DNA from: an uncultured Gammaproteobacteria bacterium
GTDB taxonomy: Bacteria; Pseudomonadota; Gammaproteobacteria; Arenicellales; Poriferihabitantaceae
Length of the DNA: 64,000 nt
Reading direction: 5' to 3'
Assembly (NCBI GenBank): GCA_937992195.1
Contig: CALKKV010000017.1
Span: 20,086 to 84,085 of the forward strand
The notes beneath the pieces are model-generated. The model was not told where the DNA came from, did no database searches, and saw only the letters and a list, made by a program, of their open reading frames with translations. Positions 1 through 64,000 of this stretch are shown one piece after another; the stretch's first letter is position 1, and the number at the start of each line of letters is the position of its first letter. The position numbers and the translations under genes are program-made.

Positions 1-746
1 AGATAGTCAGCATTGAAATTAAAGCGACCAAATTGCATCGAACCACCGGTTGCAATGCCAGCTTTTTCATCACCTACAGAAACCTGCATTAATGACAAAC
101 TTGCCTTTCTTCCCCGCCAGTCAAAACCGCTGACTTCCCGGTCCAATAAATCATCAGACTTGACTACGGCACGGGTAAATCCCAGCTGGTTATTCTTACT
201 TACCTTCCAACCCAAGTACGCACCATCGTATTTATAGTTTTGGCGCAAACCACCGTGGAAATGAAACGGATCAATATGGTTAAAGTTATTCACGATTGAG
301 CTGGTGGTATCGCCTTCACCACTAAATCCCAGGAACGTGGTTCTGCCGAGGGAAACACCAAACTGATTGAATGTTTGGTCGTCAGCATCCGCCAGACCAT
401 AGTGCAACGTGTGATTGGTAAACTGCTGATCTAGTGACAGCGTCGACCTTGCAACGGTATTGCCAGGCTCAGTAAAGCGTGTAAGCCAATCTCGGGAGTC
501 ATCGGCATCGAATTGATACCAGAGGCCACCTTTAGACGCGCTATTTCCCTGTGCCGGGGACTCGAATGCAAGAAAACCCGAGGGTGAAATCGAGTCGGTA
601 AAGGATTGTGCCGCCATAATAGGTGAGGCGAATAAACTACAAACAGCCAGCGCGATCGATTGTTTTTTCAACGATGTTCCAAGGTTTTTCTTAAAGCGGC
701 CGGTGCCCCTATTTTGCATCATGCAGTTTTCGATATTTTCGTTCAT
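1..746 (-). CDS. Exported, possibly outer-membrane beta-barrel, hypothetical protein; runs off the left edge (not in the ORF track)
   Basis: Manual translation from ATG 746 (GGGAGGA upstream): MNENIENCMMQNRGTGRFKKNLGTSLKKQSIALAVCSLFASPIMAAQSF..., open to base 1. Signal-peptide-like segment, then Gly/aromatic-rich strand-like segments (NYKYDGAYLGWKV, QFGRFNFNADY). Confidence 0.7.
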   Translation of the reverse strand, partial: MNENIENCMMQNRGTGRFKKNLGTSLKKQSIALAVCSLFASPIMAAQSFTDSISPSGFLAFESPAQGNSASKGGLWYQFDADDSRDWLTRFTEPGNTVARSTLSLDQQFTNHTLHYGLADADDQTFNQFGVSLGRTTFLGFSGEGDTTSSIVNNFNHIDPFHFHGGLRQNYKYDGAYLGWKVSKNNQLGFTRAVVKSDDLLDREVSGFDWRGRKASLSLMQVSVGDEKAGIATGGSMQFGRFNFNADY

Positions 747-833
747 GCGTACGGATTCCTCCCAAAAAATCATATTGGTAACTATTGTTACCAGTAATTG
801 TAGACCGATATTCTGTACTCTGCATGAAAACTC

Positions 834-3800
834 TTACACCGAAATTGGCGTTGGCTCCTTAGGCTGGAATTTTTCTGCTGCATTTTCGTAAATCAACAGC
901 AAAGATGGCACCAGGAACAACACCAACAAGGTGGCAAACGCCAACCCAAAGGCCATACTGGTCGCCATTGGAATCAAGAACTGCGCCTGCAGCGATGTTT
1001 CAAATAATAACGGTGTGAGTCCAGCTACAGTCGTCAAAGAGGTCAGCAAAACCGCCCGCAGCCGCTGACAGGCCGCCTCGATTACCGCTTCCCGCGCTTC
1101 TATACCCTTGATACGCAAATCCCGATAAAACACCACCAGAATAATTGAGTCATTGACGACGATGCCAGATAGCCCGAACAGACCAAACAAGGACAGTAAT
1201 GTGAGATCAATTCCGAGCGCCACGTGGCCCCAAATCGCACCCACCGCCGCAAACGGAATAATAAACATAACAATGAGCGGCCATCCATATGAGCCGAATA
1301 CCCAGGAAAGCACCAGATAGATCATGCTAAGCGCCAACACCAAACCGACTTTCATATCGCCAAGGGTTTCCTTTTGATCTTTCTGGCGACCGCCAAACCC
1401 AAAGGAAACACCGTGCTGACTGGCAAGCGCCGGCAGCAGCTCAGCCTCGAGATCTTTACGAATCGAATTGGTATTGGCGACTGCAGGGTCAACGCTGGCT
1501 GTAACCGTCACCGCCAGCCTGCCGTCTGAATGACGAATAGTTTCAAAGCCACGGGATAACTCGACCGTCGCCAAATTGCCGATGGTCTCCAGGTTTCCGC
1601 TCGGCAAAACGATATCGATTTCAGACAGACTGGCAACCGAGTCGCGTTCATTTTCCGGCAGCAATAGTCGTACCTCGATATCATCGAAACCGTCAGAAAG
1701 CTCTTGAATTTTCACGCCGTCATAAGCGGCGCGAAGCTGGGTCGAAACCGTATCGATACTCAATCCAAGCGCTTCCGCCACCGGCGTAAGCTTCAGCACC
1801 ATCTGCTCTCTACCATAGGGGGCGTCATCACCGATACCAGATACACCGGGTGTTTGGCGGAGCACGCCGGTGATTTCTTCAGCCACTGTTTTTACCTGCT
1901 GAATGCTGGCACCGACGATGCGGATATCGAGATCGCTACCTGGAGGCCCGGCCCGTGGCTCAACCACGCTCATAAACTCTCTACCAGGAATCGGCGGTAA
2001 CCGCTCTTTCCAAGCCTTAATTATGTCTCTATTTCGAACTTCACGCTTATCCGGATCCACCAGCTCGGCCCGCACGCTACCGAAATGGTCCCCTGTGCCG
2101 CCAGCGCCGTCGAGTGAACCATGTCGGCTAATCACCAGAGAAATAAACTCGGTCTCCAGCTCTTCCTCTGTCTCTCTGAGCGCCGTTTCCATTACCTTGA
2201 GATAGTCCTGTACGACAGATGCAGGTGTCCCTGAGACAAATCCGACGTTAGCAAAAATTCGGTCCGCCTCTGCCGTGGGGAAAAACTGAAAGCCAATTCG
2301 ACCCGACGCTGACCAGCCGACAGTCACCATCAACATCGCAATCGCCAACGCAATTGTCGTCCATCGATTATCGACCGCTATAGTAATCACCGGCCTGAAC
2401 CTGAAATCCCGAAAACGATTAAACCCACCATCGAGCTTTTGCCGAATCCGTGAGTCCGGTTTGTTTCCAAGCTTACGGAATGAGTGCGTAAGGTGACCCG
2501 GCATGATCAAGAAACACTCTATTAAAGAAGCAATAATCACGCAGATTACGACCACAGGAATCGCCTGCATAATCGTCCCAATGACACCGCCGACCAGCAG
2601 CAAGGGCATAAATGCCGCAATCGTGGTTAACGACGAAGAAAAGACCGGCCCGAGCATTCGTCTGGAGGCATTCTCGCCGGCATGCTCCCTTTCACCGATC
2701 TGGTATTGGCTCATCGCCTCTTCACCGACTACGATCGCGTCGTCGACAATAATGCCGAGCGCCATGATTAAACCAAACAGGCTGAGCATATTGATCGAAC
2801 CGCCGACAGCATAAAGCACCGCCAGCGAAGCCATAAATGACACCGGAATGCCTACCGCCACCCAAAACGCAACCCGCCCATTCATAAACAAAAATAGAAT
2901 GATCAGTACTAGCAATAGACCACCAACGCCATTTTTCACCAGTAAACTTATCCGCCCCTGAAGTGCCTGCCAGCGCTCGTTGTAGGTCACCACTTCAACC
3001 CCTGGCGGCAAACCTGGCCGGGTATCTTCAATCCACTCATGCAAAATATTGGCGGCTTTGAGACTATCGCTGTTTTCAGTTCGACTAAGCGTTAGCTCAA
3101 CAGCAGGCTTGCCCTGATAGCTGATTGAAACCTGTCCATCTCTCGGCTTTCGAGTAATCTCAGCCATATCACCCAATGCGACACGGCGACCATTTTGCTC
3201 AGCAACAACTGGGATTGATTCAAACTCAAGCTCAGTTTCACGTCGTTCGCTAAAACGTAGCTGCCGGGATATCTCTCCCCTACCGATAATTCCCACCGGC
3301 ACATCACGGGACCAGGCAGATACCCGCCTGCCAACGTCATCCAGAGACAAACCAAGCTCTCTTAAATTACGCGCCGGTACCTCAATCGCAATTTGCTCTT
3401 CGGGTAAACCATTGATAAAAATTTTAGCGATTCCGCGACCGAGCAATTCCGCTTCAAACCGATTGACGAGTGGCCGCAGCTCTCCCACATTCTGGCCCCC
3501 GGTCACCAGCAGTCTGGCTACGGTTTCATAGCGAATCACCTGGGTTACCACCGGTTCCTCTGCATCCGTTGGCAAGTTTGTCACCTGATCAATCTGCTGC
3601 TTCACCTGATCAACCGCTTTGCTCATATCGGTCCCCTCAGCAAATTCCAGCGAAACCGATGACACTCCCTCGGCCGAGGTAGAGGTAATTTGCTTAACAA
3701 AATCAACTTCACGCAGGGATTGCTCCAGCGAAGTTGTGATGAGCTCTTCTACATCCTCTGCACTTGCACCACTCCAAACAACGCGCACGCTGGCATAGTC

Positions 3801-3974
3801 AATCGCAAAGGTTGGAAAGAATTGGGTGTTTAATTGACGAATCCCCCAGAAGCCAGCAAGCAGCATCATTACCATTAACAAATTGGCGGCTACCGGATGA
3901 TTTGCAAAAATACCGATGATGCCGCCGCGAGCGTCAAGCCCTGGCATTGCTGAGGATGGTGTGAATTTCGCCAC
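834..3974 (-). CDS. RND efflux permease, AcrB/AcrD/AcrF family
   Basis: 1046 aa; N-terminal NHPVAANLLM, TM4 GIIVDDAIVVGE, second-half GIVVNDSI, RLRAVLLTSLTT. Confidence 0.95.
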   Translation of the reverse strand: MAKFTPSSAMPGLDARGGIIGIFANHPVAANLLMVMMLLAGFWGIRQLNTQFFPTFAIDYASVRVVWSGASAEDVEELITTSLEQSLREVDFVKQITSTSAEGVSSVSLEFAEGTDMSKAVDQVKQQIDQVTNLPTDAEEPVVTQVIRYETVARLLVTGGQNVGELRPLVNRFEAELLGRGIAKIFINGLPEEQIAIEVPARNLRELGLSLDDVGRRVSAWSRDVPVGIIGRGEISRQLRFSERRETELEFESIPVVAEQNGRRVALGDMAEITRKPRDGQVSISYQGKPAVELTLSRTENSDSLKAANILHEWIEDTRPGLPPGVEVVTYNERWQALQGRISLLVKNGVGGLLLVLIILFLFMNGRVAFWVAVGIPVSFMASLAVLYAVGGSINMLSLFGLIMALGIIVDDAIVVGEEAMSQYQIGEREHAGENASRRMLGPVFSSSLTTIAAFMPLLLVGGVIGTIMQAIPVVVICVIIASLIECFLIMPGHLTHSFRKLGNKPDSRIRQKLDGGFNRFRDFRFRPVITIAVDNRWTTIALAIAMLMVTVGWSASGRIGFQFFPTAEADRIFANVGFVSGTPASVVQDYLKVMETALRETEEELETEFISLVISRHGSLDGAGGTGDHFGSVRAELVDPDKREVRNRDIIKAWKERLPPIPGREFMSVVEPRAGPPGSDLDIRIVGASIQQVKTVAEEITGVLRQTPGVSGIGDDAPYGREQMVLKLTPVAEALGLSIDTVSTQLRAAYDGVKIQELSDGFDDIEVRLLLPENERDSVASLSEIDIVLPSGNLETIGNLATVELSRGFETIRHSDGRLAVTVTASVDPAVANTNSIRKDLEAELLPALASQHGVSFGFGGRQKDQKETLGDMKVGLVLALSMIYLVLSWVFGSYGWPLIVMFIIPFAAVGAIWGHVALGIDLTLLSLFGLFGLSGIVVNDSIILVVFYRDLRIKGIEAREAVIEAACQRLRAVLLTSLTTVAGLTPLLFETSLQAQFLIPMATSMAFGLAFATLLVLFLVPSLLLIYENAAEKFQPKEPTPISV

Positions 3975-5218
3975 TATTCAGCCTCCTGTTCGACGTCCAC
4001 TTCGAGACCGTGGATTGCCTGCGGTAATCGCGAGTTCAATACCAAATCGCCATCTTCAAATACATCTCCCGCGACCAACATTTGTAAACCGCGTTGATCG
4101 TCCAGAGACTGCCCCAGTCGCTGCACTGTCTGCGCCTGCAGGCTACCGTCGACGATTCGATACACCAGATTAGCGCCGTAAAGCGCATTGGGAGACAAGG
4201 CCACTGCATTTTCGACTGCTGGCAGAGACAGACGCAGTTCTACCGTCTTGCCTAGCGCCGGTAAGGAGCTCGACTCCGAGCGGAAAAACGCATCCACCCC
4301 GCCCTGACCGCTCGCAACACTGGCTGCAAGCCGAACAAGGGTGAGCGGAATCTCTTTAGCGTTATCGACCATCCTGGCTTCAACGGCCTGATTGCTAGAG
4401 AGCGCTTTTCGAAGATCGGCGACATACCGACTGGGCACCTGTGCTCTGATTTCCAGAGCCGCATCATCATAGACCCGCACCAGTTGTGTGGTCACAGCGG
4501 TACGATCTCCGGGCGATACCATGACATTGACCACCCTGCCATCAAACGGCGCTTTCACTTCGGTCTTGAGAATATCCCGTTCCGACCCTTTCAGCACCGC
4601 TTTCGCTCTGTCGACCCTCGCTTTCCACAGTTTCTGGCGGGAAGCAAAGTCAGCAATATCGAGCTTGCGCTGGGTCACTGCTAACTCCAGTCGTTGCACC
4701 TCTTGCAACGCGGAATCCAAGGTCGCTTCTGTACCTGCACTGCTGCGCGCCAGCTTACTGGCTCGTTCCACAGCCTTATTGCTCAACTCAACCAGCTTTT
4801 GCTCATGTTTTAGCGCTACTTTATCGGTGTCGTAGCGACTGCGATCACTTTCTAGCTGAGCTTCAATCTCCGCAAGTTCCGCTCGACGCTGCAGAATATC
4901 AAGATTAATATCTGCCTGATCCAGCTGCACCAATACCTGTCCAGCTTCGACAGTATCTCCCTCGAGTACGTTGACCGCCAAAACATCCGACGAGATGCCG
5001 GCGGTTAATACCGTATTTCGTGGTGCTTCAATCTGGCCAAACAGGGTTAGCCCCGGAGAAATCGAAGACTTGACGATTCGTTGCCCCGCAACCACAGGTA
5101 AAATTGTTGTAGGAGAAGCTTTTTCCGGCTTTTCCTTGGTGCGTTTCAAATAGAGATATCCTCCAACGCCAACGGCTAGGATCAACAGCGGTATAAGGAT
5201 TTTGAAGAAACGCTTCAT
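3974..5218 (-). CDS. RND periplasmic adaptor (membrane fusion protein)
   Basis: N-terminal TM anchor, lipoyl halves (VLEGDTVEAGQVLVQLD, VKAPFDGRV) around a long coiled coil; stop overlaps the permease start. Confidence 0.93.
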   Translation of the reverse strand: MKRFFKILIPLLILAVGVGGYLYLKRTKEKPEKASPTTILPVVAGQRIVKSSISPGLTLFGQIEAPRNTVLTAGISSDVLAVNVLEGDTVEAGQVLVQLDQADINLDILQRRAELAEIEAQLESDRSRYDTDKVALKHEQKLVELSNKAVERASKLARSSAGTEATLDSALQEVQRLELAVTQRKLDIADFASRQKLWKARVDRAKAVLKGSERDILKTEVKAPFDGRVVNVMVSPGDRTAVTTQLVRVYDDAALEIRAQVPSRYVADLRKALSSNQAVEARMVDNAKEIPLTLVRLAASVASGQGGVDAFFRSESSSLPALGKTVELRLSLPAVENAVALSPNALYGANLVYRIVDGSLQAQTVQRLGQSLDDQRGLQMLVAGDVFEDGDLVLNSRLPQAIHGLEVDVEQEAE

Positions 5219-5367
5219 GCGTGAATAATTGGTAAAGAAAGTTGTTAGAGTGTGTCAGAGATTATAAGGTTTCACAGAGATAGAGATATCGCTGCGAAAG
5301 AACTTTACACACTTTTACAATGCGCGGATTCTATCCGTCTCATTCCACCAGGATAGCCTGATTAACA

Positions 5368-6012
5368 ATGCCCCCCAGAGAACACAGTGCGACGCTACAT
5401 GCATACTTAGATGCGCACAAAGAAAACCCCAGGTTTGCCGTGGTCGGGCCGCTTTGTGCAATACATAAGCGATTTGCCGATCCGGTGATTTTTGTCGATG
5501 GCGGATCAATCAGACGTGAAGGCAACGAAGGAATCTGCGTGGGCGACGGCGATTCGTCGACCATACCCATGGATATGCAGCTAGACCCGCAGAAAGATTT
5601 CTCTGATTTGTCATTTGCGCTCGACTTGCTTCCTGAAGGAGTAAAGGAGGTCACACTGGATGGCTTCCTAGGCGGGCGCAGAGATCACGAATTGTTTAAT
5701 CTTGGCGAGGTGTTTCATTTCTTGTGTCGTCGTGATTCACCATGCGCTGTTTTTTTTGATCGCGAGATTGCTGCGGTTACCAAAGGCCGATGGCGGCTGG
5801 CCATCGACGGCCTGTTTAGCTTAATGGCCGTTGAAAAGTCTTGTGTAAACTTAAGCGGCGACTGCGAATACCAAATAAACCCTTCGCAGGAAGTTACCCC
5901 ACTTTCCTCTTTTGGCTTAAGTAATATCGCAAACGGAGAGATTTCAATTGAAACGAATAACCCCATCTTTGTATTGTCAGAAAATATCCAAAGCGTACTA
6001 CCTGTAGACTGA
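5368..6012 (+). CDS. thiN: Thiamine pyrophosphokinase (thiamine diphosphokinase)-like protein; exact start uncertain
   Basis: Ordered TPK motifs VDGG, GDGDS, KDFSDL, LGGRRDHELFN and C-terminal GLSN. Confidence 0.75.
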   Translation: MPPREHSATLHAYLDAHKENPRFAVVGPLCAIHKRFADPVIFVDGGSIRREGNEGICVGDGDSSTIPMDMQLDPQKDFSDLSFALDLLPEGVKEVTLDGFLGGRRDHELFNLGEVFHFLCRRDSPCAVFFDREIAAVTKGRWRLAIDGLFSLMAVEKSCVNLSGDCEYQINPSQEVTPLSSFGLSNIANGEISIETNNPIFVLSENIQSVLPVD

Positions 6013-6021
6013 TCCAAACTT

Positions 6022-6876
6022 ATGACTGACTTGTTCGAATTTAAAGCCGCGAAACGAAACTTCGCACTCATTGGAAACCCAGTGTCTCATAGCAAGTCAC
6101 CGGTGATTCACAAGGCATTCGCATTGCAATGCGAAAAAAATATTGAATACGATCTTATCCAGGTTGATGTCGGTGGTTTCGACCAGGCGGTCAGTCACTT
6201 TAGCGCACATGGCGGAGCGGGATTAAATATAACCGCGCCGTTCAAGGTTGAAGCCTGGCAAATGTGCCAACGCGAGGGCAACGCGCTTACGGAGCGTGGT
6301 GAATTAGCCGAATCAATAAACACCCTAAGCTTTCGTGAAGACGGCTCGGTTTTGGGTGACAATACCGATGGCATAGGCCTTGTCAGAGATATTGAGGATA
6401 ATCTTGGTCACACAATTTCTGGCAAACGTATTTTGCTCATCGGTGCCGGAGGCGCTTCGAGAGGTGCAATCGGACCGCTTCTGCAGGCATCTCCCAGCCA
6501 TCTACATATCGTCAATCGCACCGCGCAAAAGGCAACCCAGCTCGCGAGCCACTTTCAGTCAAGGGGAGAAGTATCCGGTGGCAGTCTCGACAGTGATACC
6601 AACACATTTGATCTAATCATTAACGCCACCGCTGCAGGATTAAGCGGAAAGCTTCCCGGCATAGATCCCCAGAACGTTGGGGCTAACTCGGCGATTTATG
6701 ACATGATGTACAGCAATGAACCAACCACGTTTATGAAGTGGGCGTTGGATCAGGGCGCGGCACATGCCGTAGACGGTCTGGGTATGTTAGTCGAACAGGC
6801 GGCGGAAGCCTTTCGCCAGTGGCATGATGTAGCGCCCGACACGTCTAGCGTCATCGCTTCACTAAGAAAACAATAA
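6022..6876 (+). CDS. aroE: Shikimate dehydrogenase
   Basis: GNPVSHSKSP, NITAPFK, NTDG, GAGGA, DGLGMLVEQAA. Confidence 0.97.
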   Translation: MTDLFEFKAAKRNFALIGNPVSHSKSPVIHKAFALQCEKNIEYDLIQVDVGGFDQAVSHFSAHGGAGLNITAPFKVEAWQMCQREGNALTERGELAESINTLSFREDGSVLGDNTDGIGLVRDIEDNLGHTISGKRILLIGAGGASRGAIGPLLQASPSHLHIVNRTAQKATQLASHFQSRGEVSGGSLDSDTNTFDLIINATAAGLSGKLPGIDPQNVGANSAIYDMMYSNEPTTFMKWALDQGAAHAVDGLGMLVEQAAEAFRQWHDVAPDTSSVIASLRKQ

Positions 6877-6878
6877 CC

Positions 6879-7772
6879 ATGTCAAAACCCCAAAACACCA
6901 AACTGGTGATCGCGATCTCGTCGCGCGCATTGTTTGATATGGAGAAAAGCCATCAGGTTTTTGTTGAGCAGGGTATCGAGGCTTATTGCCGCTATCAAAT
7001 TGAACATGAAAACGAAACCCTGGAACCGGGAGTAGCCTTTTCCATGGTCAAAAAGTTTCTGGCATTAAATCAATCTGATCAACAGATGGTTGAGATTGTT
7101 TTGATTTCACGCAATAGCGCTGACACGGGTTTGCGCGTATTTAATTCCATCGAACATTTCGATCTTGGTATCAGTCGCGCTGCCTTTACTGGCGGCGAAT
7201 CGCCCTATCAATATGTTGCACCGTTTGGCGCAACGCTGTTTCTTTCTGCGGATCCGGAAGACGTAAGACAAGCGCTTGATTCTGGCATCGCTGCCGCAAC
7301 CATCTTGCCTTCCCAGGGAGATGGATCTAACAATGAACGTCTAAAAATTGCCTTTGACGGCGATGCGGTTCTGTTCTCCGACGTTGCCGAACAGGTATAT
7401 CAAAGCCATGGCCTCGAAGTATTTTCGGCAACGGAAAAAGAAGCCGCCAATGAGCCTTTACCTGGCGGGCCGTTTAAACCCGTGCTGTCCGCTTTACACG
7501 ATATTCAGGTGCACTTTGGCTCAAAGGAGTCGCCGATCAGAACAGCGCTTATTACCGCTCGCTCTGCCCCTGCCCACGAGAGAGTGATACGTACCTTGCG
7601 TGCCTGGGATATCCGCATTGACGAAAGTTATTTTTTAGGTGGCATGGACAAGGGTCTTTTTCTACAGACCTTTGACGCGGATATTTTCTTCGACGACCAG
7701 AGCGGTCACTGTGATTCAGCCAGGCAGTATGTACCTACAGGACACGTGCCGAGTGGTGTAAGCAACAATTGA
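6879..7772 (+). CDS. 5'-nucleotidase, cN-I-like bacterial family
   Basis: IAISSRALFD, IAFDGDAVLF, TARSAPAHERV, IFFDDQ. Confidence 0.9.
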   Translation: MSKPQNTKLVIAISSRALFDMEKSHQVFVEQGIEAYCRYQIEHENETLEPGVAFSMVKKFLALNQSDQQMVEIVLISRNSADTGLRVFNSIEHFDLGISRAAFTGGESPYQYVAPFGATLFLSADPEDVRQALDSGIAAATILPSQGDGSNNERLKIAFDGDAVLFSDVAEQVYQSHGLEVFSATEKEAANEPLPGGPFKPVLSALHDIQVHFGSKESPIRTALITARSAPAHERVIRTLRAWDIRIDESYFLGGMDKGLFLQTFDADIFFDDQSGHCDSARQYVPTGHVPSGVSNN

Positions 7773-7781
7773 TTGCTTGTC

Positions 7782-7812
7782 TTGTTTGCTTACAATGGTA
7801 GTTAGCAAGCAA
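7782..7812. terminator. Possible hairpin between convergent nucleotidase and lysA
   Basis: TTGTTTGCT (7782-7790) can pair with AGCAAGCAA (7804-7812) using one G-U; weak U tails. Confidence 0.35.
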
Positions 7813-7827
7813 AACTTCTTTAACACC

Positions 7828-9084
7828 TCAAGAAGGTAAAACGCTTTCCCCTTCATACAGTTTCTGTAACGACTCCCTCTGGCGAATCAGATGTATCTGA
7901 TCACCATCCACCATCACTTCAGCAGGCCGAGGCCGGGCATTATAGTTAGAGGCCATTACCGCGCCATACGCTCCCGCTGAGCGGACCGCCAGAAGATCTC
8001 CGGATCGCACAGACAAGCTTCTGCTCTTACCAAGAAAATCACCGCTCTCACAGATCGGGCCGACTACGTTGTAACTCTTTTCCTCTACATCTGTTCTCTG
8101 ACTGACCTGCACAATTTCTTGATAAGCGTCGTATAGGGCCGGCCGAATCAAATCATTCATTCCTGCATCAACGATACAAAAATGCGTGCTTTCGGTAGAT
8201 TTTAGAAAATTCACTTCGGTAAGCAATACCCCGGCATTTCCGACAATTGCTCTACCAGGCTCAATCGTGATCGGGATACTAATATTTCTTGACTGCAGCT
8301 GTTTGTGCAGTATCGACCAATAGTCCGCCGGGCTTGGCGGTGTTTCATCGTGGTAGCGAATACCAAGACCGCCGCCAAAATCAATATGCTGAATCTCGAC
8401 CCCTTGCTCGGCAAGCACCTCAATAAAATCCAGCACTTTACCCAACGCTTCATTGTATGGGCCAAGCTCGGTGAGCTGCGATCCAATGTGACAGGCGACA
8501 CCGCTCACTTCGATATTTGGATCTTGTTGCGCTTGTAGATAAACCGGCAGCGCCCTGTCCACAGGCAAACCAAACTTATTGTTGTGCAGGCCGGTCGAAA
8601 TATAAGGATGAGTTTGGGCATCAACATCTGGATTGATACGCACAGAAACTGGCGCGACTTTGCCAAGCTCCGCGGCAACCGCGCTCAACGTTTCAAGCTC
8701 GCCTACGGACTCGATGTTAAAACAACGCACACCGGCTTCGAGCGCAGCTCTCATTTCCCAAGGCTGCTTACATACGCCAGAGAAAACTGTTTTCGACGGA
8801 TCGCCGCCTGCTTCGATTACGCGCTGTAGCTCACCACCAGAAACGATATCAAAACCTGACCCAAGTCGCGCAAGCACGTTGATGATCGCCAGATTGCTGT
8901 TTGCCTTAACCGCATAACAAACCAAGTGAGGGTAAGCACCGATTGCTTGATCGAAAGCATGCCAGTGACGTTCAAGGGTTGCGCGAGCGTAGACATAGCA
9001 AGGCGTCGATACCTTACTCGCAACTTTGCTAAGCGGCACTTGTTCGGCGAACAGCTCGCCGTTTTGGTACTGAAAATGATCCAT
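7828..9084 (-). CDS. lysA: Diaminopimelate decarboxylase
   Basis: YAVKANS (PLP lysine), HIGSQ, EPGR, GPICESGD, YNARPRPAEV. Confidence 0.98.
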   Translation of the reverse strand: MDHFQYQNGELFAEQVPLSKVASKVSTPCYVYARATLERHWHAFDQAIGAYPHLVCYAVKANSNLAIINVLARLGSGFDIVSGGELQRVIEAGGDPSKTVFSGVCKQPWEMRAALEAGVRCFNIESVGELETLSAVAAELGKVAPVSVRINPDVDAQTHPYISTGLHNNKFGLPVDRALPVYLQAQQDPNIEVSGVACHIGSQLTELGPYNEALGKVLDFIEVLAEQGVEIQHIDFGGGLGIRYHDETPPSPADYWSILHKQLQSRNISIPITIEPGRAIVGNAGVLLTEVNFLKSTESTHFCIVDAGMNDLIRPALYDAYQEIVQVSQRTDVEEKSYNVVGPICESGDFLGKSRSLSVRSGDLLAVRSAGAYGAVMASNYNARPRPAEVMVDGDQIHLIRQRESLQKLYEGESVLPS

Positions 9085-9234
9085 CGGGGTTTCGTTCGCG
9101 TCAATCGTAACAAGGTCAGCGCACCGAATTCAGCCGCCTTCTGGTATGGTTTTGAAGAGTCAGTGGTTAAGTGTACGGCAGACTCAATATGTAAACTGAA
9201 GCCGGGCGTTTCACCTAACCAGAAGTACTAACCC

Positions 9235-9372
9235 TTAGCCCTCACTGTTTTCTTTTTCTTCCTCAGCGGTTTCACCGCCAGGAATATAGAGATCGCCTTT
9301 TTGTCCGCATCCAGCGAGGAGCACCACCAGGGATGCAGCAATCATTATCGATCCAAGCCATTTTTTCATCAT
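9235..9372 (-). CDS. lptM: Small outer-membrane lipoprotein LptM/LppL/YifL, 45 aa (not in the ORF track)
   Basis: MMKKWLGSIMIAASLVVLLAG-CGQKGDLYIPGGETAEEEKENSEG; lipobox LAGC, family motif CGQKGxLYxP, usual position upstream of lysA. Confidence 0.9.
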   Translation of the reverse strand: MMKKWLGSIMIAASLVVLLAGCGQKGDLYIPGGETAEEEKENSEG

Positions 9373-9461
9373 CTTGCCAATCTTCCGCCAGGCTCTCAAG
9401 CCTCGAGTTAAGTTATAGGATAGTGCATGCGCCTCAATCAGCCCAAATTCTGCAGGTATTG

Positions 9462-10862
9462 TTAATGCCGTGCAGCGAGCAGTTTTGCCGCTTCAATAGC
9501 CGCCATTTTAACCTGCTCTGGGGCTGTTCCACCAATATGATTTCTCGCCTTGACAGAACCTTCTACCGTGAGCACATCATAAACATCAGATTCAATGCTT
9601 TCAGAGTGGTGTTGCAGCTGTGAGAGCGGGATCTGATCGAGAGATACCTGGTCTGCGATCGCCATGCCAACGACTTTTCCCACAACCTCGTGGGCATCGC
9701 GAAACGCTATTCCTTTTCTTACTAGATAGTCGGCAAGATCGGTGGCCGTGGAATAGCCGTCAGCTGCAGCCTTATACATGTTCTCTGTTTTAAACCTCAC
9801 TTGAGGAAACATCGCCGCCAGCACCTCAAGGCAGATTGTGCAGGTGTCCAATGTGTCAAACATGGGTTCTTTGTCTTCCTGATTATCCCGGTTGTAGGTC
9901 AGCGGTTGACCCTTCATCAGAGTCAGCAAGGCAACCAGATTACCACTCACCCGCCCGGCTTTACCGCGAATTAACTCCGCCACATCCGGGTTCTTTTTCT
10001 GCGGCATAATGCTGGAGCCAGTGCAGAAGCCATCGCCTAAATCCACAAAATCAAAGTTGCCTCCGGACCATAGAACAAGCTCTTCAGCGATCCGAGATAA
10101 ATGCACGCTAAGTAATGCTGCGTGGGCGTTAAACTCAATCACGAAGTCTCGGTCTGAGACCGCATCCAGGCTGTTATTTGACGGCAAATCAAAACCCAGC
10201 GCATCCGAAGTCATTTGCCGGTCAATAGGATAGCTGGTGCCCGCCAGTGCAGCCGAGCCGAGCGGGCATATATTGATGCGCTTACGACAATCTTGCAGCC
10301 GTTCATAATCCCTCTGCAGCATTTGATTCCACGCAAGAAGGTGGTGGCCGAGAGTTACAGGCTGTGCACTTTGCATATGGGTATATCCCGGAATAATATG
10401 CGCCGAGTGCGCTTTGGCGAGGTCGACCAGGGCCTGCTGCAGTCGAGTAAGTATCTCGCACAGATTATCCACGCCGCCCCTCAGGTAGAGGCGCATATCG
10501 GTTGCAACCTGGTCATTTCTTGAGCGGCCGGTATGCAGCTTTTTCCCAGCCTCGCCAATTCTTTCAGTCAGCGCCGCTTCGATGTTCATATGCACATCCT
10601 CGAGCTCGGGAGCCCATTTGAAAGCACCCTCCTCAATTTCAGCAAGAATCTGCTGGAATCCAGACTCGATATCTTGCAAATCCTTTTTGCTCAATACGCC
10701 AACCTTGGTCAACATTCGCGCATGGGCCAAAGAGCCCTGAATATCCTGCGAATACAGTCGCCAATCAAAATCTACTGAAGAGGAAAATGCCTCCATCAGG
10801 CTGTCAGTGGAACCGCTAAAACGGCCGCCCCACAGCTTTTTCTGAGTATCAGAATGTTTCAT
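9462..10862 (-). CDS. argH: Argininosuccinate lyase
   Basis: [29 protein letters not shown]. Confidence 0.98.
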
Positions 10863-10988
10863 AAAGTCTATTTTTAACGTTTGCTAAGGCGTATTTGGAA
10901 TTCGGTCAGTGAAGAACGACTGCTCAACTGAAAAAAACTACCATTTATCGGAAAGATTTGAAAAACAACAATGACTGTAGTCTACTGG

Positions 10989-11107
10989 AACAGCGGGTAG
11001 GTCGAACCACTCGCTAGTCGGGTCTTTACCCCCTTCAGCAGAACCCCCATTCTGTTCGACCCGATCAAATAATTCTACTCCCCTGCTTTTGCAGGGGAGT
11101 TTTTTTT
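10989..11107 (+). ncRNA. Candidate small RNA with three stem-loops and two C5 motifs; family not recognised, 5' end approximate
   Basis: SL1 AGCGGGT(10992-98)/ACTCGCT(11009-15). SL2 GTCGGGTC(11017-24)/GACCCGAT(11058-65) with bulge TTTACCCCCTTC and inner AGCAGAA/TTCTGTT capped by CCCCCA. SL3 is a terminator. Non-Watson-Crick stem pairs are G-U on the + strand. Confidence 0.65.
11077..11107 (+). terminator. Intrinsic terminator
   Basis: ACTCCCCTGC-TTTT-GCAGGGGAGT, perfect 10-bp stem, T run 11100-11107; no + strand CDS ends here. Confidence 0.9.
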
Positions 11108-11480
11108 GTCTGGTTGAAAAATCACGGGTGGCGTCATCTCGGGACTGCATTCAGCTGGATAATATTCGCTCAAACGGTTACATACCAATCTATATTTGCT
11201 GGTTTTTGGTTTTACCATCGCTTTTCTGGCGGATCAGCGACCCTGACGACCGTTCAAAGTGAGAAATTTCCTCAAAAATGCCGGATTATGGCGATATACT
11301 CGCCTACACTCTCCCTTACCCTTTGCTAATAGCTGTTCCAGCTGGAGACGCGGTTGAAATCCAATATGCCCAAGGTAAGAGAATATGGTAGTTTATGAGC
11401 TGAAGGAACAACAATAAGTCGGCCACATTCCTGTATACGTGGATCTTACGTTTTCAACTAATTAAAAACACCTCGGGGTT

Positions 11481-12518
11481 TTGGTCAACGATCACTTCCA
11501 ACTTAATTTTGCTAAAGGCGGGTTTCCTATAAGGTTTACCTGCACGGCTTTGCTCGGCCTGCTACTTTGCTGGGCAATGTATTTGAGCGCAAATTGGCAA
11601 ACACCCATTTTGATGGAATCGGTTATCGGCCATTTACTGATGATTACGGTGTTTGTTGTCGCTTCGCTTTTGCTTATCCATTTTTTCAACGACACAATCG
11701 GCCAGATGAGTCCGCTCTGGGGCATTTGTTTGGCCTGGCTACTAACTGTGCTTGTCGCTGTTGGGATCTACATTGTGATTTTCCTGCTTGCGGGGCGCTA
11801 CGGCACGGAATCAAGTATTCCTATCTTGCGTTACGTTCAGGTTCAGGCTCCACACAAGCTAATGATTTTCGCCTTATTGCTGGGATTTCCCTACTTTTGG
11901 ACGGAAAGAGAAACTTACACCGCCAAAGCGCTGGTCAAGTCTACAAACTCAGATCAGTTTACTAACCTCGGTTTCCGAATTCGCCCCCATTTTCTTTTCA
12001 ATACACTGAATAGCGTGGCGCACTTGATTAGCTTGCATCCGGCACGAGCAGAAAAAGCGCTATATAATCTCGCTGACGTGTTTCGAGTAGTAATGGCTGA
12101 CAAAAGAGATTTGGTGCCGTTAAAAGCCGAACTAGAGCTAGCCGACAAATACCTGTTTTTGGAGAAGACGCGACTCGGAGAAAGACTGCAGGTAGCCACC
12201 AAAGTAGATCCCCATGCGCTTGGAGTAATGGTTCCGGTATTATTACTGCAACCATTGTTAGAGAACGCGGTCTATCACGGAATTGAGACGCGATTTAAAG
12301 GCGGCAGAATTAATATGAGCGTGCAAGTTATCGACAAACACCTCATTATTCAGATAACAAACCCGTTGCCTGAAGGCAGCATTAAGCGAAGCAGCGGTAA
12401 CAAGGTAGCACAGGAAAACTTAAGAGAGAGGATTTACCGAACATTTGGAGCGCGCGGCACATTCGATGCATATGAGGCGGACGAAAGATATACCGTGACT
12501 CTTCGGTTTCCCCTTTGA
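11481..12518 (+). CDS. LytS-family sensor histidine kinase, AlgZ/FimS-like
   Basis: Four N-terminal hydrophobic segments, IRPHFLFNTLN H-box, LQPLLENAVYHG N-box, reduced G-box; argH-algZ-algR synteny. TTG start uncertain. Confidence 0.9.
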   Translation: MVNDHFQLNFAKGGFPIRFTCTALLGLLLCWAMYLSANWQTPILMESVIGHLLMITVFVVASLLLIHFFNDTIGQMSPLWGICLAWLLTVLVAVGIYIVIFLLAGRYGTESSIPILRYVQVQAPHKLMIFALLLGFPYFWTERETYTAKALVKSTNSDQFTNLGFRIRPHFLFNTLNSVAHLISLHPARAEKALYNLADVFRVVMADKRDLVPLKAELELADKYLFLEKTRLGERLQVATKVDPHALGVMVPVLLLQPLLENAVYHGIETRFKGGRINMSVQVIDKHLIIQITNPLPEGSIKRSSGNKVAQENLRERIYRTFGARGTFDAYEADERYTVTLRFPL

Positions 12519-12521
12519 AAA

Positions 12522-12631
12522 CATTCGATGGACTTATATGCTCTGTGAAGGGGGCGATAGTTCGAAAGCCGGGCGCAGCTTTATTAAAAGCTTGCAACTG
12601 TCGAGTTGTTATAGAGCGATCTGTATGAATG
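12522..12631 (+). promoter_or_regulatory. Long structured RNA element in the algZ-algR spacer (putative algR leader)
   Basis: Nested helices CATTC/GAATG, ATGGA/TCTGT, GCTCTGTGA(12540-48)/TTATAGAGC(12609-17), CGATAGTT(12555-62)/AACTGTCG(12596-603), GCAGCTTT/AAAGCTTGC; five G-U pairs, all on the + strand. Confidence 0.55.
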
Positions 12632-12687
12632 GAATTCAAAAACAGGCGTAAAGTTGATGCAGGACGTAAAAATATATTGATAAGAAA

Positions 12688-13425
12688 ATGAAGTATTTAA
12701 TAATTGACGACGAGTTTCTCGCAAGAGCGAGACTGAAAGAGCTGCTGCTTCGTATTGACCCGAATGCAGAAGTGTTTGAAGCCGAAAATGGTCAACAGGC
12801 GATAGACTTTTGTGAGAAGCACCGGCCGGATACAGCGTTAGTAGACATTCGAATGCCCGGTATTAGCGGTATTGAGCTGGTATACCACTTCTCGGCATTA
12901 GAGAATACGCCGGCAGTGATCTTTACAACCGCCTATAGTGAATACGCGCTGGAGGCATTTGATGCCAATGCTATTGACTATCTTTTGAAGCCAGTGCAAA
13001 TCGATCGTTTGAAGCGGGCTTTGCTAAAGGCAAACCCCATCAGTGAATCACAAACCCAATCGTTGCGTAAAAACTCTCGCAGCATGCATATTTCGATCAG
13101 TCAAAAGGGCAAAATAAAACTAGTCCCTATCCAAAATATTTGTTACCTGAAGGCTGAAAATAAATACGTTATGGTGAAAACTCCGAATGAAGAGTTTTTG
13201 ATGAATGAAACATTAAATAACCTTGAGACTGAGCTCGGCGAGAGTTTTCTTCGGGTTCATCGCAATGCCCTGATCTCTACTGAACATCTCGAAGGGCTGG
13301 AGAAAAATGAGGACGGGCAGTGGTGTGTCTTTTTTCGCGGCATCGACGACACAGTCGAAATAAGCCGCCGCCAGACACCAACTATACGTGCCTGGTTAAA
13401 GAGCCGCGGCCTGGATCAGTCATAA
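12688..13425 (+). CDS. algR: LytTR-family response regulator, AlgR-like
   Basis: REC domain (IDDE, LVDIRMPG, FTTAY, LLKP) plus LytTR domain (FLRVHRNALI, ISRR); follows the AlgZ-like kinase. Confidence 0.88.
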   Translation: MKYLIIDDEFLARARLKELLLRIDPNAEVFEAENGQQAIDFCEKHRPDTALVDIRMPGISGIELVYHFSALENTPAVIFTTAYSEYALEAFDANAIDYLLKPVQIDRLKRALLKANPISESQTQSLRKNSRSMHISISQKGKIKLVPIQNICYLKAENKYVMVKTPNEEFLMNETLNNLETELGESFLRVHRNALISTEHLEGLEKNEDGQWCVFFRGIDDTVEISRRQTPTIRAWLKSRGLDQS

Positions 13426-13532
13426 ACGATTGAACCACCGAAAAACAAACCACCTGTTCCACCGGCAGTGATCTACGCATAATCCCACTGCTAATTTATT
13501 TTAGAACTGATTTAGAAATGATTGTCCGGATA

Positions 13533-13805
13533 TCAACTCGCTGAACCGGCATTAGACTGGATATAATTAACGATATCAGAAGACTCCGGCATCCAGCGGG
13601 CATCACCTCCATCTTGATTAATTTTAAGAACAGGCACGGTTGTGCGGCCTGTCGCGCTTACGAGTTCTTTTTCAAACGCGGGCTCCTGCCAAATATTGCG
13701 AATCTCGAGCTTAACTCCAAGCTCATCTGCAGCACGTAAGACACGATTGCAGTACATACAATAGTCTCGAATGTACAACGTAAGATCTGTGTTTTCGTTC
13801 GTCAT
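13533..13805 (-). CDS. Glutaredoxin-family protein
   Basis: CMYC, TGRTTVPVL, WMPESSDI. Confidence 0.88.
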   Translation of the reverse strand: MTNENTDLTLYIRDYCMYCNRVLRAADELGVKLEIRNIWQEPAFEKELVSATGRTTVPVLKINQDGGDARWMPESSDIVNYIQSNAGSAS

Positions 13806-13920
13806 TGTCTCTTTCTATCAAATAATTATTTCTGAGCATCCGACCATGTATCTCTCGGTAAATTCCCCGGAGTTGAGCTCAATAGCGCCATTATACCCAG
13901 CTTTAGCGCCGAACCCTCGA

Positions 13921-14745
13921 TCACTGCAATAATGTTTCCAGGGCAGATAAGGTCGCCACACAATCTTCCTCTATTTTCAACGTAAACAATTCATCGGCCC
14001 TGGTCTTGCCCTGATTAAAAGCAACGATTGGCTTTTTCAAAGAGGCAGCTTGCCTACAAAATCGGTAGCCGGAATAAACCATCAAAGAAGACCCGATTAC
14101 CATCAAGACATCGCATGACTCTATCGCGCGGCTTACCAACTGCACATTTTCAATTGGTACCGCGCCCCCAAAAAATACAACGTCAGGCATAATCACTCCG
14201 CCACATTCCGGGCAGACGGGTATCTTGACCTTGCTCACTATCTTTTCAGCTACCGCAGCGTCTCCATCTGGGGCCAACTCTGCCCGGATATCACCCAAAA
14301 AAGGATTCGATTCGAGCAGCTCCTGTTGAATCTCTGATCGCTCAAAACCCGCCTTACAATCGAGGCAGCTTACGCGGTCTAAACGACCGTGCAGATCAAT
14401 CACCCGCTGTTGTCCCGCCTTTTGATGCAGCCGGTCTACATTTTGTGTAACCAATAACGAAATCAATCCAGAACGCTCTAAGCGTGCAAGAATCTGGTGT
14501 GCATCATTGGGTTTGGCCCTCGCCACCGCGGGCCAGCCAACAGCGCTTCTCGCCCAATACCGCTGCCTTTTAGAGGGGTTGTCAAGAAACTCTTGATGTT
14601 GAATCGGCTCACTGCCCAACCATTTTCCGCTGTGATCACGATAAGGCGGTATGCCGGACTGAATACTAATCCCCGCGCCAGTTAGCACCACGACATTGGC
14701 GTTATTCTTAACAAGAGCGGTTAGCACTTCAAACGACGTCTCCAC
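13921..14745 (-). CDS. NAD-dependent protein deacylase, class II (SIRT4-like) sirtuin
   Basis: LTGAGIS, RQRYWARS, TQNVDRLH, LHG, two CxxC zinc pairs, APDGDA, PDVVFFG, GSSLMVYSGYRF. Confidence 0.93.
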   Translation of the reverse strand: METSFEVLTALVKNNANVVVLTGAGISIQSGIPPYRDHSGKWLGSEPIQHQEFLDNPSKRQRYWARSAVGWPAVARAKPNDAHQILARLERSGLISLLVTQNVDRLHQKAGQQRVIDLHGRLDRVSCLDCKAGFERSEIQQELLESNPFLGDIRAELAPDGDAAVAEKIVSKVKIPVCPECGGVIMPDVVFFGGAVPIENVQLVSRAIESCDVLMVIGSSLMVYSGYRFCRQAASLKKPIVAFNQGKTRADELFTLKIEEDCVATLSALETLLQ

Positions 14746-14754
14746 CGTTCCAGG

Positions 14755-15384
14755 CTATCCGATCTTTGAAAGCTTGAGCAGTTTTTTTAAATCCTTACGC
14801 AGCTTGGATGGATCCAGTGTTGCCGGCAACGCCATCATAATGTTACCCAATGGGTCCACCAATAGTGCGTCATGCGGCCCCAGCTTTTCTCGCTCCACAA
14901 CTGGCGTCAGTTGCGTATCTAACCCCTCGGTAATGCGCAATACCAACATCCCATCCGGATGATCTCGTCCGATCGTATCAAGTAAAGAGACATTGCTCCC
15001 CAAAATGACGCGCTGCACCCGATTTGCATCTCTACCAAGACCCAAACGGGTTTGCCTCGTGTTATACAGCGATACCTCGCATTGCTCGTCACATTGGCCA
15101 GCCAGTCGATGAATAATTGTCCAACGACCCTTCATAGTTTCGTTTGTCAGCTCTTCCTGGTTAAGCTGCAGGTTGGTGAACGGCTGAAGAGTCACTATTG
15201 GCTCAATTAATGGCGCATTATTCACGCGCTTTCCAGAGTCTAGCAGCTGCGGAAAGAAATAATAGCTGACGATTGCAACGAAAAAAGGCACAAAAAAGAA
15301 ACCCAGTATTGTGAGCATCTTTACGCGACTTCGTCTTATCGCTTCTTTTGAACTGGAGTCAGTCTGGCTTGTGTTTTCAGTCAT
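14755..15384 (-). CDS. Membrane-anchored cox-cluster protein with thioredoxin-like fold; start moved to MTENT
   Basis: One TM helix, CDEQC, LVDPLGNIMM, DLKKLLKLSKIG; usual position after SURF1. Confidence 0.8.
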   Translation of the reverse strand: MTENTSQTDSSSKEAIRRSRVKMLTILGFFFVPFFVAIVSYYFFPQLLDSGKRVNNAPLIEPIVTLQPFTNLQLNQEELTNETMKGRWTIIHRLAGQCDEQCEVSLYNTRQTRLGLGRDANRVQRVILGSNVSLLDTIGRDHPDGMLVLRITEGLDTQLTPVVEREKLGPHDALLVDPLGNIMMALPATLDPSKLRKDLKKLLKLSKIG

Positions 15385-15413
15385 TGAGAATTCTTTATTT
15401 CTATACCCATAAG

Positions 15414-16124
15414 TTAGGTCGGCGCTCGACGTCGCCAGACCAAACCAAAGATCATAAGCGTGATCGCAAGCCCCCACCATTGCGCGGTGTAGGCATAGTG
15501 TCTCTCAGCAGAAATCGTGCCCGCTTTCCAGATTTGCAGAAAGCTGGCTGCATGGTTCGAATCCAACACCAACACTGCCGACATAAGCCTGCGGTCTAAT
15601 AACTCAGATAGTGCCGAAAAATCATAGTACAAGAACCGAAGCGGCTGGGTAAGCGGCTTGACCACGCTCTCGCCAAGGGTAAAACCCGTTTGTGGCAGGT
15701 ACAGTTGCCCCACTGGCGCTTCTTCGAGAGGTTGCGACAATAGATTCGCATTCACCTCGCCCGCTTCAATAGATTGCTTATGAATCCAGCCCCGATTTAC
15801 CAGCATCCACTGCTGATCCTTAGCAAGCTCAAATGGCACCAACACCTCAAAACCCGGTTGACCCTGATGCAATCGGTTCTCTAATAGAAGTGTCTTTTCG
15901 TATAACCATTTTCCATTCAGCTCAGCCCTGCGATAGGTGACATCCTGCCATGCAATTCGTCGATCCACTGATAGTGGCGCCAGGATATTGCCTTCGCTGG
16001 TCTGCGTAGCGATCGCTGCTTTCTCCAAACCTCGGTTCAACTGCCACAAACCAAGCGTGAACAATATTGCCAAACTGACAGTGAATAACAGGTAACCCAA
16101 TGCAGTCTTTACATTTATAATCAT
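15414..16124 (-). CDS. SURF1-family cytochrome oxidase assembly protein
   Basis: LGLWQLNR, LVNRGW, HYAYTAQWW. Confidence 0.93.
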   Translation of the reverse strand: MIINVKTALGYLLFTVSLAILFTLGLWQLNRGLEKAAIATQTSEGNILAPLSVDRRIAWQDVTYRRAELNGKWLYEKTLLLENRLHQGQPGFEVLVPFELAKDQQWMLVNRGWIHKQSIEAGEVNANLLSQPLEEAPVGQLYLPQTGFTLGESVVKPLTQPLRFLYYDFSALSELLDRRLMSAVLVLDSNHAASFLQIWKAGTISAERHYAYTAQWWGLAITLMIFGLVWRRRAPT

Positions 16125-16184
16125 CTCTCTCCGCTAAGCTCTGCTTGGCAAACCGACAGCAGCCCTGGCAACCAAACCACTATC

Positions 16185-16397
16185 ATGCTTTTGTTTAAAC
16201 TCATTATCGTATTGCTGCTTATTTTCATTATGGTTAGCTTGTTTACCGCGCTGTTTTACATGGTTAAAAGCCCGGACAACGCCGCTACAGTCGTGAAGTC
16301 GCTAACAATTCGAATCGGCCTGTCTCTATTTTTGTTGGTTCTTATCCTTATCGGTGCCCATTTTGGTGTTATTGAGCCCCATGGATTTGGTGAATAA
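16185..16397 (+). CDS. Twin-transmembrane small protein, DUF2909-like
   Basis: Two TM helices, SLTIRIGLS, ends IEPHG; opposite-strand position between coxC and SURF1 is typical. Confidence 0.85.
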   Translation: MLLFKLIIVLLLIFIMVSLFTALFYMVKSPDNAATVVKSLTIRIGLSLFLLVLILIGAHFGVIEPHGFGE

Positions 16398-16425
16398 CTA
16401 AATTTGATTCTCTACTGCACCAATA

Positions 16426-16453
16426 AAAAACGCTGCTAAAAAGCAGCGTTTTT
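16426..16453. terminator. Bidirectional intrinsic terminator
   Basis: AAAAACGCTGCT-AAAA-AGCAGCGTTTTT between convergent genes. Confidence 0.85.
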
Positions 16454-16488
16454 CATAGCGATTCATGTCGAATCTGTTTAGCGCTAGC

Positions 16489-17355
16489 CTACAGAATATA
16501 GACGAAAATAAACAGCCCAAGCCAGACAACGTCAACGAAGTGCCAGTACCATGCCGCTGCTTCGAAGGCGAAATGACGTTCTGGAGTAAAGTGTCCACGC
16601 ATCGCGCGTAGTAACACAACCAGCAGAATGATCGCGCCCATGGTTACGTGAAAACCGTGAAAGCCTGTCAGCATAAAGAATGTCGAGCCATAAATACCGC
16701 TCTGTAGTGTCATACCTTCATGGTAGGCCTCTTGATATTCAACCGCCTGGAAGTAAACGAAGATAAAACCCAGGAGTACGGTCGCAGCAAGACCCCAGAT
16801 AAAACGCTTTCTGTCGTTTTTAATTACCGCATGGTGGGCAATGGTTACGGTGATACCAGAGGTCAAAAGGATCGCTGTATTTAAAATCGGCAGTGGCCAC
16901 CATCCCATGTGGAAATCACTACCACCCATGTCGGCCGGACCGTTGGTTGGCCAAATCTCGGAGAAGGTGCTCCACAGCCAGGTATGGGTATTTGCACCCG
17001 CGCCTTCACCCAGAATCCATGGCACAGAAAATACCCGGGCGTAAAACAATGCACCGAAGAATGCCGCAAAAAACATCACTTCGGAGAAGATGAACCAGCT
17101 CATGCCCAAACGGAAAGACTTATCTTCCCATGGCTTGTACTGGCCACTCTCACTTTCACGAATTACAGTGCCAAACCACCCGAACATCATGATGACTAGC
17201 ATCAAAAGCCCGATGTAGAAAACCGGCTCTCCAAGGGCATGCTGATTGAGCCAGCCAGCAAGCCCTCCAGTTGTTGTAGCTAATGCAACTGATCCTAACA
17301 GCGGCCAGTAAGCGCCATCTGGCACGTAATAATGGTTTTCAGCAGAACTTGCCAT
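16489..17355 (-). CDS. coxC: Cytochrome c oxidase subunit III
   Basis: FIFSEVMFF, TGFHGFHV, WYWHFVDVVW. Confidence 0.97.
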   Translation of the reverse strand: MASSAENHYYVPDGAYWPLLGSVALATTTGGLAGWLNQHALGEPVFYIGLLMLVIMMFGWFGTVIRESESGQYKPWEDKSFRLGMSWFIFSEVMFFAAFFGALFYARVFSVPWILGEGAGANTHTWLWSTFSEIWPTNGPADMGGSDFHMGWWPLPILNTAILLTSGITVTIAHHAVIKNDRKRFIWGLAATVLLGFIFVYFQAVEYQEAYHEGMTLQSGIYGSTFFMLTGFHGFHVTMGAIILLVVLLRAMRGHFTPERHFAFEAAAWYWHFVDVVWLGLFIFVYIL

Positions 17356-17385
17356 CTTAGTAAACCTCGATTCTCTAAATTCGTA

Positions 17386-17964
17386 TTAAATCTTTTTGGT
17401 AATGTCGAAAAACGTGTACGACAAGGTCACGGTATCCACATCAGCAGGAAGGTCCGGATCAACGATAAAAACCAACGGCATATCGAGAGTTTGACCAGGA
17501 TCAAATGTTTGGGTCACAAAACAGAAACATTCTGTTTTATTGAAATGACTTGCAGCGCGCCCCGGGGACACACTTGGAACAGCCTGACCGACGAGCTCTT
17601 TTTGCAGTTTATTGGTAGCGGTATAACTGGTTTTATACTGCTTACCAGGGTGTACCATCATACTGGTCACTGTGGGCGCGAACTCCCATGGCGCATACTG
17701 GTTCAGACTACCGCTAAACTCTACCTTTACTAACCGATTCGGATCGACTTTGATCGCAGATGCTTCAGCAACGCTAATCGTGCCGGTCTTGCCGTTTAAA
17801 CCTGTGATGTCGCACAAAATATTGTAAATCGGCACCATCAAGTATCCGAAGCCGAACATCAACACCGGAATCAAAAACAAAACAGGCAGGCTCACATTCC
17901 CTTTGTTACGTCGGGTTGCGTCTGATTTGCTATTAGCGCCAGGCTGGTTTGATCGTTTATTCAT
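17386..17964 (-). CDS. ctaG: Cytochrome c oxidase copper chaperone CtaG/Cox11
   Basis: VPIYNILCDITG, KTECFCF, TLSYTFF. Confidence 0.96.
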   Translation of the reverse strand: MNKRSNQPGANSKSDATRRNKGNVSLPVLFLIPVLMFGFGYLMVPIYNILCDITGLNGKTGTISVAEASAIKVDPNRLVKVEFSGSLNQYAPWEFAPTVTSMMVHPGKQYKTSYTATNKLQKELVGQAVPSVSPGRAASHFNKTECFCFVTQTFDPGQTLDMPLVFIVDPDLPADVDTVTLSYTFFDITKKI

Positions 17965-17993
17965 ATCTTGAATTTTCAGAAAGCTATTCTCTT

Positions 17994-18092
17994 TTAACTA
18001 GCGGCGCTTCTCATCAGCAGCAAAAAGCCGAAGTAGATGCAGATAGCTATGGCAAATAAAATAGTCACCGTAATTTTGACGTTCTTCTTCAC
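17994..18092 (-). CDS. 32-aa single-TM small protein, probable cytochrome oxidase small assembly protein (not in the ORF track)
   Basis: GTG start, MKKNVKITVTILFAIAICIYFGFLLLMRSAAS; lies between coxA and ctaG, where similar peptides occur in related cox operons. Confidence 0.65.
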   Translation of the reverse strand: MKKNVKITVTILFAIAICIYFGFLLLMRSAAS

Positions 18093-18167
18093 TTTTATTC
18101 CGCTAAAGCCATGGCTCAACGCGTTTAAATTCTCACTGTTGCGATGTTTCTACCGCTTAAAATAACT

Positions 18168-18201
18168 TGAGGGTTTGGCCAACCTAATGTCCAAACCCTC
18201 A
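18168..18201 (-). terminator. Intra-operon hairpin after coxA (partial terminator or mRNA stabiliser)
   Basis: TGAGGGTTTGG (18168-78) / CCAAACCCTCA (18191-201); followed on the - strand by AGTTATTTT. Confidence 0.6.
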
Positions 18202-18207
18202 GTCTCT

Positions 18208-19794
18208 TTACTTTACGACAGGCTGATCACTAAACGAGTGGTAGGGTGGAGGTGAAGACAGCGTCCACTCCAAGCCTTCTGCTCCTTCCCATACCTGATC
18301 CGTGGCTTTCTTACCGCCTTTAACGCATTTCACAAGAACGACGACAAAGATAAGTTGAGAGAAACCAAACCCGAATGCGCCGATGGTAGAAATCGCGTTG
18401 AAGTCCGCAAATTGTACGGCATAGTCTGGAATACGACGTGGCATCCCAGCAAGACCAACAAAGTGCATTGGGAAGAACAGCAGGTTCACAAAGATTGTTG
18501 AGATCCAGAAATGCGCTTTACCCAACTTTTCGTCATACATATTGCCGGTCCACTTTGGTATCCAGTAGTAAACCGCGGCAACAATACCGAAGATAGCGCC
18601 AGGCACGAGAACATAGTGGAAATGCGCAACAACGAAATAGGTATCATGGTACTGGAAATCAACCGGGGCTAACGCCAGCATAACGCCGGAGAATCCACCG
18701 ATAGTAAACATAATGACAAAACCGAGGGCAAACAGCATTGGGGTTTCAAATGTCATCGCCCCGCCCCACATTGTCGCTACCCAGTTAAACACTTTCACTC
18801 CGGTAGGCACCGCGATCAACATCGTGGCGAACATAAAGAACAACTCACCGGACAGCGGCATACCCACGGTGAACATGTGGTGCGCCCATACGATAAACGA
18901 CAACAGTGCGATTGAAGAGGTGGCGTAAACCATGGAAGCATAGCCAAACAACTTCTTACGCGAGAAAGTTGGAATGATCTCGGAAACAATACCGAACGAC
19001 GGCAGAATCAGGATGTATACCTCAGGATGACCGAAGAACCAGAAAATATGCTGGAACATAACCGGGTCACCACCACCGGCAGCGCTGAAAAAGGCTGTGC
19101 CAAAAAACTTATCGGTCAATAACATGGTAACCGCGCCCGCAAGCACCGGCATAACCGCAATCAGAAGGTAGGCGGTAATAAACCAGGTCCAAACAAACAG
19201 CGGCATCTTCATAAACGTCATGCCTGGAGCACGCAAGTTCATGATGGTAGCGACAATATTAATCGCACCCATAATCGAAGATATACCGAGGATATGGATC
19301 GAGAAAATCAGAAATGGAAATCCATTACCGCCCTGCAATGACAGGGGTGGATAAAGTGTCCAGCCACCTGCTGGTCCGCCGCCATCCATAAAAAGGGTGG
19401 ACAGCATCATGCTGAAGCCGAACGGCAAAATCCAAAAGCTCCAGTTATTCATTCGCGGTAACGCCATATCGGGCGCACCAATCATGATCGGCACCATCCA
19501 GTTTGCTAAACCGACAAACGCTGGCATTACCACGCCGAAAATCATAATCAGCGCGTGCATGGTGGTCATCTGGTTGAAGAAGTGCGGGTCGACAACCTGG
19601 AGGCCGGGCTGGAATAACTCAGCTCGAATGATCAAAGCCATAAAACCGCCGATAAAAAACATAATCAGCGAAAACCACAAATACAGCGTGCCGATGTCTT
19701 TGTGGTTTGTGGTGGTCACCCAACGCAACAAGCCTGGTGCTGGCCCATGGTGGTGGTCGTCATGATGATCTGTATCAGTCAATGCTGCATTCAT
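18208..19794 (-). CDS. coxA: Cytochrome c oxidase subunit I, type A1
   Basis: [34 protein letters not shown]. Confidence 0.99.
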
Positions 19795-19827
19795 CTGTTA
19801 ATCCTCGAAACTTAAATAGCTAATCTT

Positions 19828-20658
19828 TTAATTGGTGGTGGCGAGCTGCTGACCCGATTCCTTGGATTCAATCTGGCTTGCCAACCATTGATTGAATTCG
19901 GATTTCTCAACCACTTCCACCACTACCGGCATAAAACCATGGTCGCGTCCGCATAATTCGGTGCATTGACCGCGGTAGGTACCGGTTTCATTGACTTTGG
20001 TCCACATGGTGTTGATAAAGCCCGGTATCGCATCTTTCTTGATTGCAAAATCAGGAATCCACCAGGAATGAATAACATCATTGGCGGTCAATAAAAACCG
20101 AACCTTGGTGTCTACTGGAATTACCAGCGGCTTATCCACATCGAGCAAATAGTTTTCAACGGTATTGACATCAATGTCAGATCCGATCACGCGGGCCTGG
20201 CGACTTTCTTCTGCCAGGGTGCTGAAAAAGCTCACTCCGGAATCTGGATATTCGTATTCCCACTTCCACTGGTATCCGGTGATCTTGATCGTTAGCTCAG
20301 AGTTACTGTCGTCTTCTTGTTCAATCAGGGTATACGCTGCAGGAATGGCCAATACGATCAAGATAATAAATGGAATAACGGTCCAGACAATTTCCACCGC
20401 GGTACTTTCATGGAATGTTGCCGGTGTAACGCCTTTAGATTTTCGGTGTTTTATGATGCTGTAAGTCATCGCACCAAATACAGCTAACGCCACAACACAC
20501 ATGATCCAAAACGCCAGCATGTGCATTTCAAATACCTTGTGACTGATATCGGTTACTCCCCTGGGCAAGTTATAGCCCCATTCCGCCAGTGCTGCTGGCG
20601 ATACCAGAAACGCACTTAGAAGCGCGATCGACGCCAGCGCTTTGATCAATACTCTCAT
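19828..20658 (-). CDS. coxB: Cytochrome c oxidase subunit II, no fused cytochrome c
   Basis: YQWKW, DVIHSW, CuA motif CTELCGRDHGFM. Confidence 0.98.
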   Translation of the reverse strand: MRVLIKALASIALLSAFLVSPAALAEWGYNLPRGVTDISHKVFEMHMLAFWIMCVVALAVFGAMTYSIIKHRKSKGVTPATFHESTAVEIVWTVIPFIILIVLAIPAAYTLIEQEDDSNSELTIKITGYQWKWEYEYPDSGVSFFSTLAEESRQARVIGSDIDVNTVENYLLDVDKPLVIPVDTKVRFLLTANDVIHSWWIPDFAIKKDAIPGFINTMWTKVNETGTYRGQCTELCGRDHGFMPVVVEVVEKSEFNQWLASQIESKESGQQLATTN

Positions 20659-20972
20659 TGGAAATCTAAACCCTAAAATTTTAAAACTAATTAAACTGCT
20701 CTGCCTTCGCGCTCGGCAAGGGCGGTAATTTGTTCCGGCACCTGTAAATTTCTTAACGGGAAGGTTTTCCGCTAACCACCCCCAAAATCAGACAAATCGA
20801 CAAATCGTGCCAATCAAGCGAAGCTACGCATTTATGCCGAATTTTCGCGCTCCGATTATAGCCAACTCACTCGCAACATTACATAAAATTGTTGGCGTAA
20901 GTACCTCATTCTGCGCTATTCGTGAGGCATTCTGCATCGCAGAGGGTGCTACGGGCGCTTGCGAGCGCCAAG

Positions 20973-21224
20973 TTAACCAACGCCAGCCGGCGCAGTCGCT
21001 AACATATACTGCACTGCGCCAAGTACTGCAGCCATAAAAAGCAGCAAAAGAATGATGCCTGCGATCAGGAAATGCACGAATTTTCCACTAGAGAAGTCGC
21101 GCTCGCGGTTTTTATTGCTCTGCACCCCAAAGAAGGCCGCAAATACGCTTTTCATGACATTGACGAAACCAATACCCTCAGTTTCCCCAGTCTCACCTTC
21201 TCGGCTGTTTGTTTGCTCTTCCAT
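20973..21224 (-). CDS. DUF2970-like small membrane protein; start moved to MEEQ
   Basis: SVFAAFFGVQSNKNRERDF followed by a TM helix. Confidence 0.85.
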   Translation of the reverse strand: MEEQTNSREGETGETEGIGFVNVMKSVFAAFFGVQSNKNRERDFSSGKFVHFLIAGIILLLLFMAAVLGAVQYMLATAPAGVG

Positions 21225-21268
21225 TGTTTGCCTTAGTCGTCTATCAATCCTGCGAATCAGCCCGCAAC

Positions 21269-22177
21269 TTAATTCAAAAACCAAGCGCGAATCGCGATAC
21301 GCGCATAGTGATCCACAAGGAAAAAACCAAACAGGGCACTGAGATAAAATATCGAATAGCCAAAGGTCTTCATCGCGAATTCGTCACCCTCCCCACGGTA
21401 GAGTTTCATCGCGTAGTAAACGAAGCCGATGCCAAGGGATATCGCTCCCGCTAGATAAATTGTGCCACTCATTTTTATGAGGAAAGGCATGATCGTAATC
21501 ACCACCAGCAAAATCGTGTACAGCAACACATGGAGCTTGGTAAAGGCAATCCCGTGGGTCACAGGTAACATCGGAACCCCTGCTTTGGCATAGTCGTCGC
21601 GGCGCTTGATTGCCAGCGCCCAGAAATGTGGCGGCGTCCAGATAAAAATAATCAAAAACAGCAGCAGAGCTTCACTATGGAGCTCACCGGTTACCGCGGT
21701 CCAGCCGAGCACCGGCGGCGCGGCGCCCGCAGCACCGCCCAATACGATATTCTGCGGTGTCGAACGCTTGAGAAACATGGTGTAAATCACCGCATAGCCA
21801 ATCATTGAGGCCAGGGTCAGAGCAGCCGTTATCAGGTTGACAAAGGTCAGCAAAATAACCATGGAAACTACCGCAAGGCTAAGGGCAAAAACCAACGCAT
21901 TATTGCCTTCGATATTGCCTTGGGGTAGTGGCCTATTGCTGGTGCGCTCCATCCGGGCGTCAATTTCCTGATCGACCCAGTGGTTGATCGCGGCCCCTGC
22001 CGACGCCGCCATTCCAATGCCGATCAGGCCCCAAAACCAGGCGTTAAAAGGAATCCAGCTCTCGGTCGACAAAAACATGCCGACCGCTGCAGTAAATACG
22101 ATTAGCGCCACCACTTTGGGCTTACACAGCTCAAAATAGTCGCGCCAGTTCAGGCGTGCCGCAGTAATCTCAAGCAT
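21269..22177 (-). CDS. cyoE: Protoheme IX farnesyltransferase (heme O synthase); start moved to MLEIT
   Basis: ELCKPKV, DARMERTSNRPL, WTPPHFWALA, PMLPV. Confidence 0.96.
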   Translation of the reverse strand: MLEITAARLNWRDYFELCKPKVVALIVFTAAVGMFLSTESWIPFNAWFWGLIGIGMAASAGAAINHWVDQEIDARMERTSNRPLPQGNIEGNNALVFALSLAVVSMVILLTFVNLITAALTLASMIGYAVIYTMFLKRSTPQNIVLGGAAGAAPPVLGWTAVTGELHSEALLLFLIIFIWTPPHFWALAIKRRDDYAKAGVPMLPVTHGIAFTKLHVLLYTILLVVITIMPFLIKMSGTIYLAGAISLGIGFVYYAMKLYRGEGDEFAMKTFGYSIFYLSALFGFFLVDHYARIAIRAWFLN

Positions 22178-22688
22178 TGGGCATAGTCTCAACATGGCGC
22201 TGCATGATAATTGCCTGTCGGATAGCGTCCGCCAGTCCACTGCGTTCCTCATCAGTTAAGCACTGGCCAATTTCTACCCAACGACCGGAAGAACCTAACA
22301 GTAGTCGATGGGGATACCAGCGATGGTTAGGTTTTCTCAAATCCACCTGTGACCAATAAAGCGGAAACGACCACTCTGCATCCTTATTTCTCTCTATATG
22401 GGCGATTGTCACTTTATTGTTTGCGATCGATACTTTCTCAATATAACAGGCCCGCTTCTTTACCAATTGAACCATTACAACCAAAAAACCCAACTCAAGC
22501 AGGGTGAAGGGCAGTACCATCCAGAAACCCAGCCAAGCCAGGCGCAACGCAATGATCATACTCACCAAAACCAGCACGCCAAGAAACCACGGCCAACTTC
22601 GGCAAGGGTAAGAAGCATTCGGTCTGATGGTAAATTCGGTAGCTTGTTGTTCCACTGCTCTGAACTGGGGCTTTACGTGGGATTCCAA
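22170..22688 (-). CDS. DUF2244-like membrane protein
   Basis: IRPNAS, GFWMVLPFTLLE, VEIGQCLTDEER. Confidence 0.8.
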   Translation of the reverse strand: MESHVKPQFRAVEQQATEFTIRPNASYPCRSWPWFLGVLVLVSMIIALRLAWLGFWMVLPFTLLELGFLVVMVQLVKKRACYIEKVSIANNKVTIAHIERNKDAEWSFPLYWSQVDLRKPNHRWYPHRLLLGSSGRWVEIGQCLTDEERSGLADAIRQAIIMQRHVETMPNA

Positions 22689-22804
22689 TCGGGCGCGGAG
22701 TGTATCAAAACCAAACGCCGGATTTATAGTTATCTGTTAGTGTATCAAATTGAGCCGACTCCTTAGCCAGAATACAATTTCAATCGCTTATTTCTCTGAT
22801 CGCC

Positions 22805-23758
22805 ATGCAAAATACCTCTAATAATTCCCGAACCAAAGTTCTGGTCAAGTCCGATTTTGACCGCTATGCGGAGTGGGAGCTGTATTTTGGGCGATTCAAC
22901 ATCGACATTGTGCGATGGGAGGACCGCCAGGAACACCTGCAAACGTTGCGTTTCGCCTTGGTATGGCAGCCTGAACCAGGAAGCCTGGCTGAGCTACCTG
23001 CCCTTGAGGTGATTTTTTCAATCGGCGCCGGGGTTGACCATCTCAAAGGGGAGAATATCGTCCCTGAAGGCATTCCAATCGTTCGCATGGTTCAGGACTC
23101 ACTGACATCGGGTATGGTGGAGTATATCTGCTATCAAATACTCGCTCTCCACCGAGACATGTACCAGTATGCGCGGGATCAAAAGGCAGCGGTATGGAAG
23201 CCGGTTACCTACGCGCTGCCCAAGGAACGTACCATTGGCATTCTTGGGTTAGGCGTCCTCGGTAGCGCGGTGGGGCGGGCGCTGCAACAATTTGGCTTTA
23301 ATATTATTGGCTGGAGTCGCAGCGAAAAATCTATCGACAATATTCAATCCTATTATGGCGACGCTCAGCTGGAAGCATTCCTCGAAAAAACCGATTACCT
23401 GGTTTGCTTGCTACCAAATACCCTTGAAACTACAGGCATATTGAACCAAAAGACGCTTTCTACTTTGCCAAAGGGAGCCTATGTGATTAACGCTGGCCGC
23501 GGAACCGCAGTGGTGGATAATGACTTGATTGCAGCACTGCAATCCGGACATATTGCCGGCGCAGCGCTCGACGTTTTCAATCTTGAGCCGCTGTCATCCG
23601 ATCATCCCTACTGGCAAATGGAGAATGTGTTTATTACCCCGCATATTGCCAGCATGACCCATCCCGAAGGTAGTGCGGCCCATGTTGCGCAGAATATCGG
23701 TCGCTATCTCGAAGGAAAGCCCCTCACCCATCTGGCGGATCTCAAGCGGGGTTATTAA
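22805..23758 (+). CDS. ghrA: Glyoxylate/hydroxypyruvate reductase A (D-2-hydroxyacid dehydrogenase)
   Basis: GAGVDH, GLGVLG, INAGRG, LDVF, TPHIAS. Confidence 0.85.
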   Translation: MQNTSNNSRTKVLVKSDFDRYAEWELYFGRFNIDIVRWEDRQEHLQTLRFALVWQPEPGSLAELPALEVIFSIGAGVDHLKGENIVPEGIPIVRMVQDSLTSGMVEYICYQILALHRDMYQYARDQKAAVWKPVTYALPKERTIGILGLGVLGSAVGRALQQFGFNIIGWSRSEKSIDNIQSYYGDAQLEAFLEKTDYLVCLLPNTLETTGILNQKTLSTLPKGAYVINAGRGTAVVDNDLIAALQSGHIAGAALDVFNLEPLSSDHPYWQMENVFITPHIASMTHPEGSAAHVAQNIGRYLEGKPLTHLADLKRGY

Positions 23759-23759
23759 C

Positions 23760-24098
23760 TTGATAGACTTGCAGCACTTCCAAAAACGCATTCACCAACG
23801 GCTTGCTGAAATTGCGCAATCTGCAGACAGCAAAGAAACTGAATCAGTGGAACTGGACCAAACCAGGGTAGGGCGACTGTCGAGAATGGATGCCATGCAG
23901 ATGCAGCAAATGGAACTAGCGCTATCTCGTCGCCTCAGCCGGGAAACAGCGGCGCTTGGCCATGCGCTGGAACGAATCGAAAGTGAAGAGTTTGGAGAAT
24001 GCTTCGAATGTGGAGAGGAAATTAACCCAAAGCGATTAGAAATTGATCTTTCCGCGACGCTTTGTATCCGCTGCGCTGAAAAAAGAGAATCCCACTAG
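23760..24098 (+). CDS. TraR/DksA C4 zinc-finger protein; TTG start just after the ghrA stop
   Basis: LDQTRVGRLSRMDAMQ, CFEC...CIRC. Confidence 0.88.
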   Translation: MIDLQHFQKRIHQRLAEIAQSADSKETESVELDQTRVGRLSRMDAMQMQQMELALSRRLSRETAALGHALERIESEEFGECFECGEEINPKRLEIDLSATLCIRCAEKRESH

Positions 24099-24156
24099 CC
24101 CATGGAAGGCACCATACCGCATACTGGCACGAGACCCGCAAACTCGGATAATCTCA

Positions 24157-24185
24157 GGAACTTAGATCTGTCCAAACAAGTCTAT
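24157..24185 (+). promoter_or_regulatory. Putative ECF (sigmaE/AlgU-type) promoter for msrA
   Basis: GGAACTT-N16-GTCTA, ending about 33 nt before the msrA ATG. Confidence 0.55.
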
Positions 24186-24217
24186 GTCATATACTGCAAC
24201 TGACAGGAGCAAAAACT

Positions 24218-24850
24218 ATGTTTTTTAGTCGCAAACCTGCCGCCTTACCGAGCGCGGAAGAAGCGTTACCCGGCCGCACGGACGAAGTCCAGCTGTCCAA
24301 CAAGCACTGTGTCAACGGCAACACCCTGACCGCACCATTTCCAGAGGGGCTTGAAGTCGCTTATTTCGGATTGGGTTGTTTTTGGGGCGCTGAAAGGCGG
24401 TTCTGGGAACAAGCAGGCGTTTTTACAACCGCCGTGGGATACGCTGGTGGACACACTATGAATGCTTCCTATCGCGAAGTTTGTTCTGGCATGACCGGTC
24501 ATACTGAAGCGGTTCTGGTTGTATACGACCCGCAAACCACGAGCTACGCAAACCTGCTGACGCTGTTCTTCGAATCCCATGATCCTACTCAAGGCATGGC
24601 TCAGGGTAACGATAAGGGGAGCCAGTATCGATCTGCGATTTATACGACTTCTGAACAACAAATGGCAGCAGCAACCGAAGCTTTGAAGCAGTATGAGAAA
24701 AAATTATCTGCTGCCGGCTTTGGCCCAATCACCACTGAGCTGAAGCCAATCGATCATTTTTATTATGCCGAAGAAGACCACCAGCAATATTTGGCGAAGA
24801 ACCCGCACGGCTATTGTGGCCTCAAAGGAACAGGGGTCAGCTGCGCATAG
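24218..24850 (+). CDS. msrA: Peptide-methionine (S)-S-oxide reductase
   Basis: [39 protein letters not shown]. Confidence 0.98.
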
Positions 24851-24868
24851 CATCGCACATCACTTTGT

Positions 24869-26005
24869 CTACCCGCCCATTTGGTTTGCATACCAACAGG
24901 CAAAGTGACCAACGCATGGTTCCAGTGCCGAAAAGCGCCCTTGCTTAGCCAAGGGCGAATTCAAACCCTGCTGTTGTGCTTCTAAAAATGGCAAGTCCTC
25001 GGCAATCGCCTCATCAATACGGTCGTAGTAGCGCTGGGCCTTTTGCTCAAAATCAGCAAGGGTAATACTAGCGCCGGGAAAACAGATCGTCTGTACTACG
25101 TGACAGCAATCCGCGGTTAGCGGATACACCTCATACATCCATAGCGAATCCGAACAAGCCGCAAAAGTCATATTTGGATAGGCCCAGGTATACCGGGTTC
25201 CCTGCTGATCGCGCTCTTTTAATGTCGAAATTGTTGGCAAAGCATGATCTTGCGCTTGCTCCATTAAAGCGGCCGTGCCTCTTGTGATACCAAACTGGGT
25301 GGCAAACTCGCCTATTACCGCATCCGATTCATCCGGCTCATGATACAAACCATCGAGAGAATTGGGGTGAACAAAAGGCAGGTGGTAGTACTCATTGAAC
25401 ACTTCGATAAACGTTTTCCAATTGCAGTTGACATCAAATTTATTGACACGCGCGGTTGCCAACTCAGACAAGCTCCACGGCGAGTGCACATCTTCAAAAT
25501 CAGCCAGCCAGTCTTGCAAAGAAGATTGTTCAGGATCGAAACACACAAATACGAAACCATCAGCTTGCTCAAGACGAATCGTTGCCAAACCGTATTCAGA
25601 CTGTTGAAAACCAACCTCTGACTGCGCACAGTTTTCCATTCTCGGCGCCGATACCAATTCGCCATCTAAGGAATATGTCCAGGCATGAAACGGACACACC
25701 AATTGCCGACAGTTACCTTCACCTGTCTTTAATTTCATGCCACGATGGCTGCAGGTATTCGCTAAAGCATGCAGCTCTCCTACATCGTCCATGGTCACAA
25801 CAATTGGCACGCCCGCTAAATCAATACAAATATAATCTCCGGGTTTTTTCCAGCGATCTCTTCGACCAACCGACACCCAAGAACGGCCAAAGATTATTTC
25901 TTGTTCTTTTTTTAACCAATCACTGCTGGTATAGCAACGAGGAGGCAAAGTCGCTGATGACGATATCGGCTGTTTTACCTTTGCTAGCTGAGCTTCAATA
26001 TTCAT
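24869..26005 (-). CDS. Rieske non-heme iron oxygenase alpha subunit, choline monooxygenase-like
   Basis: CSHRG...CPFHAW Rieske site, NWK, EYYHLPFVH, EDLPFLEAQQQGL. Confidence 0.9.
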   Translation of the reverse strand: MNIEAQLAKVKQPISSSATLPPRCYTSSDWLKKEQEIIFGRSWVSVGRRDRWKKPGDYICIDLAGVPIVVTMDDVGELHALANTCSHRGMKLKTGEGNCRQLVCPFHAWTYSLDGELVSAPRMENCAQSEVGFQQSEYGLATIRLEQADGFVFVCFDPEQSSLQDWLADFEDVHSPWSLSELATARVNKFDVNCNWKTFIEVFNEYYHLPFVHPNSLDGLYHEPDESDAVIGEFATQFGITRGTAALMEQAQDHALPTISTLKERDQQGTRYTWAYPNMTFAACSDSLWMYEVYPLTADCCHVVQTICFPGASITLADFEQKAQRYYDRIDEAIAEDLPFLEAQQQGLNSPLAKQGRFSALEPCVGHFACWYANQMGG

Positions 26006-26009
26006 CGCA

Positions 26010-26603
26010 CTACATCCAAACAGTTATCACATAAATAATGTAAGAAATGTACAACAAATTCGTTGTCACGAGTGTTGCCTTTAATCGACCATAGTGGCTC
26101 GGTCTTGCTATCTGGTTCCCTGCCACTCGCCACAACCAAATCGATAGAAGCACAACTAAAACTATTTCGATCTTACTGACAATATCACCGTAGTGCGATG
26201 GATCCCAGTACGATACCGGGCTCACAAAACGCCATTGCAAAAATGGATAGAAGTGACGATGTGCGTCGTCGTGATGGACCAGAAGATCTAGTACGCAGTG
26301 ACACAACATACTGGCAAACATACAAATCAAGAAAGCATTTTTTCGCCAGCAAAAAAAACACAAAGCGATGGCGATCAGTGGAATGGAGTTGGGTAGATCA
26401 AACACCGCCTGCCAGTTATCCTGGTAATAGTGCTGTGACCAGATCGCCGATTCCGTTGCGCCAATAAGCTTGTGCCAGGCGTAGAAAACAATCATCGCAA
26501 GATCCGGTAATACAGCCCCGACAACAATGGCAAGCGGGTAGCTACCGGCTCTGGTTGGACCCAGTGCCGCGAGACTGAAAACGATATGTGCTGGTGTGTT
26601 CAC
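26010..26603 (-). CDS. Membrane-bound metal-dependent hydrolase-like protein; start moved to GTG (MNTPAH)
   Basis: TPAH, GAVLPD, HCVLD, HHDDAHRHF, SPVSYWD plus TM helices. Confidence 0.7.
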   Translation of the reverse strand: MNTPAHIVFSLAALGPTRAGSYPLAIVVGAVLPDLAMIVFYAWHKLIGATESAIWSQHYYQDNWQAVFDLPNSIPLIAIALCFFCWRKNAFLICMFASMLCHCVLDLLVHHDDAHRHFYPFLQWRFVSPVSYWDPSHYGDIVSKIEIVLVVLLSIWLWRVAGNQIARPSHYGRLKATLVTTNLLYISYIIYVITVWM

Positions 26604-26687
26604 AATAAAGTGGCAGGATGTCTGGAGCACGTCCGCACATTGTGCCACACTTGCCAGCCCTGAAATGTAGCGCCTTTTCTCTTAGTC

Positions 26688-27716
26688 ATGACCAACCAAA
26701 TAATCGACCTCCGTAGTGACACCGTCACCACACCAAGCAAAGCGATGCGCGATGCGATGGCGACTGCGCAAGTGGGCGACGACGTCTATGATGAGGACCA
26801 GACGGTCAAGGAACTGGAAAGAACACTGGCAAAAATGTCCGGACAGGAGGCAGGCTTGTTTTTTCCTAGCGGCACGCAAAGTAATCTAGTTGCCTTATTA
26901 ACCCACTGCCAGAGGGGCGAGGAGTTTATTGTTGGGCAGGAAGCCCATACTTACAAATACGAAGCTGGCGGCGCTGCAGTGCTCGGCAGCATTCAGCCCC
27001 AGCCTATTGAGCTTGACCCGAACGGCACAATGCCACTTGAAAAAATACAGCGTGCAATCAAGCTCGATGATTTTCATTTTGCTCGAACCCGCCTGCTAGC
27101 GCTGGAAAATACCATCGGAGGTAAAGTAATTCCGCAGACTTATATCAGTGAAGCGGGAAAGCTCGCGAGACAAAATAACTTACTGTTTCATCTCGATGGC
27201 GCGAGAGTGTTTAACGCTGCTGTCGAGCAAAATATTTCGCTGAGTGAAATCACCAAACAATTTGACTCAGTTTCAATTTGTTTGTCCAAGGGTCTTGGAG
27301 CGCCCGTTGGATCTGTACTGGTTGGCGACGAGTCTTTTCTAGCGCAAGCCAAACGCTGGCGAAAAATGGTGGGCGGAGGTATGCGGCAGGTAGGTATGCT
27401 GGCTGCGGCTGCTCTTTATGCGCTGGAACATAATATTGATAGCTTAAAAGCTGACCACCAGCTAGCGGCACAACTTGCAGAACAACTTATCGACATAGAC
27501 GGTCTTGTGGTTCAGGGGAACTGCGCCAATACCAATATGGTTTATCTTTCACCTGAAAAAGGAGATGGCACCGAGTTCCATCAATGGTGCGCAGAACGTG
27601 GGCTCAAATTTGGTGGCAGAAACCCGGCACGGCTAGTAACCCACCGACACATCACAGAACAACAGATTCAATCCGCGGCTGAAATCATTCGGTCGTATTT
27701 TGAGTCGGCAAAGTAA
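26688..27716 (+). CDS. ltaE: Low-specificity L-threonine aldolase
   Basis: DLRSDTVT, HLDGAR, CLSKGLGAPVGS, GGGMRQ. Confidence 0.96.
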   Translation: MTNQIIDLRSDTVTTPSKAMRDAMATAQVGDDVYDEDQTVKELERTLAKMSGQEAGLFFPSGTQSNLVALLTHCQRGEEFIVGQEAHTYKYEAGGAAVLGSIQPQPIELDPNGTMPLEKIQRAIKLDDFHFARTRLLALENTIGGKVIPQTYISEAGKLARQNNLLFHLDGARVFNAAVEQNISLSEITKQFDSVSICLSKGLGAPVGSVLVGDESFLAQAKRWRKMVGGGMRQVGMLAAAALYALEHNIDSLKADHQLAAQLAEQLIDIDGLVVQGNCANTNMVYLSPEKGDGTEFHQWCAERGLKFGGRNPARLVTHRHITEQQIQSAAEIIRSYFESAK

Positions 27717-27728
27717 CGGACTAAACCC

Positions 27729-28748
27729 CTAGTCCCAAACTTCCGCCGCCACAATTTCTCCAGTCTGCCTGCCCTGACTGTTGATAATCTTAGGGTTAAT
27801 CCAAGGCGCTAGTTGTTCCGTCTCTTTTTTGTCCAGCACCCCCAATCGACGCAATAAGGCGCCCAATGCCACCTCGCTGCCTCGGGTCGCACCATCGTCA
27901 ATTTTAAGCGCGAAGCCTAAACCCATTGACGGCACACAGCCAGCGTAAACAGCTTCAGCACCAGTTTTTACCACGACTTTACCGGCGGTTTTTTCTATCA
28001 CAGCAGTACAGCAGCGACCGCTGCCCGCAATCATTTCAGGATATTTTTTTACGGCATTAAGTATTCTCGTCATTGCCTGACCACGTGATGAAGAAGGCTG
28101 ATCAATCTGTGCAAATTTGGCAAGCCCTAACGCCAGACTATTCATTGGCATTTGTAAAGCAGGTAGACCACAACCGTCTTTTTCCCAGGGCTGCAAAAAT
28201 AAATCCCGCTCGAACACCTCACTCATGGTTTTAATCCACGCCTGTTGCGACGGATGGTCATACTCACTATAGCCTTTAGTTGGCCAACCCATATGGCGAC
28301 AAAGCGTCAACATCCCACTGTGTTTACCAGAGCAGTTTTGATGTACTCGTGTCGGGGTAACACCGTTGGCAATCAAGCTATGTGCGGCATTTTCACTCAG
28401 CGGCAGAGTGGGACCGCACTCTAAATCTTCACCAGTCAAATCCAATCTGTCAAGCCAACCGTTTACCGAATCAACGTGAAATGACTCAGCGTTGTGCGAC
28501 GCACATGCCAGCGCGAGCTCTTTCTCAGTGAGAGAAAATGCGTCGGCCGCTCCCGATTCAACCAGGGGGATTGCCTGCAAAAACTTAAGCGCTGATCTTG
28601 GAAAAATAGCGCGGTCGGGTTCTCCAATCTGATCCAGAATCTTGCCTTTACAATCCACCACTACCACGCTGCCTCGATGGGTTGATTCCACTTCTGTACC
28701 GCGAATCACATTAACAAGAATGGGATTGAGATGACTTTGATTACTCAT
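27729..28748 (-). CDS. L-asparaginase, Rhizobium etli AnsA (class 3) type; start moved to MSNQ
   Basis: RSALKFLQA, CASH, NCSGKH, DGCG, KTGAE, KIDDG. Confidence 0.9.
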   Translation of the reverse strand: MSNQSHLNPILVNVIRGTEVESTHRGSVVVVDCKGKILDQIGEPDRAIFPRSALKFLQAIPLVESGAADAFSLTEKELALACASHNAESFHVDSVNGWLDRLDLTGEDLECGPTLPLSENAAHSLIANGVTPTRVHQNCSGKHSGMLTLCRHMGWPTKGYSEYDHPSQQAWIKTMSEVFERDLFLQPWEKDGCGLPALQMPMNSLALGLAKFAQIDQPSSSRGQAMTRILNAVKKYPEMIAGSGRCCTAVIEKTAGKVVVKTGAEAVYAGCVPSMGLGFALKIDDGATRGSEVALGALLRRLGVLDKKETEQLAPWINPKIINSQGRQTGEIVAAEVWD

Positions 28749-28898
28749 GTTTTTTATCAGATTAGTATGTCTTAAGTATAAGTCATTGTTCGATAACCCA
28801 GCGGCTAACTCACAGCACATATCTCCTTGCGAACCAGTTTAAACAAACAACGAATGGGCGTAGACTAGCGTTCCCCGCTGAAGCCTTGATCACTACGA

Positions 28899-30617
28899 AT
28901 GCGCACCTCTCAAAATCTCTTAGCCACCCTGAAAGAAGTCCCTGCCGATGCCGAAGTTATCAGCCATCAGCTTATGCTGCGCGCCGGATTAATCAGGCGA
29001 TTGGCCGCAGGTGTTTACAACTGGCTACCGACTGGTATGCGTGTGTTGCACAAAGTGCAACAAATCGTTCGCGAAGAAATGAACCGATCAGGAGCGCAGG
29101 AGGTTTTGTTACCAGGCGTTCATCCTGCTGAACTATGGCAGCAGTCGGGGCGCTGGGAAAAATACGGCCCCGAGCTATTAAGGATTAAGGACCGCCATCA
29201 ACGAGACTTTTGCCTTAGCCCAACCCATGAAGAGGTCATTACACAACTGGTGAAAAATGAAGTTCGCAGCTACCGCCAGCTACCAGCGAACTTTTATCAG
29301 ATTCAAACCAAGTTTCGTGACGAGATACGCCCCCGGTTCGGCATTATGCGCGGGCGAGAATTCATCATGAAGGATGCCTATTCATTCAACATCGATGAAA
29401 AATCTCTGATCGAATCTTATCAACTGATGTACGACACCTATATCGCCATTTTTGATCGACTGAAACTTAACTATCGCGCGGTTGTTGCTGACAATGGCAG
29501 TATCGGCGGTGAAGGTTCTCACGAATTCCATGTGCTGGCAGAATCTGGAGAAGACGCAATTGTGTTTTCTGACAGCAGTGACTACGCCGCCAATCTGGAG
29601 AAGGCGGTTTCAATTCCAACAAAGGAGAGACTTGCGGCTTCTGAAGAGATGCGGCTAGTCGATACACCAAACACCAAAACAATCAAAGCATTAGTCGAAG
29701 GCCATGGCCTGGCAATCGAAAAAACCATTAAAACCCTGGTTGTCCATGCCGCCGAGGACAGCGGGCATCAGCTTGTTGCGCTTCTGATTAGAGGCGATCA
29801 TGAGCTTAATGCGGTCAAAGCTGAAAACCAGCCACTAGTGGCAAAGCCATTAAAGATGGCGGAAGAATCCGAGATTCGAGCCGCAATCGGCGCGGGCCCG
29901 GGCTCTCTTGGTCCAGTAAATTTGCCTATCCCGTGTGTAGTGGATCATGAGGTAGCAGCAATGGCTGATTTTGGTGCTGGCGCCAATATTGAAGACAAGC
30001 ATTACTTTGGTATCAACTGGGAGCGGGATTTACCGATCGAGCACGTCGCTGATTTACGCAATGTTCAGGAGGGCGATCCAAGCCCGGATGGAAACGGCAA
30101 ACTGACCATTGCGAGAGGAATTGAAGTCGGCCATATCTTCCAGCTTGGAACCACATATAGTGAAGCCCTTGGCGCCACTGTTCTTGATGAGAACGGCAAA
30201 GGCGTACCGGTTTTTATGGGTTGTTATGGTATCGGCGTGACTCGGGTTATTGCCGCGGCAATTGAACAAAATCATGATGAAAAGGGCATTATCTGGCCTT
30301 CATCGCTGACCCCGTGGGATGTCGCCATCGTTCCAGTTGGCTATCAAAAATCCGAGAAAGTTCGAGAAACAGCTGATCATCTGCATGATGCATTGGAAGC
30401 TGCTGGAATCGAAGTATTACTCGATGATCGTAACGACCGGCCCGGGGTGATGTTTGCCGATATGGAACTCATCGGCATCCCGCATCGCCTGGTGATTGGC
30501 GATCGCAGTCTTGATAAGGGCGTCGTTGAATACCGAGACAGAGCTACGGGAGAAGAACAGGAGATAGCGGTCGATGAGCTGGTTTCTGTGCTCAAGTCCC
30601 TGGTACAAAACGGCTAA
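28899..30617 (+). CDS. proS: Prolyl-tRNA synthetase with INS editing domain
   Basis: [15 protein letters not shown] editing domain, [17 protein letters not shown]. Confidence 0.99.
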
Positions 30618-30851
30618 TTACCACTTTTGCAGTAAATACTTTAGAAAAGAGCCCTAATTTTGTGATAGTGGTGCAAAAAAAAGGTGTTATATTCCGAAAT
30701 AGCAATGGGAATACCCATTGTATTCGCGGAAAGACGTTTCTAGCGATGTTGGTTATAAGAATTACATTGTTATTCGTTTCATCCACTTTAAGCTCTAGTA
30801 AGGATCGTTAAGAAACTTCAGAGAGTGTTTTTGCAACAAGAGGTAAAGAGT

Positions 30852-31064
30852 ATGTCAGGTGAGTTGATCAACGGAACCGTTAAATGGTTCAACGACTCCA
30901 AGGGCTTCGGATTCATCGAAAGGGAAGGCGGCGCAGATGTGTTTGTTCACTACCGCGCGATTAACGGTCAGGGTCGAAAGACCTTGCGTGATGGACAGCA
31001 GGTTACTTTTGAAGTTACTGAAAGTCCAAAAGGACCGCAGGCGGAAAACGTTACCGGACTCTAG
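30852..31064 (+). CDS. Cold-shock protein (CspA family); ATG 30852 after GAGG
   Basis: [29 protein letters not shown]; long AT-rich upstream leader. Confidence 0.96.
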
Positions 31065-31072
31065 TCCAATTC

Positions 31073-31105
31073 TGCCTGGCTGTAGCTTTGTACTACAGCC
31101 AGGCA
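31073..31105 (+). terminator. Strong hairpin after csp
   Basis: TGCCTGGCTGTAG / CTACAGCCAGGCA, perfect 13-bp stem; poor U tail. Confidence 0.65.
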
Positions 31106-31267
31106 TATTGACTACTCCTGCCGGGCTCTTATGATTGAAGTCTCGGTAGCTGAAATCGAATAGGCGCAGCATATTCTTAAGGCTGCAGTTATTCGGTAGC
31201 ACTCTCGTGCGCTCAAGTTATACCATCGAACACCACTTTTTGAATTTTCTCCAAACTCATTGGAATA

Positions 31268-32113
31268 ATGGATATTTCATACGGCGTTCTCGACTACAAC
31301 CCCGACTCTGACCCCGCAGCGTTCCAGTTGCTATCGCAGTGCCTGCAGTCTCTTGCAGAAAATCGAGATCCTCATTTTCAATCCGAGGTATTTGTCATTG
31401 AGCAAGGGAATCTGGATTCGGAATACTGCAAGCGGGTTGCATCGCTGTGCCGAAAATACCGGTTTGAATTTTTATCTCTGGGGTCCAACGTCGGCATCAG
31501 CCGAGGCATCAATTATATTTATCAGCTGGCTAGGGGCAGTGTTGTCAGCCTGGTTACTTCTGATGTTGTTTTTCACAAAGATACGGACCGGGTTCTAATC
31601 AATGAACTGGACCAACATCCCAAGCTTTATCAGGTTACTCCCTGTGTTAACGCCAGCTCTCTTCCCTACCAAACGAGCGACGGGGTGACGGGGGCTGGAC
31701 TTACTCGATGTATCGCCAACGAACTGACCGTGCAGTTTTGGCGCAGCGAAGCGTTTGAGGAAATTGGCTTTTGGGATGAACGCTGGAAGGCCTGTTACGA
31801 AAACAACGACTGGACTTTACGGTTGTTTCTGGCCGGATTTGATACTGCTATTAGCTTCAATTGTTTCTGCTATCATGACCATAACACCACCTCAAAAAAC
31901 GGCGCGATCAAACAATCTTACGATGGTTATCTGGAAATGAAAGGTGGCCTCGATCATCGCGTTCTGAGAGACATGTGGAACCAAAAATGGCAGGGCCTTA
32001 ACTGGAACTTTATGTATAACCCGGGACGCTTAAATGACGACGTTCGAGCTGAAATGGCAAAGCAGTTCAAGCAGAATATCTGGCTGGACCGTATTCAAGA
32101 CGTTGCATACTAG
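31268..32113 (+). CDS. Glycosyltransferase family 2-like protein, divergent
   Basis: NVGISRGIN, EIGFWDERW, YENNDWTLRL; TSD at the DxD position. Confidence 0.75.
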   Translation: MDISYGVLDYNPDSDPAAFQLLSQCLQSLAENRDPHFQSEVFVIEQGNLDSEYCKRVASLCRKYRFEFLSLGSNVGISRGINYIYQLARGSVVSLVTSDVVFHKDTDRVLINELDQHPKLYQVTPCVNASSLPYQTSDGVTGAGLTRCIANELTVQFWRSEAFEEIGFWDERWKACYENNDWTLRLFLAGFDTAISFNCFCYHDHNTTSKNGAIKQSYDGYLEMKGGLDHRVLRDMWNQKWQGLNWNFMYNPGRLNDDVRAEMAKQFKQNIWLDRIQDVAY

Positions 32114-32237
32114 TAAGCTTCTTATTAAAACTGTGGTAAACACACATACCTAACAGCTCCAGCGGTGTATACAGCACTCTATGAGGTTGTAGAACAATTT
32201 TCCTTCCCATTTCTTTACTTTGAATCACTAACTAATT

Positions 32238-32852
32238 ATGCAAATCAATCTGGCAGGTCTGAAAGCTGCAGATGTTTACTTCACTCTGACCCAAACGGTA
32301 ATTCCGAGACCCATCGCCTGGGTGCTGACCGAAAACAAGGATAGCAGCCTGAATCTCGCACCCTTTTCATATTTCAACGCGGTTGCTAGTGATCCGCCAC
32401 TGATTATGTTTTCTATTGGTCTACAACCAAATGGCACCAAAAAAGATACGTTGATAAACATCGAGGAGCGTGGCCACTTTGTTGTGAACATTGCCAGTGT
32501 GCAACAGCTTCCAGCCCTCAACCAAACCTCGGCAACCCTGCCGTATGGCGCTTCGGAAGTAGAGAAAAACGCCATTAAAACAGAAGCTCTGGAGGGATTT
32601 GCGCTACCACGAGTCGCAGAATGTAAATTAGCAATGAGCTGCAATACTTATGAACTCAAAACTATTGGTAATAACAATCAATCTTTGGTGTTTGGTGAAG
32701 TTCAGTCGATTTGGATTGATGACGACTGTGCCGAAGTTAACGAAAAGGGCCGACTCAAAATCAGCGCTAAAAATATCGAGCCCTTGGCAAGACTTGGGGC
32801 GGGGGAGTATGCATCGTTTGGGGAAATCCTGACCGCAGTGCGCCCTGATTAA
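32238..32852 (+). CDS. Flavin reductase-like (flavoredoxin) protein
   Basis: PRPIAWV, NLAPFSYFN, KKDTLINI, PLARLG. Confidence 0.9.
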   Translation: MQINLAGLKAADVYFTLTQTVIPRPIAWVLTENKDSSLNLAPFSYFNAVASDPPLIMFSIGLQPNGTKKDTLINIEERGHFVVNIASVQQLPALNQTSATLPYGASEVEKNAIKTEALEGFALPRVAECKLAMSCNTYELKTIGNNNQSLVFGEVQSIWIDDDCAEVNEKGRLKISAKNIEPLARLGAGEYASFGEILTAVRPD

Positions 32853-32879
32853 CGTTAAAGTTTTAACATAACTATACTG

Positions 32880-34202
32880 ATGTCGAATAACGATCGATAC
32901 AATTGGTTTAATACCCACCTGTTTAATGCCATTCCGGCTTCTGCAGTACGGATTTTAGATGTTGGATGTGACACCGGTCTTCTTGGTTTAGAGCTTAAGA
33001 AGCAAAATCCCGATCGTTTTGTATCCGGTGTCGAACTGAATCCAGAAACCGCTGCACTTGCCGAGGAATGTTTGGATGAAGTGCATGTTTTAAATCTCGA
33101 ACACGAGGACGCCGACGCTCTTGGCGACCAATTCGATGCCATCATTCTTGGCGATGTTCTAGAGCACTTGATTAACCCAATTGTGACCCTGAAAAAATTG
33201 CGGGAGTTGCTATCTGATACTGGAGCGATTTACACCTCGATTCCGAATATCCAGCATTACTCTATTTTTCGTCGATTGTTAAAAGGTGATTTCCAATATC
33301 GAGAAACCGGTTTACTGGACTCAACCCATGTTCGTTTTTTCTGTCAGGCAAATATAATCAAGTTAATGCTCGATGCCGGGCTATTGCCTAAACTGGATCA
33401 AAGAATTTTAAAAGATGATGCCCAGCTTGCAGGCGAATTGGGCCCTCTTCTAGTTCGTCTAGGACTATCTAAAGCCGCACTGAAAGACATGGAAACATTC
33501 CAGTATCAGCATATTTGTCATAAGCAGCCGCCCCCAAAGAGCGCTGCAAAAGTACCGCTAAGCTTTGTTGTTCATAGTCAGTTTACCGGAGTACTAAAAG
33601 ACAATTTTTATTCCTCCCCGATCATTCGGTCTAAGCACCCACATCAAATAAGTATCTATAGAAAGCCAATGGCTCTCGTTGACGCATGGAATGAAGGATT
33701 GAGCAAAGCCAAACATGAGTATGTTGTGTTTGTGCGCGAACATATGTACCTCCCGGATCAGTGGGATTTAAGGCTGGCGGACCAAATTGAACATATCAAT
33801 TCAATCTGCGATGGAGACTGGATCGCTGGTGCCGCAGGAGTAAAGCTTAAACAACAAGATAGCTATATCGTTTGCGGTGCTACACTTGTGCCCGGGCAAA
33901 ATACTCTCCCCGACCAAGAACGTTTAAGGGAGGTGGACTTTCTGGATGACAATATTATTGTGATGCCAGCCCGCACTGCTCTTAAGCTGGACCCTAAACT
34001 TGGTGGACATTTGCACGGAACAGACTTGGCGCTAAGAATGCGCGAACAGGGCGGTCGCGTTTTTGCCTTACCTACCCCTTGTTTAGAAAACGGCCCATAC
34101 ACCAATCGTATGCCACCCGGGTTTGAGCAAAGTAAAAAGGCGATAAAGGCAAAGTGGCCATCCGAGCCTGTGATCGCTACGTCACTAGGACCGCTCAGCT
34201 AA
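32880..34202 (+). CDS. Class I SAM methyltransferase fused to a degenerate GT-A-like domain
   Basis: ILDVGCDTG, GDVLEHL, SIPN, GLLDSTHVRFF; C-terminal half AWNEGL...YVVFV...LDD...HGTDLAL. Confidence 0.8.
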   Translation: MSNNDRYNWFNTHLFNAIPASAVRILDVGCDTGLLGLELKKQNPDRFVSGVELNPETAALAEECLDEVHVLNLEHEDADALGDQFDAIILGDVLEHLINPIVTLKKLRELLSDTGAIYTSIPNIQHYSIFRRLLKGDFQYRETGLLDSTHVRFFCQANIIKLMLDAGLLPKLDQRILKDDAQLAGELGPLLVRLGLSKAALKDMETFQYQHICHKQPPPKSAAKVPLSFVVHSQFTGVLKDNFYSSPIIRSKHPHQISIYRKPMALVDAWNEGLSKAKHEYVVFVREHMYLPDQWDLRLADQIEHINSICDGDWIAGAAGVKLKQQDSYIVCGATLVPGQNTLPDQERLREVDFLDDNIIVMPARTALKLDPKLGGHLHGTDLALRMREQGGRVFALPTPCLENGPYTNRMPPGFEQSKKAIKAKWPSEPVIATSLGPLS

Positions 34203-34237
34203 GAAAAGGGCTTCGCCGCTTAGACGGCGAACTTTCT
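34202..34237. terminator. Hairpin between convergent genes
   Basis: TTCGCCG-CTTAGA-CGGCGAA flanked by AGAAAAG and CTTTCT. Confidence 0.55.
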
Positions 34238-34292
34238 AGACGATGTCAATTTCGGATAAGGCTGGCTTTCACCAAAAGCAGTTCTTTTTAGC

Positions 34293-35015
34293 TTAGCCAT
34301 TTGCGACAGCCGCTGAGGAAGTCACATTTTCGTTCTTATCAGAGGCTGTTTTCATTAGTCGGTCGATATGGTCTAGCGTCTTCTCCAAACCGGAGTAATC
34401 CAACAGAACACGGTGAGCCACTCGGTCTTTTACCATCACAATTGACGGGAACCCCTGCACACCTAACTTTCGAACCATTACCATTTCTTCCTGGTGTAAT
34501 ACGCGAAGCGCCTGGCTCTGCATATCCGTAGTGAACTGATTTTTATCCAAGCCAATCTCTTCTGCAATTTCAACCAGTGTAATGATGCTGGAAGGGTTAC
34601 GCGCCTGTGTATAGTAGGCCTTTTGAATGGCTTCGATCATCGAACCTTGCACTTTGGCAGCTTCAGCAGCATTTGTTGATTGGCGACGAGCCGCAATAAC
34701 GGCTCTACAAGCGGGCCAGGTAGAGCGCTTGGGTTCGCACTGAGTCCAAAAATCGAAATTAAATTCAGTGCCTGGAATACGCTGTTTGATCTCTTTCCAG
34801 GTCTCTTGCAAATACTTTTGCATTGATTCCGGCATCGGCTCTTCCGAATCCGGTGCCAGCCCTCCGAGCAGCTCGATCACCTGAATTTTGGAGGCGTATT
34901 TATGCTGAATAGATTTCTTAAGCAGTTTCCACGCAGGCGAAAACCCCCAGCACCAGCTGCACATCGGATCGTGCGCATAATAAATTATCGGCTTGTCGCT
35001 TGCTTCTAATTCCAT
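34293..35015 (-). CDS. DsbA-family (thioredoxin-fold) cytoplasmic protein
   Basis: DPMCSWCWGF, STWPACRAV, GVQGFPS. Confidence 0.9.
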   Translation of the reverse strand: MELEASDKPIIYYAHDPMCSWCWGFSPAWKLLKKSIQHKYASKIQVIELLGGLAPDSEEPMPESMQKYLQETWKEIKQRIPGTEFNFDFWTQCEPKRSTWPACRAVIAARRQSTNAAEAAKVQGSMIEAIQKAYYTQARNPSSIITLVEIAEEIGLDKNQFTTDMQSQALRVLHQEEMVMVRKLGVQGFPSIVMVKDRVAHRVLLDYSGLEKTLDHIDRLMKTASDKNENVTSSAAVANG

Positions 35016-35348
35016 CTTGGTAAACCCCTTTTCGGCTAGTGTTAATCATCTTTGGCCAAAGTCCTCCACTCCCGCCAAGCCCTACTATATCAAATTTATA
35101 GCAATCTCAGCGACCTCCACTGACATCTAAAAGTGCGCCATTGCAATAGGAAGACTGGTCAGACAACAACCAGATGACTGAATCCGCCACCTCGCCCGCC
35201 TCTCCACCCTATCAGTTTCACCACCGGTCACAATGATTAATGGTTTTTCTAACTGGGTCAGGTATTCCGCTCGTTGTTCATTTGCTGTTCATAAACAGTT
35301 CAGATGATCCGAATATACTCAGGATGTTCCCACTATTCTTTATTAGTC

Positions 35349-35798
35349 ATGCTACAAACCCGTGTTTTTCATCCTAAGAGACCGCTTTCTGCACTGTTTA
35401 TACTTTGTCTCAGCATATTATTTTCTGGCAATGCACTTGCTCAGTCATCCAGCGTAGAGGTTGAAGAAATCGAGGTGACTCCCGCAGGTTCAGAATCCGC
35501 TGCTTCCACTCTTTGGAAAGAAACCAAGCAAAAAACAGGTGAAGCCGCTAGCAGTGCTGCGAATTTTTCTGAAGTTCAAGGTTCAAAAGCCTTGGAAGCC
35601 ACTAAAACAGGTGCAGCAAAAGGCGCTGATGCTGTTGCCAAAGGATCGGTCAAGGCATGGGAGGCGACCAAAAGCGCGACCAAGTCTGCTGCAGAATATA
35701 CCGGTGAAAAAGCATCTCAAGCAGGTGCGATCATCGCTGGCGCTGTTAAAGGCAGCGATAAAAAACCACCTGTCGTAGACAAAAGTATCGCCGAATAA
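35349..35798 (+). CDS. Secreted Ala/Lys-rich protein with amphipathic repeats (LEA/apolipoprotein-like)
   Basis: Signal peptide ending ALA-Q; KALEATK and KAWEATK recur 22 aa apart. Start (35349 or 35304) uncertain. Confidence 0.7.
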   Translation: MLQTRVFHPKRPLSALFILCLSILFSGNALAQSSSVEVEEIEVTPAGSESAASTLWKETKQKTGEAASSAANFSEVQGSKALEATKTGAAKGADAVAKGSVKAWEATKSATKSAAEYTGEKASQAGAIIAGAVKGSDKKPPVVDKSIAE

Positions 35799-35803
35799 AA
35801 TCG

Positions 35804-36373
35804 CTAAACTGGTTTTTTAGCAATGATGTAGCTACTAGTACCTGATTCATCTACACAAGATATTGAAAGCGCTGCAAACGCATTTTCAAGTTCATAAGGC
35901 TTGAGAACGAAGTCGGGGTTGAAGCCCGGCTTTTGTTTTAAATGATTGGTGTTAAATGTCTTGTAGAAAAGCGTAGCGCCCGGTGCAAGCGCATCAATCA
36001 ATTGCGGAAAGAGTTCTCGGTTGAGGTAACGCACGACCGAAATCAAATCAAATGCGGCTTTTGGCAAACACGCCTTTTCTAAATCCATAACTAACGGATA
36101 TACCGGCAAAGCAAGTTTATCTGCAGCTGACTTGCAGATTCGAAGGCCTTCAATAGATCCATCGACCGAAACCATAGAATATCCAAGCGATGCCAGATAA
36201 AGGCTCGCACCCCCCTTTCCACACGCGAGATCCAAACCGATTGCATTATTACTCGGCCGCTGCCGAAACACCGAATCGTTCGGTTGGGCAATCCATTCCG
36301 CTTCTGGCTGAGGAGAAACCGCTCTCTCTGCGGCCGCATAGCGACGGTTCCAACGGGCAATATCCGGATTCAA
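35804..36373 (-). CDS. Class I SAM methyltransferase, TehB-like; TTG start just after moeA
   Basis: RWNRRY, LDLACGKG, FDLISVVRYLNR, LAPGA. Confidence 0.85.
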   Translation of the reverse strand: MNPDIARWNRRYAAAERAVSPQPEAEWIAQPNDSVFRQRPSNNAIGLDLACGKGGASLYLASLGYSMVSVDGSIEGLRICKSAADKLALPVYPLVMDLEKACLPKAAFDLISVVRYLNRELFPQLIDALAPGATLFYKTFNTNHLKQKPGFNPDFVLKPYELENAFAALSISCVDESGTSSYIIAKKPV

Positions 36374-36380
36374 AGAACCG

Positions 36381-37652
36381 TCACGCAAATTGGCTGAATG
36401 GCTGAACCTGCACCATATCACCCGGCTCCGCACCCTCACTATCTGCCGACAAAATAATAAAACAGTTCGCAACGCTCATCGAATGCAAAATACCGGATCC
36501 TTGCTCCCCTGTAGAGGACACCGTAGTGTTTCCGTCAGCATCACGACTTAAGATACCGCGTTGATACTCCACTCTTCCCGCGCGCTTTTTTAGTTGCGAA
36601 GTAAGCGGCACCTCGAGTTTAAGAACCGGGGCATTTTTCTCACCGGCAAGTTTACGTAACGCCTCGCGAACAAAAATCTGGTAGGTCACCATCACAGACA
36701 CAGGGTTTCCAGGCAATCCAAAAAACAAACTGTCACGCACCTTACCAAAGGAAAGCGGCCGCCCTGGTTTTATCGCAACCTTCCAAAAGTTAACCGCTCC
36801 TATCTCATCCAGTGTTTGTTTCACATAGTCAGCATCACCAACAGATGCTCCGGCTGAGGTAATCACCACATCAGCGCAACTCGCTGCACTTTCAAAACCT
36901 TGTTTAATTGCCTCTGGATCATCCCTCACAATCCCAAGATCAATTAACTCAACATTGTCCTCACTCAACATACCAAACAAGGTATATCGATTGGAATCGT
37001 AAAGGTCGCCAATCTCAAGCGCCTCTCCAACAGAACGCAGCTCATCCCCGGTAGAGAAAAAAGCGACTCTGGGACGCCTTAAAACAGGCAACTCGGAAAA
37101 GCCTAACGACGCTGCTAGCCCGAGGTGAGCTGGGCCGATACGGCTGCCTGCAGCAATCGCTACATCACCCGGCGTGAGGTCTTCCCCTGCCTGGCGCACA
37201 TTAGCACCCACTATTTCCTCCGACGAAATCATCACCTGATCACCTTCACGGCTGACCCGCTCCTGGGTGACAACGGTATCGCAGCCTTCAGGCATCACGG
37301 CGCCAGTCATAATTCTTACGCACTGCTCTGCATCGACGCGGCCATCAAAAGGGCGGCCTGCAAACGATATGCCTGCTACCTTGAATTGAGCAGAGCCTGT
37401 TTTGGGTATTGCAGCACCAGAAATCGCATAGCCATCCATTGCCGAATTGGTATGGTTAGGCACATTCACTCTGCTTTTTATATCCTCTGAAGTCACCCGC
37501 CCTAATGCAGCACGAATGGCGATGGTTTCTCTCTGTGGTATTGGTTGAACACTTTCAAGAATGCGCATCAGTGCGGCATCTGCAGAAATCGAACCGGGGT
37601 CAAAGTCGCAGTTGATATCCTGTTTTAGTTCTTTATTTGAAGCGGCTGTCAT
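36381..37652 (-). CDS. moeA: Molybdopterin molybdotransferase; start moved to MTAAS
   Basis: SAMDGYA, RIMTGA, STGDEL, DSN, IKPGRP, LPGNPVS. Confidence 0.97.
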   Translation of the reverse strand: MTAASNKELKQDINCDFDPGSISADAALMRILESVQPIPQRETIAIRAALGRVTSEDIKSRVNVPNHTNSAMDGYAISGAAIPKTGSAQFKVAGISFAGRPFDGRVDAEQCVRIMTGAVMPEGCDTVVTQERVSREGDQVMISSEEIVGANVRQAGEDLTPGDVAIAAGSRIGPAHLGLAASLGFSELPVLRRPRVAFFSTGDELRSVGEALEIGDLYDSNRYTLFGMLSEDNVELIDLGIVRDDPEAIKQGFESAASCADVVITSAGASVGDADYVKQTLDEIGAVNFWKVAIKPGRPLSFGKVRDSLFFGLPGNPVSVMVTYQIFVREALRKLAGEKNAPVLKLEVPLTSQLKKRAGRVEYQRGILSRDADGNTTVSSTGEQGSGILHSMSVANCFIILSADSEGAEPGDMVQVQPFSQFA

Positions 37653-37662
37653 GGTCAAACCC

Positions 37663-38154
37663 CTATATGTCTTTTCGGTTCCACTCGCCTGATTTGCCAC
37701 CAGACTTGTGAATCAATCGCACACCGTGGATTTCCATTCCCCGATCTACTGCCTTACACATATCGTATATCGTCAACAGAGCAACCTGCAGCGCAGTAAG
37801 TGCTTCCATTTCAACCCCTGTTCGTTCTGCAGTTTCACTGGCGACTTCGCAACGCACAGAGTGACTTGACTCTTCTATCTCCATATCGATTGTGACGCTG
37901 GTTAGCATCAAAGGATGACATAGCGGTATTAGTTCAGCAGTTTTCTTGGCTGCCATGATACCGGCAATACGCGCGACAGAAAGCACATCCCCTTTTTTGT
38001 GATCACCCTTTTGAATCATGGTTAGGGTTTCAGGTTGCATAGCAATCCAACCCTCGGCCACGGCACGGCGCCGGGTAATCGATTTTTCACCCACATCCAC
38101 CATATGCACGTTTCCCTTCTCATTAAAGTGGGTTAAGTTGTTTGCTTCAGTCAT
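37663..38154 (-). CDS. moaC: Cyclic pyranopterin monophosphate synthase
   Basis: [36 protein letters not shown]. Confidence 0.98.
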
Positions 38155-38260
38155 TGTGCTATCGAACGGGTTGTTGGAGCATGATATTGTAAGGCACGAA
38201 CGGAAGAAGTCACTGTTCTATCTAACTTCTTAATAATCGCTTCAATTTAATCGGTACACG

Positions 38261-39430
38261 ATGCAGGATCATTCCATAGTCTTCTCGATCTTCCTGATCT
38301 TTTCCGGTGCCGCATTGCTTGCAACTATAGCGCTTTATCTGCGACAGGCTATGTTAATCGCTTATCTTGTGCTGGGGGTATTGCTTGGACCCTGGGGGCT
38401 CAAGCTGGTAACCGATCCGGCACTGATCCAAGACATTGCTGAAATAGGAATTATATTTTTGCTGTTCTTACTCGGGCTGAACCTTTCGCCGCAAAAGCTT
38501 CTGCACCTTCTTAGAGAAACAACAATGGTGACCCTGTTTTGCACACTTGCATTTAGTAGTGCTGCAGGATTACTTGCATGGGCATTCGGCTATTCGCTGC
38601 CGGATATCTTGCTGATCGGTATAGCCTGCTCGTTCTCCAGCACTATCGTAGGTTTAAAGCTGTTACCAACCACCGTTCTGCACCATAAACATACTGGCGA
38701 GGTCATTATAAGCGTACTGCTGCTGCAGGATTTAATCGCAATTGTCACTATGTTGGTGTTGCAAGGCATTGGTAAAGAAGGGCTACCGTTACTTGAAATC
38801 GCACTACTGTTTGTCAGCCTGCCGGCTGTTTGTGCAGTTGCTTGGTTTGGGCAAAAGTGGGTTTTACTGCCGCTGTTCCGAAAATTTGACCGTATCCAGG
38901 AATACGTTTTCTTGCTTTCTATTGGCTGGTGTCTTGGTATCGCACAACTGTCTGCAACTCTCGGCTTGTCCTATGAGATCGGTGCATTTATCGCCGGAAT
39001 CACGATTGCCACAAGCCCGTTAGCGGTATTTATTGCCGAAAGCCTGAAACCATTACGGGATTTCTTTTTGGTCATGTTTTTCTTTGGACTAGGCGCAAAC
39101 TTTGACATCAGTGCAGCGCCAGATGTGCTGTTACCAGCCGTAATTCTCGGCGTGGGTTTGCTTTTGTTTAAGCCGTTGGTGTTTCGTTATGCTCTGGTAG
39201 GACAGGCAGAAAGCAACAAGCTTGCCTGGGAAACCGGTATCAGGTTGGGGCAGCTCAGCGAGTTTTCACTGCTAATCGTTTTTGTCGCAGTCAGCCATCA
39301 ACTGATATCTGATCAGGCGGCGACCTTGATTCAAATCGCTACCATCATCAGTTTTATTTTCTCGGCCTGGTATATTGTTTTAAAGTTTCCAACGCCAATT
39401 GCGTTAAACGACAAACTGAGAAGAGATTAA
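38261..39430 (+). CDS. Cation:proton antiporter, CPA2/Kef-type membrane domain only
   Basis: About 12 hydrophobic segments, FSST, LLLQD, GAFIAG, QLSEFS. Confidence 0.9.
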   Translation: MQDHSIVFSIFLIFSGAALLATIALYLRQAMLIAYLVLGVLLGPWGLKLVTDPALIQDIAEIGIIFLLFLLGLNLSPQKLLHLLRETTMVTLFCTLAFSSAAGLLAWAFGYSLPDILLIGIACSFSSTIVGLKLLPTTVLHHKHTGEVIISVLLLQDLIAIVTMLVLQGIGKEGLPLLEIALLFVSLPAVCAVAWFGQKWVLLPLFRKFDRIQEYVFLLSIGWCLGIAQLSATLGLSYEIGAFIAGITIATSPLAVFIAESLKPLRDFFLVMFFFGLGANFDISAAPDVLLPAVILGVGLLLFKPLVFRYALVGQAESNKLAWETGIRLGQLSEFSLLIVFVAVSHQLISDQAATLIQIATIISFIFSAWYIVLKFPTPIALNDKLRRD

Positions 39431-40221
39431 CCCGGACTAAACACTTCATCAAGAGGGGTGCGTAATGCTTGCAGTGTCGCCCAATTACTTGGATCAAAAA
39501 CCACAACCGCAAAACCCAGGTTTTGCTGATTCCAGTCTTTACCCACTGGAACCTTATGCTGCTTCTCATAACTACCGGACTTTAAGGTATCTACCTTTTG
39601 CCAGTGCCTCACCACAAAATCATGGTGCAGCGTTCTGCCTCTATTTTCTCCGGCACCGATCTCCCGAACAATGTTACTTTCATAAACCACAAGAAAAAGT
39701 GGTGCGTCTTCAACGGAGTTTAGAATCGACATATCAGCAACCAGCTGGTTGTCTTCTGACCGGACACCATAAGTAATCGTGACCGGGGCGAGCTTTTCAT
39801 TCGCTGACACAATTGCGCTTACTACCGCGTTAGTGCCTCGCGATTCTTCACCGCTTACCAAAAACTCTGGTGTATAGATTGATCGCTGCCGATTTAGCAA
39901 CGCAAGCACGCGCTGCCGATCGGTATATGCGGCATCGGAGTATGGATCAGGCCAACCAAGACGGTTCCAGTAGTCGACGTGAAATGCCAAAGGTACGGCA
40001 TGAAAATCTTCACTTAGCGTTGTGCCAAGCTTTGCAATCCATTCGTCAGCAGGGGGACAACTGCTGCAACCTTCAGAAGTATATAGTTCTACCACCGGGG
40101 TAATGGTTGGCCCACTTGTCACCGTGACTTCTCCCGAAAATGCGGGGGAGGCGCTTAACAGGAGCGCCGTAGCGGATAATGCGGAGAATGACTTGTAACC
40201 GAACAGGCGTTTTTTACTCAT
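39427..40221 (-). CDS. Secreted thioredoxin-like DUF1223 protein
   Basis: Signal peptide, VELYTSEGCSSCPPAD, HVDYW, YTP, GEN. Confidence 0.9.
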   Translation of the reverse strand: MSKKRLFGYKSFSALSATALLLSASPAFSGEVTVTSGPTITPVVELYTSEGCSSCPPADEWIAKLGTTLSEDFHAVPLAFHVDYWNRLGWPDPYSDAAYTDRQRVLALLNRQRSIYTPEFLVSGEESRGTNAVVSAIVSANEKLAPVTITYGVRSEDNQLVADMSILNSVEDAPLFLVVYESNIVREIGAGENRGRTLHHDFVVRHWQKVDTLKSGSYEKQHKVPVGKDWNQQNLGFAVVVFDPSNWATLQALRTPLDEVFSPG

Positions 40222-40287
40222 ATCAACAAGGTTTTAGGTATTCCGAGAGTTTTCGACTGCCCCTAGACAATACAGTTCAAAATCGGC

Positions 40288-40743
40288 CTATTCGGCAAAT
40301 AGCGAGGCAAATTCTCCATATCCTTCCTGCTCCAACTCTTCTTTAGGAATAAAGCGCATTGCAGCAGAATTCATACAATACCGCAGCCCTGTAGGAGCTG
40401 GTCCATCTTTGAACACGTGACCCAAATGAGAATCGGCTATCGCACTGCGCACTTCTGTCCGAGGAAGAACCAGCTTAAAATCTGTTTTTGTCTTGATGTA
40501 CTGCGGGTCAACGGGCTGAGTAAAGCTCGGCCAGCCGGTACCTGAATCAAACTTATCCAATGAGCTAAAAAGAGGCTCACCGCTGACGATATCAACAAAT
40601 AGCCCGGGCCGCTTTTCATCATTATAGGCATTGTCAAAAGGGTGCTCAGTTGCATCTTTCTGGGTTACCCTATATTGGACATTATTGAGCATCTCTTGGA
40701 TCGCGGCATCGTCAGGGCGCGAGTAACGGGTTGAATCGTTCAT
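40288..40743 (-). CDS. msrB: Peptide-methionine (R)-S-oxide reductase, zinc-free type
   Basis: [23 protein letters not shown]; no CxxC pairs. Confidence 0.97.
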
Positions 40744-40835
40744 GATTTATAGCCGAATTAAGTTAAGTTTGTCCATATCTGAGCGTCGGCTTGAGCCAGT
40801 ATCCCGAAGGATAACTTCCTACCAAAGATTCAGCT

Positions 40836-41546
40836 TCAGAATGTCGATAAATAGTCATGCAGCAAGCCTATATCATCTAAAACATGTTCAGTATGTGCAA
40901 GTAATTCAGAGCGGCCGTGGGCGCCGCTCGTAACGCCAACAGATAAGCCGGCACCGGCATTGAGCCCCATCATAATATCCCTGGGGCTATCTCCCACCAT
41001 CACAATCTTGTCATTCGAAATACCTGTTGCAGCGCTAAACGCATTTACCATGCCAGGATCCGGCTTCTCTCCGAAGCCACTGTCAGCGCCGCAGATAAAG
41101 TCGAACTGATCGGTTACTTCTAGCGCATCAGCCATGCTCCGCGCCCCCTTTTCAGAATCCATTGTTGCGATCCCAAGCACATAACCCGTCTGTTTCAGTT
41201 GAGCCATGCAAGGCAAAAGCGGCTCCACCGCCGGTACCAAGCCGTTCGCTCCGACAAGAAACGCCTCATTAATCTGCTCTACCGCTGCCGTATCCAGCGG
41301 TCGCTCCAGCAAACTGTTCCAGCTCGCCAAAATCTCCCTGCTACTGCCCGCTGCGAGCACGGACTCAGGCAACCACTTTCTCTCTTCAGGCAGATAGCCA
41401 CCGTGTTCCAGTATTTTGATCGGGGTCAGTTTACCACCACTGTAATCGGCAATAATTTCAGCAGCTGTTTCGTAAGCGGCCAACCAAGTTCCGTTAAAAT
41501 CGAGCAACGTGCCGTCTTTGTCGAATAAAATGCCGCTATAGTTCAC
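40836..41546 (-). CDS. HAD-superfamily hydrolase; start moved to GTG (MNYSGILFDKDGT)
   Basis: FDKDGTL, KPDP, VGDSPRD; the longer ORF-track N-terminus is a shadow of the upstream VOC gene. Confidence 0.88.
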   Translation of the reverse strand: MNYSGILFDKDGTLLDFNGTWLAAYETAAEIIADYSGGKLTPIKILEHGGYLPEERKWLPESVLAAGSSREILASWNSLLERPLDTAAVEQINEAFLVGANGLVPAVEPLLPCMAQLKQTGYVLGIATMDSEKGARSMADALEVTDQFDFICGADSGFGEKPDPGMVNAFSAATGISNDKIVMVGDSPRDIMMGLNAGAGLSVGVTSGAHGRSELLAHTEHVLDDIGLLHDYLSTF

Positions 41547-42021
41547 TTTTTTCAACCTCGACCAGGGCCCGCGATGGCACCCAACAATAGCCGTCCGGAT
41601 CGAGAATAAAGCACTCCCTAAGACCGTGGGGCTTATCCGTCGTATTCTGCAGAACCATATAACCATTTGCCTTGGCCTGTTCCTCAGCAATATCCGGATC
41701 AATGTCATAAAGGCGCAGCTCCGCACCGCCACCTCGCGCTCCGCTTTCAGGTAGCAAAGAGGGCAGGGGGTTTGAACTGTAGGTATGATCTGCGTGGAGC
41801 TGCACCAGAAAATGTGCTGGCGGCTCTCCAGCATTAGGCAGCTCGGGTAGCCGCATAATTGCATAGTCAGCCGACTGGCGAACTGCCTGAAAGCCAAAAA
41901 CCAATTCAAGAAAGACAATAGTTTGCGCGGTATCCTTGACCAGCAGATTAACACCAAAGCCTCGAAGAGAACGCCCAAAATCCTCGGCAGACACTTCTTG
42001 ATAGTTTATTTTTTCCGACAT
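41536..42021 (-). CDS. VOC/glyoxalase-family protein
   Basis: NLLV, QLHADHTY, ELRLY, KPHGLRE, DPDGYCW. Confidence 0.85.
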   Translation of the reverse strand: MSEKINYQEVSAEDFGRSLRGFGVNLLVKDTAQTIVFLELVFGFQAVRQSADYAIMRLPELPNAGEPPAHFLVQLHADHTYSSNPLPSLLPESGARGGGAELRLYDIDPDIAEEQAKANGYMVLQNTTDKPHGLRECFILDPDGYCWVPSRALVEVEKSEL

Positions 42022-42413
42022 AGTTTTAACTCGCGTTTCGCCGTTTAGCGGCCATTAATTACCATTTGTTCTAATTTCCGGAGAGGTACAACAAGCTCTT
42101 CATACTATTTAAGCTGTTTTCGCTACAAGTTCTTATTACTTATGCGTTAATTGTATTAGAATGCGCGTGTTTTAACGGGTTGCCAAATGTGGTTCGTTAC
42201 CAAGAATCATCGATCCAGCCCGCCCAAGATCAATCTTCAAAATTGACCTGACAATTCGAAGAGTTGTGCAGTGTAAAGTAAAGGTAAATCAGTGTGACTC
42301 TATTTTTGCCAACTGGCTCTAACATCAGCCACTACTTTCTACATACGATACTGCCGCCTTTCCCTAAACAACCAGATACTAAGCGAGAACAGTAGGAAGG
42401 AGTAGAGGCGACC

Positions 42414-44399
42414 GTGAACTATTTTGAAGAACAGCTTAATGCCGATCAAAGCCTGTCAGAGCTGGGACAGTTGATTGACAGCATCTATGGTTGGATGGAT
42501 AAAAATGGTTATCATAGCCAGCGGACAATAGAGCGCTTTGAACAAGTCAAAGCTAGTCTCACCGACCATCGCCGCAATGTCTTGTTTCTCGCTGAGTTTT
42601 CTCGCGGTAAAACAGAGCTCATCAATGCCACCATATTTGGTGATACCGGCCTGAGATATCTTCCATCATCCCCCGGCAGAACCACGCGTTGCACAACAAT
42701 ACTGCAGTATAACGATGGCGAGCTGCCATCGATTCGCCTGCTTCCTACAGTAGCGAGCAAGAATATCCAAAAGCGTCCTATCTCTATGCTGATTGAAGAC
42801 GATTCAGTTTGGGAACAAACTATGTTTTCGCTCCATGACAAAACTGGCGTAAGGGATGCGTTTAAACAGATCGCGGAATCTGAAAGCGTCTCGGTAGAAG
42901 AGGCGAAGTCTCTTGGGTTTTTAGAAGACGAAAGCGAAGATGGTTTAGATGATATTGGTATCGTCAATGGCATGGTACCCATTCCGAAGTGGCGCCACGC
43001 GTTGATTAACTATCCGCATTCGTTGTTAAAACAAGGTTTGCGAATCATCGATACACCAGGTTTAAATGCACTCGGCGTTGAACCAGAGCTGACTCTGCAG
43101 GCGCTGGATTCAGCCCACGCTATTGTATTTGTTCTATCGGCGGATACCGGTATCACACGTTCAGAATTAACGCTTTGGCGTAACCATGTCCGTGATGGCA
43201 AAACAGACCACGTTATTGTGGTGCTAAACAAAATCGATCTTCTTTGGGACGATCTTAAAACCCAGGCTGAAATTGAAAAAGATATCAAAAAACAGGTAAG
43301 GGAAGTTGCGCGGATACTCAAGCTTCCGGTTGAACAAATTTTTCCAGTCGCTGCCCAAAAGGCGATGGTTGGTCGCGCTAAATCTGACCATAAACTGGTA
43401 AAAGCCAGCTGTATTCAACGTTACGAACAAGCGCTTGCAGACACCATCAACTACACCAATCAACGACACATTGTTGAACACGCCATCAAAGAACTGTCAC
43501 CAACACTTAGTGCAATTCGAAACGTAGTCAAGCGGCGAATACGGGATACCGAATCGCATTTGGAAGAACTGTCTTCGCTACATGACAATCAGGTTGGCGT
43601 CGCCAAGAACAGCCTCGAAAAAGTGCAGCGCGATGTAAAACAACACAACCAGGCTCGAGAACAAATTGTCGACCTAAAAAAAGACTTGCGCGAAGGTTAT
43701 ACCCAGTTTGTGCGCAGACTGGACCTATTATTCCTTGACAGAATGATTGCCTCTTATCGTTATGAGATAAGCAACCAGCTAACAACCCCAGGCCTGCAGC
43801 GTGAAATGAATGATTTTCACGCGGTTGCGGTTGATCGCTTTCAAATGGCGATGTCGTACGTTATTAAACTCGAAAAGAAAATTATCAAAACTTTTCAGCG
43901 AGTGGAAAAAATACTTGGTGTCACTGGTTTGAATCCGCGCAAAATTGAACCTCAGCTATACATAGACTCGCTCAAGAAATTTCAATCCAGCCATCGACAG
44001 CATAGCCAGGGTTTCGGCATGGTGCTAACCGAGCAACATATTCTGCGTGATCGCTATCACGGAGAAGTGATGGTTAAAGTGCGCAAACTCTACAAGCATA
44101 CCCGTGACGATGTAGATCGCTGGTGCCGAACGGTATTGGTACCCCTCGAACTCGAGCTCAAAGAGCGCGCGACTGAAATCAAACAACGCCATCAACGACT
44201 TGAGCGTGTTTACAACAAAGACACCGAGGTAATGGATGAGATCAGCGACATGAAGAAGCGCGCAACGCACTTGCAGCAGCGTCTCACTACCATGGACCAT
44301 TTCGTCAATCGCCTAACCGAGTGCGGTGAACGCAGCAACAAGATGCCCGGCAATGTTGTTACTTTGCATACCGCTGCCGCTTCTAAATCTGCCGGATAA
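42414..44399 (+). CDS. Bacterial dynamin-like GTPase
   Basis: G1 AEFSRGKT, G2 PGRTT, G3 IDTPG, G4 NKID, then a long helical/coiled-coil region; GTG start after GGAAGGAG. Confidence 0.9.
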   Translation: MNYFEEQLNADQSLSELGQLIDSIYGWMDKNGYHSQRTIERFEQVKASLTDHRRNVLFLAEFSRGKTELINATIFGDTGLRYLPSSPGRTTRCTTILQYNDGELPSIRLLPTVASKNIQKRPISMLIEDDSVWEQTMFSLHDKTGVRDAFKQIAESESVSVEEAKSLGFLEDESEDGLDDIGIVNGMVPIPKWRHALINYPHSLLKQGLRIIDTPGLNALGVEPELTLQALDSAHAIVFVLSADTGITRSELTLWRNHVRDGKTDHVIVVLNKIDLLWDDLKTQAEIEKDIKKQVREVARILKLPVEQIFPVAAQKAMVGRAKSDHKLVKASCIQRYEQALADTINYTNQRHIVEHAIKELSPTLSAIRNVVKRRIRDTESHLEELSSLHDNQVGVAKNSLEKVQRDVKQHNQAREQIVDLKKDLREGYTQFVRRLDLLFLDRMIASYRYEISNQLTTPGLQREMNDFHAVAVDRFQMAMSYVIKLEKKIIKTFQRVEKILGVTGLNPRKIEPQLYIDSLKKFQSSHRQHSQGFGMVLTEQHILRDRYHGEVMVKVRKLYKHTRDDVDRWCRTVLVPLELELKERATEIKQRHQRLERVYNKDTEVMDEISDMKKRATHLQQRLTTMDHFVNRLTECGERSNKMPGNVVTLHTAAASKSAG

Positions 44400-44402
44400 A
44401 AT

Positions 44403-45695
44403 TTAAACCTGGTTTCGAAAGATATCGTCCTGCGCTTTGGCTTGCTTGATCGCGGTTAGCCGCGCGTGCCGAATTTGTTCTCCAATAGCTTTACCCTTTA
44501 GTCCTTGCTGCCCCGCCTCAGACACAATTTGTTTCGTATCAACGGCACAGGCCGCAGCAAATAGTGATTTAAACATCGCAGCTTGGTGATAGTCTGCTTC
44601 TTCCAGGCCCAGTCGCCCTCTTTTGTCAGCAAAGCACGCGGTAGTAAAGTCATCTACCCTGTCTGCCTGCCTAAAACCATCCAGCTTTTCTATCATTTTT
44701 AGAACCGTGCTTGCTCTCAACTCTGCAATACGATGTAGATGCAGGTGGAACTCGCAAACCAGAAGCGCGATCGCGCGATACTCCTTTGGCACACGAAAGC
44801 GTTCACATACCCCTTCCACCAATGGAATTCCTGATTTTTCATGCCCGGGGTGAGAGGGTAATTTATCTATCGGGGTAATGCCTTTGCCAAGGTCATGGGT
44901 TAGAACAGCAAATACAACCTCCGGTTTTGCTTTTAATCGCACGGCGGCTTTCAGCGCCATGATGATGTGCACCCCGGTATCAATTTCTGGGTGATACTCG
45001 GGACTTTGCGGCACGCCAAACAGCTTCTCTACTTCCGGTAGAAGCTCGGCAAGTGCTCCACTCTCTCTCAAAACTTCGATAAAGCGATAAAAACCAGGGA
45101 GCTTCAAAGACTTTTCTAGCTCTTGCCAAACGCGCTCAGCAACCAGCGCTTTCACTTCTCCAGCGGAAACCATTTCCTGCATTAATGTAATTGTGTCCGG
45201 TGCAACCGTAAACCCTTTATCTTCGAATCGCGCGGCAAAACGTGCGATGCGCAATATGCGAACCGGGTCTTCCGCAAAAGCTTCAGAAACGTGCCGCAAT
45301 AAACCTTTCTCTAAATCCAGTTGCCCTCCCCATGGGTCAATCAGATTCTCTTCACTATCTAGTGCCATAGCATTAATAGTCAGATCTCTTCTTGACAGGT
45401 CTTGTTCCAATGTAACGCTTGGATCGCTTACCAACTCAAATCCGTGATATCCGGGGCTTACCTTTCTCTCAGTTCTGGCAAGGGCATACTCTTCCGATGT
45501 ATCGGGGTGCAAGAAAACCGGAAAGTCTTTACCCACCTGCCGAAAACCACGCTGCAGCATTTCTTCTTGAGTAGTTCCGGTAATCACCCAGTCGCGATCA
45601 CCCTGCTGTAGACCTAACAGTTGATCGCGAACAGCGCCACCGACTAGATAAACTTCTAATCCTTTTGTATAGCGATCACTATCTTTTTGTGACAT
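44403..45695 (-). CDS. cca: Multifunctional CCA-adding enzyme with HD domain
   Basis: VGGAVRD, DRD, RRDLTINA, EDPVRILR, HPEIDTG, HDLGK. Confidence 0.98.
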   Translation of the reverse strand: MSQKDSDRYTKGLEVYLVGGAVRDQLLGLQQGDRDWVITGTTQEEMLQRGFRQVGKDFPVFLHPDTSEEYALARTERKVSPGYHGFELVSDPSVTLEQDLSRRDLTINAMALDSEENLIDPWGGQLDLEKGLLRHVSEAFAEDPVRILRIARFAARFEDKGFTVAPDTITLMQEMVSAGEVKALVAERVWQELEKSLKLPGFYRFIEVLRESGALAELLPEVEKLFGVPQSPEYHPEIDTGVHIIMALKAAVRLKAKPEVVFAVLTHDLGKGITPIDKLPSHPGHEKSGIPLVEGVCERFRVPKEYRAIALLVCEFHLHLHRIAELRASTVLKMIEKLDGFRQADRVDDFTTACFADKRGRLGLEEADYHQAAMFKSLFAAACAVDTKQIVSEAGQQGLKGKAIGEQIRHARLTAIKQAKAQDDIFRNQV

Positions 45696-45758
45696 TTGAT
45701 TTGTGTAAGTTAAGGTATGATGCGAGCAAAGTAATCACAAAAGTACCCAAAAGTTCTC

Positions 45759-46790
45759 TTGTCTAAATACCGTATTATATTCTCTCTGCTATGTATATTG
45801 GCTGTAAGCGGATGTAGTCAAACCGGATACTATTTTCAGGCCGCTAGCGGCCAACTTTCTCTACTGAGCAAACGTACTCCGGTGCCAAAACTGTTGGCAG
45901 ACCCTGCGACCCCGGACGAGCTTAAGCAAAAGCTCCAAAAAGCTAACCAGATGCGCTTGTTCGCTATTGAAGCTTTAAACCTCGGAGACAATCCTGGTTT
46001 CACTAGCTATGCTGACGTTGGTCGAGATTATGTCACCTGGAATGTAGTTGCCGCCCCGGCTTATTCATTGCAACCGGAGACCTGGTGTTTTCCCATTGCC
46101 GGCTGTGTTTCTTATAAAGGATATTTCGCTAAAGAAGACGCAGAGGAGTTTGAAAAAACCCTGCTTGCTGAAGGCAAGGATACGCTGCTTTACGGTGTTT
46201 CTGCCTACTCAACTTTGGGCTGGTTTGCTGACCCGCTATTGAATACCTTTATTCATTACTCTGACAATAATCTGGCAGCGTTGATCTTTCATGAATTCGC
46301 GCACCAGCTTTTATACGTTAAAGATGATTCTGATTTCAATGAAGCGTTTGCTACTGCGGTTGAAGAAATATTACTGGAGCGCTGGTTAAAACAACAGGGA
46401 GATGCCGAAGCATATGCGGCTTTATTAGAACAAAACGCCAGACAGAACCGGGTGACTGAACTTGTTTTACAATACCGGGAAAAGCTTCGCGTCGCGTATG
46501 CTGGAGAAAATGCGGTGACTGAAAAGCCGCGACTGTTCAAAGAAATGGCTGAAGAATATCAAGCGTTAAAATCAGACGGCCAGGGAACGCGTTTCTACGA
46601 TTGGTGGTTTTCACGGCCATTGGATAACGCCGATCTGTTAACGATATCTACCTATCACCAGCTTGTTCCTGATTTTCTCAGGCTCTTTGAGCAGCACGAT
46701 CGAGATTTAACTGCCTTTATCGCGGCAATGAAGTCGCTAGAAAAAAAGGCAAGAGACAAGCGTCGACAAGTATTGACGGAATCTAGCTAA
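45759..46790 (+). CDS. Putative zinc aminopeptidase lipoprotein, DUF2265-like
   Basis: Lipobox [31 protein letters not shown]. Confidence 0.85.
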
Positions 46791-47722
46791 TCGCGGTTTT
46801 TGGATTTATTCGGCTGCTTGCCAATATGCACCTCTCCCCTTCCATCCGCCAATTCTATTTGTTTTTGACGCTCGGCAAAACGCTCTTTGTCTTCCGCGGA
46901 AACCTTGTCATAACAGTGCGGACAGCTCACACCCTTTACATAGTGCTGGCTAATCATGTCCTGCTCCGAAATAGGTAATCGACAAGCGTGACACTGATCG
47001 TAACTGCCAGGGGACAGGTTGTGGTCCACGGTAACGCGATCGTCAAATACAAAGCATTCGCCCTGCCAACGGTTTTCTTCGGCGCGGACTTTCTCCAGGT
47101 ATTTCAAAATGCCACCTTTGAGATGAAAGACTTTTTCAAAGCCCATCTCTTTGAGCAGGGCAGTGGATTTTTCACACCGTATACCGCCAGTACAGAACAT
47201 CGCCACTTTTTTGTCTCGCGCGGGATCCAAATGGTTTTTTGCGAATTCTGGAAACTCTCTGAATGATTCAGTTTTTGGGTTAATCGCGTTTTTGAAGGAC
47301 CCTACCTGACACTCATAGTCATTGCGCGTATCTACGAGTACAACATCAGGATCATCAATCAGCGCATTCCAATTCTCAGGGTCGACATAGGTTCCAACAA
47401 CTTGATTGGGGTCGATTCCTTCCACTCCCATTGTCACGATTTCTTTCTTGAGCTTTACTTTGCTGCGTTTAAACGGCGCTTTGTCACTATACGATTCTTT
47501 GCTTTCGATTTCATTCAGTCCGGTTTGCGATGACAACCATTGAACCACCGAATCAATGGCCTCTCTACTTCCCGCTATGGTGCCATTGATTCCTTCACTG
47601 GCGAGCAATAGCGTGCCTCGCACCTCCAGTTCTTGCATCATCGCTAACAACGGCGCCTGCAGCGACTTAAACTGTGGCAGTCGCGTAAATTTATAGAGGG
47701 CGCAAACGACAAACTTGGACAT
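46787..47722 (-). CDS. trhO: tRNA U34 hydroxylase TrhO (rhodanese domain)
   Basis: [38 protein letters not shown]. Confidence 0.93.
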
Positions 47723-47815
47723 GAAAACGAGAAGACAGGATCGAAGTCTTGATTATATGGCAGCAGCACATCTAGCCAAACTTTTTGTGATTTTAAGCTG
47801 TTGTTTTAGCCTGGA

Positions 47816-48709
47816 TTAGGTACCGCGCCGCGTTATTGCGATACCGCACTTGATTGCTCCAAGGGCCGCCATTGTGGCAAAGCCAACTGCCTCGGATAAA
47901 AATAGCCAGCTCCATATTACGCCAAACAGCGGCACCAGATATCCGATTTGAGACATAAATACCGCGCCATTATTGGCGATGATTTGCAGGCGGATCACAT
48001 AGGCAATCGCCGTGCCAAGCACCCCCAAGGCAACCAACGCCAGTATGGCTATCAGCTCGGGATCCGATTTGACTGGGCTCTCAAAAAAGAAGGCGAGTAA
48101 AAGCATGTAAACACTGGTGCATGCAAGAATGCTTGCAGAGGCGGGCAACGCAGGGATATGAGAGATACGCCTGCTTAAAACGGAAGAGCTTGCATAACTC
48201 AATGCCGCGAGAATCATCGCAGCCTGTCCTTTTAAACTGCCTGATTCGGAAACCAGCAAATCATGCGCAACAAGAAGAAAGACACCGCAAAAGCCTATCG
48301 CCACACCCACTACGCGACTGGTGTTGAAACGCTCATCTTTGGAAGCAAAATGAGAGAGTATTAGTGCAAAAAACGTTCCCGACGCCATTAATATTGCGGC
48401 CTCAGCACTCGAGATATATTGCATACCCCAGCTAATCAGAAAAAAAGGCAGGCCGCTATTTAAAGAACCAATCAAAATCATTTTGCGCCAATCAGCCAGA
48501 GAATATTTGAGTCCATAACCGGCTGCAAAACAAATCAAAAGCAAGACAGCCGCGGCCAAAGAAATTCGCCCCGCGGCTACAGTAATTGGGCCAAAGCTTT
48601 TTAACGCCAGCGCAATAAATATAAACGACGCCCCCCAAATGGCGCCGACAAAAATAAGTTTGGCAATGTCGAGCCGTGTCGCCCGACGAATGGTGGTGGA
48701 GTGAGTCAT
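47816..48709 (-). CDS. EamA/DMT-family transporter
   Basis: IWGASF, duplicated five-TM halves. Confidence 0.9.
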   Translation of the reverse strand: MTHSTTIRRATRLDIAKLIFVGAIWGASFIFIALALKSFGPITVAAGRISLAAAVLLLICFAAGYGLKYSLADWRKMILIGSLNSGLPFFLISWGMQYISSAEAAILMASGTFFALILSHFASKDERFNTSRVVGVAIGFCGVFLLVAHDLLVSESGSLKGQAAMILAALSYASSSVLSRRISHIPALPASASILACTSVYMLLLAFFFESPVKSDPELIAILALVALGVLGTAIAYVIRLQIIANNGAVFMSQIGYLVPLFGVIWSWLFLSEAVGFATMAALGAIKCGIAITRRGT

Positions 48710-48920
48710 AAAGCTTGGTCGTGAGGTGCGCTGTTTAAAGTTTTTTGCTCTTAGTTGATATCGTTTAAACCGCGTCTCTTTATTCTGCTTCTCAAGCGAC
48801 CTGGAACAACTGTTTATATCTGGAGATTCACTGTCTGTTCAAACGAGACTATCGGTATACTATAGATCCCAGGTTTAAGAAACCGTCAGTCTCAATCATT
48901 TAATTCGGCAAGCATGCTTT

Positions 48921-49685
48921 TTGTCTATGTTTAATCAACAGCAAATCCAACAATTCAATCATCAGGGCTTCATTGTTGAGCGCGGCCTGGCAGATGAAAA
49001 AACTTGTAAAACAATGGTTAATCAGATCAAAAGTTCTTTGCAGCCTCCCCTTGCGCCGTTGGAATTTGAAACGGATGTTCATTACCCGGGATCACCTGCA
49101 GATCGCCTGTCGGAAGGTGGCGATACACCCAGGCGATTGCTGCATGCTTATACCCGTGACGCGGTGTTTCGGGACTGGTCGAAATCTCCACCTATCGTCG
49201 ATCGCGTAAAGCAACTAATTAACGCAGAAAGCATTGAAGTTTCGCAAAATCACCATAACTGCATCATGACTAAACACCCTGGCTTTAGCAGCGCCACGCT
49301 CTGGCATCAGGATTTTCGTTATTGGCTATTTGACCAACCCGAGCTAATTAGCGTTTGGCTGGCGCTTGGAAAAGAGTTTGATCAAAACGGCGGTATGCAC
49401 TTAATCCCAGGCAGCCATCAGCAAGAGCTTGACCGTGGCTATTACGATGCTGCATATTTCCTTCGTACTGATCTGGAAGAAAATCAGGCCCTTATTGATA
49501 GCGCCATAAGCGCAGATTTAGAGGCGGGAGATGTATTGTTCTTTCATTGTAAAACGCTGCATGCGGCAGGACGCAACCAGACAGATCAGGTGAAATATTC
49601 GCTGGTATTTACCTACCATGACGCCAACAACCAGCCAATTGCTGGAAGCCGCTCCGCTGCTTTCCCGGATATCCCCTGTGACTAA
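48921..49685 (+). CDS. Phytanoyl-CoA dioxygenase (PhyH)-family Fe/2OG enzyme
   Basis: WHQD, IPGSH, GDVLFFH, LHAA; alternative ATG at 48927. Confidence 0.9.
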   Translation: MSMFNQQQIQQFNHQGFIVERGLADEKTCKTMVNQIKSSLQPPLAPLEFETDVHYPGSPADRLSEGGDTPRRLLHAYTRDAVFRDWSKSPPIVDRVKQLINAESIEVSQNHHNCIMTKHPGFSSATLWHQDFRYWLFDQPELISVWLALGKEFDQNGGMHLIPGSHQQELDRGYYDAAYFLRTDLEENQALIDSAISADLEAGDVLFFHCKTLHAAGRNQTDQVKYSLVFTYHDANNQPIAGSRSAAFPDIPCD

Positions 49686-49699
49686 TCGGAGCCAGTAAG

Positions 49700-50347
49700 A
49701 TGCCTGCGCCAAAAAAGAAAGCTCGCTGGTATTTTGATTTCATTTCGCCATTTGCTTACCTGCAGTTTAAGCAACTAGAGTCAATTCTCATAGAACGCGA
49801 CGACCTTGAGCTGGAGTTTGTACCCATCCTTTTTGCCGGATTGCTCAAGCACCATAACAACAAAGGCCCCGCCGAAATCTCTAGCAAACGACTAACGACC
49901 TATCGCTACTGCCACTGGTATGCGAAGAAGCATCATATTCCTTTCCACATGCCCGCGGCGCATCCATTTAATCCTTTGCCCTTACTGCGACTGGCGATCG
50001 CGACAGATTGTGATCGAGGCACCATCGCGAAGTTATTCCACCATGTCTGGGTGGACAGTAGAGAAAATACCAACTTCTTTTCTATAGATGCCTTATGTCG
50101 ATTACCGAAACTGGATCAGGCAGCCGAACAGGTCGCAGAGCCAAAAGTTAAAGCAAAGTTAAGAAGTAATACCGAAAGCGCGATAAGAGACGGTATTTTC
50201 GGTGTACCCACTATTGCAATCGATGACCAGCTCTTCTGGGGAGTGGATATGACCGAAATGGCTTTCGAGTATCTGGATAACCCCGATTGCTTGCAGTCAT
50301 CCGAATATCTACGAATAGAGCGTTTGCCTATCGCACAAGGACGTTAA
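49700..50347 (+). CDS. 2-hydroxychromene-2-carboxylate isomerase / kappa-GST family protein
   Basis: FDFISPFAYL, HPFNP, GIFGVPT, FWGVD. Confidence 0.9.
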   Translation: MPAPKKKARWYFDFISPFAYLQFKQLESILIERDDLELEFVPILFAGLLKHHNNKGPAEISSKRLTTYRYCHWYAKKHHIPFHMPAAHPFNPLPLLRLAIATDCDRGTIAKLFHHVWVDSRENTNFFSIDALCRLPKLDQAAEQVAEPKVKAKLRSNTESAIRDGIFGVPTIAIDDQLFWGVDMTEMAFEYLDNPDCLQSSEYLRIERLPIAQGR

Positions 50348-50383
50348 GAATCTTTGAACTCCCTTTATTGAATTTTGATCGCT

Positions 50384-51367
50384 CTAAAACTCAAGTACGA
50401 CACAGCCATCCAGCCCACCAGCTTCCACCTTCTGATGTGCCAGCGCTGCCTGGTCTAATGAATAGCTCTCCGCTATACGATGGCGCAGTTTTTCTTGTGA
50501 CAACATGTTGGTAATATCTTCTGCAGCGGCCCTCTTCGCCGTCTCCGGCATGTTGTAAACCAAAACCAGTCGAACCGTAATGTTATTGAACATCAGCGGA
50601 TAAAAAGGAAGGGTCGGCTGCATTTCCTTTGAGGAAGAATAGGTGGTGATCACACCGTTGGTTTTTAAAATCTGACTACTGGTCTCAATATTTTTTCCAA
50701 ATTCTACATCAACGATACGATCCACTCCGGAGCCGTCAGTGATATCCATAATCTCATCAACAAGATTTGCTTCAGAATAGTTCAATATATGTTGCGCGCC
50801 ACTGCCAGCGGCTTGGTCGCAACGTTCTGCACTTCCCGCAGTTGCGATAACCCGGGCTCCTGCGCTCTTTGCCCACTGCGCCGCGTAAAAACCTACTCTT
50901 CCAGACGCCCCTGTTACTAAGACCGTTTGATCCTTTACCGCGCCATCGGAAAAGACGCAGCGATGGGCTGTCATCATCGGAATTCCGGCGCAGGCGCCTT
51001 CCGCAAAAGAACTGGACTCGGGAAGCGCTACCACGCGACTCTGAGGCAAAACAATATATTCCGCCGCTGTGCCCCAGTGGCGTTGATACTGCGCTTGATA
51101 CACCCAAACTCGATCTCCTTGTTTGACTGACGTCACTTTTCCCCCGAGTTCTGCAACAACGCCAGCCCCGTCACTATGGGGAATAACAAAGCCATCTTCA
51201 AAGCCAGCAGGTTGTGCTCCGGCCCGCTTCTTAACGTCTGACGGGTTGACTCCTGAAGCATGTAGACGAACGAGTACTTCCTCTGGCCCCGGCTTTGGTA
51301 TCGTCTTTTCACCCAGCTGCAGAACTTTGTCTGCGTCGCCACTTTCTGTAAACCAAACCGCTTGCAT
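50384..51367 (-). CDS. NADPH:quinone reductase, zeta-crystallin-like MDR
   Basis: GVNPSD, IPHSDGAG, TGASGRVG. Confidence 0.92.
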   Translation of the reverse strand: MQAVWFTESGDADKVLQLGEKTIPKPGPEEVLVRLHASGVNPSDVKKRAGAQPAGFEDGFVIPHSDGAGVVAELGGKVTSVKQGDRVWVYQAQYQRHWGTAAEYIVLPQSRVVALPESSSFAEGACAGIPMMTAHRCVFSDGAVKDQTVLVTGASGRVGFYAAQWAKSAGARVIATAGSAERCDQAAGSGAQHILNYSEANLVDEIMDITDGSGVDRIVDVEFGKNIETSSQILKTNGVITTYSSSKEMQPTLPFYPLMFNNITVRLVLVYNMPETAKRAAAEDITNMLSQEKLRHRIAESYSLDQAALAHQKVEAGGLDGCVVLEF

Positions 51368-51380
51368 TGATATCTCCTGC

Positions 51381-51857
51381 TTATTGGGATCTGTTTCGTT
51401 TCAAACGAATGTAAAGCGTTCGCTCTACCTTCGCCACAACGTCGCCTTTTTCATCACGTATTTCTACGTCAAACTTCTCCAGACATTTTTCACCGCCTGC
51501 AGCATCAAGCCGAATTTTTTCGATACGTTCTTCTGTCAGAAAAAATTCGGCATAAACGTTGCTGCGACCCGGCTTTAGATATTTGATCTCGGACGACTGA
51601 TCCCAAATAATATGATCTTCTCCTAGATGCTTTAACAACATAAAAGCGTACATCATATCGGTCATCGCAAACAGGCTACCACCAAAATGAGTACCCATAA
51701 AATTACGATTGGTCAATCCCATCCGTAGCTTAACTTTGCCGTATCGAAAATCATCAGACAGTTCTTTGATCGAAATCCCGGCGCCTAAAAAAGGTGGCCA
51801 GAGATTCAACACTCTCCGAAATAGATTGGGATAATTAAACCAGTTAAGAGAATACAC
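51381..51857 (-). CDS. Hotdog-fold thioesterase-like protein, DUF4442/YiiD-like
   Basis: LWPPFLGAGI, NFMGTHFGGSL, YLKPG. Confidence 0.88.
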   Translation of the reverse strand: MYSLNWFNYPNLFRRVLNLWPPFLGAGISIKELSDDFRYGKVKLRMGLTNRNFMGTHFGGSLFAMTDMMYAFMLLKHLGEDHIIWDQSSEIKYLKPGRSNVYAEFFLTEERIEKIRLDAAGGEKCLEKFDVEIRDEKGDVVAKVERTLYIRLKRNRSQ

Positions 51858-51862
51858 TTCGT

Positions 51863-52336
51863 TTAACCACGTATTAAGTTTGCAAAATTAGCAGCTGTGG
51901 CTTGCGCAAGATCATGGGGCGCGATAGCAATATCCAAACCACGGCGACCGCCGCTGACATAGATACGCTCATGGTCTTTTGCAAGTGTATCGATGACCGT
52001 GGCAAGCTTTTTACGCTGCCCGAGTGGGCTAACACCACCAAGCACATACCCGGTAGTTCTTTGCACCAGGTTTTTATCCGCCATTTCCGCTCTCTTCTCG
52101 CCAACCGCCTGCGCTATTTGTTTGAGATTAAGCGAATGGAGAACCGGTATTATCGCAACCACAAGTTTCTTAGACACGGTCTGCACGACAAGGGTCTTAA
52201 AAACAGCTTCGACATTCACCCCAAGCTTTTCCGCCGCCTCTTCTCCATAGGACTCAGCGTTTGGATCGTGACTATACTCGCAGAGCTCAATCGATAAACC
52301 GGCCTGTTTCGCCGCGACCACCGCGGGTGTCATCAC
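51863..52336 (-). CDS. ybaK: Cys-tRNA(Pro) deacylase
   Basis: MTPA, VFKTL, GYVLGGVSPLGQ, SGGRRGL. Confidence 0.95.
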   Translation of the reverse strand: MMTPAVVAAKQAGLSIELCEYSHDPNAESYGEEAAEKLGVNVEAVFKTLVVQTVSKKLVVAIIPVLHSLNLKQIAQAVGEKRAEMADKNLVQRTTGYVLGGVSPLGQRKKLATVIDTLAKDHERIYVSGGRRGLDIAIAPHDLAQATAANFANLIRG

Positions 52337-52355
52337 TCAGAAACCCGCATTGTGT

Positions 52356-52709
52356 TTAAGTTTTACTCCAGATTGCCAGTTCATTCTGACTCGGGTCTTT
52401 AAAATGAAACCGTCGCCCCCCTGGAAAACTAAAAATAGGCTTGTGAATTGTACCGCCGTTTTCGGAAACACGATCTAATGCTGCTTCTAAATCGTCGGTA
52501 AGTAAAACAACTAAGGCAGCACCTTTATCACTATTAGAAGACAACGGCGATCGGTAAAATCCGCCGTCATTCTCGCCATCGTTAAATGCGCAATAATCTG
52601 GTCCAAAATCCTCAAAGGTCCAACCGAACGTGTCGCAATAAAATTGTTTGGTTTTCTCCAGGTCGTCTGAAGGTAGCTCAATGTAGTTTAGTTTTATCTT
52701 CGTCATCAT
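52356..52709 (-). CDS. VOC-family protein
   Basis: NYIELP, FGW, FPGGRRFHF, NELAIWS. Confidence 0.9.
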   Translation of the reverse strand: MMTKIKLNYIELPSDDLEKTKQFYCDTFGWTFEDFGPDYCAFNDGENDGGFYRSPLSSNSDKGAALVVLLTDDLEAALDRVSENGGTIHKPIFSFPGGRRFHFKDPSQNELAIWSKT

Positions 52710-52730
52710 CTCTCCCTAAGCTCTACCGCT

Positions 52731-53153
52731 TTACTTGTTTTCCAATCTTTCCTTAATTCCCGCATTTATTTCCCGGAATTCCTCAATCAACGTTTCACAA
52801 GAAGCCTTTTCAGCCTGACACAACGTTGCCATTTGAATCGAGACAACGCCATCGAGAGAAACCACATCACGACGGATCGCAGTAGGGTTTGCCGGATGAT
52901 CTTCCGGAGTAATCGACCACAGTGTGTAGCTGCCCTCATTTTTTATATTGTAAATAATCCAGCCACCGTAGTCTGTTCTTGCTGCATCTTGATTGGCTTC
53001 CATCGCATCAAAAACCTGTTCCACTGTATCAAAAGGAATCAATTTTTCGCTATCTTGCGCATGGGATAAACCCGGGTTCATCGCAAAGCCTAGCAACGAG
53101 ATAACAACTGGGAGCAGAAAAATCTCAATGTTTTTTATAGCTGATGGTTTCAT
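52731..53153 (-). CDS. Secreted hypothetical protein
   Basis: Signal peptide ending SHA-Q, HPANP, LCQAEKASC pair; in-operon orientation. Confidence 0.75.
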   Translation of the reverse strand: MKPSAIKNIEIFLLPVVISLLGFAMNPGLSHAQDSEKLIPFDTVEQVFDAMEANQDAARTDYGGWIIYNIKNEGSYTLWSITPEDHPANPTAIRRDVVSLDGVVSIQMATLCQAEKASCETLIEEFREINAGIKERLENK

Positions 53154-53184
53154 AAAATTCTGTTAGTCAGGATAGCAATTACAC

Positions 53185-53499
53185 TTAGTCAGTTTTTTGA
53201 TTGGAAAGTCGCTCAAAGGTTGGCGCATCGTAACTGGAATAATCAATTTTTGACTGTGACCAGGACGCTGCGTTTTTTTCCTTGTGTTCTTTTCTGGTCA
53301 TTCTAAAAACGAGTAAGTGCACGCGTTCAATAAGCTCTTCCACCTCCGCGTGACGCACAAGGTTGAGATACACCCCGGCTTCAACAAAGCCTTCTAGCTT
53401 ATGGCGTTGCTGCGCCGACGGCACATTGCCTTTTTTGGAAGCTTGAAACAATTCCGTAAACCGTTTTTCAAGTTCTTCTATAAAACCGCGACGATTCAT
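53185..53499 (-). CDS. Hypothetical protein
   Basis: 104-aa ATG ORF heading the minus-strand run; LEGFVEAG, YDAPTFER. Confidence 0.7.
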   Translation of the reverse strand: MNRRGFIEELEKRFTELFQASKKGNVPSAQQRHKLEGFVEAGVYLNLVRHAEVEELIERVHLLVFRMTRKEHKEKNAASWSQSKIDYSSYDAPTFERLSNQKTD

Positions 53500-53574
53500 T
53501 TTTATAGCTCTACTTTGTCATTATAGATACCGACCGGAGTGTAACAAATCGCATGCATACAGTAGTAGCAACTC

Positions 53575-54108
53575 GTGGAAAAAGGCCGCATACTTTGGTT
53601 TGTCTTTCTTCTAGTCTGGGTTGTTTCTATGCAATGGGCGATGCTCGCTGTTATTTTGATCGGATTATTTCTGATTTCAGGGCGATTTCCAAAACTCGCG
53701 TTTTCCGTATTTGGTGTATTGGTTGCTGTCGTCATTGGTGCGCTTGTGTTTACCAGCGACCGGGTAGCCAAAGTAGCTCGGGTAATTTCCGTGGAAGATG
53801 TGACACTGTCCAATATGACCGTGGTACCCGCCTATGGCGGCAGCTATCGGTTTGGCGGCAGATTACAGAATAGTCACGAGGAAGCAGAACTTCGAGAAAC
53901 CATGGTCCATGTCTTTATGCTAGATTGTGCAAACCACGCGGACCCTGAAAGCCAAGACTGTATGTCAGTAGGCCAGCAAAATCAGCGGCTGAACACACGC
54001 GTGCCTTCGATGCAGGCCCGGGATTTTCAGATGAATCTCTACTTTGGTTCGCCCGTTATTCAGGGGAAAATAGCCTGGCGATACGAAGTAACCGAAGTGA
54101 AAAACTAG
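53575..54108 (+). CDS. Membrane-anchored hypothetical protein with periplasmic beta domain; true start may be the ATG at 53629
   Basis: Two to three hydrophobic helices, then GRLQN...MLDC...C. Confidence 0.65.
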   Translation: MEKGRILWFVFLLVWVVSMQWAMLAVILIGLFLISGRFPKLAFSVFGVLVAVVIGALVFTSDRVAKVARVISVEDVTLSNMTVVPAYGGSYRFGGRLQNSHEEAELRETMVHVFMLDCANHADPESQDCMSVGQQNQRLNTRVPSMQARDFQMNLYFGSPVIQGKIAWRYEVTEVKN

Positions 54109-54193
54109 AAACCTTTCGTCCACAGATTGATCTTTCTTGCGATAATAAGGTCCAAGCTATTGCTTAACCGCACCGTTTATTAAAATTAAATTT

Positions 54194-54652
54194 ATGTTGA
54201 TTTCAATTGCCACCGCTTTTCACGTTCTTGCCGCCGCTATCTGGATAGGCGGCATGTTCTTTGCCTATGTTTGCCTCAGACCTGTGTTAGGTGGAGCTGA
54301 ACCCGAGGCGCGTTTAACTATGTGGGCGAAAGTATTTGGTAAGTTTTTTCCCTGGGTCTGGATGTGTATTGTGATCCTGTTCCTCACAGGCTTCTATCTC
54401 ATCGGTCAGTATGGCGGCTTCACTGGCGCGGGCAAGTATGTAATTGCAATGATGACAATTGCTATTGTTATGACAGCGGTTTTTAAATTTATTTATGCGG
54501 CGCCGTTTAAACATTTAAAACGCGGCGTAGAAGAAAAAGACTTCGCCGTTGCCGCCTATGCGCTAAATACGATTCGTAAACTGGTTGCGACCAACCTGAT
54601 ACTGGGTATTGTAGTCATCATCATCGCCACAGGCTTCAAAGCCTGGCACTAG
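54194..54652 (+). CDS. CopD/DUF4149-like four-TM membrane protein
   Basis: HVLAAAIWIGGMFF, FFPWVW, IRKLVATNL. Confidence 0.85.
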   Translation: MLISIATAFHVLAAAIWIGGMFFAYVCLRPVLGGAEPEARLTMWAKVFGKFFPWVWMCIVILFLTGFYLIGQYGGFTGAGKYVIAMMTIAIVMTAVFKFIYAAPFKHLKRGVEEKDFAVAAYALNTIRKLVATNLILGIVVIIIATGFKAWH

Positions 54653-54691
54653 TCGCCTAGGGGTAATTAACCATAAAAAATTAACAAAATA

Positions 54692-55213
54692 ATGATGTCT
54701 ATCAAGAAAAAACTGGTTTTTATTTTATCTTTACTCAGTTTGCTCGCATTCTCTGTTCCCGGCGCGAGTCTGCTTGCCAATACAGATCGCGAGCCAGCAG
54801 CACCATTTAATTTGGATAACTTAGCTGGATCAAAAGTTACGCTGGATGATTATCGAGGTCAGGTGGTATTGGTTAACTTTTGGGCAACATGGTGTCCACC
54901 CTGCGTCCATGAGCTACCGTCGATACAAGCATTAAAAGATAATTTCGCTGAAGATGCATTCGAAGTTTTAGCGATGAATATGGGTGAAGCTTCCAGAGAC
55001 ATTAACTTATTCCTTAAACAGTTCAAAACCAAGCTCGATTTTCCAATACTTCTTAATGCGGACAAGGGCGTATCTGATGAATGGAAAGTGCGCGTCATGC
55101 CCACTACCCTGATTATTGATAAGACCGGACATATCGCGGTCTATCATCTTGGACCAAAAGACTGGAATAGCGAAGAAGTGCAGAATCAAGTCGCGCTGTT
55201 ATTACAGGAGTAA
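54692..55213 (+). CDS. TlpA/ResA-family thiol-disulfide oxidoreductase
   Basis: Signal/anchor, VNFWATWCPPC, MPTT. Confidence 0.93.
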   Translation: MMSIKKKLVFILSLLSLLAFSVPGASLLANTDREPAAPFNLDNLAGSKVTLDDYRGQVVLVNFWATWCPPCVHELPSIQALKDNFAEDAFEVLAMNMGEASRDINLFLKQFKTKLDFPILLNADKGVSDEWKVRVMPTTLIIDKTGHIAVYHLGPKDWNSEEVQNQVALLLQE

Positions 55214-55216
55214 ATT

Positions 55217-55876
55217 CTGGCTTTCTCTTCGAAATCCGGGGAAACCGCTGCATCATTTCAGCTCGGTATTTTTGGCGGTACTTTTAACCCTATCCACTTA
55301 GGGCATATCGATACCGTTGAGCAGCTAGCTGCTATCTCAGCCCTTGATCAGGTCCGCTATATACCCGCGGCAGTTCCGCCGCATCGCGCGGCGCCAGTTG
55401 TGAGCGCCAAGCACCGACTAAAAATGGTGCAACTGGCGATCGCTGATGACCCGAAAATGATTGCTGACAGTCGGGAGCTAGAGCGTTCCGGCCCGTCTTA
55501 CACCATAGACACTATTGAGTCTGTGCGTACCGAGCTGCGACAAACCACGATACACTTAATTCTTGGTTTAGATGCTGCCCTGGATTTGGAGACATGGCAT
55601 CGCTGGCAAAGCCTTTTGGACGCGGTCAATATAATTGTTATGGTTCGTCCTGGCTGGGATTTACCTGAAGTATTGCCCGCATGGTGGGCAGAGCGAACAG
55701 CAAACATAGAGCAACTTCGCCAGAGCAAGGCTGGTAGAATATCCCTCGTCCCTATCACTCCGGTGGATATTTCCTCCACCCGTATTCGCGAAGGATTAAA
55801 AGCCGGCACCTCGGTGCAACAGTGGCTCCACCCCAGCGTATTGCAATATATCCAACAGCACGACCTTTATGAGTAA
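55217..55876 (+). CDS. nadD: Nicotinate-nucleotide adenylyltransferase; probable CTG (55217) or ATT (55214) start
   Basis: Frame open from 55214 encodes GIFGGTFNPIHLGH and PPHR upstream of the ORF-track GTG, then SYTIDT, GLDA, WHRW, ISSTRIR. AGGAG at 55206-55210. Confidence 0.93.
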   Translation: MAFSSKSGETAASFQLGIFGGTFNPIHLGHIDTVEQLAAISALDQVRYIPAAVPPHRAAPVVSAKHRLKMVQLAIADDPKMIADSRELERSGPSYTIDTIESVRTELRQTTIHLILGLDAALDLETWHRWQSLLDAVNIIVMVRPGWDLPEVLPAWWAERTANIEQLRQSKAGRISLVPITPVDISSTRIREGLKAGTSVQQWLHPSVLQYIQQHDLYE

Positions 55877-56276
55877 ACGACCAGAAAAAACCAACGAAGC
55901 GGAGCAAATGCGTGATATCGCGGTTGCTGCTTTGCAACAATCCAAAGGCGAAGACATCAAAGTTCTCGACGTCCGCAAGCTTACCGATGTCACCGATATT
56001 ATGATCGTGGCAACCGGCACTTCCGATCGTCATGTGAAAACCCTGGCTACGCGGGTTCTGGAAGAAATGCACGACGCAGGTTGGAGCCATGTTGGGGTCG
56101 AGGGTGAGGAAGCAAAAGATTGGGTGCTTGTGGATTTTGTCGACATCGTTATACATGTCATGCGCGCCCAGGCGCGGGAACGCTATAACCTGGAAAGCCT
56201 ATGGGACAAAACGTTTAATGACATCGTTGGTCAAGGTACCACCGAAGAAGTAATGGAGAGCGTGACACGGGGCTAG
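55869..56276 (+). CDS. rsfS: Ribosome silencing factor
   Basis: KGEDI, TGTSDRHV, WVLVDF, YNLESLW. Confidence 0.96.
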   Translation: MSKRPEKTNEAEQMRDIAVAALQQSKGEDIKVLDVRKLTDVTDIMIVATGTSDRHVKTLATRVLEEMHDAGWSHVGVEGEEAKDWVLVDFVDIVIHVMRAQARERYNLESLWDKTFNDIVGQGTTEEVMESVTRG

Positions 56277-56304
56277 GCAGGTTCAGCGCCGACCTGCGAA
56301 GATC

Positions 56305-56775
56305 ATGCTGAATATTTACCTGGTTGTTATCGGCGAGAAAATGCCCCCGTGGGTCAACACCGGTGTCTCTGAATACCAAAAGCGTATTCGCGGTCGGATG
56401 GCACTTAAAGTAATTGAAGTCCCCGCAATCAAAAGGGGTAAAAATGCCGACCTCCAGCGTATTGCGCTCGAGGAAGACCAAAAACTTATCGCCGCAGTAC
56501 CAAAACAATGTCGGTTGATTGCGTTGGACCGCCTGGGAAAAACGATCTCTACAGTGCAAATGGCGGATCGGTTTGAGCAAGGCTTGCAGCAAGGCGACCA
56601 GCTCGCGCTTTTGGTAGGCGGCCCGGAAGGACTGTCTAAAGAAGTATTACAACAGGTCGATGAAACGTGGTCACTGTCCGCCCTTACCTTTGCGCATCCG
56701 GTTGTGCGGATAATGCTGGCCGAGCAGGTCTATCGTTGCTTTTCTATTCTCGAAAAGTTGCCTTACCACCGCTAG
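56305..56775 (+). CDS. rlmH: 23S rRNA pseudouridine-1915 N3-methyltransferase
   Basis: GGPEGL, SLSALTFAH, EQVYR, PYHR. Confidence 0.97.
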   Translation: MLNIYLVVIGEKMPPWVNTGVSEYQKRIRGRMALKVIEVPAIKRGKNADLQRIALEEDQKLIAAVPKQCRLIALDRLGKTISTVQMADRFEQGLQQGDQLALLVGGPEGLSKEVLQQVDETWSLSALTFAHPVVRIMLAEQVYRCFSILEKLPYHR

Positions 56776-56817
56776 AACGGTTATTTTTCTTTGCCGTTGG
56801 TTCCCCTGCATTAACCC

Positions 56818-57402
56818 ATGACTTTGATTCTTGCATCTCGCTCACCGCGCCGCCGAGAGTTACTCGCACAATTTGGCCTTTCGTTTAAAACCCAGGAAGC
56901 GGATCTGGATGAAGCGCCGATCGAGGGCGAATCGCCAGAAACAATGACCGAACGCCTTGCAGTAGCCAAAGCATTACATATTTACAGGCAAAACCCGCGA
57001 CAAACCTGGGTGTTGGGTGGCGATACCACGGTTGCACTTGGCAATCAGGTATTCGGCAAACCCGCGGATGCTAAACAGGCAACCGAAATGCTGTCAGCGC
57101 TATCCGGAACAACGCACCGGGTCGTTTCTGCGGTAGCGCTGATTGGGGAGAATTTCAGGGAATCGTGTATTTGCACCACAGAAGTTACCTTTGACAAGCT
57201 TACCAGCGGGCAAATTCAGGCATATTGTGAGAGTAAAGAGCCATTTGACAAGGCTGGAGGCTACGGGATACAAGGTTTAGCGGGAGCATATGTCAAACAG
57301 CTGCGCGGCAGCTATAGCGGTGTTGTCGGCCTTCCTCTGTATGAAACCAGAAAACTGCTCGAAAGTGCTAACCTTTTGCAGGCCTCTTCAGAGACGGTAT
57401 GA
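56818..57402 (+). CDS. maf: Maf/YhdE nucleoside-triphosphate pyrophosphatase
   Basis: LASRSPRR, GDT, GKP, DKAGGYGIQ, VVGLP. Confidence 0.96.
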   Translation: MTLILASRSPRRRELLAQFGLSFKTQEADLDEAPIEGESPETMTERLAVAKALHIYRQNPRQTWVLGGDTTVALGNQVFGKPADAKQATEMLSALSGTTHRVVSAVALIGENFRESCICTTEVTFDKLTSGQIQAYCESKEPFDKAGGYGIQGLAGAYVKQLRGSYSGVVGLPLYETRKLLESANLLQASSETV

Positions 57403-57495
57403 TCTAGGGTGACAAATCCAATAATAAATACTGTCCGTTTCGTCACAAACTGATGTTCTGTTAACCCTTTTCCGAGACCAGATACTGTCATCGCA

Positions 57496-58995
57496 ATGAC
57501 TGCCAATCCTTTACATTCCATGCGCGAAGAAATACTGATCAATGTCACTCCGCAAGAGACGCGTGTTGCCACTCTGGAAAATGGACTGCTTCAGGAAATT
57601 TATATTGAGCGGGTGAAAAACAAGGGCATTACCGGAAATATCTATCTGGGCAAAGTTGTGCGAGTGTTGCCTGGCATGCAGGCTGCTTTTGTCGAAATCG
57701 GCCTTGAGCGCACCGCGTTCCTGCATGCCAGAGATTTGGTGAACAATCGCGAAGACACGTTGACAATGCAACAGCATGATCCTGATTTGAGTATCAGTGC
57801 GTTGGTCACAGAGGGCCAGGAAATCGTAGTGCAGGTAGTCAAAGATCCGATCGGCACCAAAGGCGCGCGGCTGTCAGGACAAATCAGCGTGCCTTCTCGC
57901 AACCTTGTTTATCTACCGGGCAGCAACTATCTGGGCATATCGCAGCGAATTCAGGAACCGGAGACACGCGAAGCCCTGATGGAGTCATTGCAAACAGAGC
58001 GTGCGGCGCTGAATATTGAAGACGGTTTTATTGTTCGAACTGCGGGCGAAAATGCACAACCGGAAGAGATACGATCCGATATGGCTTTTCTGGTTAGGGT
58101 CTGGGACAAGGTCAATGCACGCAAGAAAGAAGACAAGGCGCCCGCTTTGCTGCATGCGAGTCTGCCTCTTGCGATGCGTACAGTGCGCGACCTGGTTTGG
58201 CAAAAAGTAAAAAAGATTCGCATTGATTCCAAGGAAACTTTTGAACTGGTTACGAAATTTGCCACAGACTTAATGCCGGACGCACTAGAGAGAATCGAAC
58301 ACTACCCCGGCGGGCGCCCGATTTTTGATCTCTACGATGTTGAAGAAGAAATACAGCGTGCCCTGCAAAAAAGAGTGCCGTTAAAGTCTGGCGGCTATTT
58401 GATCATTGATCAAACAGAGGCTATGACGACTGTTGATGTAAATACAGGCAGTTTCGTTGGTCAACTTAATTTGGAAGAAACTATTTTTAAAACAAACCTG
58501 GAGGCGGCCTCGACGTTGGCGCACCAGCTGCGGGTTAGAAACCTTGGCGGTATTATTATTGTCGACTTTATTGATATGGGTGTGGAGGAACATAAAAATC
58601 AAGTCATGCGCACCCTTGAACGCGAGCTCTCCAAAGATCGTACCAAAACTCACGTCAACGATATGTCGCCCCTGGGTTTAGTCGAAATAACCCGTAAACG
58701 CACAAACGAAAGTCTCGAGCGTTTGCTAACGGCAGCATGTCCTGCATGCGGCGGCCGCGGCATTCAAAAAACTGCAGAGACAACCTGCTACGAAATCTTT
58801 CGGGAAATCTTGCGCGAAGCCCGACAATTTGATGCCGAAAAATATTTGGTGATTGGTTCGCCAGACGTGATTGAAATGCTGCAGGAAGATGAGTCGGTTG
58901 GACTGGCAGACCTGCAGGACTTTATTCGCCGCTCGATTCATCTAAAAGTTGAACCGAGCTTTAACCGCGAACATTATGAAGTAGTGTTGATGTGA
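57496..58995 (+). CDS. rng: Ribonuclease G; start may be ATG 57520
   Basis: GNIYLGKV, GMQAAF, DVNTG, GGIIIVDFIDM, CPAC. Confidence 0.97.
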   Translation: MTANPLHSMREEILINVTPQETRVATLENGLLQEIYIERVKNKGITGNIYLGKVVRVLPGMQAAFVEIGLERTAFLHARDLVNNREDTLTMQQHDPDLSISALVTEGQEIVVQVVKDPIGTKGARLSGQISVPSRNLVYLPGSNYLGISQRIQEPETREALMESLQTERAALNIEDGFIVRTAGENAQPEEIRSDMAFLVRVWDKVNARKKEDKAPALLHASLPLAMRTVRDLVWQKVKKIRIDSKETFELVTKFATDLMPDALERIEHYPGGRPIFDLYDVEEEIQRALQKRVPLKSGGYLIIDQTEAMTTVDVNTGSFVGQLNLEETIFKTNLEAASTLAHQLRVRNLGGIIIVDFIDMGVEEHKNQVMRTLERELSKDRTKTHVNDMSPLGLVEITRKRTNESLERLLTAACPACGGRGIQKTAETTCYEIFREILREARQFDAEKYLVIGSPDVIEMLQEDESVGLADLQDFIRRSIHLKVEPSFNREHYEVVLM

Positions 58996-59348
58996 TGCAG
59001 ACCAAAAAGCGCCTTCTACTGTTAAGTGTTTCTCTGGCACTAGTGCTGTCCACAGTGGCAAGCGCAATTGAAACAAGGGAACAGCGCATCAACCTTTCGC
59101 AATGGCCGCAATACGACAATGGCCCAAATATCGCAGCACTGCCACAAGTACAAGAAATATTCTCCGGATTCGACGAGAAGCCAGGGAACCAGATTATCGT
59201 GCGTTATCCCGGCGGCAATGAAGGCATCAAGTGGGCAGAAAAAATGCGGGACTGGTTTATCTCCTTCGGTGTTCCTGCCAATTACTTAAAGTTAGAAACA
59301 GGTTCCGGAAAACCGGATCAGCTCTTGCTAATACTGATCAGTAATTGA
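58992..59348 (+). CDS. Secreted hypothetical protein
   Basis: Signal peptide, RYPGGNEG..WA...RDWFISFGV; overlaps the rng stop. Confidence 0.75.
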   Translation: MMQTKKRLLLLSVSLALVLSTVASAIETREQRINLSQWPQYDNGPNIAALPQVQEIFSGFDEKPGNQIIVRYPGGNEGIKWAEKMRDWFISFGVPANYLKLETGSGKPDQLLLILISN

Positions 59349-59680
59349 TAGAGATGGAGCATTTTCTTAGAACTATTTTAGTTGTTTTTAGTTTGGGCTT
59401 ATCAGTTTGTTCAATGGGCGCAGATCAGACAGTAGCGGAACAGCAATACAACAGCTATTGCTCTGCCTGCCACAATCTGGGGGTTGCAGGAGCGCCACGG
59501 ATCACTGACAGAGAAGCCTGGAAACCGCGCCTCGCCCAGGGCAAAAAAGTGCTTTATGACCACGCGATAAATGGTTTTGTCGGTAAGACCGGCTCGATGC
59601 CACCAAAAGGCGGCTTTGTCGGGCTTAGCGATGAGCAAGTTGAAGACGTAGTCGATTATATTATTTATCAGGTTAGGTAG
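59345..59680 (+). CDS. Cytochrome c5 family protein
   Basis: CSACH, GAP, WKPRL, MPPKGG. Confidence 0.93.
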   Translation: MIEMEHFLRTILVVFSLGLSVCSMGADQTVAEQQYNSYCSACHNLGVAGAPRITDREAWKPRLAQGKKVLYDHAINGFVGKTGSMPPKGGFVGLSDEQVEDVVDYIIYQVR

Positions 59681-59682
59681 TT

Positions 59683-60603
59683 GTGCGCAGTCGCTATGCA
59701 CCGAGTCCAACCGGCCCTTTGCATCTTGGCAATATCCGCACCGCATTAATTACCTGGTTACACGCAAACCTCACTAACGCTGACCTCTTCCTGCGTTTTG
59801 ACGATCTCGACACACCCAGAAATCGAGCGGATTCAGTCGAACAAATACAGGCGGACCTTCACTGGTTAGGACTAGACTTTGCGCCGGAAATTTACTTTCA
59901 GTCAGATCACCTGCCCGATTACGAAGAAGCGTTTGACTATCTTCGCAGTCGTGATCTTATTTATCCATGCAGTTGTTCCAGGAAAGAAATTCAGAGCGAA
60001 GCAAGCGCACCTGACAGTCGCTTTCCAGCAGGTCGCTATCCTGGCACCTGCCGCCCTGAGAAGAACAAAGCAGCAATAGCAGAGAGCGATCAATTAGCCT
60101 GGCGGTTTATCTTAGACGACGAAGACCTCTTATTTGAAGACCAGATCGTCGGCAAACAAACGGAAAACCCCTGGCAAAAAACCGGCGACTTTGTAATTAA
60201 ACGCAAAGACGGTTTCTTTGCCTATCAGCTAGCAACCGTTATCGACGACAGAAACCTCGCGATAACCCACGTCGTAAGAGGAATAGACTTAATCGATTCA
60301 ACCTGCAGACAACTCGCCTTGTACAGAGCGCTGGATATTTCCCCACCAACCTACTGGCACGTTCCTTTAATGCTCGATGAAAATGGTGAAAAGCTATCAA
60401 AGCGAGATGGCGCAGCTTCACTTGTGTTTTATCAACAACAAGAAAAGAGTGCGGAAGACATTATCGGCATACTTGCCGCATCTCTTGGTTTGATAGATCA
60501 AGAAACAAGTTTAAGCTCGAACGAATTGCTAGACTCCATCACTCTGGAAAAACTAAAAGCTTCACTAGTAACAATCACAGCCAGCGCAATAACCAACTGT
60601 TAA
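59683..60603 (+). CDS. gluQ: Glutamyl-Q tRNA(Asp) synthetase
   Basis: APSPTGPLHLGN, CSCSR, YPGTC, YQLATVIDD, KLSKR; no anticodon-binding domain. Confidence 0.92.
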   Translation: MRSRYAPSPTGPLHLGNIRTALITWLHANLTNADLFLRFDDLDTPRNRADSVEQIQADLHWLGLDFAPEIYFQSDHLPDYEEAFDYLRSRDLIYPCSCSRKEIQSEASAPDSRFPAGRYPGTCRPEKNKAAIAESDQLAWRFILDDEDLLFEDQIVGKQTENPWQKTGDFVIKRKDGFFAYQLATVIDDRNLAITHVVRGIDLIDSTCRQLALYRALDISPPTYWHVPLMLDENGEKLSKRDGAASLVFYQQQEKSAEDIIGILAASLGLIDQETSLSSNELLDSITLEKLKASLVTITASAITNC

Positions 60604-60771
60604 CCGCTGTAATAGTTAACTAACAGTTAACACGGGCTTTTCTTTCAGAGGGAATTAAAAATACGCGAATATTTATCAAACATTTCAATTGGTTATAAAG
60701 CAATAAAAATATCTTAGTTACCAACGCTGCAACTAACAAGTACAATTGATCGTTTAAACAGGAGTAAGACA

Positions 60772-60834
60772 ATGAGAAGTAAAGGAATTTTAAAAAACCG
60801 GAAAATATTAGTTGCTCCCCGTTCGTCTCATTAG
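60772..60834 (+). pseudogene. 20-codon ORF or truncated gene start, MRSKGILKNRKILVAPRSSH
   Basis: AGGAG 7 nt before the ATG; first residues loosely resemble cold-shock-domain fusion N-termini. Confidence 0.3.
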
Positions 60835-60852
60835 CTGCTATGTAATGCTAAG

Positions 60853-61206
60853 GTGAAGCTATTAACGGAAACAACGGATCAAGCAGAGTTAAATAGGCTC
60901 CGATTGTTGTATGAATCGAAGGGCATAATTGTACATATTGGAAATGAAAATACTGCTGGAAATTACCTATCTTTCCATCCATCCGGAAAGTATGCTTTGT
61001 TTGTAGTTTATGAAGAACAATATAAAGATGCCAAGATACTTTTGGAGAACGAAAACCACATAGTGGATAACCCGTTAGATATAGCAGTATATAAAAAGAA
61101 TCTTGACGAAAGCGCTGGTCTACATATGGGGAAAATGCTTAATGTGCTCTCTATTGTTCTAGGTCTTGTGGTGGTTATTGGGGTGGTTTTGTATTTTCAA
61201 GTGTAG
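60853..61206 (+). CDS. DUF2007-like protein with C-terminal TM helix
   Basis: LYESKGI, VVYEEQYKDAKILL, hydrophobic C-terminus. Confidence 0.7.
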   Translation: MKLLTETTDQAELNRLRLLYESKGIIVHIGNENTAGNYLSFHPSGKYALFVVYEEQYKDAKILLENENHIVDNPLDIAVYKKNLDESAGLHMGKMLNVLSIVLGLVVVIGVVLYFQV

Positions 61207-61209
61207 CTT

Positions 61210-61268
61210 ACATAACAAGAATTCAAATAAATCGGACGGCTACGTCGCTGATCTGACACCACTTTAGT
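61210..61268 (+). repeat. Degenerate attC-like element
   Basis: ACATAAC-AAG 3 nt after the stop; central ATCGGACG-GCTA-CGTCGCTGAT hairpin; right core decayed (CTTTAG). Confidence 0.45.
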
Positions 61269-61355
61269 AGACGAATTTTTACATTTACTAAAGAGGTACA
61301 GTGAAGCGAAAGCAATTGAAAAACCGCGATGCGCTGAAAGATATCTGTTTAAGAA

Positions 61356-61680
61356 TCAATATTCTTTTAAAACAGCTTTTCTGTCGACCATGTAGACTTT
61401 ACATGGCGCATCAATAGCGTTCTGCTTTCGAAATTTTTTGCAGTTTTCCATTGCTGTCTGTTTGGCTTCACTCCTACTGCGTTCACCATATGCTGTGCCA
61501 TAAGCCCAGCGCCCTCCGATATCTCGAGCCACAGCCAAGGATCTATTTCTTCTTTCATTACTGAACCTCTTGACTGCTTCTAAAAATTGCACTTTAAAAC
61601 GGTCATAACCAGTTTCAGATTTATATGAAAAAATTGAAACTACCGATACACATACAAATGCTGAATACTATAGGTGTCAT
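61356..61680 (-). pseudogene. Disrupted secreted DUF4189-like protein
   Basis: GRWAYGTAY...EAKQTAMENC...APCKV. Frame is open only up to 61667 (TAG at 61670-68); ATG 61680 with a hydrophobic leader is in another frame. Confidence 0.5.
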
Positions 61681-61704
61681 TCTTTTGGGACTAGGCTTCT
61701 ATGT

Positions 61705-62240
61705 ATGAACTTTTTGCTGTTCGAAAAACCTGATACCCAGGAAGTAATTAAACTTTTTACCCGTGGGTTCGCTGCGACCGAAAGAGAGGGCGAAGGAAAA
61801 TTCATAGCCAATCTGGTTTCAAATCTCATTAGCGAAACCAAGCCTTCAGATTTATTTTGTTATGTGGCAAAAGATTACGGAGCTGTTGTTGGGTGTATAT
61901 TTTTCAGCCGCTTTATTGTGCCAAGCCCACAGATCGCTTTAATCCTTTCGCCCGTTGCAATCGATACTGAAAGTCAGGGCAAAAAGATAGGCCAACGCTT
62001 AATTCGCTACGGTATAGAAAATTGAGATCGCAAAATGTAAATTTAGTGTTTACCTATGGTGGCTCTTCTTTTTATCGTAAAACCGGGTTCAGGCAAATTC
62101 CTGAAAATATCGTTAGAGCGCTGTTCCCGCTAAGTCCGCCTGTTGGTTCGCTCGCGCAGTCGCTGGATGGAAACCCTATTGCTGGGATGAACGGTTCTTC
62201 ACAATGTGTTGAGGCACTCAGCGACCCAAGCCACTGGTAA
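61705..62240 (+). pseudogene. Frameshifted GNAT N-acetyltransferase
   Basis: LSPVAI...QGKKIGQRLIRYGIEN* continues in another frame as LRSQNVNLVFTYG...FY.KTGF; one missing base at AATTGAGA (~62022) would join them. Confidence 0.8.
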
Positions 62241-62342
62241 AAAAACACCCCTTCTGCGAAAGAAAAGACGCGTGTTACAAGGTACATCAGTCTACAGCTA
62301 CAATCTTCGGTATCATGAAGACGTTACCATTCGGTCCAAACA

Positions 62343-62984
62343 ATGAATCAATCTCCAAACACTAAGCGTGACTTAATCGAAGGGCGCCCCGCCCTTATCG
62401 TAGTCGATATCCAGGCAGAGACTTTTTACGACAGAACCGATGAAGCTATTCCTACAATGCCGGATTATGCTGGTCGAATGCTTAATGCGCGCGCTGTAAT
62501 CGACAAGGCACGGGAAAGAGGAATTCCCATCATATTTATTCAGGAAGTTCACCGCCCTGACCTGGTGGATTTTGGGCGTGAGCTTGATGGCAGTGAAGCT
62601 GTTCATTGCATCGAAACGGATCCTGGAACCGACATCGCGGTAAAAGAAATGGGTTTTCTTCCCAACGACTATTTAATCAAAAAGCGACGCTATTCAGCTT
62701 TTTTCGGCACAGATTTCGAGATTTTGTTACGCGGATTAAAAATAGATACGCTTTTATTGTGCGGCGGTCTTACCGATGTTTGCGTACACTATACATTTGT
62801 TGACGGACATCAATCTGACTACTTTTGTCGCGTTATCGAAGATTGTGTTGCAGGTTCTAGTGAAGACGCACATGAGGCGTCCCTGCGAGCAATGGAGTAT
62901 CTTCAAACAGGGGCGCGCTGTTCCGTTGACGCTGTCCTAGAGGCAATGGAGGAGGTTGGTTCTGATCGGACCGCTGCGGCATAA
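62343..62984 (+). CDS. Cysteine hydrolase, isochorismatase family
   Basis: VVDIQ, KRRYSAF, GGLTDVCV. Confidence 0.92.
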   Translation: MNQSPNTKRDLIEGRPALIVVDIQAETFYDRTDEAIPTMPDYAGRMLNARAVIDKARERGIPIIFIQEVHRPDLVDFGRELDGSEAVHCIETDPGTDIAVKEMGFLPNDYLIKKRRYSAFFGTDFEILLRGLKIDTLLLCGGLTDVCVHYTFVDGHQSDYFCRVIEDCVAGSSEDAHEASLRAMEYLQTGARCSVDAVLEAMEEVGSDRTAAA

Positions 62985-62987
62985 CAA

Positions 62988-63194
62988 ATGTTCGAAATGC
63001 TAGAAGCGGTTCTGCACATAATTTTCTATCCAAGTTTGATCATAGGATCGGTATGCGGGGCTGTCGTGGCAATGTTGATATCACGGTTCGTGTTTGGTGA
63101 GTTAATGCCTTTACCGATATGTGTAATAGCTATACGTTCTGCCTTCGGTAGCTATGCATATTTCGAGCGGCCGAACAAAGGCGGAACAAACTGA
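62988..63194 (+). CDS. Small hydrophobic hypothetical protein, possibly decayed
   Basis: 68-aa ATG ORF with two hydrophobic segments. Confidence 0.45.
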   Translation: MFEMLEAVLHIIFYPSLIIGSVCGAVVAMLISRFVFGELMPLPICVIAIRSAFGSYAYFERPNKGGTN

Positions 63195-63230
63195 ATATTG
63201 CTACGTTCAGACTTTAACTGAAGGTTAACC
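63185..63230 (+). repeat. Degenerate attC-like element
   Basis: CTGAA...GCTACG...TTCAG hairpin, then TTAACTGAAG-GTTAACC directly before the next ATG. Confidence 0.4.
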
Positions 63231-63629
63231 ATGACCGGAGAAAGTAACTTAAAGAAACTAATCGCATCCATGTCCCCAACCTTAATGAGCGGCGACTATG
63301 TGTTCTGCACGTTCTCAGATGCTCAATATGGGGATTATGCTGATCTAGAACCTATCGTCTCAGTCAAAGAAACAGAGGGGCTCACCTTAGTCATTTCTAA
63401 AAATAGGGCTGACGAAAAAATGTTAGCTTATGAGTCTGTCTTCAAAGGAATTACATTGACGGTTCATTCTAGTCTTGATGCAGTCGGACTGACTGCAGCA
63501 TTCTCTAGTAAACTTGGGGAATACGGAATAAGCGCAAATGTCGTTGCCGGTTACTACCATGATCATATTTTTGTGCAAAAGGAGCTTGCGGATAAGGCCA
63601 TTGAAGCACTCAATGAGCTTGCAGGCTAA
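63231..63629 (+). CDS. ACT-domain protein, DUF2241-like
   Basis: MTGESNL, ETEGLTL, ITLTVHSSLDAVGLTAA, NVVAGYYHDHIFV. Confidence 0.92.
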   Translation: MTGESNLKKLIASMSPTLMSGDYVFCTFSDAQYGDYADLEPIVSVKETEGLTLVISKNRADEKMLAYESVFKGITLTVHSSLDAVGLTAAFSSKLGEYGISANVVAGYYHDHIFVQKELADKAIEALNELAG

Positions 63630-63686
63630 CAATCAGAGACGGATATCCAGCCGAGCTCTGCCTGCGGACACTAGTGGCGCTTGGGC
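63624..63686 (+). repeat. Degenerate attC-like element
   Basis: GGCTAAC-AAT contains the stop codon; ends GCTTGGGC directly before the next ATG; 63 bp long. Confidence 0.45.
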
Positions 63687-64000
63687 ATGACAGGTAGCGG
63701 GAGTTGTGCTTGCGGCAAGATTCGGTATCAGCTGAAAGAAGAGCTTACCGACTGCAGTTATTGCCACTGTTCTATTTGTAGAAAATTGACAGGATCAGCG
63801 TTTGCAGCATACGGTGCTGTGGGTAAAGTAAGTTTTGAGTGGATTGGAGGAGAGAGCGAACTCTCCAGATATTCGCAAACGAAAGACACTGATAGATTAT
63901 TTTGTTCCGCATGTGGATCTTTTCTAGCTACGGAATACAAACCAGAACCAAATAGCTTATATATCTCTCTCGGGACTATGGACGAGTCACCAGAGATAAA
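63687..64000 (+). CDS. GFA/CENP-V family zinc protein; runs off the right edge (not in the ORF track)
   Basis: MTGSGSCACGKIRY...CHCSICRKLTGSAF...FCSACGS. Confidence 0.92.
   Translation, partial: MTGSGSCACGKIRYQLKEELTDCSYCHCSICRKLTGSAFAAYGAVGKVSFEWIGGESELSRYSQTKDTDRLFCSACGSFLATEYKPEPNSLYISLGTMDESPEI

Follow-up and report, generated by a model that had tools for sequence, protein, structure and literature searches.

The spacer between argH and algZ in the DNA analysed here, a stretch of 64,000 nucleotides referred to as the window, very probably harbors a real RNA gene, predicted at positions 10990–11107 on the + strand. The small RNA (sRNA) represents a well-supported, previously undescribed family, which is found, as far as searched, only in one family of sponge-symbiont Gammaproteobacteria. 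The kind of molecule, a riboregulator with a C-rich seed, is known, and this member of it is new. In the model that we propose, a free-standing, probably trans-acting sRNA is activated by the response regulator AlgR and pairs with G-rich sites in mRNAs. We give this model as a whole an even chance, below that of its first parts, because all of its steps must hold together.

Structure, conservation and distribution of the sRNA

The element in the argH–algZ spacer (10989–11107, + strand) is composed of two hairpin domains and a 10-bp terminator stem with a T8 run. Its minimum free energy is −49 kcal/mol, compared with a mean of −26.5 (sd 3.2) for shuffled sequences, and none of 200 shuffles is as stable (z = −6.94), whereas the − strand of the element folds less well (z = −3.74). 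Since argH points away from the element and no CDS stops there, the terminator has no coding sequence to end. The fold, a terminator scan and the orientation of argH are in line with the initial annotation, which had described two hairpins plus a T8 terminator without a CDS. The locus contains the following features:

9462–10862, − strand: argH (TIGR00838, 629 bits), transcribed away from the element
10920–10928, + strand: distal LytTR/AlgR-like half-site, CTGCTCAAC, 5 of 9 matches; its start and that of the proximal box are 21 bp apart
10941–10949, + strand: proximal AlgR-like box, CCATTTATC, 6 of 9 matches to CCGTTCGTC, with 8 bp between it and the −35
10958–10963, + strand: putative −35 hexamer TTGAAA, its TTGA invariant in 18 promoters
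10978–10986, + strand: putative −10 region, conserved as T-N-T/A-A-N-T at this spacing
10990–11107, + strand: proposed sRNA, predicted at about 115–118 nt, with the 5′ end placed from the −10 and the 3′ end at the U-tail
10992–11015, + strand: stem-loop 1, variable in sequence with pairing kept; 6 of 6 pairs changed on both sides
11017–11065, + strand: stem-loop 2 domain (outer stem of 8 bp, internal loop, inner hairpin); contains the near-invariant core
11017–11024 with 11058–11065, + strand: outer stem 2, 8 bp; 4 of 8 pairs with double changes
11029–11033, + strand: first C5 run, in the internal loop enclosed by outer stem 2
11037–11043 with 11050–11056, + strand: inner hairpin of the energy fold, with the second C5 run as its loop
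11044–11048, + strand: second C5 run, in the apical loop of the inner hairpin
11066–11076, + strand: A/U-rich linker, single-stranded in the fold, 5′ of the terminator
11077–11107, + strand: Rho-independent terminator, 10-bp stem, loop of 4, T8
11481–12518, + strand: algZ/fimS-like LytS-type histidine kinase (PF06580, 71.8 bits); exact start codon uncertain
12688–13425, + strand: algR-like REC-LytTR response regulator (LytTR domain, 81.1 bits)

In the RNA fold, both CCCCC runs are unpaired, as had been read from the sequence at the outset, the first in an internal loop (then called a bulge) and the second in an apical loop. The fold also confirms exactly one G–U pair on the + strand in each of the three upstream stems. 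The terminator stem (11077–11100) contains 10 pairs, seven of them G–C, and closes a loop of 4, with the T8 run at 11100–11107; its hairpin is scored on the − strand as well. The element is non-coding, given that its + strand is free of start codons and its homologues differ by 1-nt indels. Particularly, no ATG, GTG or TTG was seen in 10990–11107 when the + strand was read by eye, and in the ORF list the + strand ORFs of 30 aa or more in this region all begin at 11089 or later. Two − strand ORFs over the element (70 aa and 47 aa) were judged spurious in the face of the same indels.

The 618-nt argH–algZ spacer, used as a query, matches 10 of 40 relatives, solely within query positions 49–253 (about 10911–11115 of the window). 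The aligning region consists of the RNA and about 75 bp upstream of it, and the rest of the spacer is unalignable even in the closest relative. Fifteen aligned copies share a near-invariant core at about 11021–11058, which spans both C5 runs. Across genera, the core with both C5 runs (45 nt) is almost invariant, and stem 1 and the terminator are rewritten with their pairing kept.

Covariation was assessed in a set of 27 aligned homologues, 26 of them distinct. In this set 93.2% of cells are paired, versus 37–50% when the partners are slid, and changes on both sides occur in 18 of 29 pairs; none of 500 shuffles reached the observed values. Double changes are found in 8 of the 10 pairs of the terminator helix, and covariation backs three of the four helices, namely stem 1, outer stem 2 and the terminator. 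The initial annotation had proposed covariation in the spacers of relatives as a check on its stems, and the check succeeds for these three helices but not for the inner hairpin, where none of the five pairs has double changes and three never vary. As the sequence of this hairpin is invariant and yields no covariation, the energy model is the sole source of its predicted pairing. Two pairs run through the series G–U, A–U and G–C among the homologues (GU16/AU6/GC2 and GU22/AU4), which is compatible only with an RNA from the + strand; together with the better fold of that strand, this agrees with the strand originally assigned. The C runs and stems, whose loss in relatives would have spoken against the original reading, are conserved in the 27-sequence alignment. 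The element thus combines a covarying structure with a conserved single-stranded seed, and an own Rho-independent terminator with an own promoter, the latter suggested by conservation. Both combinations are general marks of trans-acting sRNAs.

Rfam 15 yields no family at gathering score in the whole window, and none in eight loci of relatives and paralogues, in keeping with an RNA whose family had not been recognised from the letters. Below threshold, the highest-scoring family is anti-hemB, whose 24.4 bits fall short of its gathering score (49.5). In the full texts searched, from which many subscription papers are missing, no paper brings together AlgR, an sRNA and argH, and no sRNA between argH and algZ is known to us from the literature.

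With the covariance model R1, which scores the window's sRNA at 129.8 bits, the sRNA is found in 15 of 69 genomes of the gammaproteobacterial family (Arenicellales, Ca. Poriferihabitaceae), distributed over 6 of 14 genera. Each of these genomes has one to three copies, with three each in G001 and G007. The rest of the order gives one weak, doubtful match among 124 genomes of other families, and a sample of 150 other families of the class gives none. An exact-pattern scan of 185,579 species genomes hits 16 places, 15 of which are full-length model matches, all in sponge-associated gammaproteobacterial MAGs. Both Ca. Poriferihabitaceae and Ca. Spongiihabitans, of the order Arenicellales, appear in the record titles of these matches. 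In addition, the pattern occurs in seven metagenome contigs, and all seven also match the model. The sixteenth place, L047 ('Dehalococcoidia'), covers model positions 43–71 only, scores 23.9 bits and lies within an HhH-GPD gene, and was rejected as a chance match. Four further loci with weak R1 scores of 31–35 bits (L057, L058, L084 and L085) were not counted as members; the first two adjoin neither argH nor algZ.

In most genomes with the sRNA, the main locus places it between divergent argH and algZ of the same orientation as the sRNA, and in the window the algZ-like gene follows 373 nt downstream. This position upstream of algZ, and the joint gain or loss of the element and algZR, would suit a cis-acting leader or attenuator of algZ–algR, in which the terminator sets the read-through and the core senses a protein or a ligand. 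The extra copies in G001 and G007 argue against such a leader: they adjoin hemH, or DUF748/AsmA-type and TauD-type genes, the next downstream gene converges on them, and no algZ is nearby. Moreover, terminator and algZ are separated by a stretch whose length differs among genomes (about 120–370 nt) and whose sequence is not conserved even in the closest relative, and G016 has about 900 nt 3′ of the sRNA without an algZ match. With 10 bp and T8 the terminator itself is strong, and no anti-terminator competes with it in the energy fold. A leader is therefore very unlikely in our view, and these unrelated contexts, convergent next genes, variable distances and the strong terminator make it likely that the sRNA is an independent unit, although some read-through from its terminator into algZ may occur. 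The several copies in some genomes and the − strand score of the terminator hairpin could also be taken to mean that there is no gene, and that the element is repeated or mobile DNA or a stray bidirectional terminator whose hairpins arose by chance. This we hold to be extremely improbable, since there are just one to three copies per genome with synteny kept across at least six genera, the compensatory changes and the G–U pattern are strand-specific, a conserved promoter-like region lies 5′ of each copy, and the sole match outside the clade is partial (model 43–71) and inside a coding gene.

Promoter region and co-occurrence with AlgR

Eighteen sRNA promoters were aligned on the invariant TTGA, and matches to CCGTTCGTC, the reported AlgR consensus of P. 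aeruginosa (PMC4064291, PMC4787818), were counted at every offset. The proximal box lies at the same position, −17 relative to the −35, in all 18 promoters, with a mean of 7.17 of 9 matches (range 5–9), and two promoters of unlinked paralogues match at 9 of 9. On the same strand, the next-best score (mean 4.67 of 9) falls exactly 21 bp 5′ of the proximal box, and most other offsets score about 1–3 of 9. The window's own boxes (6/9 and 5/9) are among the weakest of the family. When all positions of the 3.76-Mb genome are scored on both strands with a weight matrix made without the window's site, that site ranks first, at 33.2 bits.

The CC and TC ends of the proximal box are invariant in 18 of 18 promoters, which thus carry a 9-bp box like CCGTTCGTC with the CC that is critical in the AlgR regulon. 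At P. aeruginosa mucR, a change of CC to TA is reported to abolish AlgR binding (PMC4787818). LytTR regulators are described as binding two imperfect direct repeats about 12 bp apart, and a 9-bp box plus a 12-bp spacer gives the 21 bp found here, the distal repeat being weak; according to the same review, AlgR sites of P. aeruginosa are often not repeats with 12-bp spacing (PMC4064291). The putative −10 can be read as TCTACT (10981–10986, 17-bp spacer) or as TAGTCT (10978–10983, 14-bp spacer). It is weak, without an A at position 2, and a simple sigma-70 scan calls no + strand promoter here; judged from the sequence, both observations fit a promoter that would depend on an activator.

AlgR is the JGI label on homologues of the REC-LytTR regulator encoded at 12688–13425. 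In the genus comparison, where E ≤ 1e-30 was the cut-off for an AlgR orthologue, the sRNA is present in 7 of 13 genomes (G000, G001, G003, G004, G007, G009 and G012). An AlgR orthologue is encoded in exactly these seven, and the other six are without both. Among these six, argH is kept in all five that were checked, and in G002, G005 and G011 a gene of glycoside hydrolase family 3 (assigned by Pfam) stands in place of the sRNA–algZR block. Family-wide, 13 of the 15 sRNA-bearing genomes have AlgR. The two without detected AlgR are G018 (98% complete), whose sRNA copy has a degenerate terminator, and G016, in which the sRNA lies about 900 nt from the contig end. Nine genomes encode an AlgR-like protein and yield no solid match to the sRNA; seven of the nine belong to genus g12, where convincing, divergent sRNA copies beside an algZ-like gene are found in only two of nine genomes. 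As the sRNA and algZR are adjacent, their co-occurrence may reflect gain and loss of a block, and may in part be inheritance as one block. The perfect boxes of the unlinked paralogues would be the stronger argument for AlgR.

Taken together with the box data, control of the sRNA by AlgR or another LytTR regulator is probable. The window's genome encodes three LytTR proteins, and its box matches the consensus at 6 of 9 positions only. Hence the RNA could be real, with a promoter that answers to a different LytTR protein or to an unrelated factor and resembles AlgR promoters by coincidence; linkage by itself could then account for the co-occurrence with algZR. In addition, the LytTR protein C9 and a box-bearing chemosensory operon share a narrow range, G000 and G003. 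However, the two non-AlgR LytTR proteins occur in 2 and 1 of the 13 genus genomes, and five sRNA-bearing genomes (G001, G004, G007, G009 and G012) are without both at E ≤ 1e-30 and have AlgR, so that neither protein can serve the boxes there. The exact CCGTTCGTC at the promoters of unlinked paralogues, and the invariance in 18 promoters of a CC/TC pattern whose CC, when changed to TA, costs AlgR its binding in P. aeruginosa (PMC4787818), also speak against a coincidence. We consider such a different regulator unlikely and continue with AlgR as the activator.

Predicted mode of action and candidate targets

In the proposed mechanism, AlgR, encoded just downstream, would bind the two direct repeats that lie 21 bp apart and abut the −35, and would thereby activate a weak sRNA promoter. 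The RNA would fold into a variable 5′ hairpin, a domain displaying the two CCCCC motifs, an A/U-rich linker and an intrinsic terminator. Its C-rich motifs would pair, by analogy with sX13 and RNAIII, with GGGG or GGGGG stretches of several mRNAs, typically in ribosome-binding regions, and repress these mRNAs, possibly with the involvement of Hfq. The hfq gene was found in the window's genome, and the A/U-rich linker (11066–11076) could form part of a putative Hfq-binding module. On the strength of this analogy, we lean towards base-pairing between C runs and G runs as the way in which the sRNA acts. The first C motif and its flanks resemble what we take to be the anti-Shine–Dalgarno end of 16S rRNA, apart from a C in place of one U.

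Candidate targets were searched for in the window's genome with crude ORF calls. When 10,617 G4+ sites were scored by duplex energy against the two seeds, 1.1–1.5% of them were located at start-codon regions at every cut-off. Well-pairing GGGG sites show no enrichment at start-codon regions in this genome, in what is a weak test given the crude ORF calls. The top start-region candidates among these ORFs encode hypothetical proteins, a Sel1-repeat protein and a methyltransferase, and are functionally unrelated. Exact complementary words of at least 9 nt number 151, one of which is the antisense strand of the sRNA gene itself; the rest are patternless. A duplexfold ranking of 2,517 start regions is dominated by long-loop artefacts. 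With ORF calls of this quality, we do not take these outcomes to speak against base-pairing.

That these window-genome searches gave no convincing mRNA targets from the crude ORFs would suit a free-standing sRNA that binds or titrates a protein through its invariant C-rich core, without mRNA pairing. The invariance of the 45-nt core points the same way, as it includes the paired inner helix and exceeds what a short seed needs. On the other side, we know of no bacterial global regulator that is sequestered on C5 motifs, and the apparent likeness of the first motif to the anti-Shine–Dalgarno end fits pairing with ribosome-binding sites. Moreover, exposed C-rich loops are reported to act by base-pairing in sX13 (PMC3771888). 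Protein binding as the function of the core is thus quite unlikely in our estimate, and mRNA pairing is retained as the preferred reading.

The runner-up of the weight matrix (25.6 bits) is an exact CCGTTCGTC about 330 nt upstream of a REC-REC-CheW-MCP-CheA operon, whose last product is a CheA-type hybrid kinase. This gene order is presumably that of pilG-pilH-pilI-pilJ-chpA. The promoter of the orthologous operon in G003 contains the same paired boxes (24.5 bits), and in G001, G003 and G007 the remaining loci of pilG-like or chpA-like type carry no box, with a best score of 7.6 bits. The third matrix match (C24, 23.4 bits) lies inside + strand coding ORFs and is a probable false positive. The LytTR protein C9, whose distribution is identical (G000 and G003), could regulate the box-bearing operon. 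In both genomes, a GGGGTAA complementary to the first motif is located 25–35 nt upstream of the CheW-like gene, in a spacer that has otherwise diverged between the two, and the pilH-like gene has a 4G ribosome-binding site. The GGGGTAA is a hint, from these two genomes only, at a possible target of the sRNA.

Relation to known regulatory systems

The sRNA resembles Xanthomonas sX13, as that RNA is described, in being short and in having stable stem-loops that expose CCCC/CCCCC motifs. Among gammaproteobacterial sRNAs that target G-rich stretches near start codons, sX13 is the best documented. Repression by sX13 is reported to need its own 4C/5C loops and 4G/5G motifs near the start codons of its targets, among them pilG/pilH (PMC3771888); here, it is the promoter motif that recurs at a pilG/H/I/J-chpA-like operon. 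Whereas sX13 is described with three apical motifs, one C5 run of the present sRNA lies in an internal loop and one is apical. Furthermore, sX13 is reported to act without Hfq, and its regulator and taxon also differ. No match to sX13 is found even at E ≤ 10 in 10800–11550, and the likeness is one of design only.

As in the agr system of S. aureus, where the LytTR regulator AgrA is encoded beside RNAIII, the RNA that it activates, a LytTR regulator is encoded beside the sRNA here. RNAIII is about 500 nt long and also codes for a peptide, unlike the present sRNA, which is about 115 nt, non-coding and without homology to it. In agr the RNA is divergent from the operon, whereas here the sRNA lies upstream of algZR in the same orientation. 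The Gram-negative AlgZR locus also differs from agr in having no autoinducing-peptide genes. AgrA, a member of the LytTR family, is described as binding paired direct repeats (PMC4064291), and RNAIII as using C-rich loops against G-rich ribosome-binding sites (PMC3771888).

A similar order of parts, a C-rich stretch in the first hairpin followed by a terminator, is found in Burkholderia anti-hemB (RF02837). Membership in that family was rejected; the match relies on the terminator plus a CCCCU string, leaves large insertions unaligned and stays below the gathering score.

AlgZR (FimS-AlgR) has been studied extensively in Pseudomonas, where it regulates pili, biofilm and virulence traits. The AlgR-type boxes in the promoter of every examined copy, together with the tie to algZR, point to an undescribed post-transcriptional arm of this system. 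A bolder reading, which we put forward tentatively and hold to be rather doubtful, is that AlgZ/AlgR has a dedicated effector sRNA, with at most three siblings per genome, that carries much of its output as a Gram-negative counterpart of the AgrA–RNAIII pair. AlgR would occupy paired LytTR boxes at every sibling promoter, and the sRNA would silence mRNAs with G-rich ribosome-binding sites through its C5 motifs. Its targets would possibly include the Pil-Chp-like chemosensory operon, whose promoter has the same boxes, in a feed-forward loop for surface- or host-associated behaviour. The sRNA would add an independent case to the design in which C runs face G-rich ribosome-binding sites, as in Xanthomonas, Staphylococcus and Helicobacter, and provides these abundant, uncultured sponge symbionts with a first riboregulator candidate. 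With the covariance model and the promoter matrix, the idea can be put to the test in metatranscriptomes of sponges and with heterologous reporters.

In strain PAO1, algZ-algR is, we assume, divergent from argH, as it is in the window. AlgR of P. aeruginosa is reported to bind the promoter of an sRNA gene, prrF2 (PMC5790918); PrrF is unrelated in sequence to the present sRNA and is Fur-controlled. The pair of boxes spaced by 21 bp and abutting the −35 sets the sRNA promoters apart from the usual AlgR arrangement, as reviewed (PMC4064291). The box itself is of the same 9-bp type as in the described P. aeruginosa regulon, where CCGTTCGTC and variants differing by one or two bases occur, and in its position it resembles algD-RB3, with the box at about −45.

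Promoter-like and target-like sites at a chemosensory operon

The sRNA promoter matrix, a weight matrix constructed from aligned sRNA promoters without the window's own site, has its second-ranked genome-wide match in the source genome (G000) at about 34850-34880 of contig C11 on the minus strand (2550-2600 of extracted locus L059), scoring 25.6 bits and including an exact CCGTTCGTC. A REC-REC-CheW-MCP-CheA operon, the CheA of which has Hpt, HATPase, CheW and REC domains, is located approximately 330 nt downstream and is a Pil-Chp-like chemosensory cluster. Its orthologue in the related genome G003 keeps the paired boxes, with a score of 24.5 bits.

In both genomes, the motif GGGGTAA lies 25-35 nt 5' of the CheW-like gene (about 942-950 of L059, minus strand, and the equivalent spacer of L077) and is complementary to the first C-rich motif of the sRNA. 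It is a possible sRNA target site, a candidate that is statistically insecure and comes from two genomes. G000 and G003 also share a GGGG ribosome-binding site at the pilH-like gene.

An opposite-strand match at the -35 element

Compared with the AlgR consensus (the 9-bp P. aeruginosa site) on the opposite strand, the promoters score highest on average, 4.94/9, at an offset that overlaps the -35 element and corresponds to 10960-10968 in the window; TTGACGAAC exemplifies the sequence found in some copies. This match could represent a third, inverted half-site, or a coincidence of the -35 sequence.

Atypical sRNA copies

One relative, G018, carries the following copy:

L030 (contig C13 of G018) 1501-1625, minus strand: sRNA copy adjoining argH

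In the model alignment, this copy shows a degenerate terminator with many broken pairs. No algZ was found within 1.5 kb of it, and no AlgR orthologue (E <= 1e-30) in the G018 genome, which is 98% complete. The copy may be a decaying remnant after loss of algZR. The metagenome-assembled genome G009 contains two argH-sRNA loci, on contigs C26 and C31 (L021 and L035); since they are near-alike and one sits at a contig end, strain heterogeneity or duplication in the bin is suggested, rather than true paralogy.

Outside the clade, the 26-nt core pattern has an exact match at 1498-1526 of L047, a locus from an unrelated phylum whose record title reads Dehalococcoidia; the matching stretch lies inside a gene for an HhH-GPD glycosylase. 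It was rejected as a chance match, because the model aligns with it at positions 43-71 only.

The algZ-like kinase and further LytTR-domain proteins

The algZ-like kinase (window 11481-12518) has PF06580 as its sole Pfam domain and no NCBIfam match. The TTG start given for it is the first in-frame start codon, and the true start may differ. G000 encodes two further LytTR-domain proteins:

Contig C9 64226-64909: LytTR-domain protein, within the genus in G000 and G003 only
Contig C12 28514-29398: LytTR-domain protein, within the genus in G000 alone

Narrowly distributed in the genus, both look like recent acquisitions.

Follow-up and report, generated by a model that had tools for sequence, protein, structure and literature searches.

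A conserved candidate small RNA between argH and algZ, with a predicted AlgR-type promoter and a possible lineage-specific feedback site in the algZ-algR spacer

The argH-algZ-algR locus and its predicted small RNA gene

AlgZ/AlgR (FimS/AlgR), which controls pili, alginate, and virulence traits in Pseudomonas, has been studied extensively, and to our knowledge its post-transcriptional arm is poorly defined. A related gene pair is present in the stretch of DNA analyzed here, a 64-kb (64,000 nt) portion of a contig from an uncultured gammaproteobacterium of the Poriferihabitantaceae, hereafter called the window. An algZ/fimS-like gene (11481..12518, + strand) codes for a sensor kinase of 345 aa with a His_kinase domain (Pfam PF06580, E = 5.6e-20), and its TTG/GTG start has an equivalent position in relatives. 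Downstream lies an algR-like gene (12688..13425, + strand) for a response regulator of 245 aa with Response_reg and LytTR domains (Pfam); the assembly encodes three LytTR proteins, this one included. In AlgZ(FimS)/AlgR, too, a kinase of the PF06580 type precedes a regulator that combines REC and LytTR. Among the models of NCBIfam, no AlgR-specific one scored above its cut-off, and the best match was to BtsR, with 153.6 bits versus 246. The two genes are separated by an unusually long intercistronic spacer of 169 nt (12519..12687, + strand) that is not repeated in the genome. On the other side of algZ lies argH (argininosuccinate lyase; 9462..10862, − strand; Pfam Lyase_1 and ASL_C2), a neighborhood that presumably reproduces the gene order of Pseudomonas.

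Divergent from argH and upstream of algZ is a predicted small RNA gene of about 115 nt (~10993..11108, + strand), which is recognized by its fold, terminator, covariation, and conserved promoter, and whose 5′ end is a predicted one. The structural model, all on the + strand, begins with a 5′ hairpin (10992-11015). An outer stem (11017-24 with 11058-65) follows, and then the 5′ single-stranded seed UUUACCCCCUUC (11025-36) and an inner hairpin (11037-43 with 11050-56) that carries the apical loop CCCCCA (11044-49). The terminator (11077-11100, then a U-run at 11101-08) is strong, with a 10-bp stem. The predicted fold has an energy of −49 kcal/mol (z-score −5.96), which none of 200 shuffles equalled, and RNAalifold, when given 17 sequences, reports 22 pairs with compensatory changes in 11 of them. 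Across the 17 aligned homologs the seed columns (C39-C43, T44, T45, and C55-T65) are invariant, and both C5 motifs of the RNA are invariant and single-stranded. Both the Rho-independent terminator and the RNA's own promoter are conserved, and hfq is encoded in the genome.

The original prediction had placed a small RNA with unpaired C-rich seeds at this locus, and the z-score, the terminator, and the covariation bear this out. Judged on these sequence features, positions 10993-11108 very probably encode a trans-acting, likely Hfq-type, base-pairing small RNA whose family is uncatalogued in Rfam. Such an RNA would presumably be expressed and dependent on Hfq, and the invariant C5 motifs of the family should seek G-rich sites.

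A comparison of the window with 4227 Rfam models yielded nothing at gathering thresholds. The best match below threshold was anti-hemB (RF02837, Burkholderia RNA 7), with 24.4 bits (E = 0.006) where the gathering score is 49.5. Both RNAs have a C-rich loop ahead of a terminator, and membership in RF02837 was rejected because the score is below gathering and the match consists of the terminator and the C-run. A limited search of the literature did not find a small RNA at the argH-algZ locus. Four DNA runs show the seed and the spacer site discussed below without variation. In run X2, one 80-nt contig differs from the window by two letters and a gap of 2 nt, at places where the RNA of the relative G003 differs as well.

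Distribution of the RNA family and architecture of its promoter

Of 69 genomes from the family, 19 have the small RNA between argH and algZ; a covariance model found it in 16, and an unfiltered scan of the loci in three more. It also occurs in a second family, where it is present in 3 of 20 genomes. Adjacency to argH is seen in 13 related loci of the first family, in the second family, and in genus g12. Wherever carriers are labelled, they are metagenome-assembled genomes. A scan of metagenomes added only two further relatives, one with a 50-nt algZ-algR spacer that has no G-run and one whose contig stops short of the spacer. We supply this new RNA family, with its alignment and structure, for databases.

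Linkage to the kinase gene is not universal. Genome G018 keeps the small RNA in the absence of algZ, and kinase matches are weak in G027 and G016. Among 13 genomes of the genus, an AlgR ortholog is encoded in 7/7 with the RNA and 0/6 without it, a co-occurrence that is counted among kin and is not independent evidence. Additionally, G001 and G007 carry four free-standing sibling copies at unlinked loci. These share the promoter, seed, and terminator of the locus copy, and the genes downstream from them are convergent. Because the siblings stand alone in this way, the small RNA is not merely a leader. One sibling copy adjoins hemH.

The promoter of the small RNA (10958..10986, + strand) consists of a −35 element, TTGAAA (10958-63), and a −10-like block, TAGTCTACT (10978-86). 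In a promoter alignment that includes the unlinked sibling copies, TTGA is invariant and the −10 block nearly so. Eight nucleotides upstream of the −35 element lies a proximal AlgR-type box, CCATTTATC (10941..10949, + strand), and 12 nt farther upstream is the other half of a LytTR-type direct repeat, the distal 9-mer CTGCTCAAC (10920..10928, + strand). All 17 aligned promoters preserve the same order of a 9-mer, 12 nt, a CC-N5-TC 9-mer, 8 nt, and TTGA, and within the genus the distal block is conserved as CWGYTCAAC. Comparable layouts appear in extracts of reports on other LytTR regulators: for ComE, a 12-mer linker separates two imperfect 9-bp repeats (PMC4005675), and AgrA binds a pair of direct repeats that lie immediately upstream of its promoters (PMC4227749). 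Extracts of two P. aeruginosa reports give a 9-bp consensus for the AlgR box (PMC4064291, PMC4787818), whose transfer to this distant lineage is assumed. Against this consensus the proximal 9-mer scores between 5 and 9 of 9 over the copies. Two sibling copies match at 9/9, the proximal box of the window is among the weakest at 6/9, and the distal 9-mer of the window scores 5/9.

When the window's sequence is left out of the weight matrix, the RNA promoter scores 51.4 bits and the next match in the genome 24.2 bits. This second match is a box with 9/9 agreement to the quoted consensus, located upstream of a CheY/CheY/CheW/MCP operon that we call pilG/H/I/J-like from its Pfam domains alone. The box, spacing, and −10 element of this operon are kept in the G003 ortholog, where the surrounding DNA is unalignable. 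The third-best match adjoins another LytTR gene. Because AlgR-type boxes are found in every copy and the next-best match is at the pilG/H/I/J-like operon, the RNA is probably activated by AlgR. We thus lean, with some reserve, toward the view that the AlgR-like LytTR regulator encoded just downstream activates transcription of the small RNA, for which it would bind at the RNA promoter. AlgZ/AlgR also appears to drive the pilus chemosensory operon through the same box.

There is a precedent in P. aeruginosa, where AlgR binds the promoter of the prrF2 small RNA (PMC5790918). What the two cases share is a 9-bp AlgR box upstream of a small-RNA promoter, here a predicted one. As described in extracts of that report, however, prrF2 has a single AlgR box 63-72 bp upstream, whereas paired 9-mers precede the RNA studied here, and PrrF is an iron-sparing RNA of unrelated sequence, encoded at another locus and mainly under Fur control.

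A G-rich candidate target in the algZ-algR spacer

The long spacer between algZ and algR contains a G-rich candidate target (12542..12554, + strand) 24 nt past the algZ stop and 134 nt short of the algR start. Its proposed partner in the RNA (11029..11042, + strand) comprises CCCCCUUCA, a bulged G, and CAGA. The complementarity that was originally noted is exact: CCCCCTTCA (11029-11037) is matched by TGAAGGGGG (12546-12554) and, past the bulged G at 11038, CAGA (11039-11042) by TCTG (12542-12545), for a total of 13 bp and one bulge. Opening the RNA at 11029-11042 costs 5.6 kcal/mol because CAGA sits in the inner hairpin.

The structural setting first imagined for the target did not hold up. 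It had been described as a structured algR leader in which G5 occupies an internal loop, so that pairing could begin loop-to-loop and unzip the adjacent helix. The spacer fold (182 nt) has a z-score of only −1.20, 21 of 200 shuffles fold as well, and the minimum free energy (MFE) structure has an ensemble frequency of 0.0006. Moreover, four of the five G residues are paired with CUCU in a small hairpin in both the MFE and centroid structures. The GGGGTT sequence reported just before the algZ start is indeed present at 11475-11480, but it is absent in the 12 other aligned sequences. With the equivalent place empty even in the closest relative, it was abandoned as a second site.

Occurrences of the pairing sequence are few. 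With both strands of the 3.76-Mb assembly counted, TGAAGGGGG is found eight times, versus about 23 expected from base composition, and these eight include the spacer site and the antisense of the RNA gene. The 13-nt form, with the bulge optional, occurs twice, as the spacer site and as self-antisense. Runs of G5 are rare in the genome in general (2,148 found vs ~5,140 expected). We ranked duplexes with a 33-nt seed query and then added the energies needed to open each of the two RNAs. A 44-nt query that extended into the stems of the small RNA had produced unrealistic multi-loop duplexes, with the spacer at rank 775, and was replaced. The standing of the site depends on the measure used. By hybridization energy alone it is 114th of 10,601 GGGG-containing sites, but with the opening energies it is 10th of 10,601, or 8th of the 10,599 that are non-self. 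About 10 sites as good in 7.5 Mb (both strands) correspond to ~0.17 expected per 64-kb window, a figure that applies to a match found post hoc. Of the seven better non-self sites, three are within long ORFs, one is antisense to a long ORF, and another is the 5′ UTR of a strain-specific ORF.

Candidate targets at other loci were also considered. The pilG-like operon offers only a poor site in its 5′ UTR (rank 4,657). The best other 5′-UTR candidate, a 577-aa ORF on contig C76, belongs to no Pfam or NCBIfam family and has no ortholog in five relatives, and for the latter reason it was rejected as a conserved target. Ranking of translation-start regions from crude ORF calls was swamped by false starts within ORFs and was dropped. 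The top predicted sites are mostly away from gene starts, and a conserved regulon is not established. RsaE/RoxS-type RNAs of Firmicutes offer a comparison, since C-runs in their exposed loops pair with G-rich sites. The candidate RNA resembles them in its C-rich seeds, but phylum and architecture differ and it has no Rfam match. Furthermore, RsaE/RoxS RNAs act at ribosome-binding sites, unlike most of the top sites predicted here.

Pairing in relatives is only partly conserved. In the window, in its closest relative G003, and in G009, the best predicted site of the whole algZ-algR transcript is a spacer G-run of four to six G at a matching offset, +31, +27, and +24, respectively, past the algZ stop. 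These are three of the 11 species with adjacent algZ-algR. The other eight have 7-51-nt spacers without a G-run, and their RNA seed is identical. Spacers measure 157 nt in G003, 58 nt in G009, 50-51 nt in three species, and 7-24 nt in five. G003 keeps the site with an A-to-G change that still yields a U-G pair. The site is one of three conserved islands in an otherwise diverged alignment of the window and G003 spacers, the other two being equally conserved and without explanation, and the G003 pairing is no better than that of composition-matched shuffles (fraction 0.146). The G009 spacer has two G-runs, which are arranged antiparallel to the C motifs and suit both of them; the duplex has −32.4 kcal/mol and was equalled in only a fraction of 0.010 of 500 shuffles. 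By inspection of these spacers, a local 4-5-bp hairpin is possible at the island in the window and G003, and impossible in G009. The compensatory changes that the original prediction had suggested as a check of seed and site do not occur among the relatives because the seed never varies. Possibly the window, G003, and G009 form one branch in a tree of AlgZ + AlgR (support 69/62).

Alternative explanations and a possible AlgZ/AlgR circuit

The small RNA could be real and have its targets elsewhere, with the spacer complementarity being fortuitous or nonfunctional. The G-rich island would then have another role, for instance as a local hairpin, in processing or stability, or in the binding of a protein. 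Such an explanation accommodates the eight of 11 species that lack the site while the seed is invariant, the rank of 114 among 10,601 by hybrid energy, the possible self-hairpin in the window and G003, the shuffle-level pairing in G003, the two equally conserved islands, and the post hoc selection of the match. It sits less well with a site that enters the top 10 of 10,601 once accessibility is taken into account, with the scarcity of G5 runs in a genome whose G-run nevertheless recurs at a matching offset in three species, and with G009, which fits both C motifs and cannot form the local hairpin. We regard targets elsewhere as a serious possibility that falls short of probable. A different proposal is that the element acts in cis, as a 5′ leader or attenuator of algZ-algR, transcribed from the AlgR-box promoter and operating by termination or read-through. 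Two observations favor it: in all syntenic loci the element is upstream of algZ and shares its strand, and a consensus scan of 11108-11480 revealed no sigma-70-like promoter on the + strand. We nonetheless judge it very unlikely, given the four unlinked siblings with their convergent downstream genes, the retention of the element without algZ in G018, and the strength of the terminator. The roles of cis leader and trans-acting RNA are, however, compatible.

The identity of the regulator can also be questioned, in that some other LytTR regulator, or no regulator of this type, might occupy the promoter boxes, which would place the RNA outside the AlgR regulon. Of the two further LytTR proteins encoded in the assembly, one has a similar repeat next to it, so another LytTR regulator could bind. 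The 6/9 box of the window and the assumed transfer of the extracted P. aeruginosa consensus to a distant lineage point in the same direction. We find this alternative unlikely in view of the 9/9 boxes at two sibling promoters and the pilG-like operon, the linkage of the RNA gene to algZ-algR across two families, and the presence of AlgR in every RNA-bearing and no RNA-less genome of the genus. Indeed, the AlgR/LytTR-type boxes at the promoter make it more likely that the RNA is an AlgR output that feeds back in some species, and less likely that it is an independent tuner of AlgR.

The explanation we prefer has three layers, namely the small RNA, its activation by AlgR, and a lineage-specific feedback. 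The AlgR-like regulator would bind the two 9-bp direct repeats, centered near −48 and −69, and the small RNA would be an output of the AlgZ/AlgR system. Where the spacer is expanded, in the window, G003, and G009, the 5′ C5 seed would pair with the G-run ~25-30 nt past the algZ stop. This feedback would shift the balance between algR and algZ expression, most likely because the bicistronic mRNA changes in stability or is processed differently. The distance of 134 nt from the site to the algR start counts against the feedback, in that it does not suggest a simple translation block. Taken as a whole, we hold this explanation to be almost evenly balanced between right and wrong. Its third layer, the closing of a lineage-specific feedback loop on algR by seed-spacer pairing in these three species, seems to us plausible but somewhat doubtful, and both the direction and the size of any effect on algR are inferred. 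Feedback on algR is not the core function of the RNA. A more ambitious version, which we consider on the unlikely side, makes the RNA a dedicated output and governor of AlgZ/AlgR. Phosphorylated AlgR would switch the RNA on through the tandem LytTR boxes, pairing in the subclade with the expanded spacer would uncouple regulator synthesis from kinase synthesis, and the sibling copies would broadcast AlgR activity to a regulon of G-rich sites.

Among known systems, OmrA and OmrB of enterobacteria are small RNAs activated by OmpR, and they pair with the mRNA of OmpR-EnvZ, the two-component system that controls them. The resemblance lies in regulator-activated sibling RNAs and feedback on the parent system, which is predicted here, although the sequences and structures are unrelated. 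Furthermore, OmrA/OmrB act at the translation start of the regulator, whereas the candidate site is in an intercistronic spacer and occurs in 3/11 species. SgrS pairs in the manX-manY intergenic region and exerts discoordinate control over the operon. Intercistronic pairing that shifts the output of two cistrons is the common feature, again predicted in the present case and located 134 nt from the downstream start.

A conserved small RNA is attached to the algZ-algR locus in two families, together with a regulator-type box and sibling copies. If the proposed circuit is true, this RNA would constitute an undescribed small-RNA arm of the AlgR pathway, and would offer a concrete, testable route by which an AlgR signal could reach translation or mRNA stability. 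It would also provide a natural example of a feedback site that is present only where an intercistronic spacer has expanded.

A predicted free-standing small RNA gene beside argH

The assembly that contains the window (C17:20086-84085) comprises 3.76 Mb in 95 contigs and is 86% complete, and the records of its related genomes are labelled metagenome-assembled marine gammaproteobacteria. Downstream of the small RNA, a PF06580 sensor kinase gene resembling algZ/fimS (11481-12518) and a gene for a regulator with REC and LytTR domains resembling AlgR (12688-13425) form an algZ/fimS-algR-like pair. On its other side lies argH (9462-10862, reverse strand). At syntenic loci the order is argH (-), small RNA (+), algZ (+). 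Two mechanically called ORFs of 70 and 71 amino acids overlap or follow the small RNA gene (10938-11150, reverse strand; 11114-11329, forward strand), and these are probably not genes because no Pfam family was found for either.

That an sRNA is encoded locally, as originally predicted, is borne out as far as sequence can show by its fold, terminator, covariation and homologues. The segment 10985-11108 folds with -49 kcal/mol (z = -5.96; 0 of 200 shuffles were as stable), and the RNA ends in a 10-bp terminator stem followed by a U-run. Homologues were found by BLAST in 15 of 61 related genomes, and an alignment of 17 sequences has the invariant core UUUACCCCCUUCAGCAG...CCCCCAUUCUG. RNAalifold predicts 22 pairs on this alignment, with compensatory changes in 11. 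A search with R1, the covariance model of the RNA, located it in 16 of 69 family genomes, and an unfiltered scan of loci from the genus g12 added three genomes. In an order-wide sample, R1 matched 6 of 151 genomes, three of which belong to a second family, f6, represented there by 20 genomes.

Two related genomes, G001 and G007, each carry two extra copies at unlinked loci (L017 in G001 with L018 in G007; L019 in G007 with L020 in G001). One of these sibling pairs is divergent from the ferrochelatase gene (hemH). Because the unlinked copies retain the same promoter boxes, the identical seed and the terminator while their downstream genes are convergent, the element is a free-standing gene and not merely a leader. 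No Rfam family matched at gathering thresholds, and the best match below threshold was anti-hemB (24.4 versus 49.5 bits); by sequence, the RNA is a member of no Rfam family. A limited literature search did not turn up any small RNA from the argH-algR locus. The genome has a gene for Hfq. Overall, this is very probably a real trans-acting small RNA with C5 seeds.

In G018 (L013) the RNA adjoins argH, algZ was not found in the 98%-complete genome, an unrelated sequence replaces the usual terminator, and downstream lies a convergently oriented NlpC/P60 gene; the copy may be decaying. A diverged copy lies upstream of an algZ-like kinase gene in six of nine g12 genomes (L066-L072). The metagenome run X2 yielded an 80-nt contig over 11027-11107 that is changed at 11057 and 11069 and has a 2-nt gap within its terminator loop. 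These are places where the RNA of G003, the closest relative, also departs from that of the window, and the sample may therefore also hold a related species.

Tandem LytTR-type boxes at the promoter

All 17 copies are preceded by the same arrangement: two 9-mers set 12 nt apart, the proximal one of the form CC-N5-TC, then, after a gap of 8 nt, an invariant TTGA (-35), with a conserved -10-like block beyond. In the window the distal 9-mer, proximal 9-mer, -35 and -10-like block occupy 10920-28, 10941-49, 10958-63 and 10978-86, respectively. The 9-12-9 layout also occurs in the f6 copies. For ComE, a LytTR regulator, the promoter layout is described as a pair of imperfect 9-bp direct repeats joined by a 12-mer linker (PMC4005675), and AgrA is described as binding two direct repeats directly upstream of its promoters (PMC4227749). 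The proximal 9-mer shares 5 to 9 of its 9 positions with the Pseudomonas aeruginosa AlgR consensus, as given in PMC4064291 and PMC4787818. In the window six positions match, and in the sibling pair that is not beside hemH all nine do. AlgR is already known to bind a small RNA promoter, that of prrF2 (PMC5790918).

A weight matrix was built from the relatives, leaving out the window's own row, and used to scan 7.5 million positions; the small RNA promoter of the window scored 51.4 bits. The runner-up (24.2 bits) is a 9/9 AlgR-consensus box with the identical 8-nt gap to the -35, on the reverse strand at ~34,850-34,900 of contig C11 (L088:3350-3400). It lies ~290 nt upstream of an operon for two CheY-like proteins, a CheW-like protein and a Cache-domain receptor, which therefore looks like pilG/H/I/J. 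In the orthologous G003 promoter, the box pair, spacing and -10 are kept amid otherwise unalignable DNA.

An AlgR orthologue (E <= 1e-40) is present in exactly the 7 of 13 genus genomes that carry the small RNA, a count made among kin and hence not of independent observations. Three LytTR proteins are encoded in the assembly of the window. Beside the gene for the second (C9:64235-64504) lies the matrix match that ranks third (20.5 bits, contig C9 ~65,122; L089). Repeats of the LytTR type that belong to other regulators may look like the AlgR-type boxes. A further caveat on the AlgR link is the small RNA of G018, where algZ is absent. Downstream of the kinase gene in g12 come rpsU and yqeY instead of algR, so its partner regulator must be encoded elsewhere. 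On balance, it is reasonably likely that AlgR activates the small RNA by way of tandem LytTR boxes at about -48 and -69.

A candidate target in the algZ-algR spacer

The proposed pairing partners read as originally described. In the small RNA, CCCCCTTCA (11029-37) is followed by a bulged G (11038) and CAGA (11039-42); in the spacer, TCTG (12542-45) precedes TGAAGGGGG (12546-54). Runs of G5 are under-represented (2,148 found versus ~5,140 expected), and TGAAGGGGG occurs eight times on both strands of the assembly, the self-antisense and the site included. By hybrid energy, calculated with a 33-nt seed, the site is only 114th of 10,601 GGGG sites. Once the opening costs of the two RNAs (5.6 and 3.8 kcal/mol) are included, its total is -13.8 kcal/mol and it rises to 10th, or 8th without self hits. 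Seven of the top 600 are then better, two being the gene's own antisense, and among the other 10,001 sites two are better and two tied. Five of the seven better non-self sites were classified: three within long ORFs, one antisense to a long ORF, and one in a 5' UTR whose ORF has no orthologue in five relatives. With ~10 such sites per 7.5 Mb, the chance expectation is ~0.0002 in the spacer and ~0.17 anywhere in the 64-kb window; the true value for this post hoc match is between the two.

Conservation was compared among 11 species with adjacent algZ and algR and a readable spacer. The spacer spans 169 nt in the window, 157 nt in G003, 58 nt in another relative, G009, and 7-51 nt in the other eight. 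Complementarity is present in the first three, and the other eight are without the G-run; G007 and G001 keep GCTCTGT and not the G5. The window and G003 spacers align poorly but for three islands, one of which is CTGTGA[A/G]GGGGG, where the A-to-G change in G003 keeps a U-G pair with the small RNA. In G009, GGGG and GGGGGG runs match the apical and 5' C motifs in antiparallel order, forming a duplex of -32.4 kcal/mol that is reached by 0.010 of 500 shuffles (window, 0.040; G003, 0.146). The best site in the whole operon transcript falls within the spacer in these three species (+31, +27 and +24 nt past the algZ stop in the window, G003 and G009) and in none of seven others scanned. An AlgZ+AlgR tree allows the three to be grouped as a single branch (support 69/62; 70% of bootstrap trees). 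Compensatory changes between the two elements were not found in relatives, and such evidence is impossible because the seed never varies.

Other parts of the original prediction fared less well. The algR leader is not significantly structured (spacer fold z = -1.20), and the G5, proposed to be exposed in an internal loop, is for the most part base-paired, within a small hairpin, in both the MFE and centroid folds. Unaided by the small RNA, the island can fold into a small hairpin in the window and G003. By reading of the spacers, this hairpin is without a counterpart in G009, which favours pairing with the small RNA over an exclusively local structure. A second proposed site, GGGGTT before the algZ start (11475-80), is present in the window and in none of the 12 other sequences compared with it; the TTG/GTG start is conserved across these sequences. 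The two further islands shared with G003 (GAGCGATCT, 12614-12622; ATGCAGGACGTA, 12647-12658) may reflect an internal algR promoter, as one possibility.

A possible feedback on algR

In logic, the arrangement suggested here is like that of small RNAs which a regulator activates and which then act back on the same two-component system, and like that of RNAs with C-rich seeds. AlgR would activate the small RNA, which, in the lineage of the window, G003 and G009, would pair in the expanded spacer and shift algR output relative to algZ. We regard this feedback as a tentative proposal, somewhat short of an even chance. With 134 nt between the site and the algR start, the effect would probably be exerted on processing or stability of the mRNA. 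Species that lack the site nonetheless have an unchanged seed, and sibling copies occur in genomes without the site, so the core targets of the small RNA must lie elsewhere. The AlgR-type boxes at the small RNA promoters add a link that the original prediction had not seen, and through them the RNA would be joined to the AlgR-like regulator encoded beside it.
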